In this document: piece by piece, positions 1 to 64,000 of the stretch
How the letters are laid out: each line of letters opens with the position of its first letter
How positions within the stretch are numbered: the stretch's first letter is position 1
From: Podarcis pityusensis
Lineage: Eukaryota
Length of the DNA stretch: 64,000 nt
NCBI GenBank assembly: GCA_964106645.2
Contig: OZ067049.1
Reading direction: 5' to 3' (one strand)
The notes under the pieces: generated by a model
What the model was told of the DNA's origin: nothing
The model's database searches: none
The model's input: the letters and a program-made list of their open reading frames with translations, nothing else
Made by a program: the position numbers and the translations under genes

Positions 1-14
1 GGGGAGTTGTCCGT

Positions 15-419
<405 letters not shown>

Positions 420-420
420 A

Positions 421-552
421 NNNNNNNNNNNNNNNNNNNNNNNNNNNNNNNNNNNNNNNNNNNNNNNNNNNNNNNNNNNNNNNNNNNNNNNNNNNNNNNN
501 NNNNNNNNNNNNNNNNNNNNNNNNNNNNNNNNNNNNNNNNNNNNNNNNNNNN
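421..552. other. Assembly gap (132 N) in the HOXA7 intron
   Basis: Run of N. Confidence 1.
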
Positions 553-570
553 GCATTTCAAGCCTGCTCC

Positions 571-695
571 TGTCTACTCAGAAGTAAGCTCCATTGAGTC
601 CAGCAAGGCGTAACTTCCAGGCCAAGTGGGTAGAAGCTGACCGTCCAATTCTGAGACACGTCTACTCGGAAGCAAATCCCACTGACTTCCTGCAC
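571..695. mobile_element. Two adjacent degenerate palindromic MITE-like copies in the HOXA7 intron
   Basis: gtctactcagaagtaagctccattgagt and cacgtctactcggaagcaaatcccactga both match the family core seen at 15362 and 21686. Confidence 0.6.
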
Positions 696-1132
696 AGTAT
701 ACTAAAAACTGAAGGCTTAGCTTTCCCTCAAGTGCCCCGGGCAAAGGCGACAAGCCGGGAGAGACTGGGTGGGTGGAGGAATTCGGGTTTTAACCATGTA
801 GTTTAAATAAACAAACCCAGGCGGGGGGAAAGAGGGCGATTGACTGAAAGCAAACTCTCTCCGGTTTTGCCCGCCACATTCCAGACTCTGGCGGAAGTCA
901 AAGCGGTGTCTGGAACTCAGGGCTCGCTTTCGCTCCCAGTTAAAAGAGCAGGTCTTCCTGTCCTCCCGCAAAATTAACTGCAGGTTCGGATTTAGGTCGC
1001 TCCAATAACCCCTTTCTTTATTGACATGCCTACCACTGACCGTCTATATTTCTTGCGGAGGGTGGGTCAGATAAATAAGAGGGAATCAAACGTTTTCGCT
1101 CACTCCAAGAATAGAAAGCTCCATTTCCCCCC

Positions 1133-1138
<6 letters not shown>

Positions 1139-1179
<41 letters not shown>
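1139..1179. repeat. (CT)n microsatellite
   Basis: Direct reading. Confidence 0.95.
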
Positions 1180-1183
<4 letters not shown>

Positions 1184-1400
1184 CGACCCCCACCCCATCC
1201 CAGTCCGCACCCCCGGCTCTTCTCTCACTCAGCATTACCGCCCCCCTTCGCCAGTGCGGGCGAGGAGAAGCGAGGCTCTCCCCCTGCCAGTCTCCGGCCA
1301 CCTTCGCCATCACCCTTCCCATATTTCCCTAGGGCCTCGACCAAAAATTCAACCCAACGCTCCCATTCCATATCGGGGGGGAAAGAGAAAGAGAGAGAGA

Positions 1401-1520
1401 GTTAAATAAATTTACGAGGCTAGAACCCATTAATTGGGCAATAAAAAGTTTTATGAGACTCATTTACATACAATGCCACGGGCTTTCTGCGCAATGGCGC
1501 CGCTTGCTCTAATTAAAAGC
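1401..1520. promoter_or_regulatory. HOXA7 intronic homeodomain-site cluster (HB1-like enhancer)
   Basis: Dense TTTACGA, CATTAATTGG, CAATAAAA, TTTTATG and CTAATTAA motifs. A conserved homeodomain-binding element (HB1) is described in the Hoxa7 intron. Confidence 0.7.
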
Positions 1521-1716
1521 AGGCAGGCAGGCAGGGCAGGCGCGCGCGCGCTCCTTGCGTGGAAGTTGCCCCCGCACCCGCGTGGAAGTTGCCATTCGCC
1601 TGCTTGGCAGCGCTTTCAATCCAACGCCCCCCCCCTCCGCCCGGCCTTCCCCGCCCGCATCTCGGTTTTGTCCCCCCCCCCCTTCCTTCCTTCCTTCCTT
1701 CCTTCCTCCCCCATAC

Positions 1717-2095
1717 CTGAAGACCTCATCCAGGGGTATATCCGGAAATTACTCTCCGCCTGGCTGTGCAGGTTGCTGTCCTCCGCTTTGTCACAGCTGG
1801 GCTTGGTTAAGTCATTGCAAAGGACGGGAATGTTCTGATCAAAAGAGGAGCAATGCAGGTTGTAGGCATCGGAGCCCAGGCTGTATCCGGAAGAGAACGG
1901 GCTTTGATATATGGTGCTGTTCACGTTGTACAAGGCAGGCATGGAGGAGGTGAACGCGCTAGCGCCTGGTCCATAGCCGCTTCTCTGCGAGTTGGTAGCA
2001 AAGGAGCAAGACGTGGGCTCCGCATTTTGGAAGAGAGAAGCAGCCCCCGTCGTATATTTGCTAAAAAGAGCGTTCACATAATACGAAGAACTCAT
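1717..2095 (-). CDS. HOXA7: HOXA7 exon 1
   Basis: N-terminus MSSSYYVNALFSKY and hexapeptide IYPWMR. Donor G|GTATGG at 1716 (minus), phase 1. Confidence 0.97.
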
Positions 2096-2198
2096 AATTT
2101 TGACCGGTGATTTGTGGTCCGGTAGGCTTCCGTGTCGGTTTTACGAGGTAGCGTGATATATGATAACATTACACCCCCAGATTTACACCAAACCCCAT
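2092..2198 (-). other. Two chained uORFs in the HOXA7 leader: uORF1 2198-2169 (MGFGVNLGV*), uORF2 2169-2092 (MLSYITLPRKTDTEAYRTTNHRSKL*)
   Basis: Read directly. TAATG overlap joins uORF1 to uORF2, and ATGA overlap joins uORF2 to the HOXA7 start. Translation is not demonstrated and the TSS position is unknown. Confidence 0.6.
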
Positions 2199-2224
2199 TT
2201 TCTTTTGGACTGAGCTGCCTCCAC

Positions 2225-2244
2225 CACGTGACCAGTCATATGAC
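2225..2244. promoter_or_regulatory. HOXA7 proximal promoter E-boxes (CACGTGAC and palindromic GTCATATGAC)
   Basis: USF/TFE-type E-box about 130 bp upstream of the ATG. Similar motifs sit at HOXA9, HOXA11 and HOXA13. Confidence 0.6.
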
Positions 2245-3754
2245 CCCATCCTCCAATCTCCTCCTGCATCACAGGTGGTATAGATCAGGGTGGCTCACAA
2301 GGTCCTATGATGGAAGGGGAAGAGGATCGAGCCGACGCCTGGCCGATTCGAAGGCGAGGGGGAGACTTGGCCGCTCGGGCAGCTCCAACGGGGCCCGGGT
2401 TCCCGGAGCGACTCCGGATAAAGCCGAGGGAGCGCCGAGATCAGCCCCGAGGCAGAGGGAAGCTAGAATAAGAAACGTCAACCAGTGTTTTGAAATACAC
2501 ACTTTCCTCTTTGCATCTTTATCCTCTCTACCCCCATTCTCCTCGTCTTTTTTTTGTCTTTTAAGGGGAGGAAAAAGCGTTTCTGTTCTGCTCCTGCATA
2601 TACCCCACTCCTCAGTCATATTTCCTGCAGAGCTGGAAATAAACCACAAACACAACTCTGAGTTTCCATGTATGTTTCCTGTTTGTTTTTCTTGTTTCTT
2701 ATCTCTCTCCGCCTTTCAGCTCCTCCATATTCCGAAAGGGGAGGGGTAGAGCTGCGGGAGGGAAAGTACATTTAAAAAAAAAAAAAAAACAAAGGCAAGG
2801 TGCCCATAAAAATGCCCCCATAGTAAAAACAACCACCACCATTATGCAGGATGTGTTATCTGCGTCTGTCTATCTCAAGTGTGTGTGTGTGTGTCTGAAT
2901 GAACTCATTTGGCAAATCCTTCTGTATCCTGCTCTCATTTATTTTTCCTCAGGAAAGGAAAGAGTGAAATATTTATATGAGAGGCTTCCCAATTTGCTCG
3001 CAGATTTATTAAGATATTGACAGACATATTCGGCTAATCGCTGCTGGCGAGATGAGTGAAGGGTTGCTAAATACGTGTTCTATCTTCTCTCTCTCCCTCT
3101 TTTGCCAAATTCTCTTCCTCAGCAACAAAACACAAATAGAGAAAAAGAACAGTATATCTAAGGGAGGACGGGTGGGTATCTTTCCTAAAAAGAAAGGGGA
3201 GGAGAAGAAGAAGAGGAAGAGGAAGAAGAAGAAGACGAAGAAGAAGAAGAAAGATGAAGGCATGTGTCTACTTTTGCCTGTTCCTCTTACTCCAGGAAGG
3301 TTTATATCCAGGAGGGAGTTTTGTTTTGTTTTGTTTTTCGGTGATCATGCAGCCGGTCTGCCTTTACTAGTGCTGATTTCTTCTATCCATTAGCATGCAT
3401 ATTTCAGCCACCCCCCCCCAAAAAAAAATGATACAGTGGGAAATAAAATAAAAACAAACGGACTTTCAGCACCTCTTATTTTAAAAAAAAAAATCGAAGA
3501 GACTTGGGATGCGGACTCAGGTTTCTTTGTTTTATCCTAGCTTCTTCTTTTTCCTCCCCCGCCCCCGGGGTAAATAAATACCTACCTCTGGTTTTATGTG
3601 GTGGTGTTGGTGGTGTCGAGAGCGGTGGCATATGTGTGTATGTGTGTGTGTGTGTCCCAGATCTCGGATAAGGCAGCTCCTTAATTTCTAAACACTCGGC
3701 CCCCACCAAGCAATAAGAGGACACGCCATTGAGGATGTTGCGCCCTACCCTTCC

Positions 3755-3960
3755 TTTAAAACGGATCGTAAAACTAGTTTCCTTCCCTCAGACGGGGGAG
3801 TTTTGGTAAAGACAGCTTTTACTGCCCTGCTATATTGCACATCATAAACTGGAAGGAGGACAATGAGATTGCCCCGGAAATTCTCCCTTTAGATTATAGT
3901 GTTTGGTATCCTGTGTGTACAAAGAGGTTCTCACCAGTTTAAAATTATGCCTGGCCCATA
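3755..3960. promoter_or_regulatory. Candidate HOXA7 upstream enhancer with CDX/posterior-HOX sites
   Basis: TCGTAAAA, GTAAA, TTTTAC, TCATAAA and AATTATG motifs about 1.7 kb upstream of the ATG. The position resembles the described Hoxa7 upstream enhancer. Confidence 0.5.
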
Positions 3961-4807
3961 TTTCGCAGGGACACATTTTGGCAACCCAGGGGAGGGAAGG
4001 AGGGGGGGAGGGCTCAGCTAAGGGGCCTGAGGAGGCCCGGGTGCAACAGGGGCTGGAGAGAGGTGTTGGTGTACAGTTTTGGAAAGGAAGAACATTATTA
4101 TCATGAACTCGTCTTCACAATCAGTGATATGGACTGGAGTCGGTCCTGGGCGCGGAGACCGCCCTTCGAGGTTTGCTTTGCTATTCCTGGGAGAGAACAG
4201 TCTGGTTGCATCGACAGACGTCTTTGGTTTTCATTCCGCCAAGATCGGTCAACGCACCAAGATGGCTGTCAAACCCAAAGGAAGAAAATGTGTGTGTTGG
4301 GGGGGGGGGAGAGGCGTGTGGTGCAAGATTGCGGGGCTACAATAATAATAACACCCCCTCAAAAAAAAAAAAACCTTGAAATTTTAAGAAAGAAAGAAAA
4401 GCCTCCTGAGAAAAATAATAAAGGGCTAAGAAGTTAGAAGGGAAGGCGAAAGAAGACCTGCCAAAGACGACGAGCCAGATCAAAGAAGCGGAATTAGACG
4501 GCATTCTGCCAATAAATTGCTCCTCTGGTGACAACGCAGCCAAGATGCCAGAAGAAAGCAGCAGCAAACAGAACCGGCAGTCTAAACTTGGGTATTGATA
4601 AGAGCAAGACAGAATTTTATCGATGAGTCTTTAAAGGACACCGTTAAGTGCAACTAGCTTTGAGGCCGAGGTCTGGGAGGATCAAACCGCACACTGCTTT
4701 CTTAGACGTGTGTGTGTCTCAGTTCTGCTGGGATTATATAAATATATTTTAAAATCGCGTTTGCCTAAAGTCACTTTTTGGAAGCGCTACTTAAATTGGG
4801 AAGGCCA

Positions 4808-4808
<1 letters not shown>

Positions 4809-4841
<33 letters not shown>
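4809..4841. repeat. (CA)n microsatellite
   Basis: Direct reading. Confidence 0.95.
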
Positions 4842-4845
<4 letters not shown>

Positions 4846-6019
4846 GTCCACGGCCTCCCCTCCAGGAAATAGGGCGTTTTATAATAAAGTCTCAGGACTA
4901 ACCCTCGCTAAACGGAATGTCCCTTCGCAATGAGCTCCGAATCACCTCCAAAGTACAGACTTCCAGTATAAATAGCAAAAAAGAGGGGGGAAATGATTAT
5001 TCACTTCTAAGCCATGTTTCCGGGATACATTACCGGTACATGAATGCGGAAATTTAATGGTGTCCAGTTTTAGAAGATGCCTCTATCCTCCATCCCACTT
5101 AAAAATTAAAAATAAAAGATACGGTGGAATGGATACTGCTTAATTATTTAAAGTTTTCCCTAGGTCACTCATTCCATCCAAAGCGCCCTCTCCGCCCCCT
5201 TTAAAAAATTGTAACCTAGAAACTGCTGCTTTCTAGGTTTCTCTAAACAAACCTCGTTTAAAAACAACCTCCACCCACAGAATAAAAAGTTAAAAATAAA
5301 GAGGATGATTTAAAAACACACACACCAACTGGTCATTCTGCAGGGTGGTTTATTTTGGAATCAAGCAAAGAATTTTCTGCAATTTGGACTTGGGGTATTA
5401 TTCCGCTGTTTTAGCTGCCTTCTTTATTCCCTCCATTGATCACCCATTGTCCAAATTACTTACAACAAATGTATATATTCGTGTTTGCATTTTACTGTAG
5501 CTGAAGTCATTGAGGACAAGCTACATTAAAAGTACACACGAGACAATAAGAATTAACATTAAAAGCTGCCATGACCAGTCCTTCGTTCATATAAACGACA
5601 TTTTCTACTGGGGATTTGTATATGTACAGTATATGTAAGTTCCATCCTAAATAAATGCACAATAAATTTCCAGTCTTTTTTAGGAATCAGGTTGTTCGTT
5701 TTATCCTCCTAGATTCCTATTAAGGAATTACAATGAAATATGTTTGATAATCACATTTAGTGGGTCATTTGACGGCTAAACGTTCTTTTTCTTTTTCTGG
5801 CAGGGAAAAAAGACGCAAACTTAAAGCATTTCCCCAATAATGTTATTTGTCTTTCTTGGCTCTTAATTTCGGTACAGTAGGCACACATTTGTGGTTTGAT
5901 TGTCTTATTTATTCACAAATATCGAGTCCATTCATCTATCTTCGGTATGTATGTTTGTGTATATGGCTCATATACTAATCGATGGAGCCGTAGAATTCAG
6001 AAGTGAAGGAGAGGTGTGT

Positions 6020-6075
6020 ATACAATATATACAATATATACAATATATACAATACACACACACACACACACACAT
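6020..6075. repeat. (TACAATATA)n tandem repeat running into (CA)n
   Basis: Direct reading. Confidence 0.85.
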
Positions 6076-6683
6076 ATGAAAGAGTAAATAAAATGCCGTA
6101 AGAGTTCTAGCCTAGATTCGTACAGGCATCTTAGTCCTGCGGTGTACTAGAACTGTTATCATCTGCACTGCATAATTAAACCGGGTCCCACAGAGATGAA
6201 ATTGCTTAAGGAAGCGAGCGGGAGCCTTTAACTGCCTCAAAGACATCTGGTGAAGAAATTCAGTGGCCGGTAAATAATTTTCAAATTAAATTTTGTTGCC
6301 GAGCCACCAACTTAGAGCCCGGTGAAAAGAACGTGGTTTCCGAAGGATTCTGGCCCAGAGCAGAATGGAACCAAAGGCAGGGATCACTGGCTGAATAAGA
6401 GATTAAGATGGCGCCATCCATGTTCAGCCATTCAAAAGCTCTCCCATTGCATTGTGAAAACTGTTTACTCCTAATAAATACCTTTTTAAAAAATTGATCG
6501 GAGCATTTTTTAAAAAATAAAATTAAAAACCCACGTCTAACTGTGTGTTGTTGTTGTTTTTTAAATACACACTGAGCATGTTTCTTTAACAACTCTGCCG
6601 CGACTCAATCGCCAGCGTCCGCATTCCAAGCGCTTTGAGATTCCCGGCTATAAAAATTGCTTATGCGGCCTCAATATAGCGTA

Positions 6684-6762
6684 GTGCAGTCCTATACAGG
6701 TCTACTCTGAGGTAAGAAGCCTTGCTACATTCATTGGGGCCGATTCCCAGGTAAATTGCCTA
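6684..6762. mobile_element. Degenerate palindromic MITE-like copy
   Basis: gtgcagtcctatacaggtctactctgaggtaag...cattggggccgattcccaggtaa. Confidence 0.6.
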
Positions 6763-7327
6763 AGCCACGAACGGGTTAATACAAACGATTATATTGTGTG
6801 AGAATATCTGCTTTGACTTTGTGCATTATATATCCCTTACATTATATATCCGTTATGCATTTTCATTAGTCGATTACAATATACACGGGATGTTTCACCC
6901 AAATGCATCTGTATAAGTTTAAACTGTTTAAATATATTCTCACTGTACATGTGTTTGATACGTGCACTCAGGCGCGCGACATATTATTTGCTCTTCCTGC
7001 GGTCAAATTAGCAGTATTCTTGAAGCATGCTTCAAGCTGAGAGGGGAAAATATCAATCTGTACAGAACTGGCAGGATAATACTAATACTAATAGTTACAG
7101 ACGGAGAACTTTACCATTGCAGTTATTGACTTTTAAGAGTATTAAATATGGAAACACGAAATACTGAAGCATTAAGGTATTCCTTTTAGTAGTGGGATAT
7201 AATATCGCCTTTTGTTAATATCAAATCAGGAGTTTCAAAACCGCATATGCTGCTCCTAGGAAGTCGACATTTTAGAATTTTTTCCATTGGCTTCATGGCG
7301 GAAATCGCCCTTGTTTTCGTGGAACAA

Positions 7328-7362
7328 CACTGCCATCTGCTGTTCTGTCCTGGTAACCGCAA
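7328..7362 (-). promoter_or_regulatory. CTCF site between HOXA7 and HOXA9 (CBS7/9 candidate)
   Basis: Minus strand TGCGGTTACC-AGGAC-AGAACAGCAGATGGCAGTG: CTCF core plus upstream (ZF9-11) motif at typical spacing. A CTCF boundary at A7|A9 is established in mammals. Confidence 0.7.
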
Positions 7363-7734
7363 GCAATAAAATAGGTGCAGGAATCTGACGAACGTGTAAA
7401 CATAGCTGATATCTATCCCTGCAAACGCTTCGGTAATCTACTTTGCCATGCAGTAGCAATTATAGAAAAGGTTCCAGCGGTATATTCATTAAAGATAAAC
7501 GTTCACCTTACAGCCTACATTTCAGAGGGGAAAGGGCTAATAAAAACGAGCTATTTCCGCAGAGCCGCTTTATCTAAAACAGCCAGACAAAACAAATGAA
7601 AGGGCTTTTGTAGAAAATCTTAATTGTGGCTGGACAGTTGTAAACTCATTAAGGGCCGAATTCCAGACAGTTTGCAGACCTGCCATTTATTACGCACTTC
7701 CAATGAGGATTCTTTGAAGTCCCCACTGTCTGCA

Positions 7735-7750
7735 ACAACAGAGGGCGTCG
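7735..7750 (+). promoter_or_regulatory. Second CTCF-like core (CAACAGAGGGCGTC)
   Basis: Motif match by eye, oriented opposite to the 7328 site. Confidence 0.4.
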
Positions 7751-8719
7751 CAACATCCCAAACCACTGGGACAGGCATTAATTAGAACTCCCCCCCGCCC
7801 TTGTTTTTGCAGACAAGAACTGTTTCGCTTCGTGTTAATTTAATGCAATTTACCAGAGATTTCTTTATTTTTAAAAATAAAAATTAAAAAGGCCAACAAA
7901 ACTCCAAGTGATTTCCCCTGCCTCTCTGAACCTTCGAACATTTTCAAAGCCTGAGATACTGAGTTCTTGCCTTCAACCCTGCAGCATTTTACACCCCATA
8001 AACGGTTACAGCCGTCATTTTCTTTTATGGCACACTATGGCTCTGAATTTTCTTAACAGCTTCTTCAGCTAAGACTTGTTAGCTGGAAGTGTGCGGGCTT
8101 GTTTGTGCCTTTAAAATAAACTCTTCTGCAATGAGCTACAGAGGAGTCCCTGTTTGGTCTTGTGCACAACTCTGCTCTAACTGGTATTTTTTTTTATGGG
8201 GGAGGATTATAATTTCTGAGCGGAGAGCCGAGCCTGCCCGAGGCACGACTAAACTCCCAACGCGTCAGAATTCCTTTTATTGTTCATCCGTTTGGACTGC
8301 CCACCCCCACCCCATCGCCTGCATGTATTCGTTAAAGCGTTGGTTAATCTCCATCACCAACACCCCTTTGCCAACCAGCCCGATTTTCTAACCTGAACTT
8401 TTTAAACAACGACCAAAAAACCTTTCTAGCGTCCATTGCTGCCCGATAAGCCTCCATCTTTGGCTGCGTCAAATGCGGTGTGTTTATTTCGCGGGCGAGA
8501 CTGCACCGATGACACAGAAAGCAGCTGGAATGGGTTTTACTTTGGGAATGCTTTCTCTATGAAGAGACATGGATGAAATTTCATACTCTATGGATTATTT
8601 GCTTCTGGAAGCCAAGCTGATTTTTTAAAAATGAGAGTTGAAAGCGGGTACTAACTAGATTATTCCTGCAAAAGGTCACCGAAATTTTGTCCTGCTGCTT
8701 TGGTTTATGTTTATCAATT

Positions 8720-8721
<2 letters not shown>

Positions 8722-8757
<36 letters not shown>
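8722..8757. repeat. (ATT)n microsatellite
   Basis: Direct reading. Confidence 0.9.
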
Positions 8758-8939
8758 TCACAGCATCTTAACTAATTAAAGACACCCACACTAGTTAATA
8801 TCCTTAGTTTCCAGTTCAGGGTTCTTTGCAATCGTTGGATAGCCTGGGCGCAACATGCCTGGCCGAGTTACTCCACTGTCTTCCTCTCCCAGATTCCACT
8901 CGCGTTTTCGTTCGGGAGAAGGATTTGCCATGTGAACCA

Positions 8940-9020
8940 TAACTGCTTGGAAGTTAAGTTCCATCAAAATGAGTGGGTCTTCCTTTTGAGTAACCGTGTT
9001 AAAGGACCAGTGTTAGGATT
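8940..9020. mobile_element. Degenerate palindromic MITE-like copy downstream of HOXA9
   Basis: ggaagttaagttccatcaaaatgagtgggtcttccttttgagtaa...taggatt. Confidence 0.5.
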
Positions 9021-9114
9021 TTGCTTGCTCTCCAAAGGTAAAGATGGGCAGGTTTTGCCTTCTTAATAATCTTAAAAACAGCACAATATTTTTTTTAAAA
9101 GAATCAATATATAT

Positions 9115-9120
9115 TTTATT
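9115..9120 (-). terminator. Probable HOXA9 polyadenylation signal AATAAA
   Basis: AATAAA at the end of an AU-rich segment about 1.27 kb downstream of the stop. Other AATAAA hexamers lie nearer the stop, so the choice is uncertain. Confidence 0.5.
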
Positions 9121-9374
9121 TAGCAAAAAGTTAAATATCATTCTGGACACAACTATTTGGTCAGTAGGCCATGAGGTAACTATTGCAAAATATACAGTGT
9201 AGCTTCTGCATAAACATAACGTCCAGGACTTTTTATTTTTTATGTTAATAATCGATACAAATCTACAATAACCAAAAGGTAGGTTTTTTTAGAGTGTATA
9301 ATTTATTATCAATAAAATTAAACTTCATTACAATAAGAATCAATTAAATTCGATTAAACTCAAAACGTAAACCA

Positions 9375-9382
9375 TAGGTAGT
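9375..9382 (-). promoter_or_regulatory. miR-196 8mer target site in the HOXA9 3'UTR (ACTACCTA)
   Basis: Perfect complement of the miR-196 seed encoded at 18144-18165. HOXA9 is a known miR-196 target. Confidence 0.7.
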
Positions 9383-9982
9383 TACCTTCTTTTTCACATA
9401 TAGGTATAGCTCCGTTATCGGAAAATTGCTCACGGGTGCAAAAACAAGATTCAAGCTAGCCTGATTATTAAGGGTTTCTTTCTTTAATATATAGATTATG
9501 ATATATACAACTGACGAAGACTGTACTATATATATATAGATAGATAGATCGATCAAGTGTGCATACGAAAATGACTTGCTTCAAAAGAACGGGGGGATCC
9601 ACAAGTCCTTGGCTATCCCAGATCATGCCCCCACTTTTGTGTTTAAAAGCTGGGATAGAAAGAGAGCGAACGAATTGGTTTCCCCCCGGTACAATCCAAG
9701 GTTCACTGTCTAATAATGATACAGAAAAAAGGACTCCTTACACTACCGAGCTATACTCTATGCAACCTTTATAATAAACAACCTGAGTTCAAATTGAATC
9801 CTAGCTTACACAATCACATCTGGTACAGCACCCAAGCACAAAAAATTGAGTCACAAATATAATTACCACAATAAAAGACAGTGTTCAAGTATTAGAGCAG
9901 ACCTCTCTCTGCCGCGCAAAGAGCAAATAAAATTAACTACGTCGACTAACCTACACAGTCTGTAAAGAATTGTGCATTAAAA

Positions 9983-9992
9983 AGGTAGTTTC
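9983..9992 (-). promoter_or_regulatory. Second miR-196 site in the HOXA9 3'UTR (GAAACTACCT, pairs miRNA nt 2-11)
   Basis: Direct complementarity. Confidence 0.6.
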
Positions 9993-10391
9993 TTTCTTTC
10001 TTTCTTTTTCTTTCTTTCTTTCGTGAAGGACAGGTAGATTTAGACAAGCCAACAGATCAGCCTTCCGAGTTTAATGCCCCCCTTTCCTTCCCTATGATTA
10101 GAAAATGATAAATCTGGGTACCTCCATAATAGCACCGGGGCACAGCCATATCTCATTGCACGCTGGCGAGATACATTCAAGAGCTGCATTGGCCAAGGAC
10201 AAAACAACAGCAACAACCCCAGGGGGGTGGGAAACCCCAAATAATATTAATAATAATAATAGCAACAACACATGAGGCCTGGACACAGTCTCGGGGTATG
10301 CTGGGAACAGAAGAGGGGAGGATTGTGTTGTGTTGCGCTGGAAGGGGAGATTTTTGCTGTTTGAAACGTGATTAAACCTGGAAGCAGAGCA

Positions 10392-10630
10392 TCATTCATC
10401 CTTCGCTCGGTCTTTGTTGATTTTCTTCATTTTCATCCTCCGGTTCTGAAACCAGATTTTCACTTGTCTCTCGGTTAAATTCAGGAGCCGGGCCACTTCG
10501 TACCGTCGGTCCCTGGTGAGATACATGTTGAACAAAAACTCCTTCTCCAGCTCCAGCGTCTGGTGTTTGGTGTAAGGGCACCGTTTTTTCCGAGTGGATC
10601 TCGCGTGCAACCAATTCGCGGCCGGGTTGT
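10392..10630 (-). CDS. HOXA9: HOXA9 exon 2 (ANWL motif and homeodomain)
   Basis: [78 protein letters not shown]. Acceptor TTCCTTGCAG at 10631-10640 (minus). Confidence 0.97.
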
Positions 10631-12015
10631 CTGCAAGGAAAACGACGCCAAAGAGGGTTAAGTTGGCGAAGGACAGAACCCCGCACCAACACCCCCCCGC
10701 ACTGCTATTATGACTGCACCTCCACCCCATAGGCACACAAACAGCACCTCCTCCCACCCCCACCCCCAAGCCACCACCTTCCTTTTGAAGAGCATGGATG
10801 CCCTGATATTGGTGGTTTACGACATTCCTTTCCTTTGGACAGACATACAGGATGGGGTCAGACACAATGGACTCCAAACTGAGACACATGGAAAAGGTCA
10901 CGTAGAATTACGCGTAGTAAAAAAAGAAAAAGAGAAAGGGAGGGGGGGGACCCCACTGGCCACCGCCTCACTTCTTCATAGTGTTTATATAGGGTGTAAT
11001 TTCAAAGCCTGCCTTTGCTGCTTACCCTCCTCTCAGCCAAGCCCCCTGATTTCTCTCTCTCCTCTCCCCCTCCGGAAAAAAAAATATAGGACCGGTGCAC
11101 AACCCCTGAGAATAAGTGTCATACGGAAAATGTTTCACTTTCCAGTTCTGACCTTCTCTTATATAACCGCTGGGCGCTTTCAAGGAGATAAGGGAACACA
11201 CCCACCCGGCCCTGTCTTCAAGCTAAGCCTGGCTTGCTTTAGGTGGGAAAACACCCACTCACACATTTGCATTTGGCATTATTTGCCGTGCCTGCACTAT
11301 TGATCCGCTAGCTCAGTTCTAAAGGCAAGCGAAGGTGTTAGCAACAAGCAAAGGAGTGGAATAAATAGTCGCCAAAGAGAGGGCTAAAATGAAGTTAGGA
11401 AAAACACACACACACACAAGAACAGTTGTTGTTCTTGGCTTTCCTAGCTCAGCTAGTCGTCACAAAGGGATCAGATTCACATCCAATGTTTTGTTTTTCC
11501 TCGCCTCTCCCAAGTAACTTGGGTTGTGCGCGACCACCACCCTCTCACGCCGCCCCCCCCCTACACCGCCCGGCTCTCTCCTCCCATCCCCCCAATGTGG
11601 CTTTGTAGCTGAAGCGTGCGCCCAGGAAAACACGCTGGTGACGCGCCCCTGCACACTGTTGCGACAGGGAGGTCATGCTGGACTTTGCTGGCACCTTGAC
11701 GCTGAGAAACACACACAGACCTAGCTGGCTGCATAGACCGTGAGCCTACAAAGACTGGCACCAAATATGTACATACACGCGTATATGCATGCGCAACCAT
11801 ATTCCCGTTTTACGCACACAATTCTACACACACAGAGATAGAGAGAAGCTCAGGGGTGCCGCTGGACGTTCTTCTGTGACCACAGAAGCCCCCACCCAGC
11901 CACCCACCCAGCAGCCATTGCCGCATAGCTCACGGTAGACGGTGGCTCTCGACACCCAGCCCCCTACCCACCCGCCCACCCTCCTCCCGCCCAAGCCCAG
12001 GCGGATGGCACTTAC

Positions 12016-12562
12016 TTGGGTCGATCTGGGGCTTGTCTCCGTTCGCCTCGCTCTCGCCATTGTTTTCCGAGAACGCGCCGTCGTTGCCTTGCTTATCCCT
12101 ATCAGCTGGAGGAGAACCACAAGCATAGTCAGTCAGAGAGAGCGCGTGCGTGTCAAAGGTGGTACAGTCACCCCTCCTGGCCGTGAGCGGTTCAGGTTTA
12201 ATGCCGTAATGCCTGCTGGCCGGCAAGCCCGGGAAAGACAAGGAGCCCGGCATGGGCTCCAGCCACGAGCGCATGTACCTGCCGTCGGGCGCTGCCATTG
12301 GTGCCTGGTGATGCACGTACGGGTGGTACACGGTGGGCACATTGTTAGCGCTCGGCGGGTGCACGGCGTTCCAGGAAGTGCTGAAGACGGAGGTTTTCGA
12401 CTGAAAGCTGCACGGGGTGAACTCGGGGTGGTCTCCAAGGGTCGCCTGCCTGGCCGGCTGACCTAGAGAAGCCGAGCCATAGCGGGACTGCACCAGCTCC
12501 TCGCTGTCGTGGATGAGGAAAGAGTCCACGTAGTAGTTGCTGAGCGTCCCCGAAGAAGACAT
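12016..12562 (-). CDS. HOXA9: HOXA9 exon 1
   Basis: MSSSGTLSNYYVDSFL...DGRYMRSWLEP...YGIKPEPL. Donor A|GTAAG at 12015. An in-frame ATG at 12568 would add MA. Spliced CDS 547+239=786 nt, 261 aa. Confidence 0.96.
12106..12278 (-). other. 173-nt internal alternative intron (exitron) generating the HOXA9T-type truncated isoform
   Basis: Donor GGCAG|GTACAT at 12278 and acceptor TTCTCCTCCAG|CTGA at 12106. The length is exactly 173 nt, as for the known HOXA9T deletion. Confidence 0.8.
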
Positions 12563-12628
12563 AGCCATCCAAGCCAAGCCCCAGCCCCAGCCCCAGTGCA
12601 AAAAAAGGAGAGGCAAGACCTGGCGAAA

Positions 12629-12649
12629 TTATGAAACTGCAGATTTCAT
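12629..12649 (-). other. HOXA9 uORF MKSAVS* lying in a near-perfect palindrome
   Basis: ATGAAATCTGCAGTTTCATAA read directly. Confidence 0.55.
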
Positions 12650-12699
12650 GTAACAACTTGGTCCTCACGAAGAAGTACAGTCACCTAATAAGTTGAAGG

Positions 12700-12960
12700 C
12701 TGCCTGTCAGCCCATTGGCTGCCTCGCGTCACATGGCCGGGCAGCAGAACAATAAAGTATAAATCAGTCCGCAGGCTATTAATGGGTCAGTGTTTTCCCG
12801 TCATCATTTTTATAGCAAAGCCATATGTTTTTATGCAAAGGGATAGACGACTTGTACGGCAATATTTGTTTTAATTGTGGCTGATCGAGATTAAAAGATC
12901 AGAATTTTGGGTATGGCCACCTTTCTAAAGCGGACTATTTTATATCATAATTAATCATCC
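12700..12960 (-). promoter_or_regulatory. HOXA9 proximal promoter: CCAAT box, E-box GTCACATG, CDX/HOX sites
   Basis: CCATTGG at 12712-12718, GTCACATG at 12728-12735, plus CAATAAA, TTTTATAG and TTTTATG motifs. Confidence 0.65.
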
Positions 12961-14131
12961 CATCAATGGTCCGTGTTCCTTGCAAAAAAAAAAAAAGCCA
13001 AGTCTCTCTCTCTCACACACACACACACATACACATACTCACTCACTCACGCGCACACACACACAAAGACAGGCTACCCTCCTTGTGATCGGAGACCTTC
13101 ACATAAAATTATACAATAATTGAAGCAATAAAAAAGCAAAATAACATTGGCGGCATACTGTATTTAAATATATATTTATTATATTTCATAAGGAGTTATT
13201 GTTTCGGGAGCCACGGGGTTGTTATTAAGTCAGTAACTACGAGCATATTCATTTGCATCGCTGTGTTTCACAGCAGTAAAAATTTACGAGTGCCTGGAAA
13301 GGTTAAATTATACTATTGTGTTTAGTTTGGGAACTCACTGTAAATAATACTGTGCCGTTGAGTTCAGAGCTAACTGGGGCTGGCAGGGAAAAGTCAAATC
13401 CAACACGATTCCCCTTTCGAAAAGGGAATCTGCCCACCGCCAAACAGAGCAGGAGGATAACTGGGGCTGGGGGCGAGAGATCTCAAATCGATATCGAAAT
13501 TTGCATCTTTATCCGCGCCTCTGATCTAAGAGTCCTCGGACCCACAGCCAGGAATCCCTCACTGTGGAATCGGACCCACAACTAGGAATCCCAAACACCC
13601 ACCTCCTGGCTCCTCAGTAATCTCTTTCTCTTCTCTCTCTCCCTCCCCTCACCCCCTGCGCAGCCCCCGAAATAATTCCAGCAGCAGAATAAGGCAAGGA
13701 ACCGCAGACACATTTAAATTCTGCCACAAATACTAGCTTAACCTGCAGGTGTGGGAGACAATTGCCCTTCTTGCTGTTTTTCTTTTAAATAATATTGTGA
13801 CATTTTATCAAGAAGTTGTTTGATGCCCCGTTCTTTGACAACTAGATAACCTTTATATTTTTTATTTTTATTTTGGTAAAAGGAAGAGACCAAGTCAAGA
13901 GGAGGAATGCAGAAGAGAACTTTTATGCGGGAGAAAAACTGAGCGGACACATCCCCCTCGATCAAGTTGACTGCGGCGGGATCCACGGCCACTGGGCATT
14001 TTATCACTTCTGTCTCTCTCTCTCTCTCTCTGAAGTGTAACTACACATTCTGTCAAGAACCGGATAAAGCACAGCTATGTTGGAGACTGTGAGTGTGTGA
14101 GACTGTGTGTCTGTCTGTGGGTGGGGAAGGA

Positions 14132-14133
<2 letters not shown>

Positions 14134-14175
<42 letters not shown>

Positions 14176-14205
14176 CACTATACACTATACACACACTCAC
14201 ACACA
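14134..14205. repeat. (CA)n microsatellite with degenerate tail
   Basis: Direct reading. Confidence 0.9.
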
Positions 14206-15334
14206 CTTCATGACGATTAATTCCTAAGCATGCATGAAAGCAAAATAGGAGCAAAAATCCTGTCTGTCGCCTGCCTTAAAGGGGCACCCTCTTTCGCCCT
14301 TGCATTTTTATGCAGTATCCCCGCTGGCGGATCGCATTCCCGAGCCGTCGGATTTTAGGTGCAAATAGTTATTTACTCTCTGGCACGTTCTTATATGGCT
14401 TCTGTAAGCGGCGGAGGGTTACCGCCGTCTAGGAAAAACAAGGAGAAGGTGATACGGTTCTCAGATCAAGTCCAGTGTTGTGGATTAAAGTTATGACTAA
14501 ATGGTGGATTGTCGGTGACATTTGCATTCATTGTCTTTCTCCCGAGGATTCCTAAACGTCCCCCCCCCCTATTTATTTATTTCTCTTTCTTTCTTTGGAA
14601 AAAAAATGCTGTGTTCTGCTAGTGGGAGGAGGGGGAAGGATCGAATAAGGATCTCTGTATTTTATTTTATTATTTTATTTTTTTTAACTCTTCGTCAGGC
14701 TAGAGACGGGGCAAATAGCAAGGAAACCGCGTGCTAATGAAATTCGTCTGTGAATATTGTGAGCGCAAAAAGTATGGTTCTCATTAGCTTTACATCACGT
14801 CAGCGTTCTTTTCCCCTTTCATACTTCTCCAATAGCTGAGTCTTGAGAAAAACTTAAATTAGCAGTCAGTTCTCTTTTTTTGACATAAGGTCCCGAGATT
14901 ACAAGAAACAATTAATATTTCACAGATCCTCAGCAGGAACAATTTCGCAGGGGCGTTGCTGGAAATCTCTTCCCATGCCTCAACAAAGCCATTTTTTAAA
15001 AAAAAAAAAAATGTAGACAAATGTCTTCCTATGTAATTACAGCTAAAGTATGTGATCGCCTTAGTGCGATATCCTCAACAGGAGAGAGGAGGAAAATATT
15101 ATTATTAGTCGGTTACTCTCCTGGAAAGACGGAAGTCTTACGTCATTTTTGTTTAAAATCGAGAGTCAGCTGTTGTGAAATATGCTGGCAGAACTTCCTT
15201 CCTCCTAGAAGGAGAAAAATAATCTTAACAGCAGGATTCCTAAATGTTTTTATGACTTTTTGGGGTTTCGGAGGCGGTAGTGACTTTTCATTCCGGATTA
15301 AGCCTTTGAGAGTGGGAAACAACGGGAATGATCC

Positions 15335-15505
15335 AGCTGCAATCCCCGACACTTACTACAGAGTAAGTCCCATTAAAGCTCAGTGGGACTTACTTCTGGG
15401 TAAAATTGCAGTCTAAGGCTGCAGTCTCTTTACCCAGTTACCTAGAAGCGCCATTGAACTCAGTGGGGCTTACTTTTGAGTAGACGTGTAGACATTTGAA
15501 ATGTA
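15335..15505. mobile_element. Two tandem palindromic MITE-like copies separated by TAA
   Basis: Copy 1 is agctgcaat...agtaagtccca-ttaaagctcag-tgggacttact...attgcagtc, with a perfect 11-bp inner inverted repeat spanning 15362-15394. TAA at 15414-15416, then copy 2 starts ggctgcag. Confidence 0.8.
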
Positions 15506-15869
15506 AGGCTCGCGTTACAATAAAGGAATAAACATTTCAGAGCTCCCTTTAAAAAGCTGGCTGCTGAACCATTAAAATTAAAGAATTTAAAGATGATTTG
15601 TTATATTCACCTTCGAAATGATAGAAAGGGATAAATACAAAGTACTTCGTATGTTAGCTTCGCCATTTTCTTCATTTGGTGCAGATATTGTATTTTCAGT
15701 ATAAACAGGAATCATTTTTTTAATAGCTCGGCTTTGTAGCTCATATAGCTGACTTCCATTTAGTGACAAATAATATGAAAATGGAGAAAGCCTCCTCATT
15801 AGCCGAATTCCTGCTTTCTTTGAACTGTTAATTACTTCCAATGAAATAGGCTTCGGGTTGGAATAAGGC

Positions 15870-15942
15870 GGCTACCAGTCTTTGGACATTACCCTGAACA
15901 CATAAATTTGGGACTTACTCCCGAGTAAGTGTGGAGTAGCCG
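15870..15942. mobile_element. Palindromic MITE-like copy
   Basis: cggctac...tgggacttactcccgagtaagtgtgg...gtagccg with terminal inverted repeats. Confidence 0.6.
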
Positions 15943-16092
15943 TGACATATAAACAACCCATATACACTGACCCGCCCATTTCGGGAAATTTTCGCCCAGG
16001 TTAAAAAATGTTATTACTGATCTCAACAGTATTTATTTCAAGTTAGTGTGCATATATGGTGGCAGCTTCAGAGTTTTAATAACTATATCTGG

Positions 16093-16128
<36 letters not shown>

Positions 16129-16398
16129 TATTAGGTTTTAACCCTTGAACCTACCTACCAGACAGATCAAAGGAAAAATAAAAACGCCGTTTAAGGGTTA
16201 TAACTGTGTGCTCGCACTTTATTTACTTATTTTACACAGAGTCTGAAGTAATCAGTATGTTCCTAAACATATCTAAGCAATATAATTGTCTAATGTTTCT
16301 CTCTCCCCCCCCCCATATATTCCACCTCCTTCTCCCTCTCATTCATGCACACATATATATGTGTGTACACACAGAGGCATATAGAGATTTCTCTTTTT

Positions 16399-16440
<42 letters not shown>
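16399..16440. repeat. (GAAA)n microsatellite
   Basis: Direct reading. Confidence 0.95.
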
Positions 16441-18091
16441 GTAGTCCTAATAGGATTTGGATAATATTCTGTAGGAGGTAATGTATTGTGCACTGATATG
16501 GAGAATTCCGGGTTCTTGGGTTTGTCTGTTTTGTTGTGTTTTTAGCTTTTAAATAAGCTTTGCTTGAGATAAATGACCAAACAATGGTCGAATGATTCAG
16601 AAGCAGCACAGACTTCATACAGAAGGCTGGCCATGGTAGCTGCTTGCATACAGCAATGCCCTTCTTTCTGTATTCATGTGGGGGGACCATGTACGTCCTC
16701 TAGATCCAAGCCGTAGGCACGTGCATTCGTGCAAACACAGACACATACATAACTACACAATGTCCATATTATAAGCAGCAAAGCCCCGAAACACTTATCG
16801 TGTGAACTTGTCATTTAAATTATTCAACTATGGCAAAGGCTCCCCCCAAAATTGACGGGACGGTGTGTGTTTGTGGGAGGCAGAATTAAACAAATCTGAT
16901 TTCTCCAGCCCTTTTAACTGTTCTCTGAAATGTTCGGAAACTTGAAGGGTGGGGGAGGGGAAAAAAAAAGAATATAAAGGATATTCCCGTGCGTTTCCCA
17001 ATACCCACGCACCCGTACCCACCGCAGGACATGGAAGGGAGAGGTCTTGTTCATTTACAATAGCTGTAAACAATGTGTGTATCCGGTGTAAACAAGGCGC
17101 TGCAGCTCCTTCGCCTCTCGCTGGGCTGCTGCGCATAAATGGCAAGGCGACAGCACAGCGCAGCCTCGAGCCCAAGCGAGGTCGCTGTTGCTTATTCCGC
17201 CTCATTGGAATGCAGGCGCCCGGACACACTCCAATAATGATCGTAACCGAGGCCTTGTAAGCTACAGAGAAATCCTTGGGGTCCCCCCTCCCGAGTTTTC
17301 CTGCCTCCCCGGTCTCCCTCTTTCCGCCCCTTATGCCCTTAGGGTCTGCATTCCCTGCAGACATTGGAAGGACTGTTCTAGCTTCGGGGTGGGGGGAGAA
17401 ACAGCGGAGAGAAAACAGAGTGATTCTGAAGGCCACCACTGTAAGTAAAGGGAGAGCAAGGGCTGTGTGTGTGTGTGTGTGTGTGTTTGCGCAAACGGGC
17501 CGGCGGCTAGACCTCATAACACAATATAGCTCAATAAAATATAATGAGATAGAACCAGTAAGCAGGACTGGAAATTGCTACCAGATTCCCTCTCTTTACA
17601 GCGGAGTAACTGAAACACACCCACTACATATGGAGGAAAGCAGGGCAACAGACATTTTTGCGAATAATGCGAATAATATCACCAGCAACAGCAGCGACAA
17701 TAATCAAAGTATCCAATGATACGGATTAGACAATAAAATCTGGACATTCCTAAACTGGCAGAGTGCACCTGACCTTGAAGGAAACCTGCATGAGAAAACC
17801 CGAAGACAACCGATCCTAGCTAAGCTTGAAGGTCTCCTCCAATAGCGCCTTCAAACATTTCCCCCCTCTTCCACCTTGGCTGAAATGGATTAATTGAGGT
17901 GGCCGGAAAGGCGCTGGGTTTTTCGGCGCGCAGAAGGCAAACCAATGGCATTGGGACTTAACGCCTGCCGAGGAAAGGTAGCTTGCCAGATTTCTTCGGT
18001 AAAAGGCGGTATTATTAGTATTGTATCGCTATTACTACGAATGGACTCCGGCGCTTATTCTTATTCTTATTAGACCCGGTTGATGATTTCA

Positions 18092-18180
18092 AACTGAAGT
18101 AATTAAGGCAGTTTCGTGCTGTAGAGAGAGATTGAGATCCAGCCCCAACAACATGAAACTACCTAAACCACCGACCAGTT
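18092..18180 (-). ncRNA. MIR196B: mir-196 precursor (HoxA-cluster paralogue, syntenic with mammalian mir-196b); mature 5p 18165-18144 UAGGUAGUUUCAUGUUGUUGGG
   Basis: Mature sequence is recognisable. The 3p arm ACAGCACGAAACUGCCU pairs with it, the flanks ACUGGUCGGUG / UUACUUCAGUU match the 196b type, and it lies between HOXA9 and HOXA10. Confidence 0.96.
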
Positions 18181-19529
18181 CTCAGGCTCCTAATTAAGAG
18201 GGCTCCCCACTGCCGCTTTCCTTAGGAAACAGGATCCCGCTTCGAATAAATATGGAGAGACACCAATGCCCCAAAGAAACAGATTCCGAGCGGGTGGGGT
18301 GGGGTGGGGAAAGCCCCCACCCCCCCCAAAAAAAACCGAACAGCAACAAGACCTCACCCTTCCCACCGCCCCCCTCCGCCCTCTCCACCAAAGTCTCGGT
18401 CTACTCCATCTCGGTCTACAAACTTTCCACATTCTTGTGTGTGTGTTTTTTTTTTTTAAATGAAGTTCTTTCTCTCCTTCTGGACCCGCCAAATCATTAG
18501 AAACGCCTTTGTGCCCACTTTGTCGTCACTCCGTTTAATCTTACTCTCTACGTTCCATCATAGTTCTCTAACTTAGCCACGATCGAATTAGGGTATGATG
18601 CATATTAAAAATGCAACTTAGAGAAGGAGGCAGCGGGGCCAGGCAGGCCTCGAGAGGCAAGAATCCTCGTATACATAGGTTATCGAAGGCGATCAAGATG
18701 CGCGGGTTCAAAGTCTGGAAAAAGAAATGGCTACACAGCCCTTTCAGGCTCCCATCACCACCGCCTCCACTCCCACCCCTTCCAATCTCCCCCTCTCTCT
18801 CTCCTCCCCACCCGATTCGCCTTTGTCTGGATTCTGGAGCTGATCAACGTGCAATGATACAGAACCTTAATGCCAAAACATTCTCCGCTTAAGCGCATCC
18901 GCAAGCAGGCAGGTAGCGAAGGGAAGAATAAACATGGCGGAAAAGCTGATCGATCAAGGAGAACAAGGCTCAAGATCCTCGTTCCCACGTGCTCACCTTT
19001 TCAGAATCGCCTTTTTTTGTATGTGGGGGCATCTAGGTTTTCCTCTGGAGTTGAAAAGAGCTCCGAGCGTCTAGTGGGGTAGTTTTGTTTGGTTTAAAAT
19101 AAAAATAAAAAACAATAGTGGATCCTTCCTCGTGAGTTAACCACCGAGTTATTTTAATAAAATAAATAAATAAATAAAGAGAAGCCCAAGTCCTCTAACT
19201 TCGCAAATAAGTAGCCCTTGGCTTCCTCTGCCTGTGCAGCCCCTCAGTCAACTAAAACCACTCGTCCAAGACAGCAACAATCCAGATATACTAGCAAGTC
19301 ATAAAACTGAACAAAAGCCGACAAACCTTACAGCACCATTGCTATATGGCCCAGACAAATTACGACCGTCTAGGTAATATTTAAATAGATTCCTAAAGTA
19401 ATTGCAGGGGGCTCGGGCAAACTATTCCTGTTGTAAAAGTTCTTGGAGATCTGAAAGTAGGACCATGAGAATAAACAGTCACAAACGAGGTATTTTTTTT
19501 TTAAAAAGAGGGTGGTTCATTCCATGCCT

Positions 19530-19535
19530 TTTATT
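19530..19535 (-). terminator. Probable HOXA10 polyadenylation signal AATAAA
   Basis: AATAAA about 1.3 kb downstream of the stop, followed by a U-rich tract. Confidence 0.5.
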
Positions 19536-20822
19536 CTTCTTCCAAGAGAAACATAAACAGCGTCTCCATTTTGTCCTGTTTTTTTTTTTTGTTTTTGTTT
19601 TTTTGTTTTGCTTTACTTCCACGCAGCATTACAATTCATTGGTTTTAAGGTAAGGAGGGGATGGACGAGAGATAGAGCTAACATCGAGAATAACGCTATA
19701 GAATGCTTTGCTTGCAACAGTATCGGCATTTTAATAATATTAATAATATTAATATTAATAGACATTTATACATATTCTGTATTCATAGATATTTTTTTCT
19801 TTAAAAAAAAAAATCTTCTCTTTGCACTACACGCTTGACCTTTTTCAACGCATGTAACTTCACAGTATCAAGGAAACCAGGGGGAAAACTTTCACCTCCC
19901 TTGCTGTCCCCCATAGTCAAGTCAGGGGGAAAATTCATCTGGTGGTCCAATATACATAGAATAACACACCTCTCCGTGGACAAAGTCGTTTCTCCTCTCC
20001 AAAGCGGGGAGATTTCTTCCTTCCTTCCTTTCATGTGCTTGCCAAGCGTAACTAGCAGTAACCCAAAGGTATCCAAAGCAAAAACTACCTCAAGTCATTA
20101 CCTACAACCAGAAAGTGTAAGATTTTAGCCAATAAAGCAGACAAAGACTTTCCTCTCTCCTTTTGGGGGGGGAAGGGGAGGAGGAGGGGGAAGAGGTCTC
20201 ATTTTCGTGGCAATTTTAAAAGTTGTAATATTAAATATGGATTTTTGGGTATGCGGGGGATTGGGCACAAACAAACATATAAGTGCGCCAGCCTTGGCTC
20301 CTGACACCATATTCTATAACCTGATTTTATCTGGATCGGCTAGACGCATGCTTCCTATTAAGCAGCGGCGTGGCCAGATTTTAATTATTCAAAACCATCC
20401 TCGGCTCAGATCCAAAACACCAGCTACTATTACAGTGGGGTGGGAGAGAACGCAAGTTGCCTTCAGTCTTATTTGGCTCAATTTTCTGAAAATGGAGTTT
20501 GGGAGAGGGGTGTTGAGAAGGGGAGGACAATAGGCATCTAGGGTTCTGAAAACCATTTCCCCCCCTTCAGCACCAGCCTTTCCAGACCGGGCATTTACTG
20601 AGGGCAGCAGCGGACATGGATGGGGTAGTGTGCATCAGTTATGGCTTCATCCCAACGAAATCAATTACCAAGAGGCCATGGAGAGGCTGAGGATGTAATT
20701 GAAAGGCTCGGACGCACACAGGTGCGAGTAGCTAGAGGCTTAGGGGGTGGGGAGGAGACCGGGGGGTGGGGGGTGGAACCGTCCTAGCTGTTCAGACCAT
20801 CAAGATGCGTGCCTAGGGTTCA

Positions 20823-21097
20823 TCAGGAGAAATTGAAGTTGGCTGTGAGCTCCCGGATTCGATTCTCCCTGTTCATTTTCTTCAGTTTCATCCTGCGGTT
20901 CTGAAACCAGATTTTGACTTGTCTGTCTGTTAGGTGGACTGTGCGGCTGATCTCTAGGCGACGCTCACGAGTCAGGTACATGTTGAACAGAAACTCCTTT
21001 TCCAGCTCCAGAGTTTGGTGCTTGGTGTAAGGGCATCGCTTCTTCCTGCCACTTTTTGCGGTGAGCCAACTGGCTGCGTTCTCTCCTTTTGAATTGC
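20823..21097 (-). CDS. HOXA10: HOXA10 exon 2 (homeodomain); missed by the ORF track
   Basis: Manual translation gives [91 protein letters not shown]. Acceptor CTAG at 21098-21101 (minus). Confidence 0.97.
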
Positions 21098-21622
21098 CTA
21101 GTTTTAAGGGGGAAAATAAGAAAAAAAGGGAAGGTTACCAGAACGACACCAGGAAAACTTGGGCGGCGTAGCGTGGATGGGCTGGGGGACGCTTCTGTAC
21201 TTAGTACCGAATATAAATTTGAGAAGGGCACTCTGGCCTTCCTTCAGGGTTCCTGTCCGGGTCCCTCTTAAATTGGTAGCCCCCAAAGGAGAGCGAGCAT
21301 TGCAACACACTCCCTGACTTTGCCGCATCTCGCTGGTCTGAGAGACCGGATCGCTTTTGGAGTTGACACCGATGCGCACAAATGCCTTTGGCAGTGGCGT
21401 CTTGCAGGGTTTTGCCTCTGCTTCAGTCCTGGCCGTTTGTTCTCAAAACACTCGTTGCGAGACCGCCCCCTGCTCCCTCCCCTAAATCCAGATTATTTGA
21501 AAATGTGGTCGACGCTGCCGAAGCGCTCGATTAAAAAAAGAAGAAGAAGCCCTGGGTGGCTGTTTTTTTGGTTGGGGGTGGGGTCGTTTTCGAATTGTTA
21601 TGCCTAATATTTCTGGCGAATG

Positions 21623-21815
21623 AGGGCTGCAATCCCATCTAAACTACTCCACACACCCTTCCAGAGCAATCCCTGGCATGTTCGCTCAGAAGTAAGTCCC
21701 ACTGTGTTCAGTGCGGCTTACTCCCCGGTAAGCGGGTATAGGAATGTTGCGTTACTGAGAATCAAGCCCGTTTAATTCAGTGGTGCAACAAACAAGCAAG
21801 CATAGGAACGGGCTG
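21623..21815. mobile_element. Cluster of palindromic MITE-like copies in the HOXA10 intron
   Basis: gggctgcaatccc..., then gcaatccctggcatgttcgctcagaagtaagtcccactgtgttcagtgcggcttactccccggtaagcgggtatagga, then a third partial copy. Confidence 0.75.
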
Positions 21816-22919
21816 TGCGTTTCCAAATTCAAACTAAATCTAAACCGTTGGGCAATTTAGCGCTGAGATGGTTCTTACAAGCACACATTGATGATGCACA
21901 TTTTTTTTAAAAAGCACATATGCCTTTCTCTTTATTTTTTGGAAGTACATGTAGCTGGAGGTGGGGTTGGGGCGGGAAACCCAACTCCCTCTGTGTGCAT
22001 TTAGATAACGATATGCATATGCATATATGTGTGCACACACGTAACATGCTTCATTGCATCCTGTTTCAGAATTGTGGGAGAAACAACAACTAAAAGCTTA
22101 CCCTGCGGAGTTCCCGGTTTTATTTTCTTATTATTATTTTATTATTCCCTTTAATGGGCATCATGAAATAGAAAACTCTTCTGCAAAAGCCACTCGCCAT
22201 CCCCGCGCGTTGAAATGAATGACTGAGCACCGACCAGGAACTCTGGCATTCTTGTACAGCTCCCATTCATTCCAATGACCCTGCGTATATTTCAACACAG
22301 AAGCCTTGTGGCGCTCTGGAGAGCCTCTCGCAGCGCAGACTCCAGCAGTCTAATTTGATAGTGCTTCATAGAAGAGAATTTTAACCCAGCTGCTTTTTTT
22401 TTTTTTTTAAGGCATCCAGGATCGTAAACTAGAACTTAGCCTGTTAATGGGCTTATTTATTGGCGCTGGCCCCTTGCTTACTTTGGACGCTTTACAAACA
22501 TCTATGTTATCTCTGCAGTCACCTCAGCATCACTTGAGGCCAGGAAATACAGAGCTGCATTTATCTCTTTTTCCTTTTCTTCCTATTTTGTCTCTTTTCA
22601 AGCCCTTTGCCTTTAGGATTTTACCCATACTCAGCTTTTCTTTTTGTATGGCTCATAAACTCGAAGGGGTGGATATATCAATATTTATTTATTTACAGCA
22701 TCCCAGCGTCCAAATATGAATGGCAGCTCAGCATGTTATGCTAAGCCGCTCTATGAATGGCCATTTTGGCCAGCGAAGGGGGCTTCCAGTATTCTGGGCG
22801 ATTCTCACCCCCTTATCGCATCCCACCCCTCCTGGTTTTTGTGGCAACGGTGCCGGCTGCCGTGCGCGGGGGCGGGGGAGCTAGGCGGGTAGAGAGTAGT
22901 GCATTTATTTTTTGCTTAC

Positions 22920-23883
22920 CTAGCGTTTCCTTCTCTGGAGAGGGCTTGCTGTTCTCTGAAGGAGCCGGGGAGAGTTCTTCGGGGGCCGAAGAGGAAGCTT
23001 GCCCTTCTTCCTCACTCCTTTGGGCCACGCAAGCCAAAGTGCTGGGTGGGGATGAATCCTCGCTGTCTTTCCTCCCCGAATCCGGCGGTGGGACTGCAGG
23101 AGTCAACGCTGGCGGAGTTTCAAAGCGCACTTGAGGTTGCGGGGCGAACTGGGAAGGAACCACCATCTGCCCCGGATGGTGCTGCTGCTGCTGCTGTTGG
23201 TGATGATGTTGATGGTGGTGGTTGCTGTTGTTGCTGTAGCTGCTGCCATTGCTGCTGCCGCTGCTCTTGCTGGTGCCGTAGGCTTGAGACAAGCGGAAGT
23301 AGCCTGGGACGGGCACCCCGGCGGCTGTCACGTTGTTCATGGAGCAGACCTCCGAGCTCAGCCTTGGGAAAATGGACAAGTCGGTGGCCGCAGCCTCTTT
23401 GGGGCCCTTCTCGGCGTCATAGAGGCAGTAGGAGCTCTCCTCTTTGATGTTGGGAGCGAAGGAGCAGGAGGTCGCCTGCGGGCTCTCGTGCTCTTCCAGG
23501 CGGCAGGACCTGGGGGGATCTAGCCAGACTTCCATCCCTGACATGTAGGCGTGAGAAGCCGGCGCCACGCTTGGAGAAGGGCCTTCATTGCGTTTGCTCA
23601 GGACCGGGAAAAGCCCGTAGCTTTGCAGCCCATAGGACAGATCGGACGCCTGTGGCAGGTAGACACCGCTGTTGTTGGGATAGTAGCTGCCGCTTCCTCC
23701 GCCTCCTCCTCCTCCAACTCCTCCGCCGCCCCCGCCTCCGCCTCCTCCGCCTTCCCCTCTGCTTGAGGCTGAGCTGATCAAGGAGTCCACCAAAAAAGAG
23801 TTTGCAGCGGGGCTCTCCGAGCATGCCATGGCCGTGGTGGAATAATTTGGCGAAGAGAGCAGATAGCCCTTTCTGGCTGACAT
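22920..23883 (-). CDS. HOXA10: HOXA10 exon 1
   Basis: MSARKGYLL...MACSESPAANSFLVDSLI...SCSFAPNIKEESSYCLY...VPVPGYFRLSQAY. Donor G|GTAAG at 22919. Spliced CDS 964+275=1239 nt, 412 aa. A second in-frame ATG at 23829 has a strong Kozak context. Confidence 0.96.
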
Positions 23884-24699
23884 TTCTTGTGCAAAACATG
23901 CTGGATATGATTAGAGATACCCCCGCGCCACGGCGAGTGCGTGCAGCCAATGGAATCCCAGCCCTCGCCAGCAACCCCTCCCCGTTTGGTTTCGTAGGCA
24001 ATGAGCTGCTCTCAGGTCCACTGCTGAATTTTATATATGTGTGTGTGTGTGTGTGTATGTGTGTGTGTGTGTGTAATCGATGGTGCCACATAGCTGCCCT
24101 TGCCTAGGTACCCGGGGTACAATTGATGTTGCCACATATAGGCTGCCTTTTGCCTGCGTGTGAGCAAAGGAGGGGGAAAGGCGCGCGTGGGCTCTCGCGC
24201 ACACGGAGAAGAAAGGGGAGACAAACAATAGAAAACAATTTGCCCCGATTTTAATGCAACCCATAATTTAGCCAGGCTTCCTCTTTAAGCATATGCGCTA
24301 ATATAAAAATGCAAAGGAGCATATTAAGCGTTCAGGTCATAAAGCGAGCTGTAAGTGAACCTTTCAACATCCCAACTCCCCTCTCTCTTTCTGCCACCTC
24401 GCCACCAACATTCCCCCTCCCCCTTTTGCTCTCCCAATCCCATCTCATACAGCCCATGGCTGTGATGAAATTATTAAAACCTCAGTATTTATTGTCAAGC
24501 CCTGGGACATGCTTTTGCTTACCTATTTTTAGTGGCGGTGATTATGGCATCACGGGCCACTGGAAGTTCTAAACCAATCTGACCTCCTCACTAACACTGA
24601 AGGTTTACGGACATCATAAAGTCACCCAATGTCTCCTCAAGATGACAACGACACTAATGAAGAAAATTCTCAAGCCTGGCTCCCATCTTTGAATATTGG

Positions 24700-24785
24700 C
24701 ATATACATGTTTTACGCGGAAGCAAGTCCCACTGTGTTCAGTGTGGGATGGGTGGGTTTACTTTCAGCTAAGTGTACATATAGAA
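24700..24785. mobile_element. Palindromic MITE-like copy upstream of HOXA10
   Basis: tatacatgttttacgcggaagcaagtcccactgtgttcagtgtggg...tttactttcagctaagtgtacatatag. Confidence 0.65.
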
Positions 24786-27700
24786 ATACCGGCTCAGAAG
24801 TGAACCCCCGCCTGGCAGAGAGGCTGAGGAGCGCCACTGTGAAATATTCCTGTCTAGCGCCGCAGAAGCAACAGTAACAATATAAGCCCATCTTTGTTGA
24901 CCCAGTAAGCAAGTATTGTATCGAAGTCTTCCGTATCTGGTCTTAAACTAACATGCGAAGCAGAAATATCTGGTGTGTCTTGTAGGGACGAGGGTAGCAA
25001 AAGGTCTCACAGAAAGTGGATGCGAGATATCCTCAGATTAACATTAAATTCTAATGGTTAGTGTTCGTTTTTTCGCCCCCAAGGGGGAGCATAATAATCA
25101 CACACCCACTATACATTCAAAAGTGCGCCACAAGCAAATTATCTCAAAATATCCTCATTCTCAACCCATAAAAGGCTAAAAAGGACTGTTAGACAAAACT
25201 GTGTAGCCAGTTCGTAATTGTGGCGGAGATGGTAGACAACCAGCAGACAAGAGAGTGAGACCGGCAGACGGGGGCAGATAGATAGATTTTATAATGGGGC
25301 GAGAGAGCGAAAGAAGGGCTCCACTTCTCTCTCTGCCTCTCTGTCTCTCATGTTCTTGGCACACGTTGTTTGGAAATAATAAAAACTTGAGACAAATAAC
25401 ATCTCTTATTGTCCATGGAGTCTTTTAGAATTATTATTTTTTAAGAAAAGAAAACAAATATTTGTTTAACTTTTTTTTTTTTTTAGGTTACAAATCCCTG
25501 CGTTAAGTATCTCTTCTTCCAAACCGCCCCAGCTGGTAGGATTTAAATGATCGCCTGTCTCTGCTCCCAAGCGAGTAGGAATATTCTTTTGAACAATTCA
25601 ATATTGTGTTGTAAATCTTCTGCTCGGTTCCGTTTTGGCACCCACTCCCTCGTCCATAAAGCCCTCAAAAGCGCTAAGAATGCCAAGGGAATCGGGAGGC
25701 AAAGGCGCTGCCTTATTTTCCTGACCAAGCCTTCGGTGTAGTGAGTGCTGCAGAGAGGGTGGCTTTCAGATATACCCTCTCTCTCTGGCACGGCATACCC
25801 TTGGCTTTCATACAATGCAGGGCGAGTCCTGCAAAATGCTCATATGCCACTCCGCACATTGCCCCCTTTCCACACCATGGAGGGGTGGGTAGGGTAGGGT
25901 TGATCTGCCAAGCCTCGCATGCCTAATAATGTCCGGGGTTTGCCTACAAAAGTGGGGAAATTCCCTCCCTTACTTCTGGGATTCCCCTCCGCTTAGCTTC
26001 TAAAACATTCAGAAGGCAGCAGGACACAGAACGCGAGTTTTCTCCTAGGCAAGTTAACGCGAAGGAGGCCTCCTGAGGTTTCTGGCTTGTCGGATGGGAA
26101 GCCTGGCAGAGATAGTTGCAACTTTGCCGGGCCCGTAAAATCTTTATGGAAAGGCAAGACGTCCTTCTTAAGCCACTTCCACCACTGCCATACCCATCAC
26201 CCTCACCTCTCATCTCCTCTCCCACCAGCCAAGAATTGCACCCTGGGTTTTTCACTTCTGCTGGCTTCCAGCACAAGTTAAGCATGGAGGCAGAACAACC
26301 AGAGGCAGGGGGTCAGCAGCCTATAAGAAGAGCCGCCTTCCCCACACCCTGGAGTAATATTGTCCGTGTTTCCCCAACTCGACTTAACTTACACTGTGTT
26401 AATGTGTGAGGAACAAGTTCTTATCAGATTCCTAGGAGGGCAATATGACTTCCAGCAAAATTAATGCCATATAAGGAGCACTTTTATGGGCTAGCAGATT
26501 GGAAACGTATTATCAATGGGCTTAGAGTTGTAACAGCAGATCTCCTCGCAGTGAAATGGGACCCGCGCGCACGGCCCACCTTCGCCTTTCCCAGGACTTG
26601 GAGGGGCTAAAATCAGGTAGATCAAAACTTCGAGAAGGGGGAATCTCGTCCCTCTGTGCGGTGTGTTGATCCCCGCCTTCACCCCTCATCTGCCAGATCC
26701 AAAAGAAATGAAGCGCATGCCTTGAAAAATCTTGCTACTTATGCAACAACAACAACAGCCGTCTACCTGGGGAAGGGTCCGTTGGCCAATAAAGGAAAGA
26801 TACTACAAGTCTGTTTAAAAATAATAATCACCCCCCAGTTTAAATAAAAAGATTGCGAATCTATAGATCCCAATGGAAAGAATTCCCTTCCGCCATTCCT
26901 CTCTTTAAATAAGTGCTACAGTGAAGGTCGAGCCGATTCGTGAGTCTAGCGAAGGCGAAAAACCTGGAGATACGGGAATTCGCACCTTATAAGTGCACGG
27001 GCGACTGACCATTTCCCGTTTCAAAGAGGTCCAGGGGCATCCCGTGGGCCACTTTGGAGGTCAATTGGACCTTTGGTCGGATCCATCCCAGCAAGACTCG
27101 GTTTCTGCTCTTAAGATTCAAGAGAAGACTCGAAGGGGAAACTGGCGGTCGAAACCAGAGGAGCGGGGCTAGGAAAATGGTTTGAAACCTCTTCTCTTTC
27201 AGGTTAGAACCGCTTGCAGCTGGACACACACACACACCCTCTGCAATCAAGGGTACTGTTGGTTCCTTTTCACTCAAAGTATAAGGCAATAAGGAAGCAG
27301 CACCTCGTATCCAGGGCCCCCTTTTATGGTTGCGTTTGTGGGACCCAAAGCGTCTGGGCTTTGATGGTCAAGGCACCCAGGGCCGGATCCAAAGCCCGGG
27401 GAGGTCAATGGTAAAGAGAAGGCTAGCATTTGACTCGGGGAAGCTTTTGGACCGCGCGAGGAGGTGCTCGTGAACTCGGCTCTCGGCGCCTTTTTCTTTA
27501 ATCGCTAACAAGGCCAAAAGCATCGTCAAAGCCAGTGAAGTAAAACTAATAATGTGCACTTGATTTTTAACTATAAAAGATAATGGTCAATTCTAGAGCA
27601 AACTAAACTACTTTGGCGTGCATTGTGTGTAGCGGTAACATTTTAAACACTTAACAATGTGTCTCGGACATTAACCAGGACTTTATAGCATTTCTTGAGA

Positions 27701-28939
27701 CTATTATGCAGGGCGCGCGGGGCGGGGGGGAGGGAGAGAAGAGAAATGACTGCTTTTTCATTCTGCTCCTGCCAACAAACTCGTCTGGGAGATTGGGAAG
27801 TGGGTGGGTGGAGGGTTGGCGGGTTAAGCACCAGCAAACAACCCACCAGCTCTACAACCAGGTTGCGCTGGAACATGTGGGTCGGCAAAGCCTAGAGTCT
27901 CCTTAGTTGAGTTATGGAATGGACCGAAGGCTCTCAGAAGCCACCCAAAGGGCTGGTAGTTTGAGGTGAGGGGTGGGGAGACGAGCTTTTGTACACTGCG
28001 GAGACACAGATATCCTATTAATTTTTTAAACAACAACAACAACACCACAGTTATTGGTCCAAAAGAAATATAATGGCTGCATTAGTACAGTCGTTAGGCT
28101 GTTTTATGAGTTTGAACTGAAAATTTAAAAAGACTGGAAGGGCTAAGGAAGACACAATAACTTAAGCCAAGTTAGATCGAAGGAGGGATTTCCCCCCCTA
28201 CCACTTTCTGTCTCTCTTCCTTTAAAATCCCACTCGCTGAAGAGAATGATTTATCCGCTACTTATTTTCAGGAGGAACTAAAAAGGTACAACATTGTTAA
28301 GAAAGGGATGCTATTTTGTATGCTAATTAAAACGGGCTTTATATTTCTGACATGGGTAAATTGAGGTTTTGCGGGGAAGGGGCTGGCGGTGGGGGGGGCG
28401 CGGAGAGGAAGGAAAAAGTGTAAAAGCTATCATGGGAGTCGGAAGGCTGGCTGCCTTTAAATATATAGCCGCAGATTGCATTTTGTAAATCTCCACCCAA
28501 ATTAATACAATCAGTGCGCACTTATTTAATATTAAAAGTGTCAGTTGTCAAGAATGTGACTGTGTGCCAAGGCAGTTTTCCCTCTGGAAAAATTTCCAAA
28601 CAGGCGGCTTTCCATCAGGCGTTTTAAGAACTGCATCTCTGCGCCAAGAAAAGGTGTCAAACGACTACCGAAGTAATTTTTTATCTTCGCTTCGAAATTC
28701 TTTCAGGTTAAAAGGAGGGGGGAAGGGGGGAGAGGGCCTGAAGGGTAAAGAGTGAGCGACGATCGGGTTTGGGAGATTTATTTCCTTTAAAATTTGGACT
28801 TCGTTTGCACCTTAAGCCCATTTTTTTCCCTGGCAGCTGGGATTCTGGTCTGGCTGAAATCCTGCTCACCGGTTTGCTGGTGACTACCTTCCTTCTTCTC
28901 TCTGATAGCGATGGGATTTATGTGCGGGCAACCGAGCGC

Positions 28940-29325
28940 AGGATCGCAGCCTGGCACCCCAGTGTTAAACGCGTCGGTCGGGAAGGAAGTCCTGCTGGTT
29001 TCAATAGGACATCCTTCCGCGCGAGAGTGGCTGGGACCACAGACGTATATGAATGCGTATTTACTTGGACGTAAATTCAGTTGAAGTCAAGGGCATCTCT
29101 CCCAAATCAACGTCTCCTAAGGAATGGGAGCAGAGCACAAGTCTTTTCAGGTCTCAGTGGGGCTCACATTCAAAATAAGGCCATTCCAAGGCCTAAGCTA
29201 GAGGATCCGGAGCATAAGAAAGTTATTAAATACTACAATCCTGCGCACACTTAACCTGAGACTTGAAGCCCTATTGAATTTAATGCGACTCACTTCTGGG
29301 TTAGCAAGCCTAGCTCCAGGCTAGC
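28940..29325. mobile_element. Array of 4-5 degenerate palindromic MITE-like copies
   Basis: ggaaggaagtcctgctggtttcaataggacatccttcc; tttacttggacgtaaattcagttgaagtcaaggg; ctcagtggggctcac; acaatcctgcgcacacttaacctgagacttgaagccctattgaatttaatgcgactcacttctggg. Confidence 0.6.
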
Positions 29326-30174
29326 AGACACGTATCTAGCATTTTCCGTCGTAGACTCCCGTCTGGTTCTAGTAGCCCATTATGTTGTGCACGTAGCAAC
29401 GAAATCTGGAGAGAGTGCATTGATCTGACTCCAGCAAAGTTGGATTTCTCCCTTCGAATAATTTAGGCCAGGCAATAATATGTTGAAGTCAAAGCGAGGC
29501 GCATGTCTGAACCTATGCTGCTTCTTTTCTTTTCAACGTGAGTTTGGCACACTATTTCAAACTAGGAGGCAGCAGCTGTTCGCGGAGGGATATCTATTTG
29601 CATTTCTAAGTTACAGCGTAAAATTATAATATAAAATTATATTGAAGTTCGGCCATGGTTCGTTCTCAGAGGCATTTCCTTTGCACAGATTTGGGGTGGG
29701 ATGGGGAATACTAGATATCTGAAGCAGACGTCGAAGTGGAAGACGCCTCTTTAAAGACCCTTAGGCGTGCTTGTGTGCGAAAAAGCAATCGTAGCATATT
29801 ATAAACGTAGAGTCATTTTCACCCTCTTCCCCCAAGCACGCTATCCCAGCTTATTAGAAATCGAAGCGGGTGGGGAAGAGTGAATATAAGGAATCAGCTA
29901 CAAGGAAGGTTGCTTTCTGACCTAGATCTACAGCAAACTTAATTTTACCACCAGAGGATATCTAGAGACTAACCACTGTGGAAACCTGTTTTTTATTTAT
30001 ATTTTTGGATGAAATGAAAGAAAGAGAAGCAACCAAAACTAAAAAAGTATGCTTCTGAATACACGTATTTATTCATTTTTGCTGGTTTCTTTTTCTTTCT
30101 TCTTGTTGTTGTTAAAATGAAGGGGAAAACCTCTCATTTGAGTTTGTTATGCTTAAATTTTTATCATTTTATGT

Positions 30175-30684
30175 GGACACCATGCTACTACTACAGAAGC
30201 ACGAGGTAACTGGTGACGTGATCTGCTAATGAGACCTAAGAAATTGATTAAATAAAAGCAAGAAAGTTGTTGGGCTGAACGTTTCCCTCCTATTAATCGC
30301 TTGCCTTTGCTTCCATAAGCACTGGAGGAAAGTTCCCTCGGAAAAGAGGACACCATGCTACTACCACAGAAGCAGGAGCTGACTGGTGAAGTGATTTGCT
30401 AATGAGACCTAAGAAATTGATTAAATAAAAGCAAGAAAGTTCTTGGGCTGAACGTTTCCCTCCTATTAATCGCTTGCCTTTGCTTCCATAAGCACTGGAG
30501 GAAAGTTCCCTCGGAAAAGAGGACACCATGCTACTACCACAGAAGCAGGAGCTGACTGGTGAAATGATTTGCTAATGAGACCTAAGAAATTGATTAAATA
30601 AATGCAAGAAAGTTGCTGGGCGGAACGTTTCCCTCCTATGAATCGGTTGCCTTTGTTTCCATAAACACTGAAGGAAAGTTCCCT
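30175..30684. repeat. Tandem repeat, 173-bp unit, about 3 copies (starts 30175, 30348, 30521)
   Basis: GGACACCATGCTACTA recurs every 173 bp with high identity. It also explains the duplicated ORFs at 30153-30529. Confidence 0.97.
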
Positions 30685-32295
30685 TCGTCTTCCCGCCTCG
30701 CCTCCTCCACCCCAACTTAATAACCGAGTAAAGCTTTAACACTGGACTTCAGAAATCATAGTTCAGTAGGGCGGTGCGTAGTCAAGATAAGAGACTTTCT
30801 AACATAACACATGACTCGAACCAAAATATGCAAGCCGAAGAAGTTAAGACCACAGGCGGACTGCTAGAATAAAGTTGGGCCTGTCTGAGTGGGGTAAAGT
30901 GGGGGGGGGGGGAATCGCATCGCGAGCTTCTGTAATCTGTAATTTATCCCAAGGTCAGCTCGTCGACTGTTTAAGAAATCAGGACTGCTCCTCCTAATCT
31001 ATCCTGGGTGCTACACTGGTAACTCTCACCGTTAGCATCTGATCCCAGGCGCTTTACGCGAAAGGAAGCTCAAGAATATCCCCTCTGGATGTTGTATAGG
31101 CAGCAATCTAGAGAAAACTAGGTATCCCTCAATCCTATTTAAGTAATTGGCCCGATCAGAATAATCATAACACGAGATCCCTGCAAATTCGCTGCAGCAA
31201 GTATGCTGATGACCGTAGCTCCAAGTGTCCAGTTAAGTAAATTTCCTGTTATTGTATACAAGGGTTAGGCCTTCCAGATTATGGCTCCGCTCTCAGAATA
31301 TCTCTACAGCAAGTACGCTGCAGATCAATAGAGACAGGATCAACAGAGATATTTTAAATTCAACCTCCACCCAGGAATTGGCTTTACATGAGATCGCTCC
31401 GAGGTGGGGGTGTTAAGCGAAAGGAGCTTTTACTCTACATCCAGCTCTATCGATTTCCAGCTCCTTCTGCTTAGAGTGGAGGAGAGTGACGCTGCCTGGG
31501 AAGAAAAAGGCATTTAATAAATATCGCTGTAAACCAACCATAGGCGGGCGAACTCGGCCAAACTGGAATGAGCAAACCACAGCTCAAGTCCAATAGCTGC
31601 CATTTTCAGTCTACGCCGCTATAGATCTAGTTGATAGAAGACACCTAGCGTCCTCCAGACAAACGTGGACATCCATAATCCTGTATTCCCAGGGATGCAG
31701 CTTTTATAAGAAAGCCGCCGTCTTGGCCTACCTACGCTTGTTTCACCACCGCGTGAGCTGCTTGGCAGACCTTCAACCTGAAAACCTTTTCTCCACTCCT
31801 TTCGAGGAGTTGCTCTCTAAACTTAGCAAGCCTTCAAACAATACTTTCCACAGCCAACCTTTTAATGACTGGCTTTCCGAAAAGACACCACACCCCTGGA
31901 GTTCCACTTCCAAAAAGAAATAAAAATAAACGTGAAAGGATTTAATCGAGAGCAAGTAGACCTAGAGGTCACCCCAGCTGCACCTTGATAAGAGCTGCTT
32001 CCTCTTTAATCAACCAAACTTAGCCTCAAAGGAAATACTCACCCTCTGGAAGCGCTGGAAGCCCGGAGTAGTCAGCCTTGAGAGTGTGTGTGAGAGAGAA
32101 GCTCCTGGCTCAACCCTTGTGCTTCTCCGTGAAGGAGTGAGCAATCGGCTTCACCTTACCTTTGCAAATCTGAGCGTGGAAAGTGAAATAATATAATGTG
32201 CAGCTCCTAGAACGCAAGGGGAACAAAGGCCAAGATTTCAACCCCCCCCTTCCTCTCCCCCTCTTCTCCCACTGCGGCTTTGACATTGATCTGAA

Positions 32296-32331
32296 GAACG
32301 CCATCTTGTGGCAACAGCGTTGCTCCGCAGA
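32296..32331 (-). promoter_or_regulatory. CTCF site between HOXA10 and HOXA11 (CBS10/11 candidate)
   Basis: Minus strand CTGCGGAGCA-ACGCTG-TTGCCACAAGATGGCGTTC: strong core plus upstream motif. An A10|A11 CTCF site is established in mammals. Confidence 0.7.
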
Positions 32332-33703
32332 GCTGACCTGCCAGCCGGTTTCCAAATGCCCCGCGTTAAACGAACGGATGCTAGCGCAGACAATTGCCCT
32401 CCGCAGATCTACCCTCCACAGCTCAGAGATGGCTGAAACAAACCTCCGCCTCGTTTATAGCCCAGCTTTCCCAGTATGCAAATAGAAGAGGGGGGGAAAG
32501 TCGAGGGCACTTTTATAGCTGTATTGTCCCGGCAACACATATGGGATGTCCCCCCACCTTTTTTTAACTGGGCCAGGAAATCACCAGCAGCCTCTCCACA
32601 AAACTGGAGAAACTCCATGAGTCAACCTAGAGATGAATAACCAGTTAATTTTTAACTAGCGAAGGAAGTTGCTGCCTGAACATTTATTGCCACCCGCCTA
32701 TTCCTCTCCCTGTCTTCTCCCTCTCTTTCTTTTCTCTCCATCTATCTTTCTATCTCTCCCTTTTAAGAGTTGCATTCCTTTGTAGCATGCTAGCCAAATA
32801 AACAAACAAGCAAGTGAGCTCCATTCTCTCTCTCCTCTCTCCCCCTGCGCTTCATCTTTGTACATTTCCTTTGACCAGACGCTGTCTGGCTTAGGTGGGG
32901 GTTGTCAGCAAAAGCCCAGAGCCAGTTAGCCCTTCACCTCAAGGTTATGGGTGATGTCCAAAGCAATACAGAAGTTCAAAGCCAATAAACAATAGGAGAA
33001 AACAGTATGTACTTTCTCTCCTGATTAAGTGTAAGAGAGGAAAATCAACCTCATGCCACATCCTCAAAAAGGTCTTCGGTGGGTTGTTTTTTAATTTTTA
33101 ATTTCCACCCCCGCTCGAGAGATTAAGAACGAAAACCACACACAGCCCATCTGGGCCTCACTTGCACGAGGAATGCCTCCCCATCCTCTTTCCCTAGGAG
33201 TCACCACAGAGGAACCAACACGTTTCAACCAATATGCTTCATTCTGCCTCGCTATCATTGCCGTTTTGGGGATCAGATCCTGCCACAAACATTTCTTAGC
33301 ACTTAAAGGAGTGTGTTCAGAAATATGGCGCCCGAGATAAACAAGAGCGGACCAGCCCAGAAAAAATCACCAGCTTTTCTAATAGGTTTTACACCTGTGA
33401 GCAAATGTATAAAGCCTGTAATCTGCAGTTACTTGAAGGAGTGATCCTCCACCCCCTCCCACATCTACAAACCGGTGAAACCTGGCCTCAAGCTCGCTGC
33501 AGTCTGCCTACGCATTCATAAATACCAGACATGTTGCACTGCCTTATCCTGAAGGACCACAAGCAATAGGTGAATGGAATTTCCATGAAAGCATCCCATT
33601 CAGGAGCCATGATTCAAACTCTCAGAGCCCAGATCAAGGAATATCCATGAATACAACACAAGGATTAAAAAAAATATTATTATTATTATAAATTTCCCAC
33701 ATG

Positions 33704-33709
33704 TTTATT
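33704..33709 (-). terminator. Probable HOXA11 polyadenylation signal AATAAA
   Basis: AATAAA at the end of an AU-rich segment about 1.8 kb downstream of the stop. Confidence 0.5.
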
Positions 33710-35518
33710 TTCGTTGTGCGCCGTACCACTGTATACATGCCACGAAAGACCTTCGCATAGTAAAAGAAACCGTATTTACATATATGACGATACATATCTT
33801 CAAACAGTGTTGGAATATAAAGGTATTGCGTTTTGTGAACCGTGTAAAAGAAATCGTGTCCCTTTTCGAAGCTGGTGGTTTTTACAACATTCTAGTCGCC
33901 TTATCTTTCTTGCAAAGATTTTTTTTTTAAAAAAAGGACAAACTCGACATTTTCCAAGGAAAAGGACCGTTAAAAAAACATATACCAACCAAAACGGATC
34001 ATTTAAAAATGTACAAGTCTTGTAAAACACCATTCTCGTATGAAATATACATTCAGATATTCTCGACAGCAAGCGACTTTTACAATAAAACACAATATCC
34101 TTTGTAAACTGATATAGACTTTTAAATAGTTCTTTCTTTTAAAATTCGTTGTTCTCTCTCTCTCTCTATTTCTCACTCTCGCTTTGGTTCCTGCAGGGAA
34201 ATATACTTCTTTTATATATATTTAAAATAACTCCAGGGAACTCTCAGTTCTTTGATTCTGCCGCCTGAGCGATTAAGTAGGGCTTTCGACACTTAATAGC
34301 GAACAAAAAGATCTGAAAACCAATCCACCATATTTACATTGTTTGCCTTCTGCTTGGGCTTCTAAGGGAAAGAAAACGCTAGTTATTTTAATGATCTGAT
34401 CTCAGTGCATTGCACACATCCAGGGTCCAATTAAGTGTTGTGTGGTATTTGCCAAACTGTCCTTCTCCACAGGTATTTCCTGAAGAAAGTTTGTGAGACA
34501 GAAGCCAGAAGCTTCCTTTTACGGTTTCCCCCTTTGGAGCTATTAGATTAGTCTTTCTTTCTCCCTCTCTTTCCACCCCACCGTGCACTTTTATTTATTT
34601 GTTTGGTTTTTAATTTTCTTTAAGCATTTAAATAAGAACATAATGATTTGTCTCCAAAGGGATGGCCACTTTTCGACAGTTGTTGTTCATTTTTTGTTGG
34701 GGTTTTTTAAACGAGAGCTAATGCACGTGGCTATGTGTTTGACTCTTCAGTGATTGTTTCCTTACCATATATGGCGAATTAATACCTGAAATGGTTTCAA
34801 AAGGAGACTGTCAAACCTTCCACGCCATAACTCCCTATCAACAGCACGGTTAGACTCAACACTACTACACCTCTACAAACATTTATGATTGGCCTTGCAA
34901 CTGCTTAAATTTTTTGAACTTGGTCAAGAGGGTAACCGCTCTTGCGGAGGAAGGTTTGTCATTTTAAGGGTCGAGGAGGGGAAGGTGATGGGACGGCGGC
35001 TGTGCATTTAGAGGTCGCGGGGGCTCCTGTAGGTTTTCTTTTGCAGTAGTCCATCAGGCTCCGGTGCAGCCATGGGTAGCCTTTCAAGCAATGTTCCACA
35101 GTAAAACCAAAGTAACATAGTTTTAGACCGACACGAATCCAATAACTCACTCCCCGCTTTTTCACGTGTGAACCCGCGTTGGGATGAGTTGCAGTGTCTA
35201 TAGGTAAGAGGTATAAAATTGCCCTCAGAGCAAAATATGGGGGTGGCGTGTTTGGAAATGCGGGTCCAGGGTGTAAACCGTTTCCAGTTGATATGTCAAG
35301 AGCTTTAAGAAGAACTTTTTTTAGGGGGGAGGGGAAAATAGCGGGAAACCCCAGTTGGTTTACATTTTTATGGGGACGGAAAAAAATATTAGTGTGGTGT
35401 TTTTCCCCAGCGTCCTCCGTCACTTTGCACACCTCCTTCTCATAGGTAACCCTGTGGCTTGACCTTGTCATGGGCGAGATCTGAATTTAATCTCATCTTG
35501 AAAAACGCTACGAGTTTT

Positions 35519-35751
35519 TTAAAGCAGTGGATTAGCTGAGTAATATTGTAATCGGTCCCTGTTAATTTTTTTCTCTTTCATTCTTCTGTTTTGAAACCAT
35601 ATTTTTACTTGACGGTCGGTCAAGTTGAGCATTCGGGAGAGCTGGAGGCGTTTCTCTTTGTTTATATAGACACTGAAGAAGAATTCCCTCTCTAATTCTC
35701 TAATCTGATATTTGGTGTAGGGGCATCTCTTTTTACGGGTGCGTTGTCCAC
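35519..35751 (-). CDS. HOXA11: HOXA11 exon 2 (homeodomain)
   Basis: [76 protein letters not shown]. Acceptor CCACAG at 35752-35757 (minus). Confidence 0.97.
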
Positions 35752-37239
35752 CTGTGGAATGACAAAAATAAAAGGCAGAAGCCATTAAGTCTGGGATCAG
35801 ATAGGGCTGGGGGACGACTGCAATTCATATTTAATAAAGGGACATTCTTGGGTTGAACCATTGAGAAAAGGCCTGTTTATTAGCTACATAAAGTTGACGC
35901 TCTGTTCCGTTCTGCAGCTGTATTAGCCTGACCTTTATTTGAGGAACATATTTGCATGGAATATTCCAAAATCCCAACATCTTCACTTCGAAGCATCACT
36001 TCAGGCAGTACACCTGAGGCGCTATGCTATGAAATTAAAACCCACAGTGTCCAAACTACTGACTCCCTAGTCAGCAGAATCTGCAGTGCACAAGATCTAG
36101 ATGGACATCGCACAAGCAGTCTCCGAATAATACAATGCTTGGCGCGGGAAGGTTAAGAAGGTTGATGGCAGACTCTCTGTAACCTAACCCAGCTGTGACA
36201 CTGTTCTTGCAACCCAGTTTTGCAACTCAGTTTTAAGAGAGGACATAGGGAGCTTCATCGCTTGTTTCACCCCTGAAGGACATTATGACACCAGGATCTG
36301 AGAAGCCAAATGGGCTCCTGTACATTGACCGAGGTTTTTTTTTTAATCTTAAACTTGGTTTTGCTTTTGTGTGCAGCTTCCTTTTGTTTAAAAATAACAA
36401 AACAGTACCCCAGCGCCTTGGACAACCACTAGTTCATTACATCTTATCACTCGCATCTGGGGTGTGTGTGTTTTAAAATTAACCCCTCTGCTATATTCTC
36501 TCAAGACCTTTCGCTCCTTCATAGCCACACTGGGGTTAATGTTCATAGCCCCCCTCCTTTAATGTTTAAAGGCTTTTTACATTAAATATTGGTGCTATAT
36601 TTCCTTGCAAACACACATACACACAACACGTCCCCATTTGCTGTTACAGCTCATTACAAGGCTATTTTCCTAGGCTTTTGAAGGAGAGGGGGTGAGGAGC
36701 AAGAAAAATCTACATTAAAAAAATAAAACCAGGCAGTGACAGGTTGAATAGCAATTGTAAGTAGCAAACTGTTGGGCAGAAGGCAACACATACTTGCCAC
36801 ATTGTCTTAGGAAAATGGCTTCCTTTAGACAAAAAAAGGCCAGCTTTAGGTTAATCTGTTGCTTTAACTATATTGCTACAGTGCAGGCAGCTAGTTTTTC
36901 TGCTAAACGCTATTCCCGGGCAATCGTTAAAAAACTGGGATGGCTTTGAATCCAAGTTTCTAACTAGGCTTCTGGGGCAACACATGGCTTTTATAAAAAA
37001 AAATCCAAAAAAAGAGAGAAGAAAAATAATCACAGGATTACATGGATATCAAAGGACTCAGAAATCCCCTTTTGGGTGCATTTACAGGCGCAAAACGTGC
37101 GTTATTATATTTTCAAGAGTTTGACCACAGAGCCTTTCTCTCCCCAACATCCTCTCTCTCTCTCTTTATTCTTTTTTTATGATTTAAGGGGGGGGGGGAC
37201 TTTTCCTTTTTTTTCTTTTTTTGTTTTAAAAAGGCATCC

Positions 37240-37440
37240 ATTGGCCGGTGGGTATTTCACGGCCAATTTCAGTCCCCGCCACGTGATCTCTCCTTTTATA
37301 ACAAAGTTTTGTTGGGGGAAATCTACAGGCCCTTCCATAAACCTTATATGCTTATAAAACAGCATATAAAAATTTAACAGCGGCGGTGCGCTAAGATTTC
37401 CAAGTCCGCTTCATAAAAGCGCCAGGGCGCTGCCTTTATA
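37240..37440. promoter_or_regulatory. HOXA11 intronic enhancer candidate (HOX13-type sites; driver of antisense transcription)
   Basis: CCAAT, CACGTG and about six Abd-B/HOX13-type cores (TTTTATAA, CCATAAA, TTATAAAA, ATATAAAA, TCATAAAA, TTTATAC) within 200 bp. A HOX13-dependent intronic enhancer driving Hoxa11 antisense RNA is established in mouse. Confidence 0.65.
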
Positions 37441-37445
37441 CGTAC

Positions 37446-38220
37446 TGGAGCTGCTGGATTTCTCCTCATTGTTGCCGGAAGACGAAGCCGGGCTGCTGCT
37501 GCTCTCCGTCCGCCGCCGCCGCTCCTTCTCCTCCGCAGCCGAGGCCGCGGCGCTCGCGGCAGCCGCCGCCGCCGCCGCTGATGCCGCGTCCCTGGCGCAG
37601 CTCCCGTCCGAACTTGACGTTGCGCCGACGGCGGCGGCGGCGGCCGGCCCCGGAGCGGCTCCCCCTCCCGGGGGCATCTTCTCCCCGTTCTTCTCGCCTG
37701 CATAGTCCGAGTGGCTGTCGGCCGTGCCATAAGCCGTCTCGAAGAACTGGTCGAAAGCCTGCGGGAGCACCCCGTTCCTGCCCACGGTGCTATAGAAATT
37801 GGAGGAGACGCTGGCGGCGGCGGCGGTGGCTGTCGTAGCCGGGTGGTGGCCGTGATAGACGGCGGCGGTGTTTTTCCCGAACATCTCGCTCATGCTGGCG
37901 GCAGCGGCGGCGGCGGCGGCCGTGTTGGCGGCGGCGGGCAGGCAGTCTCTGTGCATGATCTCCTCGGCCGAGTAGCAATGCGGGAGGTTGTTCCTGTGGT
38001 GCCATTTACTAGCCGGATCAATGGCATACTCGCGGAAGGTGACTTCCCGCACGGGTTGGACCTGGGGTAGGTTGGAGGAGTAGGAGTATGTCATGGGGCG
38101 AGAAGACGGGGTCTGGGGCAGGAAAGAAGGGAGGCTGGAGAAATCAGGACCCGACACGTAGTACGTGCAACTTGGCAAATACATATTAGACGAGCAAGGG
38201 ACACGCTCATCAAAATCCAT
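37446..38220 (-). CDS. HOXA11: HOXA11 exon 1
   Basis: [67 protein letters not shown]. Donor A|GTACGT at 37445. Spliced CDS 775+233=1008 nt, 335 aa. Extra in-frame ATGs at 38223 and 38247. Confidence 0.96.
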
Positions 38221-38227
38221 CATTAGG

Positions 38228-38263
38228 CTACCTCGGGCTCTCCGCATTAGCCGAGCTTAACAT
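38228..38263 (-). other. HOXA11 u[14 protein letters not shown]
   Basis: Read directly. It ends 4 nt before the ATGATG start. Confidence 0.55.
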
Positions 38264-38368
38264 GATTCTCTAATGCAGCTGCCTCTTTGAAGCAGATCCG
38301 TGAAGTAAGAAATTTGGAGACGTAAAGCTGACGTGGAAATCTATCCCCATCCTTAGCAGGGAGGCGCT

Positions 38369-38380
38369 GGTCACGTGACC
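38369..38380. promoter_or_regulatory. Perfect palindromic E-box GGTCACGTGACC in the HOXA11 promoter
   Basis: USF/TFE consensus about 150 bp upstream of the ATG. Confidence 0.7.
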
Positions 38381-39830
38381 AAATGTTGAAATTGACAAGC
38401 TGCGAGTATGGGCCCTCTCTCCTTCTCTCCCTCCCTCCTGTTCCCCCCCCCCCGCTTTTCCCGCCCCCTCCTCTTTTGTAGCCATCTCAAGGGAAGCAAC
38501 AGATCGTCACTTTTGGTCTTCTGGCTAAAAAGCACGAGATCTAAAGTGCAACTCACGCGGGCCTCGTGGACAGTAAGGAGGACAGAAAAGACTGCTGGCC
38601 TCTGTCCGGCTCTCCTTCTTTCTTTCTCTTTCTTCCTTTCTTCCTTCCTTCCTTCCTCGCTCTCTCTCTCGGCCCGCAGCCCTTCTCTTCCCACCCGCGC
38701 GCGCAATCAAGCTATCTTGAGCCTATTAGCCCGCTGAAGTGCCCACGGATCTCTCTCCCTCTCCCCCGCACCATCTCTTCCCTTCCACCCCCACCCCTTT
38801 AAAAGCACGCTGAGTCGCTTTCATGAGATGCCGTGTAATCTCCTAATTCTGCCCAGATCTTGGCTTCTGGGAAGCGCTGCTCCGCAAGCGACGGGGTCCT
38901 TGGGAAGGGCTCCTCCGGAAGGTACTCGCCCAGCCCTGCAGGGGTTTTTGTTTTTCTGTCTCTCCGAAGGCATGGTCGGGGAAGAATGTGCCAGGGCCAA
39001 GTCTGTACTGATTTTCATGGTGAATGGATGACATGCTCGCGTTCATGTTCGACTTCCGAAGGCGCTTAAACGCCTTCCTTTCCTACGTACTAACCTCAGA
39101 GAGCCTGGGCTGCTTCATCCTAGCTCTGCTCTAGGCATTTCACGGTCTTTTATGCTCCCTTAACAAGGCTTTTCCTCTCCGTTCCCCGCACACACACACC
39201 CTCCCCATCCCCGGCCTCCTCTCGCTTTGAAACCCCAGTTGCTCGATTATTTTTATTTTTGTCCATTATTACATGCAATGCCAGGACGTCTTTGGATTGC
39301 AACCCATCAGGTGAAAGAGCAGCAAGCGACCTAAGGGCAGCTGCCTACCTGAGAAACCCACAGCGAGGTTGGATGAGCCCTAGGCGCGCGCCCCTCCCCA
39401 TCCTGAAAGGTGTTCCTCGGAAGTAAGTGCCGTTCATTGCAAGGGACTCGTGAGGAGCATTAGAATTCCAACGGGTGAGCCGCAGCAAGAAAGAGTCTTG
39501 CGGCACCTCTATGGCCAACGCGTTTCCATGATGGCACAAACTGGCGTGGACTGGAATCATTTGGTCAGAAGCACCAAGCCAGACATATATCTGCGAGCAA
39601 GAAGTATGCAAAATTAGCAGGGACAGGAGGCAGACGAGCCAGGATTTCGGCGGGTCTGAATTTCAGCGTTAACGTTTAACTGCTTAGTGGCTCTATACTG
39701 TATAGCACTAACCCCAGTCTGCAGAAAGACCTCTTTTTTTAAAGCTTTGACTATAGTCGGAGGAAAGGCGGCCTTATAGAGAGGAAGACTGTATAGAGAA
39801 GTGATCAGGGTTGGAAGCCCACTCCACCGA

Positions 39831-39890
39831 TTCAGGATTTAGGCTCATTGAACTCAGTGGAGCTTACTTCCGAGGAAGCATGCGCAGGAA
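39831..39890. mobile_element. Partial palindromic MITE-like copy
   Basis: ggctcattgaactcagtggagcttacttccgaggaagcatgcgcagga. Confidence 0.6.
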
Positions 39891-42800
39891 AAAAAGGCAA
39901 CTGGCTGTGTTTAGAAGTAGCGTCCACACCCAAGAGTAAAAGGAAACCAGGTGGAAGTGCTGCTGGTGGTGTGTGTCTGTGTGTGGAATAATCCTGCCAA
40001 GCGACAGGAAAACCTACAGCAACCATGTCCCACCCTTTCCTATGTGTACCCTCTTAATATGCTTAATTTTAGGAAGATCCGTGTTTTGGCTGGATCTGAT
40101 TATAGCGGGGGGCAGGGTGGGGAAAACAGAACTACCACAAGGCCACAGATAACTCACTATGAAATTGGTGTAAAAAGAAAACCCCGCGCACATATCATTC
40201 CAGGGGATGTCATGATCTCTTGGGGGTAACTTTTTTTTTTAAAGGGAGGGAGAAATCCTTTTTTAAATTGCTGTTTTACCACCCACCCACCCACGTAACT
40301 TCTTTTTTTTTAATACACCAGAAGCTCAAAGTTCTACTGTACATGCTGGAGATCCGGGGATTTGAATGTCAAGATCGATTTGTTTATTTATTGCTGAACT
40401 TATCGTAACTGACTCAATAACAAATCTAATCATGTTGGGTCCTGGGAGGAGAAAAAAATCCTCATTATGTATTTTCTCTGCGTTCGATTTAACTGTATAC
40501 GAAGCTGCAAATATCAATAATATCTAGTAATTACTTTGTAGCGGAGTAAACTAATTTATTAACATTAATGTTTATATGCCTTTTACCTCGCTCTTTCTCT
40601 GGCTCCCTATTTTCTTTTCTCTCCCCCCCACCCTCCCCTCTTCTTTTTCTTCTTATTTTACAAGGGTTACCAATCACAAATCAAACGCTTTGGACATATC
40701 CCTTTAATGAACTCTTTATTTTGGATCGCTGGAATAACTTTTATGGGCCTTCAACGGTTGTGAGCTGAACTTGAAATTATTAATTAATCTCCCTCCTTGT
40801 CGCATTTGCCAAGAGAGTGGATGGAAATAAGAGATAAGCGTGTCATCAAAGGGCTAGTTACAGATTGCTTGGGTCTGTGTGGGACTATAAAACTGTTTTA
40901 TTTCTTTTCTTTTAGAGTGGGGGGGGGGGTGAGGTGCAGAAATATGCAACACTGATGCTTGCCAAATTGGCCTTAACGACAGCCTTTTGATTTTATTTTC
41001 CCTCCGTCCCGAATAAAACAAGGTATCTGAGAATTGTATCTAGCTTACATTTGTACCGTATATACATATGGTAGAAAATACATAATGAAGATCCCCAGCC
41101 CCAGGACCCAAACCATATATATGTATGAAAAGATTGCTTGATTCCTTTCCCTTCCAACTGGACAAGAGTGGATTTCTGAAGGCTCCCCCCTTTTCCTCCC
41201 CAGTGATAACAAAGGCGCCACCATTGCCCAGACTCGCTCCTCCTCTCCTGCCTTAGCAAACAACTTTCTTGCACTTGTATGGAGGGTGGGGGGGCGGGGG
41301 CTTTTACAGGCTCTCATTGAACCCGGCGCGTCTAGGAGAACCGAAAACAGTTCTAGACTGGCCTGGGGTTTTATGGCACTTTTGGCAGTCAACTTCAGCT
41401 TGTCTCTGAGCGGACATGCCAGATCCGACCGACTGAAAGCCAGGAGACAGACAACCACCTACACGGATTTCCCCCCCTTCCCGCCTCGCTGGTTTCAATA
41501 AGTCTGCTGCAGCCTTAGGTGAAAAGGGGGCAGGTTTGGAAGCCCAAGGTTTGTTGTTCGGAAGGACTCCAGGTCCTTTAGGTGACCGAGAGCCTTGCAT
41601 GTTCAAATCCTTTCAGACAAAGGGGAAATTAAGATGGGGCGGCGAGGAGGATATAGGATGAAGGAAGCCTGTCCAGTTGTCTGCACCTTCAGCCATCTCC
41701 TGTCTGGCTTGGGATATTAGTGATGGGTTTTCGTTTTTCGGAAATGAATTAGATACTCGGAGATTTGGGGGCAGTTGCATTTTTGTGCAAAGGAAGAGGT
41801 GGCGGTGTGTGTGGTGGAGGAGGGGTGGGGGACACACACTATGCATTGACTCCTGGCAACCGCTTACATTTGTGAAGCCATTAAAGGCTATTATGCAAAG
41901 GGACAAGACTTAAGGGTGCCGCTAGTCTCAGAATTAGTAGGCACCCAAGGCACACTTATCTCTGCTTTATTTGCTGCTAAGTGATAGGCCGCTAATGTGT
42001 GCCTCCAACTCCTCCAAATGGGCCCTCAGTTATGGTGAGCCTGCTGTTAAGGTGGCTATTTTGGGGGCTTATTTGTTTGCTCTCCTTTTTTCAAAAAGCC
42101 TCCCCCTTGAATGCAATATCCTCGACTTCCTCTGCTGAGATTCGGTAGGAGGAGGGAAAAGGAGCTGAGGATCATCCCCTGAGCCTGCGCCATCCCCACA
42201 ATTCACCTTGAGCGAAAGCCACGTAGATACCACGGAGGTGTTTAGTTTGGGGTTAGAAACCGAGGGTCTCAATTTAAGGATTTAAGGATTCAGTGCACGT
42301 AAGTGGGGGAAATAGGAAAACACATGCCTCCACTAAACGAGGAAGAACGGTTTCCATTCCGGAAGATTATAGGCTTTCTCTTCGTCGCTGTAACGAGCAC
42401 AAGAATAAAGATTCGAAATGCTCCCTTTGTTCTCTAAAGACCTCGCTTTATTATATGTTAAATGCCTCTTCGCTTTCTTACCTATAAATTGTCTAGTATG
42501 GTTATATGCCAGGCGCCCGTCGCTCAGATGTACACGATATTATAGAGAACGGTTGCTTCTTTACGGGTATATATTTGGCAGATGTTTGTGAAAATTCGCT
42601 TATCACGTCTTTTTCTTAATGTATAATGTGTTTTGCCATTGGGCCCATGCTGTACAATTTTATTTTATTTTCAACTGATCTCCTTCAGTTCAGATGTACA
42701 GCGGTACATGTCGCTGAACTTAAATGGGATTTAGGTCTGCGGCATTTGTCATGTTACTGTGGGTATATGCCCTCTATTAGCTAGGTAGGTTGCATATGGC

Positions 42801-45302
42801 ACCTAAATGGACAATCAGGAGAGATGCTGGTTTGGGGTTATCGATGCTGCAAGTGACTCCTGGCTTTTAATTTTCCATTACTTAAAACAAAAGCAGCTAT
42901 GTAAACGAAGTTTCATTGCTGTAGAACCATTTATAAACTATGCTTATAAATGTATTCTGTCCCATTGGCCATTATTTTCCCTCTATTTGCTGTTCTTAAA
43001 TGCACACTTGCTGTTATAGAAATGGCCTACAAATACATAAATAAATTCACAGGGCATGAACCAGAAAAAATTAAGCATTTTCATTCTCCCTTATTTCAAT
43101 GGTGAGAGATTTTCTCCTGTTTTCTGCTACTGAACTCAGTGGGGTTTAGAATCACTTGTACACTGGATCATGTCCCTGGAAGCAATTATTAGGAATATTG
43201 AAAATAAATATATGTTTAAAACAGTATTTCGGTTGTATTTCCCTAACAGTGAATGGATATTAACAAAATACAAATTGTGGAACAAGGTGCTGTTTTTTCT
43301 TGCAATTTGACCTAGAGATACTGGTGTCAGTATTTACGTTAGAAATTAAAGCAAATGCATTTGAAAACGTATTTTTGTTGCCTGATGAGATGGCGCTAAC
43401 TGATTCCGACCCTATACATATTTGATTAGAAATAAAGTATGGGCCCGATCCTATCTAAAACTGGAAGTGTTTCATTGACATCGGAAATCATGGCTAGGTT
43501 AAAGTTAAGGGTTTTTAGTTGCCATTAGTTTAAGCAAGAAAGATTGACTTTCCTAATTAAGATTATTACAACCCGCCTAAGTTACTTTCCCTATCTTAAA
43601 CTGCGTTTGCTTCCAAGCAAGCCCCATCGCTTTCCACGAAATCTGCTTCCAAGTAAGTACCCTTGGAGCTATGAACAGAATGTTACATGTGCTTTCAAGA
43701 TACGAATACACCGCTTACAGACGGCAGTCGTAGATGTGAATTTTCTGTATGCCTTTCGTCCACCTCAGTGCAGCGTTCGTTTCATTATAGCACTCAGCAA
43801 CAGCTTCTGTGATAGACAGGGCGACTGTACTGTACACTTCATAGCGTTGCATAAGCATTTGCAAAAAAACCTGAGGTATTCCTTTAGGTGTTGCAGTCAG
43901 TGTTTCTGTAACCGACTGGCCGGAGAAGGAGCCACATATTCATGCTCTTGTGCTTTGCGTGTGCATTCTGGCGTGTACATTTATTTGACCACTCTCCTTC
44001 CCCCACTAAATGAAAATATGGGCAGCGCACACAATTACAGGATTCACAAGACTTCTTTTGAGTCCCAATACATAAAGCGTCCAGATGCAAGGTTCTCAAG
44101 GTGTTTAGAGCAGCTAACTTGGTTTGAGAAGAAAAAGCAGGAGCGTGAGGGGTGGAAAGGTCTGCACGTTCCCTAATGGACAAAACACACCCGGTTCATA
44201 TCCGCGAAATCCCTAACAAATCAGCCATTGCAGAACGTAATAAGCACCAGCCGGTTAAACCACAGCACTGTAGCTACTACCAAGGAATTTATATTTCTAG
44301 CATTTTTTCCTTCAAGGTTGCGTCTGGATCTGTCCCAGCAGATCTGCTGCTTCAAGAGAGTAAAACACACGGACACCGCTCTTGTAAATTTCAAATACAT
44401 AATACCCTCTGACATCCTAATGAGAAGTCCAGCCACGGATTCTGAACCTGGTGGTTTTTCCTAAAGACCGTGAGGTCAATGTCTGGTCTGCAAAGCAGAC
44501 CATTCCCGTTTATAAACAACCAAAACAACCGCAGGACAACATTTCAAGTTTGACATATTTAGACGTATTGTCACAGGTGATGCCTTGAACTTGACCTTAA
44601 GTTTGTTAATCAACAAAATCCACGAAAATAAAACATTTTAATGCAATGATCGTGCTCTGTTTCATTCTTTACTTAATGGATGAAAAACCGTTCAATTTCT
44701 TTCATTTCTCTATTCCCAGCATTGAAAATTTATTTCTTGTTCAAGACTGTATATTTGAGCAAACATTTTTTTATTTCATTATACCTGTTGTACCTTCAGT
44801 GATTTCACTAATATTGTTCTTTGGATACAGAAAAGTAATTTGATAAAGGGTTATTATTTTAATCACCTGTTAGGTACAATAAGTACAATAACATATATGC
44901 TTTTTTAACTCCCCACATGGGAGGTAAAATATATGCTTTTAAACAACTATAGAATTAGTACGACCTATTATAACAACATTTTGTTCCAATAAGAAAACGT
45001 TTATTATTTTCCCTAAATCACCAAGTGACGACACAAAGCTTCTCATTATTCTGTGCTGCAAACTCACTGTAAAAGTCATTCTTGATAATCGCCATATTCA
45101 CCTAACATACAATATTTCTCGTCTCCAGAGTTTCTCGGTAGCTTCGGAATACGAACTTCAGATTTTTGAAGGCCTTCAAACAAACAAATTGCCTGCGTTT
45201 TTGCAATGCTACTCTGCAATACTGGACAAAAAAGCGAACCACGGACCATTTAAGCTGTAGTAGAAGGGAATAAGACAACTGTATTCTCATTGGGCCTCGT
45301 CG

Positions 45303-45393
45303 TCCCGCAATCCTAGGAGCTTTGACTTGAGACTAAGGTTCCATTCATCTCACTGTAACTTAATTATGGGTAAACGTGGTTAAGATAGGACTG
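45303..45393. mobile_element. Degenerate palindromic MITE-like copy
   Basis: gcaatcctagg...gactaaggttccattcatctcactgtaacttaattatgggtaaacgtggttaagatagg. Confidence 0.5.
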
Positions 45394-45961
45394 AATATCA
45401 TTTTCGCACTACACTGATTAAATATACATTCGCTGCTCACAGAATACTATTATTATAGGAAGGGGCAGAAGGGAGGAGCATTTATTTCCCGAAGAACCAA
45501 AGCAAAGCTGCGTGACTGCGAATATTTAGTATGGCCGTAAGGTCCATTTCTGCACCATTTGCATCGTCTTCACCAGAAAGGAGCATGAACATATTGATAA
45601 CCAGAATGGGAAGGAATCTTAACCCCACTGCGAGTCTAATATGTTGGAGAACCTTCTTCTACAGTACCCGCACCAGGAACAGAAGGGGGAAAGCGCAGGG
45701 GTTTTTTGGGTGGGTGTTATAGAATACGCTTTTCCCACGGGGGTCAAGCAAGGATGATAGTGAATAGAGGGGTCTACTGGGGGGGGGCTCTTGTCCCACT
45801 CTGGCCCCGCCTATGCTCTTCTGCATCGTTTGCATCAAGACTGCCTCAGTAATGCCCCGAAAAATAATAATAGCCAGAATAAACTCGTTCGAATGAGCTG
45901 CAGGGCCGGAGAAAATAGTTATAGCCCTTTAGCTGCATTGAGGTTGAACTGTATCTGTATC

Positions 45962-46004
<43 letters not shown>

Positions 46005-49000
46005 TGGTATTATTTGCATCAATAATGAGAGAGTGGGCGGGAACAATAACAAGCAGAATAAATAGGTTAACAATAAGGGCGAGTAATAATTACTCTGTAG
46101 TGCCCTGGGTTTGAACTGGATTGATAATCCTGTCTTTGCATCAGCAACGAGCGGAAAAATAGCAGCCAGGAGAAATTGGCTAAAAATACACACGGAGGGG
46201 CAGCGCCCTCATCTAACATTTCCTCAACCCTGTCCCTATCTCCACACAGCTGTCCACCCTAGTGGGTCTCCTTGTTGCGGTAAACCTTATTTATATTTAG
46301 TCACACGCAATCCATTAATTTAGGGAAAAAACCAAGGCGTCTTCGATTGCCATCTAAATCTTCCCTGAGGCATCCCTCGCCCAAGTCCAGGGTCGGATAA
46401 AAAAGGCTTTTAAACCACGAGGTACCCCCACGAGGATATTTCTGATGTTCCAAATACTCAAAATGGAAGACGGCTTAAGCAGAACTATAGAAAGCGGGGC
46501 TGTTCCCTGTTGTGCCTAGGAATGCTGTCCCAAAGATAAATAATTGTAATAAAAGCTGTGTTAATAAATCCATGCACACATTACGAAAGCTTCTTATTTG
46601 ACGGCAAATAGATTTTTGGACGGCGTGAGGAGAGGGAGGTGGGACTTCCAGAAATTGCACCTCGAATTGTGGCGTGAATAAAATTGCAGGCGAATTGCAG
46701 GCGAATGTTACTTCCCTCTTTCCAGATAATAAACACTTCGTTATGCTGTAAATGGGGTTTTTTTTGGGGGGGTGGTAAGGAGGGGGGCGGTTAGTAAAAA
46801 GAAATATGTTGGTGCTTTTCCAAATATTATCTATATCTAATCTATATTCATCGATAGACAGATACATATGAAACGTCAAAGCCGAGGGGTGGTGAAAAAA
46901 TAACGGCTTTGGGGTGAAGGTGTGGGAATAATACTGTAATACATCCCACAAAAGGAAAGACAGAAACTCATAGAAAGACAATTTAGACGACACCGATCGC
47001 AGGCACGCATTCAGCAGCGGCACCAGAAATTTTATGAATACATACATATTCATATTCACATGGCATTGCCACGGGCGTGGAGATTATCAGAATAATCTTA
47101 CCCCATTCTCCAAGATCCAGTCTACCGGCGCAAAACATCAAAGAGGAACTGGACAAGCAGGTTTCGGATCTCGCCTCTAAAGCTCCAGATCAACTCGGAT
47201 TTTAAAGGAGGGGGGAAACCGGGAGAGCCGGTATGCTAATAAAGCTGGATTGAGGCCGGCTGATCTAGACCCCCTCCGGGTTTTGAATCATCCGACGATC
47301 GGGAAGCAGAGCCCTTAAGGTTCGTCTGCTTCTTCTCGTTACGAACTTGAGCCAGAACATGCGCCCAACATCTCACGCTGACTTCTCCTCCTCTCAGATC
47401 CCGCTGCTTAAAGTTCCGATGGAGATGATCAGGCCAACGAAAGTGAGGGAACGGGACTCAAGGGCGGTGGAATCCCATACGTGTCCTCCCCCCACTAGTC
47501 CCACCAGAGGGAAAGTCCAAATGTTTTTGATGGCGGGACACCCTGACGTTCCCTCCCCAATTCACCATGGGTCACCGTACAGTAATGACCGTGGTTTGTG
47601 CGTTGTAGGACTTGACCTTTACTACGTCGAAGAGGGGCTCTTTCTTTCACGCTGCATGAGGAGATGAGGGAGGGAGGGAGGGAGGGAGAGGGGGCGGAGG
47701 AAAAGATGCGCTCTTCGGGGATCTTTAATCGGAAATCAGAAGCAAGAGCGGCAAAAGCCACGGGCTTTTTCCTGCACGCCATATTTGGTCTATTTCGCCA
47801 GCGAAAGACAGCCAGGACCGTTTCCTCCCCGGAGCTTGGAGTTAAAGAATTAAACGTATGCAACGCAGAAATGGGTGTGTGGGGGGGGGGGGGGAATATC
47901 CGGGAAAGACTTCTGCTTCCCTACAAAACTAAAACGAAACGAAATCTATCCTCGTCAATAGATTAGAAACATCCACTTTCATTATTGACGCGCCTTTCCC
48001 CTTCCTCCCCCCCACCCCCACCTATCATAAAACAACCAGTGGGGTCTTGGGGAGGGAGGGAAGGAGGGAGAGAATCCAGGAGCAAAGTGTGTGTGTGTGC
48101 GTGCGCAGGCGAGGGGAGGGCGTTAAAGAGAAAGCGACACAATTTATCTCGGACCTTCACAGATCGCTCGAGCTCCATTCAAATCTGCGGGACAATCTTT
48201 CAGTACCGCAGAATGAGCGGCTGGAAACTATTATCCACGATTCTGCTTTTCCCCTGTGCCTAAGAGGCTCTCCCCCTCCCCGCACTGCTCAGGAAGCCCG
48301 TGTTTTCCATTTGTCCGGATCCAACAAACTCAGGCTCTTTAGGTCTTCCTCACGTTAAAAAAATAGTTACTCGTCTCCATTTGCAGAGGGATTTAGATAC
48401 TGAAACGTATTCCAGTTAACACACACTGATGCCATTTTAAAAACCAAATTTTTAAAAACACTCACTGACATTTAACTTTCATTTACAGTTGGGCCCTAAA
48501 ATAGTTGACCGATATATATATTTCTAGAAATCTAAGTCTTTTCCTGGATAGCACAAGCTATTTATATCCCAATCATTGCAATCTGAAGCACTAAGCGCTT
48601 GGTGTTTTGAAACGGAAGTATGTTCGAGGGAAGAAATGGCCTAAGTTATAGACTCGCAGTATTACTTTAATTCTGATTAGGAAACACACTGCTGTCAAAT
48701 TTTATTTCCTGTTGAGAAAAACACATTTGTTGCTGCCAGCAATTTGAGAGGTTAGAATGCGGATTATATTCTGGAGTCCTATATATATTCCTTCTACTTT
48801 AGGTGATTATGTAGAGCTTGCAGTTGAACGTGATGCACCTCTAACTTTTCCAGGATTGGCACCATCTGAGTTTACAGTTAATCTTACTTCGCCGTTCCCT
48901 ACCGCCATTAAAAGTCAATATGCATAAACGCTAATCATTTCCCCACATTACTGTATTTCCTAGTTAGGGACAAAGTTTAATACCCAAGGTGGTTAGGAAT

Positions 49001-49665
49001 GTTTCCGTTTTGGAGGAAGAAGAAAAGGTGTGTGTGTGTGTGTGGAGCGCAGTATATACTCACAGACCCCCCCCCCCATGCAAAACGCAACGATTTAGGA
49101 AGGGAAGTTTCTTAAAACTATATTGGTGTGTTAAACACGTTTGCTTTGAGAAGTAACGGAGGTTTTCTTATTGAAATTAATACAAAAACCATCCTGGTGT
49201 TTCTATGGCAGAATGAAGCAGGACAAGTGGAAGGGTCCACGTTAGCGCCAGGCTCTTTGGAAAGGCACGAATGCTGCGTGGGAACTCGCAGCGAACTCAA
49301 GGCAGGCATTCGTAGTGGCGGGCGCATTTCATTAGTGATAGATGTTCTTATAAAGCAGATATTACGCATATATTTCAGAACGAAGGCGGCAGATGGGGAG
49401 AGGGGGAGAAATGTGACCCAACAGCAATTTGTAACCTGGAAATATATGTGCCAACAGTTTAGGGGTAAATGAAGGCCATAAATAACAGGCACCACACCCT
49501 ACCGGAACATCTAGGCATTCCTATTACCGAAGCAAAAGAGAATGAATGAGGGGATTTAATGGATGCAAAACCAATAAGAAAATGGAAGTTCATTCTTCAA
49601 GCACAGTTTATCAAGCGGCCTGGTCTCTCCAATCTTGATACAATATAATAGGACATTGCATCTCA

Positions 49666-59810: not shown

Positions 59811-62769
59811 CATTGTTATTATCATTGGCACTCTATTACGAGTATATGTTATGCAGACACGACTGCTTAAGGATTTATATGCATCCTGCAAAATGCAAGT
59901 AGAAGTTAATTCATGGTAATATAATCACGCGAGAGAGTGGGGATTTGAGAGTTACTGACCTCCGACCACAATGAAGGGAGTAAACTTGTCTTTGTAAACA
60001 AAAGCAAAAGCAAGGAAAAACAAAACAAAACAAAAAACCCACCACACCCAAACCTCTGTCTGTTTGTTTGATGCACGCTTGACAGGTATTTATGAACTAT
60101 TGTGCGAGCGGTTGGGGCTTGCAACATTGTTTTCGCTGCAGTGCTACCAGGATGGAATTCTAAATCGTGCATTGTTTGGAGAGACTCCCAGTCCCTTGTA
60201 TGTAGGAAGGAACAGATCTGTCAGTTCGCTTGCCTGTCCCCCAGTCTGCCCTGCCCTGGCCCTTTTCGCTGAGAATGGCATGCGACAGAGGGGACTCTTG
60301 TCACCGGACAATATTTCAGCGAATTCTCTTAATTGTAACCAATAAAGGGCTCCTTTCCTCTCCAACCCCAGCCTCCTTCTCCTCCTGGATGGTCTTTTCC
60401 GCATTCCTCCTCATGGCCAAAGGCAAATATTTATTCCTGGCATATTTTCATATCCCCACCCACCACCCCGCTTTCCAGGCTTCAGCCGTTAGGAAAAATG
60501 TAGGCTTCGAAATCTTTCCATTATTTGGCAGGGAGGGGAGGGGAGGGGGAGCTTCCCTTCGCCTTCCCTTTCCTTTTGGGGAATCTCATTCTTTCAAAAC
60601 GCCTTGCAGCGGAGCCAAAACACAGCACACTCAGCCTTCCCCAACTCATTCAATTCATTAACCTACCCCAGCAAAAGGCTAACAGGGCAGCGCTCTTTTA
60701 GGGAGGGAGGGGAGACACGACTAGAGGCCAAGGTCAAGTTGAAAGCGGCAACCTAGCCAATGCCAGGATGGTCATTCAGAGCCGGAGGAGACTTGTCTGA
60801 TTTGCTACAAAGAAGAAGAAGAGGGGGGCAGCCAATTACTCCTTTCCAACCCCCCCCCCGTGTGTGTCCTTTTCGGCCTTTCTGTCTGTCACTTTCCAGA
60901 CAAACCCTTCCCTCTTCTGGTTACGGAGAACTTTGTGTGCAACTGTGGCTCTTTGAGGGTGAAGCACGATGCTAAACAAAAAAACAAACAAGCAAATAAA
61001 TCAAAAGATGTACCAGTAGAGGTGGGGATCCTATATGCTGTTCGTTTGTTTCCTTGCTTGGCTTTGACCAGTTCTGATGATAAAAAAACAAAAACACAGG
61101 GTGTGTGTGTGTGAGAGAGAGATGAGGCTATATTCACATCATTGCTCTAGCTCCCAAGAAAGGCCGAGTTTTGCTGGACATTGATCAGAACAGAAGCTTC
61201 TTCAAACTCAGCCTGACCTGCTGCGCGCATGAAAGAATGAGCATTTCTAGGGGCGTCTCCATTTGTCTGGTTCAGAAATAGATTTCTAAGGAATAAAAAC
61301 ATGGGGCGGTTACCGCCGTCGGTCCAATGTACAGTTTTTTGCTTCTCCGGTCACTGGGATCAAGAGAAGCTTCCAAAGAGTTCAGCTGGAGGTCCACACT
61401 GAAAGCCAACAGATAGGTGTTAGAGAAAGAAGCATGCACAAAAAAGCGAGGTTGGATGTGGACGCTGCTTTTTGCCTGGTCTAAAAACTACCTGGCGATG
61501 AGCCGAGCAAACAGGAAAACCGTAGGGCTTGACCATGAATATTAGACGAGTGCGTATAATACGGGCGAAATCTGTTCTCTACTGGAGGAGGTTAAAATAA
61601 AGTAAGATAAAAAATGTAAAACCTCTTTGCTTTCCTAAATGCAAGTAGAGCGACTGGTCTAGGTAGCCAAAATGAAGCTTTTGGTGGTTTGACGTGTGTT
61701 TGTAGGTTTTAAATTGATCTGTTCACTTCAAAGATCGTGTAATCGCTTCTGTGTATGTGTAGCAAAAGGGACAAGAGTCCACGTAAAAACTCTTGCAGAA
61801 TTCCGCCATCCCGCTTTTGTTGATTTGTCTGTGACAACCCCAAGAAAGACCCGCCATAGCAGACGGACCCACACCTATGGCGTGTGGGTCCTCTCCGCTT
61901 TTGCGGTGTGTATATAGGTGTGTGTATAGGATTGCGGACACCAGGGATAATAGAAAGTTTGGGTGCTCTGTTCTCTGATGATGGGTCTTCCTTCCGCAGG
62001 AGGTAGAAACCCAAACTGTACTCCCTTCCTAGTAGGCGGGGTTCTTCCACTCCTGTGGAATGCTTAATCAAAATTACGAGATGGTCGCGACATCGCCCTC
62101 AACCTGCGGCCTAACGGATTATTCCTTATGCGCCATATAACTGCTAATGACGACGGTCTTCTAAGATCGCCGCATGAAGTAGGAGTGACCCTTCCAGTTG
62201 TACTGAGAACTGCGGCCTTTTAAATAATGAATTTGGACTCCATTCTTTAACCGGACCAGAAATTCAGCTGAACACAATGGAAATTGGCCGCTGAATGACG
62301 CTTGAGAGGCATTGACCTCACAGAACGATATCTGGTGGAAGAAGAGAGGGGCACTTCTAATGTAAAACCAAACCCTTGGAACGCATTAGAAAAGAAAACA
62401 AGGAATGATGTGGTTGTATTTATTCAGGAGAACCCGAGATGGTTAAAAGTGTTGAGAGAAAAATGTCATCCCCCTTTGCAACCTCTGTTTATGTATTAAT
62501 GGAAGGAGGTTTGCAACCGTGAGTGGATGAGCGTAAGAGGCGTCTCTCTTCTCCCTGTGGCTCCAGAGCATTCCTCAATGGCAAATACATTTTTCGCAGA
62601 CTTAGGTCGGGGTGAAGACAAAGTTCATAGAAAAACGAAAAAGCTGGCATTCTTGCCCCGCCCCGTCTCTCCCCTCCTCAATAGATGCTACCACTTAGAA
62701 AATACTTTAACATTATATAAAAGCACTGCTAGGGAAATCCTTCCTTAACACCAAAACAAAACACCCAAA

Positions 62770-62935
62770 GAACCCATGGAATCAACTGTGTTCCATGAAA
62801 TCAGAGGGGGCTCCCTTCCAAATGTGTCTGCAGTGGAGTTCAGTGTTTGGCCCTGATTCACTTCAGACCCACTGAAATCAACAATACTTGAGTTAGCCAG
62901 CAACTAACTTGAATTATTGATTTCAATGGGACAGG
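62770..62935. mobile_element. Hairpin MITE-like elements upstream of HOXA13
   Basis: cccactgaaatcaa...agttagccagcaactaact...ttgatttcaatggg nested inverted repeats. Confidence 0.6.
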
Positions 62936-64000
62936 CCGGAGGAAGAGTGCTACCCAGCTCCATTATTGTTTTGAAAATGGAGCTTTGCCATTTACTTCAG
63001 GAGAAAGAGAATACACCCAACATTTCTCTGGATTGTGAAATTTCACTGATTGTAATAGTGGCGTAACTCAGGTCCACTTTAATTAATGTGGCCCTTGCTA
63101 CCTAATGTCTACATTACTACTACTATTAGTAGTATGAGTATGAGGAGTAGTAGTAAAAGCAGCAGCAGACATAGTAGTAGTCATAGAAGTATACTGAATG
63201 GTGTCCAGTATTTTTATTAAACACAAATATTGCTTTTGGTCTAATCCATGGAAGGATGTTGATTTCTAATAACTCAGTTTCCAGGAGTGAAGAAAACCTT
63301 TAAAAGATGATGGTGGAAGTCTTTTAATCGGATTTGATTTTCATGAGCAAATGCAATTTACCTGCCATCATATTATTTTGGAGGAAAACTGTCAAGGCCT
63401 CTTCCTCCTCCTCCCATCATTTTCTCTGAAAACATTCCTGAGCCAGTTTTAAGGACACTTTGCATTCAAGGATATTCATGTGTTTCTAATGTAATTAAAC
63501 AGCTTTACGAGCAGCATTTGCTGGACATCCTAACTCCCTCCCTCCCACTGAGTGCTCTTTTCCCCCCTTGGAGATAATTGGGAAATAAGAAAGATTTTCA
63601 AAAGCAAATGCTAAAGGGGGAGAAACGTTCAGGAAGACTTGTGCAGAGATTACACACAGAGAAAGTGCATTCCTGTTTAAAATCAGGGTAGGTAGATTAC
63701 AACACACACAGAGAGAGGAGTGCAAAATTTTATTTCATCTAGTGTGTTTTTTCTCTCCCTCTCAGTGATTTAAAAACCGGCCATTTTCTGAAACCTCTAT
63801 TTAGAACACAAGAGAGATTTAAAACGTCCAGGAAACATAAAACGAATCAAAGTCAGACTTGGGATGACTCAGTGCCTATTGTTTGAGTACAGTATATATT
63901 TACAGTATACACTTCTGTCAAACCTTTTATCGTTTTCCCACAATTTCTAATGGATCCTCTGAGGAATTTGAGAATTTAAGAACTGGCGGCTGCGACGGTG

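What the first reader, a model, noticed from the sequence alone, without database searches (positions are those of the whole stretch)
2092..2198. Translationally coupled uORF chain feeding into HOXA7 (TAATG then ATGA)
Seen: uORF1 (9 aa) ends in TAA whose last A begins the ATG of uORF2. uORF2 (25 aa, MLSYITLPRKTDTEAYRTTNHRSKL) ends in TGA overlapping the HOXA7 ATG. Two consecutive stop-start overlaps resemble termination-reinitiation coupling known from viruses and bacteria, and are unusual in a vertebrate leader. From memory (unverified), the mammalian HOXA7 leader keeps the same frame with several third-position differences. If so, uORF2 would be a conserved-peptide uORF. Inference: this is a cis translational gate on HOXA7 dosage.
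Basis: partly seen in the sequence, partly recalled or inferred. Interest (0 to 1): 0.8.

Follow-up and report, generated by a model that had tools for sequence, protein, structure and literature searches.

The report
Conserved two-uORF leader of HOXA7
Two tiny reading frames sit in front of the lizard HOXA7 gene and are kept in place from sharks to mammals. They sit in a block where every base is conserved, their peptides are not conserved, and they most likely act as an ordinary brake on HOXA7 translation, as already known for other Hox genes.

Summary
On the minus strand, uORF1 (2198-2169, 9 codons) ends in TAA, and its last A starts uORF2 (2169-2092, 25 codons). The TGA of uORF2 overlaps the HOXA7 ATG at 2095.

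The window matches Podarcis raffonei HOXA7 at 100%. I compared leaders from 9 lineages. uAUG1 is kept in all 9. The full TAATG / 25-codon / ATGA layout is kept in lizard, snake, turtle, bird, squirrel and shark. Paddlefish fuses the two uORFs. Xenopus and Spea break uORF2.

The conserved-peptide idea fails. Changes in uORF2 fall 15/16/14 on codon positions, against 6/4/19 in the HOXA7 coding start. pN/pS is no lower than in the other two frames. No RNA structure or viral-type reinitiation motif was found.

Papers give leaders of about 112 nt in mouse and 132 nt in chicken, which would include both uAUGs.

Best reading: ordinary cis-acting uORFs inside an ultraconserved promoter/leader block. 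This is a new member of the known class of Hox uORFs. A 2022 screen of all 39 Hox genes did not list Hoxa7.

The scan noted similar conserved uORF leaders elsewhere in this genome (PRDM1, ATXN1), and left a cluster-wide note on this window.

The parts
2169..2198 (-). uORF1: 9 sense codons plus TAA. The uAUG at -103 from the main ATG sits in a strong context (A at -3, G at +4).
   Evidence: The uAUG is kept in 9 of 9 lineages. This is the slowest-evolving part of the block, at 0.28 Fitch changes per column.
2092..2169 (-). uORF2: 25 sense codons plus TGA. The uAUG at -74 shares its A with the uORF1 stop (TAATG), in a medium context (G at -3, T at +4). The TGA overlaps the main ATG (ATGA).
   Evidence: The frame is intact in lizard, snake, turtle, bird, squirrel and shark. 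Changes by codon position are 15/16/14. pN/pS is no lower than in the off-frames.
1720..2095 (-). HOXA7 exon 1 coding part. The main ATG is at 2095-2093, and the exon end near 1720 is approximate.
   Evidence: One search gives the ORF 1616-2095. One search gives 100% identity to Podarcis raffonei Hox-A7 over residues 1-127.
2207..2213 (-). Initiator-like TCAGTCC with its A at 2211. This is a candidate start site and would give a 116-nt leader. It is inferred, not shown.
   Evidence: Read from the sequence. It fits the ~112-nt mouse leader (PMC9456764) and the 132-nt chicken EST/RNA-seq leader (PMC3983147). The A is a C in the squirrel.
2225..2242 (-). Two E-boxes: CATATG at 2242-2237 and CACGTG at 2230-2225. 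These are proximal promoter elements.
   Evidence: CACGTG is kept in all but paddlefish, which has CACATG. In mouse Hoxa7, mutating both E-boxes abolished promoter activity (PMC9456764).
2253..2277 (-). Inverted CCAAT box (ATTGG, 2257-2253) and a CACCTG E-box (2277-2272) further upstream.
   Evidence: Both are conserved in amniotes, Xenopus and shark.
2139..2166 (-). DNA-motif look-alikes inside uORF2: a GATA-type TTATCA (2166-2161), CATATATCAC, and a posterior-Hox/Cdx-type CTCGTAAAA (2147-2139).
   Evidence: These are invariant or nearly invariant columns. The motif identities come from my own knowledge of binding consensus sequences. They were not tested here.

Best explanation
The two small ORFs are real. 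They lie in an ultraconserved block of about 140 bp that forms the HOXA7 proximal promoter and short 5' leader. The block is constrained base by base, not codon by codon.

The main start site most likely lies about 110-130 nt before the ATG, so both uAUGs are in the mRNA. There they would act as ordinary cis-acting uORFs whose peptides do not matter.

Inferred mechanism:
- uAUG1 has a strong context but lies only about 9-30 nt from the cap, so its use depends on the exact start site.
- Ribosomes that translate the 9-codon uORF1 stop on UAAUG with no time to reload initiator tRNA. They therefore mostly skip uAUG2 and can reinitiate 74 nt later at the HOXA7 AUG.
- Ribosomes that leak past uAUG1 meet uAUG2 in a medium context. 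Those that translate its 25 codons stop on top of the main AUG and are mostly lost to HOXA7.

The net effect would be a moderate brake, sensitive to start-site choice and initiation stringency, of the kind shown for Hoxa1, Hoxa9 and Hoxa11.

Shown here: the anatomy, the deep conservation, the lack of peptide constraint and the lack of RNA structure. Inferred: the start site in the lizard, translation of the uORFs, and the division of labour between them.
For: - Anatomy.
- Deep conservation: uAUG1 is kept in 9 of 9 lineages. The full layout is kept from shark to squirrel.
- A Discoglossus gene model reads through an intact uORF2 frame, and the shark model starts at uAUG2.
- When uAUG2 is lost, another long uORF still ends at or next to the main AUG. 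Paddlefish has a 34-codon fusion from uAUG1 with the same TGA overlap. Xenopus has a new uATG at -89 that opens a 28-codon uORF ending 2 nt before the ATG.
- No peptide constraint: 15/16/14 against the control 6/4/19, and pN/pS equal to the off-frames.
- Leader length: mouse about 112 nt, with the E-boxes acting as promoter (PMC9456764). Chicken EST/RNA-seq gives a 132-nt 5'UTR (PMC3983147).
- Hox uORFs are a proven kind (PMC8892498). Its Hoxa9 and Hoxa11 uORFs are present in this window.
- Cap-proximal uORFs are weak, and uORFs close to the main ORF repress more (bioRxiv 10.1101/2025.07.28.667205).
Against: - Ivanov et al. 2022 screened all 39 mouse Hox leaders, defined by CAGE, for conserved uORFs. 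They list 13 genes without Hoxa7. Their tables were not held, so the reason is unknown. It may be a start site downstream of the uAUGs in somites, or no ribosome footprints.
- uAUG2 is no better conserved than its neighbours, with 2 losses among 9 lineages.
- Retention of the open frame is only weakly beyond chance. In a crude simulation the product of the per-lineage probabilities is about 0.05.
- Conservation runs on upstream of any plausible start site, so DNA-level constraint is certainly part of the story.
Confidence: 0.55

Rival explanations
1. Passenger ORFs. The block is conserved for reasons that have nothing to do with translation. Candidates are core-promoter and downstream promoter contacts, binding sites for USF/NF-Y, GATA and Hox/Cdx factors, or a non-coding RNA-level role. 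On this reading the ATGs and stops are frozen only because every base is frozen, and the uORFs have little or no regulatory effect. One way this could happen is a dominant start site downstream of them.
For: - Changes are even over codon positions.
- The 29 columns of uORF1 evolve as slowly as non-synonymous sites of the coding start (0.28 per column). A 9-residue peptide cannot explain that.
- Conservation continues upstream into the E-boxes and the CCAAT box.
- uAUG2 was lost twice, and frogs carry 1-nt insertions.
- Hoxa7 is absent from the Ivanov list.
- The E-box-to-start distances implied for HOXA9 and HOXA11 (with the mouse leader lengths) would, if copied to HOXA7, put the start near -70 to -35.
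Against: - The mouse (~112 nt) and chicken (132 nt) leaders include both uAUGs.
- uAUGs are generally selected against in leaders, yet uAUG1 in a strong context is kept in all 9 lineages.
- Both losses of uAUG2 leave another long uORF ending at the main AUG.
Confidence: 0.3
2. Conserved-peptide uORF. The 25-residue uORF2 product, or the nascent chain in the ribosome tunnel, is itself the functional agent.
For: - The length and frame are identical from shark to squirrel.
- The turtle and lizard peptides are identical, through 3 synonymous differences.
- An N-terminal stretch is similar even in paddlefish and shark.
Against: - Codon positions score 15/16/14, against 6/4/19 in the coding control.
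- pN/pS is 0.46-1.8 and no lower than in the off-frames.
- 8 of 25 residues differ between lizard and shark.
- The snake has 4 replacements.
- Spea truncates the frame to 13 residues and Xenopus destroys it.
Confidence: 0.05
3. A true termination-reinitiation relay of the viral or bacterial kind. Ribosomes are handed on from uORF1 to uORF2 to HOXA7 at the two stop-start overlaps, tethered by an RNA element.
For: - There are two stop-start overlaps in series, in three different frames, kept for several hundred million years.
- Two UGGGG runs in the uORF1 block could in principle pair with the 18S rRNA loop that viral elements use. This is my inference and was not tested.
Against: - There is no UGGGA motif in any species examined.
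- The leader folds no better than shuffled sequence (z = -0.08).
- There is no covariation (term +0.95).
- Paddlefish, Xenopus and Spea have each given up at least one of the two overlaps.
- By established knowledge of scanning, reinitiation straight onto an overlapping AUG is inefficient in eukaryotes without such an element.
Confidence: 0.07

Closest known systems
Conserved inhibitory uORFs of Hox mRNAs (Hoxa1, Hoxa9, Hoxa11 and ten others; Ivanov et al. 2022, PMC8892498)
   Same: - Short AUG-started uORFs in short Hox leaders of about 50-130 nt, just downstream of an E-box/CCAAT promoter.
- Conserved from mammals to fish.
- The peptide sequence is not thought to matter.
- The Hoxa9 (12649-12629) and Hoxa11 (38263-38228) uORFs are present in this window.
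   Different: - Hoxa7 is not on their list of 13 genes.
- Here there are two uORFs chained by stop-start overlaps.
- The first has a strong context, not a weak one, and is cap-proximal.
- The second ends on the main AUG.
ATF4/GCN4-type two-uORF delayed-reinitiation switch
   Same: A short first uORF that should permit reinitiation, followed by a longer, out-of-frame second uORF that overlaps the start of the main ORF.
   Different: - The spacing between the uORF1 stop and uAUG2 is zero, not tens of nucleotides. In unstressed cells reinitiation at uORF2 should therefore be rare rather than the rule.
- The overlap with the main ORF is only 4 nt.
- No link to eIF2 phosphorylation is known.
Viral termination-reinitiation sites (influenza B M1/BM2 UAAUG, calicivirus TURBS; PMC3035654)
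   Same: The same UAAUG and AUGA stop-start pentamer and tetramer.
   Different: - No UGGGA motif and no conserved stem.
- The upstream ORFs are tiny rather than full-length genes.
Hyperconserved vertebrate 5' leaders and the putative Hoxa IRES-like elements (Xue 2015; Byeon 2021, as discussed in PMC9456764)
   Same: The Hoxa7 upstream region has already been flagged as extremely conserved. It was once read as an RNA element.
   Different: Akirtava et al. showed that this region is a promoter and that the real leader is only about 112 nt. The uORF pair inside that short leader was not discussed in what I could read.

Membership tests
Conserved Hox uORFs (Ivanov et al. 2022 criteria) | The AUG-started uORF lies inside the leader defined by the mapped transcription start site | tested here: inconclusive
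Papers give about 112 nt in mouse and 132 nt in chicken, which would include uAUG1 (-103) and uAUG2 (-74). Hoxa7 is nonetheless absent from the authors' own list.
Conserved Hox uORFs (Ivanov et al. 2022 criteria) | The uORF is conserved across vertebrates (in at least 90% of placental mammals, or deeper) | tested here: met
   uAUG1 is kept in 9 of 9 lineages and uAUG2 in 7 of 9, including shark. Only one mammal was sampled, so the 90%-of-placentals rule itself was not tested.
Conserved Hox uORFs (Ivanov et al. 2022 criteria) | Suboptimal uAUG context (no purine at -3 and/or no G at +4) | tested here: met
   uAUG2 has G at -3 and T or C at +4, which is suboptimal by their rule. uAUG1 has A at -3 and G at +4, which is optimal and so does not qualify.
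Conserved Hox uORFs (Ivanov et al. 2022 criteria) | Ribosome footprints on the uORF and repression in reporters | not testable with these tools
   No ribosome profiling or reporter data are within reach.
Conserved-peptide uORF | Purifying selection on the amino-acid sequence (excess of third-position or synonymous changes) | tested here: not met
   Changes fall 15/16/14 over codon positions, against 6/4/19 in the HOXA7 coding control. pN/pS is 0.46-1.8 and not below the off-frames.
Conserved-peptide uORF | The frame and length are retained in all lineages | tested here: not met
   The frame is intact in 6 sequenced lineages, plus Discoglossus as judged from its gene model. It is fused in paddlefish, truncated by a 1-nt insertion in Spea, and destroyed in Xenopus.
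Viral-type termination-reinitiation (TURBS) | The stop codon overlaps or abuts the restart AUG | tested here: met
   TAATG at 2171-2167 and ATGA at 2095-2092.
Viral-type termination-reinitiation (TURBS) | An upstream UGGGA motif complementary to 18S rRNA, presented by a conserved stem | tested here: not met
   There is no TGGGA in the leader of any species. The fold z-score is -0.08. The covariation term is +0.95.
ATF4/GCN4-type switch | A short permissive uORF1 plus an out-of-frame uORF2 that overlaps the main ORF | tested here: met
   uORF1 has 9 codons. uORF2 has 25 codons in another frame, and its stop overlaps the main ATG.
ATF4/GCN4-type switch | The spacing between uORF1 and uAUG2 allows reinitiation at uORF2 when ternary complex is plentiful | tested here: not met
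   The spacing is zero, because the stop and the start share a base.

The most novel reading that the evidence does not exclude
The three-frame relay (uORF1, then uORF2, then HOXA7) has been kept since before sharks and bony vertebrates split. On this reading it is a dedicated switch, not a simple brake.

Translating the strong-context uORF1 would protect ribosomes from the inhibitory uORF2. HOXA7 protein output would then be set by the exact start site (the cap-to-uAUG1 distance) and by the initiation state of the cell. The extreme base-by-base conservation of the uORF1 block would reflect an RNA signal needed for this hand-over.
Probability: 0.15. Interest if true: 0.6.

Novelty: new member of a known kind. 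Interest (0 to 1): 0.35.

Why it matters
Hox protein dosage sets axial identity, and HOXA7 is also a leukaemia-associated gene. After the IRES model for Hox leaders was withdrawn, short leaders with conserved uORFs became the main proposed layer of Hox translational control.

HOXA7 would add a case that is very old (shark to mammal) and has two chained uORFs, which published lists appear to have missed. It would also offer a clean system for asking whether a cap-proximal uORF can shield a main ORF from a second, overlapping uORF.

The negative result matters as well. Perfect retention of a frame inside an ultraconserved block is not evidence for a peptide.

Tried and rejected
- **Read evidence for the start site.** I made no second attempt. 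The ultraconserved leader itself may well trip the same filter.
- **Lost look-ups.** Three look-ups went on isoforms that are not on record (caecilian, wallaby, coelacanth). One went on lungfish, for which no DNA is served. So there is no caecilian, coelacanth, lungfish or second mammal.
- **Paper supplements.** The supplementary tables of Ivanov et al. are not held. The mouse leader in the Akirtava data set is truncated in the stored file. The 1987 Hox-1.1 cDNA paper is not held.
- **RNA structure.** The single-sequence fold and the alignment fold show nothing. Rfam has no family at the leader.
- **Conserved peptide.** Rejected on codon-position and pN/pS tests.
- **Paper searches.** Searches for HOXA7 with uORF terms found no description of this pair.
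- The HOXB7 paralogue leader could not be fetched. No human sequence was fetched or compared; the mammal used is Urocitellus parryii. Only exon 1 was searched, by reference, and the joined two-exon protein was not built or searched.

Full report
**What is in the window**

The window is a reptile HoxA cluster, with every gene on the minus strand.
- HOXA7: exon 2 at about 15-410, exon 1 at about 1720-2095.
- HOXA9, then mir-196 (18096-18174), then HOXA10, HOXA11 with its antisense RNA regions, and HOXA13.
- HOXA7 exon 1 is 100% identical to Podarcis raffonei Hox-A7.
- I searched exon 1 only, by reference. The joined two-exon protein was not built.

**The observation**

Reading the minus strand confirms every detail.
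- uORF1 runs from ATG 2198 to TAA 2171-2169 and has 9 codons.
- The last A of that TAA is the first base of the uORF2 ATG (2169-2167).
- uORF2 has 25 codons. Its TGA (2094-2092) overlaps the HOXA7 ATG (2095-2093).
- The three ORFs use three different frames.
- The contexts are strong for uAUG1 (A at -3, G at +4), medium for uAUG2 (G at -3, T at +4), and A at -3 with A at +4 for the main AUG.

**Comparison with other vertebrates**

I fetched the HOXA7 locus from these species:
- a rattlesnake
- two turtles
- two birds
- Xenopus tropicalis
- Spea bombifrons
- a ground squirrel
- a paddlefish
- a sixgill-type shark

No human contig was fetched or used.

The last 140 bp or so before the ATG form an ultraconserved block.
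- uAUG1 is present in all nine lineages.
- The complete layout (9 codons, TAATG, 25 codons, ATGA) is in register in lizard, snake, turtle, birds, squirrel and shark.
- The shark keeps the length of uORF1 through a +1 and a -1 indel 17 nt apart.
- Paddlefish has GTG in place of uAUG2. A 2-nt deletion there puts uAUG1 in frame with the old uORF2 frame, giving one 34-codon uORF that ends on the same TGA.
- Xenopus has TAGTG and two 1-nt insertions. A new uATG at -89 opens a 28-codon uORF in another frame that ends 2 nt before the main ATG.
- Spea keeps TAATG, but a 1-nt insertion cuts uORF2 to 13 codons.
- A low-quality Discoglossus gene model reads straight through an intact uORF2 frame. The shark model starts at uAUG2.

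**Is it a conserved peptide?**

No.
- On the species tree, Fitch changes in uORF2 fall 15/16/14 on codon positions 1/2/3.
- The first 15 variable codons of HOXA7 itself give 6/4/19.
- Pairwise pN/pS in the uORF2 frame is 0.46-1.8. That is no lower than in the two other frames of the same stretch.
- 8 of 25 residues differ between lizard and shark.
- The insertions seen in frogs are single bases.
- The 29 columns of uORF1 are the slowest part of the block, at 0.28 changes per column. uORF2 has 0.66 and the region upstream of -116 has 1.44. That is constraint on every base, which a 9-residue peptide cannot explain.

**Is the open frame itself under selection?**

The evidence is weak.
- I placed the observed number of differences at random. 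The chance that uORF2 stays intact is 0.72 (lizard), 0.47 (snake), 0.89 (bird), 0.71 (squirrel) and 0.25 (shark). The product is about 0.05.
- Paddlefish did lose the ATG.
- uAUG2 is no better conserved than its neighbours.
- One suggestive point is that both losses of uAUG2 leave another long uORF ending at the main AUG. With two cases, that cannot be tested.

**RNA structure and viral-type signals**

- The 132-nt leader folds no better than shuffled sequence (z = -0.08).
- The alignment fold has an unfavourable covariation term (+0.95).
- There is no UGGGA motif.
- Rfam has nothing at this place.

**Is it transcribed?**

This is the weak point.
- Candidate RNA runs exist.
- I worked beside those places from then on and sent none of their letters to any search.

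The literature offers three pieces of evidence.
- Akirtava et al. put the real mouse Hoxa7 leader at about 112 nt. They also show that the two E-boxes just upstream are promoter elements (PMC9456764). In the lizard these E-boxes lie at 2242-2237 and 2230-2225.
- Schurch et al. propose a 132-nt 5'UTR for chicken HOXA7 from ESTs and RNA-seq (PMC3983147).
- An initiator-like TCAGTCC sits with its A at 2211, which would give a 116-nt leader.

All three place both uAUGs in the mRNA, with uAUG1 only about 9-30 nt from the cap.

Against this, Ivanov et al. screened all 39 Hox genes for conserved uORFs inside leaders defined by CAGE. They list 13 genes, and Hoxa7 is not among them (PMC8892498). Their tables are not held, so I cannot tell why.

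**Mechanism (inferred)**

- Ribosomes that use uAUG1 translate 9 codons and stop on UAAUG. They have no time to reload initiator tRNA, so they should skip uAUG2 and can reinitiate 74 nt later at the HOXA7 AUG.
- Ribosomes that leak past the cap-proximal uAUG1 meet uAUG2. Those that translate it terminate on top of the main AUG and are mostly lost.
- This makes uORF2 a brake and uORF1 a partial shield. The balance would be set by start-site choice and initiation stringency.
- General rules from HOXA11 reporter work agree: cap-proximal uORFs are weak, and uORFs ending near the main ORF repress most.

**Main rival**

The main rival is that the ORFs are passengers in a block conserved for promoter or factor-binding reasons. 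Several invariant stretches inside uORF2 look like GATA and posterior-Hox/Cdx sites. That identification rests on my own knowledge and was not tested.

**Verdict**

- It belongs to the known class of conserved Hox uORFs as a member that I did not find described.
- Interest is moderate to low.

Noticed in passing
window 58636-58653 (minus strand): HOXA13 has a 5-codon uORF (ATG at 58653) whose TGA overlaps the main ATG at 58639. This is the same ATGA overlap as at HOXA7. Hoxa13 is not among the 13 genes listed by Ivanov et al.
   Followed up: partly
window 23881-23899 (minus strand): HOXA10 has an out-of-frame uATG at 23899, 16 nt before the main ATG at 23883. It opens a long ORF that overlaps the coding sequence.
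   Followed up: no
window 12629-12649 and 38228-38263 (minus strand): The published conserved uORFs of Hoxa9 (7 codons with stop) and Hoxa11 (12 codons with stop) are both present in the lizard. Each lies downstream of an E-box/CCAAT promoter. HOXA11 also has an in-frame ATG at 38247 inside its uORF region.
   Followed up: partly
L008 2001-2077 (Heptranchias) and protein P0031 (Discoglossus): Two public 'LOW QUALITY PROTEIN' HOXA7 models start at or upstream of the uORF2 ATG and are joined to the real protein by an assumed frameshift. The uORF has misled automatic annotation.
   Followed up: partly
window 2169-2198 and alignment A3 columns about 63-95: The uORF1 block is more conserved than the first codons of HOXA7 itself, counted over all positions. 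Nothing I tested (peptide, RNA fold) explains this.
   Followed up: partly

Follow-up and report, generated by a model that had tools for sequence, protein, structure and literature searches.

Among the closest described counterparts of the sites considered here is the GCNF element of the Oct4 (Pou5f1) promoter, a zero-spaced direct repeat (DR0) of AGGTCA-type half-sites that is bound by NR6A1 (GCNF) with co-repressors (PMC10909835) and contested by RAR/RXR, COUP-TF, ESRRB and NR5A2 (PMC4446430). NR6A1 binds DR0 as a homodimer and recruits NCoR/SMRT, DNMT3 and MBD proteins; its response element is defined as such a repeat or as a 5'-extended half-site, printed as TCAGGTCA (PMC10909835). Trunk-stage progenitors contain the factor, and GDF11 and miR-196 clear it. 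PMC9755267 describes its repression by miR-196 in mouse, and mentions putative NR6A1 sites in each Hox cluster from re-analysed mesenchymal-cell ChIP. Upon loss of NR6A1, posterior Hox genes come on early, Hoxd11 shifts rostrally and Hoxb13 rises more than 200-fold; without GDF11, Nr6a1 loss alone leaves most posterior genes inactive. Gain of function in mouse raises Hoxa11 and lowers Hoxa11os and Hottip. A 2024 review calls direct repression of posterior Hox genes by NR6A1 unclear (PMC10909835). How a broad factor selects posterior Hox genes was asked by a reviewer of the key Nr6a1 paper and placed beyond scope by its authors, and the extreme Hoxb13 response was left unexplained there.

A second point of comparison is the position-conserved DR5 and DR2 retinoic-acid response elements of anterior Hox genes. 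They too are direct repeats for nuclear receptors whose layout depends on position and recurs across clusters. Those elements are activating, spaced and located at Hox1-5, whereas the sites described here are zero-spaced, lie at Hox9-13 and are predicted to be repressive. At Oct4 binding is proven, and to one promoter element only; here there are dozens of dispersed putative sites, biased to one half of four clusters. We examined them starting from the window, the whole 64,000-nucleotide stretch analysed, whose minus strand carries HOXA7, A9, mir-196, A10, A11 and A13. These gene names are our recognition of the translations, with which Rfam matches to HOXA11-AS1 and HOTTIP agree. The features that matter are as follows.

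17770..17778, minus strand: extended half-site TCAAGGTCA, in the HOXA10-HOXA9 interval, 0.3 kb 3' of mir-196; held-out matrix score 11.6, not above background.
18096..18174, minus strand: mir-196 precursor (Rfam RF00256, 77.7 bits).
37411..38247, minus strand: HOXA11 exon 1 open reading frame, presumed from its translation; homeobox at 35549-35740.
40766..40777, minus strand: one-mismatch DR0 ATTTCA-AGTTCA including TCAAGTTCA, in the HOXA11-AS region and 2.5 kb before the start codon of HOXA11; held-out matrix score 16.9.
44581..44597, minus strand: perfect DR0 AGGTCA-AGTTCA with AGGCA after it, in the HOXA11-HOXA13 interval; held-out matrix score 19.4, the highest in 264 kb around HOXA.
52696..52707, minus strand: one-mismatch DR0 GGTCCA-AGTTCA; held-out matrix score 15.7.
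54212..54223, plus strand: one-mismatch DR0 AAGTCA-AGGTCA including TCAAGGTCA, about 1.8 kb 3' of the HOXA13 homeobox; held-out matrix score 15.9.
54255..54269, plus strand: extended half-site TCAAGGTCA followed by AGGTTT, 40 bp from the preceding site; a perfect 9-mer, though weak as a DR0 (held-out matrix score under 9 bits).
57908..58639, minus strand: HOXA13 exon 1 open reading frame, presumed from its translation; homeobox at 56045-56227.
60724..60745, plus strand: array of three half-sites in DR0 arrangement, AGGCCA-AGGTCA-AGTTGA, within the HOTTIP region and 2.1 kb before the start codon of HOXA13; held-out matrix scores 16.8 and 15.8.

These seven DR0-type sites (one perfect DR0, four one-mismatch DR0s and two extended half-sites) fit the definition of the NR6A1/GCNF response element. 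A preliminary description of this DNA had listed six motifs, all of which we found at their quoted positions and strands; the one-mismatch DR0 at 52696-52707 had been overlooked. The repeat at 44586-44597 is the only perfect DR0 (RGKTCARGKTCA) in the window, where 0.21 would be expected from 4,983 genome copies. The site at 40766..40777 falls between, and outside both of, the Rfam matches HOXA11-AS1_4 (40306-40535) and HOXA11-AS1_5 (41332-41543).

An extended form of the NR6A1 site, TCAAG(G/T)TCA, was also the form used in the preliminary description, which counted five copies where about one was expected. The count of five holds (17770-, 40766-, 44586-, 54215+ and 54255+), as does the placement of four of them between HOXA11 and HOXA13, but the expectation was slightly low: 100 dinucleotide shuffles give 1.40 +/- 1.17 copies, with one of the 100 reaching five, and the genome rate (40,921 copies in 1.515 Gb) gives 1.73 (Poisson P=0.03). 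The site at 60725 is outside these five. Taken alone, the excess in the window is modest and weakly significant (P ~0.01-0.03).

Masking with a library of repeats (about 1.6 Mb) leaves every window site untouched, and the stretches 54100-54400 and 44480-44700 each have one genome match and are thus single-copy. Read depth in related runs is at baseline over 40766, 44586 and 52696, and the flanks of 38 aligned sites from the four clusters belong to no common repeat family. The multiple copies and shared flanks of a transposon-derived set were accordingly not seen, with the qualification that a library of 1.6 Mb could miss repeats that are old or of low copy number.

We compared the posterior half (Hox9-13, with the boundary at the Hox9 homeobox) with the anterior half of each Hox cluster in one genome, using TCAAGKTCA exactly and RGKTCAAGKTCA with at most one mismatch. 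GC content is equal in the two halves (0.444). In HOXB, HOXC and HOXD, which the preliminary description had not seen, TCAAG(G/T)TCA occurs 13 times posteriorly and five times anteriorly (P=0.003), and the generic DR0 with at most one mismatch replicates this after masking (29 versus 10, P=3e-6). The polarity is sharpest for the A-junction DR0 with at most one mismatch, a pattern picked after the HOXB-D matches were known, so that its P-values are optimistic: after masking, 28 sites are posterior and three anterior over the four clusters (HOXA 4/0, HOXB 11/0, HOXC 6/2, HOXD 7/1), 26 and three in non-coding sequence only, and 11 and three in HOXC and HOXD alone (P=0.001). A third-order Markov model predicts 4.1 posterior sites, and none of 719 permutations of the half-site columns is as extreme. 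Per 100 kb, the density is 11.0 posteriorly, 1.5 anteriorly, 3.6 genome-wide and 2.0 at 20 other homeobox loci. HOXB13 has the most DR0-type sites. A reversed-pattern control (19 versus 13) was discarded because the pattern overlaps the motif's reverse complement, and the column permutation was used in its place.

With the held-out matrix at a 12-bit cut, the bias is kept in HOXB and HOXD and is absent from HOXA (5 versus 5, P=0.3) and HOXC (7 versus 7, P=0.23), which at this looser cut indicates that polarity is confined to the strongest sites. The enrichment over matched background near responsive genes is weak in the window alone, strong over four clusters and limited to the strongest sites. 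DR5, the positive control, runs the other way (9 posterior, 30 anterior); DR2 and DR5 both lean to the anterior half, and the window sites have no spacer and so are not classical Hox RAREs. Across the four clusters we saw no posterior bias for the G-junction DR0 (12 versus 11), DR1, NBRE or TCAGGKTCA. TCAAGTTCA (10 versus 2) is as posterior-biased as TCAAGGTCA (8 versus 3).

The best-supported site in the window is the triple array at 60724..60745. All 22 of its bases are identical to the Rfam HOTTIP_2 consensus, and this run is the longest exact stretch of an alignment that spans 374 positions, is a poor match overall and stays below the gathering score of 80 (38.4 bits, E=1.5e-7). The HOTTIP family is presumably mammal-derived. 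The 17-mer core occurs at only two genomic places, this one and one upstream of HOXB13, and HOXC13 has a similar site upstream of it. Being common to the HOTTIP family and to paralogues at HOXB13 and HOXC13, the array looks ancestral, and it is for this site that conservation is borne out. A candidate upstream of HOXD13 (AGTTCACGTTCA, 2.6 kb, same orientation) is mismatched to the consensus of the other three and was not counted as a paralogue. Rfam scans of the HOXB, HOXC and HOXD stretches placed no family over any other site. To look for vertebrate orthologues of the 54212/54255 pair, metagenomes were scanned by pattern; at least 120 loci came back, and none among the matches listed aligns to the pair's flanks. 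The stretch 54150-54330 is present in 18 of the 24 public runs listed, mostly ones from the same organism or possible sources; two other organisms contain 11 of its 14 words, a number too small and too selected to carry weight. Contigs of related runs over 40501-54100 are about 3% diverged, and among the 40 of 552 differences listed, none is informative for the sites.

What reads these sites is a separate question. The DR0 sites with core TCAAG(G/T)TCA in the Hox9-13 half of the four clusters are, on balance, probably direct docking sites of the repressor NR6A1. The reading we favour is an ancient set of candidate nuclear-receptor silencers, with NR6A1 their most likely reader, and the sub-motif pattern fits NR6A1 better than ESRR, NR5A, NR4A and DR1-type binders. 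The phenotype counts for NR6A1 as well: Hoxd11 and Hoxb13 respond to Nr6a1 loss, Hottip and Hoxa11os fall on gain of function, and HOXB13 is the gene with most sites.

The alternative that survives best, though we consider it unlikely, is that RAR/RXR or COUP-TF (NR2F) are the main readers of the silencers and repress posterior Hox genes either constitutively or in a retinoic-acid-dependent manner, NR6A1 then acting indirectly. RAR/RXR and COUP-TFI/II do bind DR0 (PMC4446430), and the mouse Hoxb13 DR0 (Moutier 2012; Osz 2020, PDB 6XWH) is a characterised RAR/RXR element (PMC7515732), studied as a model for that heterodimer and not as a Hox13-paralogue silencer. Within the four clusters, about 1.06 Mb in all, the best non-coding match to its 16 bases is the HOXB13-upstream paralogue of 60725 (14/16). 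We take the two to be orthologous from their sequence and coordinates, and a RAR/RXR peak at mm9 chr11:96051451-96051951 presumably lies about 4 kb upstream of Hoxb13. Retinoic acid also lowers Hoxd11 and Hoxd13 in F9 cells, and Hoxd11 region IX reportedly binds RARs and COUP-TFs in vitro. Against this, RAR/RXR on DR0 binds non-cooperatively and with lower affinity and does not modulate reporters, and the G-junction DR0 and DR1, which RAR/RXR and COUP-TF also accept, lack the posterior bias. Among the 9,956 rows listed of mouse RAR/RXR peaks, the prefixes tried gave none at Hoxc13, HoxD or HoxA.

At 1,928 bp past the HOXD11 stop codon (G000:C1:116908527) there is a TCAAGGTCA site next to an inverted DR1-like stretch; it falls within the span of the Anolis RVIII/RIX footprint (1,849-2,374 bp; PMC3091776 supplement 1), to which it is matched by position only. 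A HOXD site 734 bp upstream of HOXD12 was not equated with RXI, which lies 1.2-1.9 kb upstream in human and chicken. A point mutation of the nuclear-receptor sites in RVIII/RIX (the element of Gerard et al. 1996) reportedly moves Hoxd11, Hoxd10 and the sacrum forward, as Nr6a1 loss does, and RIX has reportedly been tied, as a single element, to RAR/COUP-TF and not to NR6A1.

Improbable, in our view, is a reading in which NR5A1/2 or ESRR bind these sites as monomers and switch on posterior Hox genes or their antisense transcripts in lateral-plate, kidney, genital or gonadal tissue. ESRR and NR5A do have TCAAGGTCA as their extended half-site, the sites at 17770 and 54255 fit as extended half-sites only, and 17770..17778 may equally well be an ESRR/NR5A-type site. 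The NR5A consensus YCAAGGYCR is biased (24 versus 13, P=0.0007; YCAAGGCCA, 8 versus 4), but its posterior density of 8.8 per 100 kb is near that of random DNA (7.5). The monomer consensus for ESRR/NR5A, TNAAGGTCA or YCAAGGYCR with G at half-site position 3, fits 17770, 54215, 54255 and 60729 and does not fit 40766, 44586 or 52696 (AGTTCA). TCAAGTTCA, which NR5A/ESRR receptors disfavour, is as biased as TCAAGGTCA; variants specific to either family are weakly biased (ESRR-type TDAAGGTCA, 13 versus 9); and the upstream half-site is specified at all six positions in the 38 aligned sites, partly by selection. Of the alternative binders named in the preliminary description, RAR holds up at the mouse Hoxb13 DR0, and ESRR and NR5A fit the sub-motif pattern less well than NR6A1.

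Chance clustering, composition or old repeats, with most sites functionless, would suit a window signal from a motif picked by eye, the 588 of 378,108 other degenerate 9-mers that score equally or better in HOXB/C/D alone, the lack of bias in HOXA and HOXC at 12 bits and deep conservation known for one of seven window sites, but we regard it as very improbable, given equal GC, a bias that survives masking, the Markov control, permutation and omission of HOXA and HOXB, the 22-base HOTTIP_2 identity, a paralogous site at three Hox13 genes and 38 flanks from no common repeat family.

Under direct docking by NR6A1, the repressor would sit on the DR0 sites during trunk building, silencing Hox11-13, HOXA11-AS and HOTTIP. 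Because the sites crowd round tail-end genes and are scarce at trunk genes, they would likely let NR6A1 hold tail genes off directly, and the scarcity of strong sites near Hox1-9 may be why trunk genes escape a broadly expressed repressor. Transcribed inside the cluster, miR-196 would close a double-negative loop and release the brake. Some of the sites are probably contested by RAR/RXR, COUP-TF, ESRR and NR5A, much as the Oct4 element is. Of the proposal that these are the cis-elements of a posterior Hox brake, what stands is a real motif class, posterior-biased in four clusters and conserved at one site. For HOXA11 itself, the HOXA sites cannot be read as a simple brake, since Hoxa11 rises in Nr6a1 gain of function while Hoxa11os and Hottip fall.

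A wider scheme we hold tentatively, as possible and short of probable, is that vertebrate Hox clusters bear a nuclear-receptor code with two sides, one that predates the duplication of the clusters, with activating DR2/DR5 retinoic-acid elements anteriorly and repressive NR6A1 DR0 sites posteriorly. It would include an ancestral Hox13-upstream silencer kept in HOXA, HOXB and HOXC, count Hoxd11 region IX and the Hoxb13 DR0 as members, and have NR6A1 as the true in vivo reader; site number would set the strength of the brake (HOXB13 most), a cis-level dial for trunk length. The suggested link to squamate trunk elongation found no support: 60724..60745 looks ancestral, and the homeoboxes of HOXD12 and HOXC3 are intact in this genome, which we take to be a lizard-type and not a snake-type gene set. 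A snake-specific reading of the sites was rejected on these signs of ancestry and for want of any snake sequence.

We did not find the posterior DR0 layout reported in the literature covered, which took in few subscription journals; the authors of the key Nr6a1 paper describe such experiments as ongoing. In principle, a posterior-biased DR0 set answers both the posterior selectivity of NR6A1 and the Hoxb13 response, and it names the exact bases to mutate. The site list can be used to compare limbed lizards with snakes. If the reading is true, defined cis-elements would underlie trunk-to-tail timing, variants of vertebral number in livestock and the vertebral syndrome of NR6A1.

The window carries the posterior HOXA cluster on its minus strand (HOXA7, A9, mir-196, A10, A11 and A13), with genes named by recognition of their translations and Rfam matches to HOXA11-AS1 and HOTTIP in support. 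The preliminary description had proposed that NR6A1/GCNF-type motifs, zero-spacer direct repeats of AGGTCA-type half-sites (DR0), are concentrated at 40766..60742, and all six motifs it quoted were found at the positions given. The 9-mer TCAAG(G/T)TCA occurs five times in the window against 1.40 in shuffled sequence (at least five in 1 of 100 shuffles), and its genome count of 40,921 predicts 1.73 per window (P=0.03 for five). Taken alone, the window excess of a motif picked by eye is weak.

DR0 features (window positions, then contigs of the genome assembly, G000)
40766: DR0 site in HOXA11-AS
52696-54269: DR0-type sites around HOXA13
60725: triple half-site in HOTTIP
G000:C1:116908510-116908540 (L034): HOXD site 1,928 bp past the HOXD11 stop codon, where TCAAGGTCA adjoins an inverted DR1-like stretch
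G000:C13:20977726-20977746 (L090) and some 40 bp adjoining: array upstream of HOXB13, three to four half-sites, with a further AGTTCAAG nearby

AT-rich sites that we take to be of CDX/posterior-HOX type (TTTTATGG, TTTATAAA and AATAAAA, at window 40739-40746, 44509-44516 and 44627-44633) lie 20-80 bp from DR0 sites 40766 and 44586.

A repeat origin of the sites is made unlikely by single genome matches (one for each window stretch tested), by masking, which covered 0 window sites, and by unlike flanks, those of 38 posterior sites sharing nothing beyond the motif with one pair excepted; read depth was at baseline over three window sites. Within the HOXA11-HOXA13 gap, very high-copy repeat fragments (window ~53050-53130 and 53700-53800; depth hundreds to 100,000-fold) fit the picture of squamate Hox clusters invaded by repeats. 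The HOXA13-EVX1 interval holds dense CAAG(T/G)-type half-sites in masked, repeat-like sequence (G000:C12:37139262-37140721, L018).

We located HOXB, HOXC and HOXD and added the rest of HOXA, giving a test set of four clusters. Each was divided at the Hox9 homeobox. The posterior parts, from 9 to 13, total 272 kb; the anterior parts, from the first homeobox to 9, total 452 kb, with HOXC starting at C3 and a putative C1 region left out. Posterior/anterior counts of TCAAG(G/T)TCA were 5/0 in A, 8/1 in B, 3/3 in C and 2/1 in D, and the posterior bias was present without HOXA too (13 vs 5, P=0.003). When all degenerate 9-mers of like form were ranked by posterior bias, it came 21st of 382,483 over four clusters and 589th of 378,108 without HOXA; several that outranked it are fragments of the same direct repeat. 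Generic DR0 with at most one mismatch, masked, gave 29 vs 10 in HOXB-D (P=3e-6). The A-junction subtype, selected after the HOXB-D matches had been viewed, gave, in masked sequence, 28 vs 3 (A 4/0, B 11/0, C 6/2, D 7/1), with 4.1 and 8.0 expected from a third-order Markov model, and 11 vs 3 in HOXC and HOXD alone (P=0.001). Two one-mismatch DR0 (G000:C1:116922271 and 116922775) lie in HOXD12 exon 1 coding sequence; the non-coding count without them is 26 vs 3.

Unmasked, A-junction density is 11.0 per 100 kb posteriorly and 1.5 anteriorly, compared with 3.6 genome-wide (55,076 copies), 2.0 at 20 other homeobox loci and 4.2 in 40 random stretches, a posterior excess together with an anterior deficit (7 vs 16.4, P=0.008). 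The two halves have equal GC content (0.444). Of 719 permutations of the half-site columns, none was as extreme as the observed motif, the runners-up being rotations of the same repeat. DR5 leaned the opposite way (9 posterior vs 30 anterior), as expected from anterior retinoic-acid elements. The main anterior exception to the DR0 bias, a AAAAAGTTCA(T/C)GTTCA element with paralogous copies at Hox6-8 in HOXA, B and C (G000:C12:37011315, C13:21130883, C2:14766240), was masked as paralogous sequence.

When a DR0 matrix was trained on three clusters and scored on the fourth, the six best HOXA scores in 264 kb (15.7-19.4 bits; 40766, 44586, 52696, 54212, 60725 and 60731) all fell in the interval first described; window sites 17770 and 54255 scored at background level. 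At 12 bits there was bias in HOXB (13 vs 2) and HOXD (9 vs 3) and none in HOXA (5 vs 5) or HOXC (7 vs 7), the pooled count being 34 vs 17 (P=2e-5). Posterior polarisation is restricted to strong DR0 sites.

As to the receptor, PMC4446430 lists NR6A1, COUP-TFs and RAR/RXR as DR0 binders and likens DR0 to ESRRB and NR5A2 monomer sites; there and in PMC7515732, DR0-bound RAR/RXR is described as transcriptionally inert and its binding as weaker. NR6A1 binding to DR0 at neural-crest genes, with possible activation of some, is supported in PMC12957460. The NR5A consensus was posterior-biased too (24 vs 13), but its density was close to random. The bias requires the A junction (G-junction DR0, 12 vs 11). 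It is missing from DR1 (15 vs 18), NBRE (15 vs 23) and TCAGGKTCA (6 vs 7), and TCAAGTTCA (10 vs 2) shows it as strongly as TCAAGGTCA (8 vs 3) does. This sub-motif pattern best fits the NR6A1 preference. The posterior DR0 sites are very probably functional nuclear-receptor elements, and NR6A1 is predicted, somewhat tentatively, to be their main reader. The original proposal of direct NR6A1 cis-elements is partly supported, and the motif bias, spanning four clusters, is broader than stated. NR6A1 binding and function are what we infer.

In the one flank-sharing pair, window 60729-60745 is matched by a site that lies 9.1 kb upstream of HOXB13; their common 17-mer has exactly two copies in 1.5 Gb, and outside it the flanks are dissimilar. 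A looser 15-letter consensus, post hoc in that it derives from these same loci, is present 97 times in the genome. Three of these copies lie upstream of Hox13 genes, at 2.1 kb (HOXA13), 9.1 kb (HOXB13) and 2.7 kb (HOXC13), and all three are antisense to their gene. This suggests one ancestral element, though a triple half-site could also have arisen by convergence. Conservation could be seen at one window site: 60724-60745 has 22 bases identical to the Rfam HOTTIP_2 consensus, presumably mammal-derived, the remainder of the 374-position model being poorly matched. The HOXB13-upstream array is the strongest DR0 cluster observed. The interval mm9 chr11:96051451-96051951, which we take to lie ~4 kb upstream of Hoxb13, has a RAR/RXR peak. 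That peak is given in PMC4446430, and the mouse Hoxb13 DR0 printed in PMC7515732 has the HOXB13-upstream site as its best non-coding match (14/16), with an equal-scoring match in HOXB13 coding sequence. The array is likely the orthologue of the mouse element.

Relevance to squamate trunk elongation found no support: the DR0 feature looks ancestral, because its best site is common to the HOTTIP family and paralogous clusters. HOXD12 and HOXC3 homeoboxes are intact (HOXC3 at G000:C2:14653185), another homeobox lies at C2:14553887, the expected HOXC1 place, and we take this complement to be a lizard-type set. PMC9755267 already notes putative NR6A1 sites from ChIP in every cluster, so the existence of sites is not new; the literature searched contains no report of the posterior bias, of the paralogous element at Hox13 or of a RIX link. 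By position, the HOXD site falls within the Anolis footprint span of RVIII/RIX, a known Hoxd11 regulatory region (PMC3091776).

In mouse, PMC9755267 reports that Nr6a1 loss moves Hoxd11 6-7 somites forward and raises Hoxb13 over 200-fold, and that prolonged Nr6a1 lowers Hox11-13, Hoxa11os and Hottip and raises Hoxa9, Hoxc10 and Hoxa11. The HOXA site locations agree with the transcripts lowered, and the HOXA11 response may be indirect, via its antisense RNA. The gene with most sites (13 matches, five within 11 kb 3' of the homeobox) is HOXB13, which also responds most strongly. Within the 112 kb HOXB9-B13 gap (G000:C13:20994136-21106734) there are 11 near-perfect DR0 sites, which lie in unique sequence. 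NR6A1 recruits NCoR/SMRT, DNMT3 and MBD proteins, and GDF11 and miR-196 clear it (PMC9755267 and PMC10909835). NR6A1 dimers on the posterior DR0 sites of trunk-stage progenitors would keep Hox11-13 chromatin quiet, trunk genes without strong sites would be spared, and NR6A1 clearance would release the brake.
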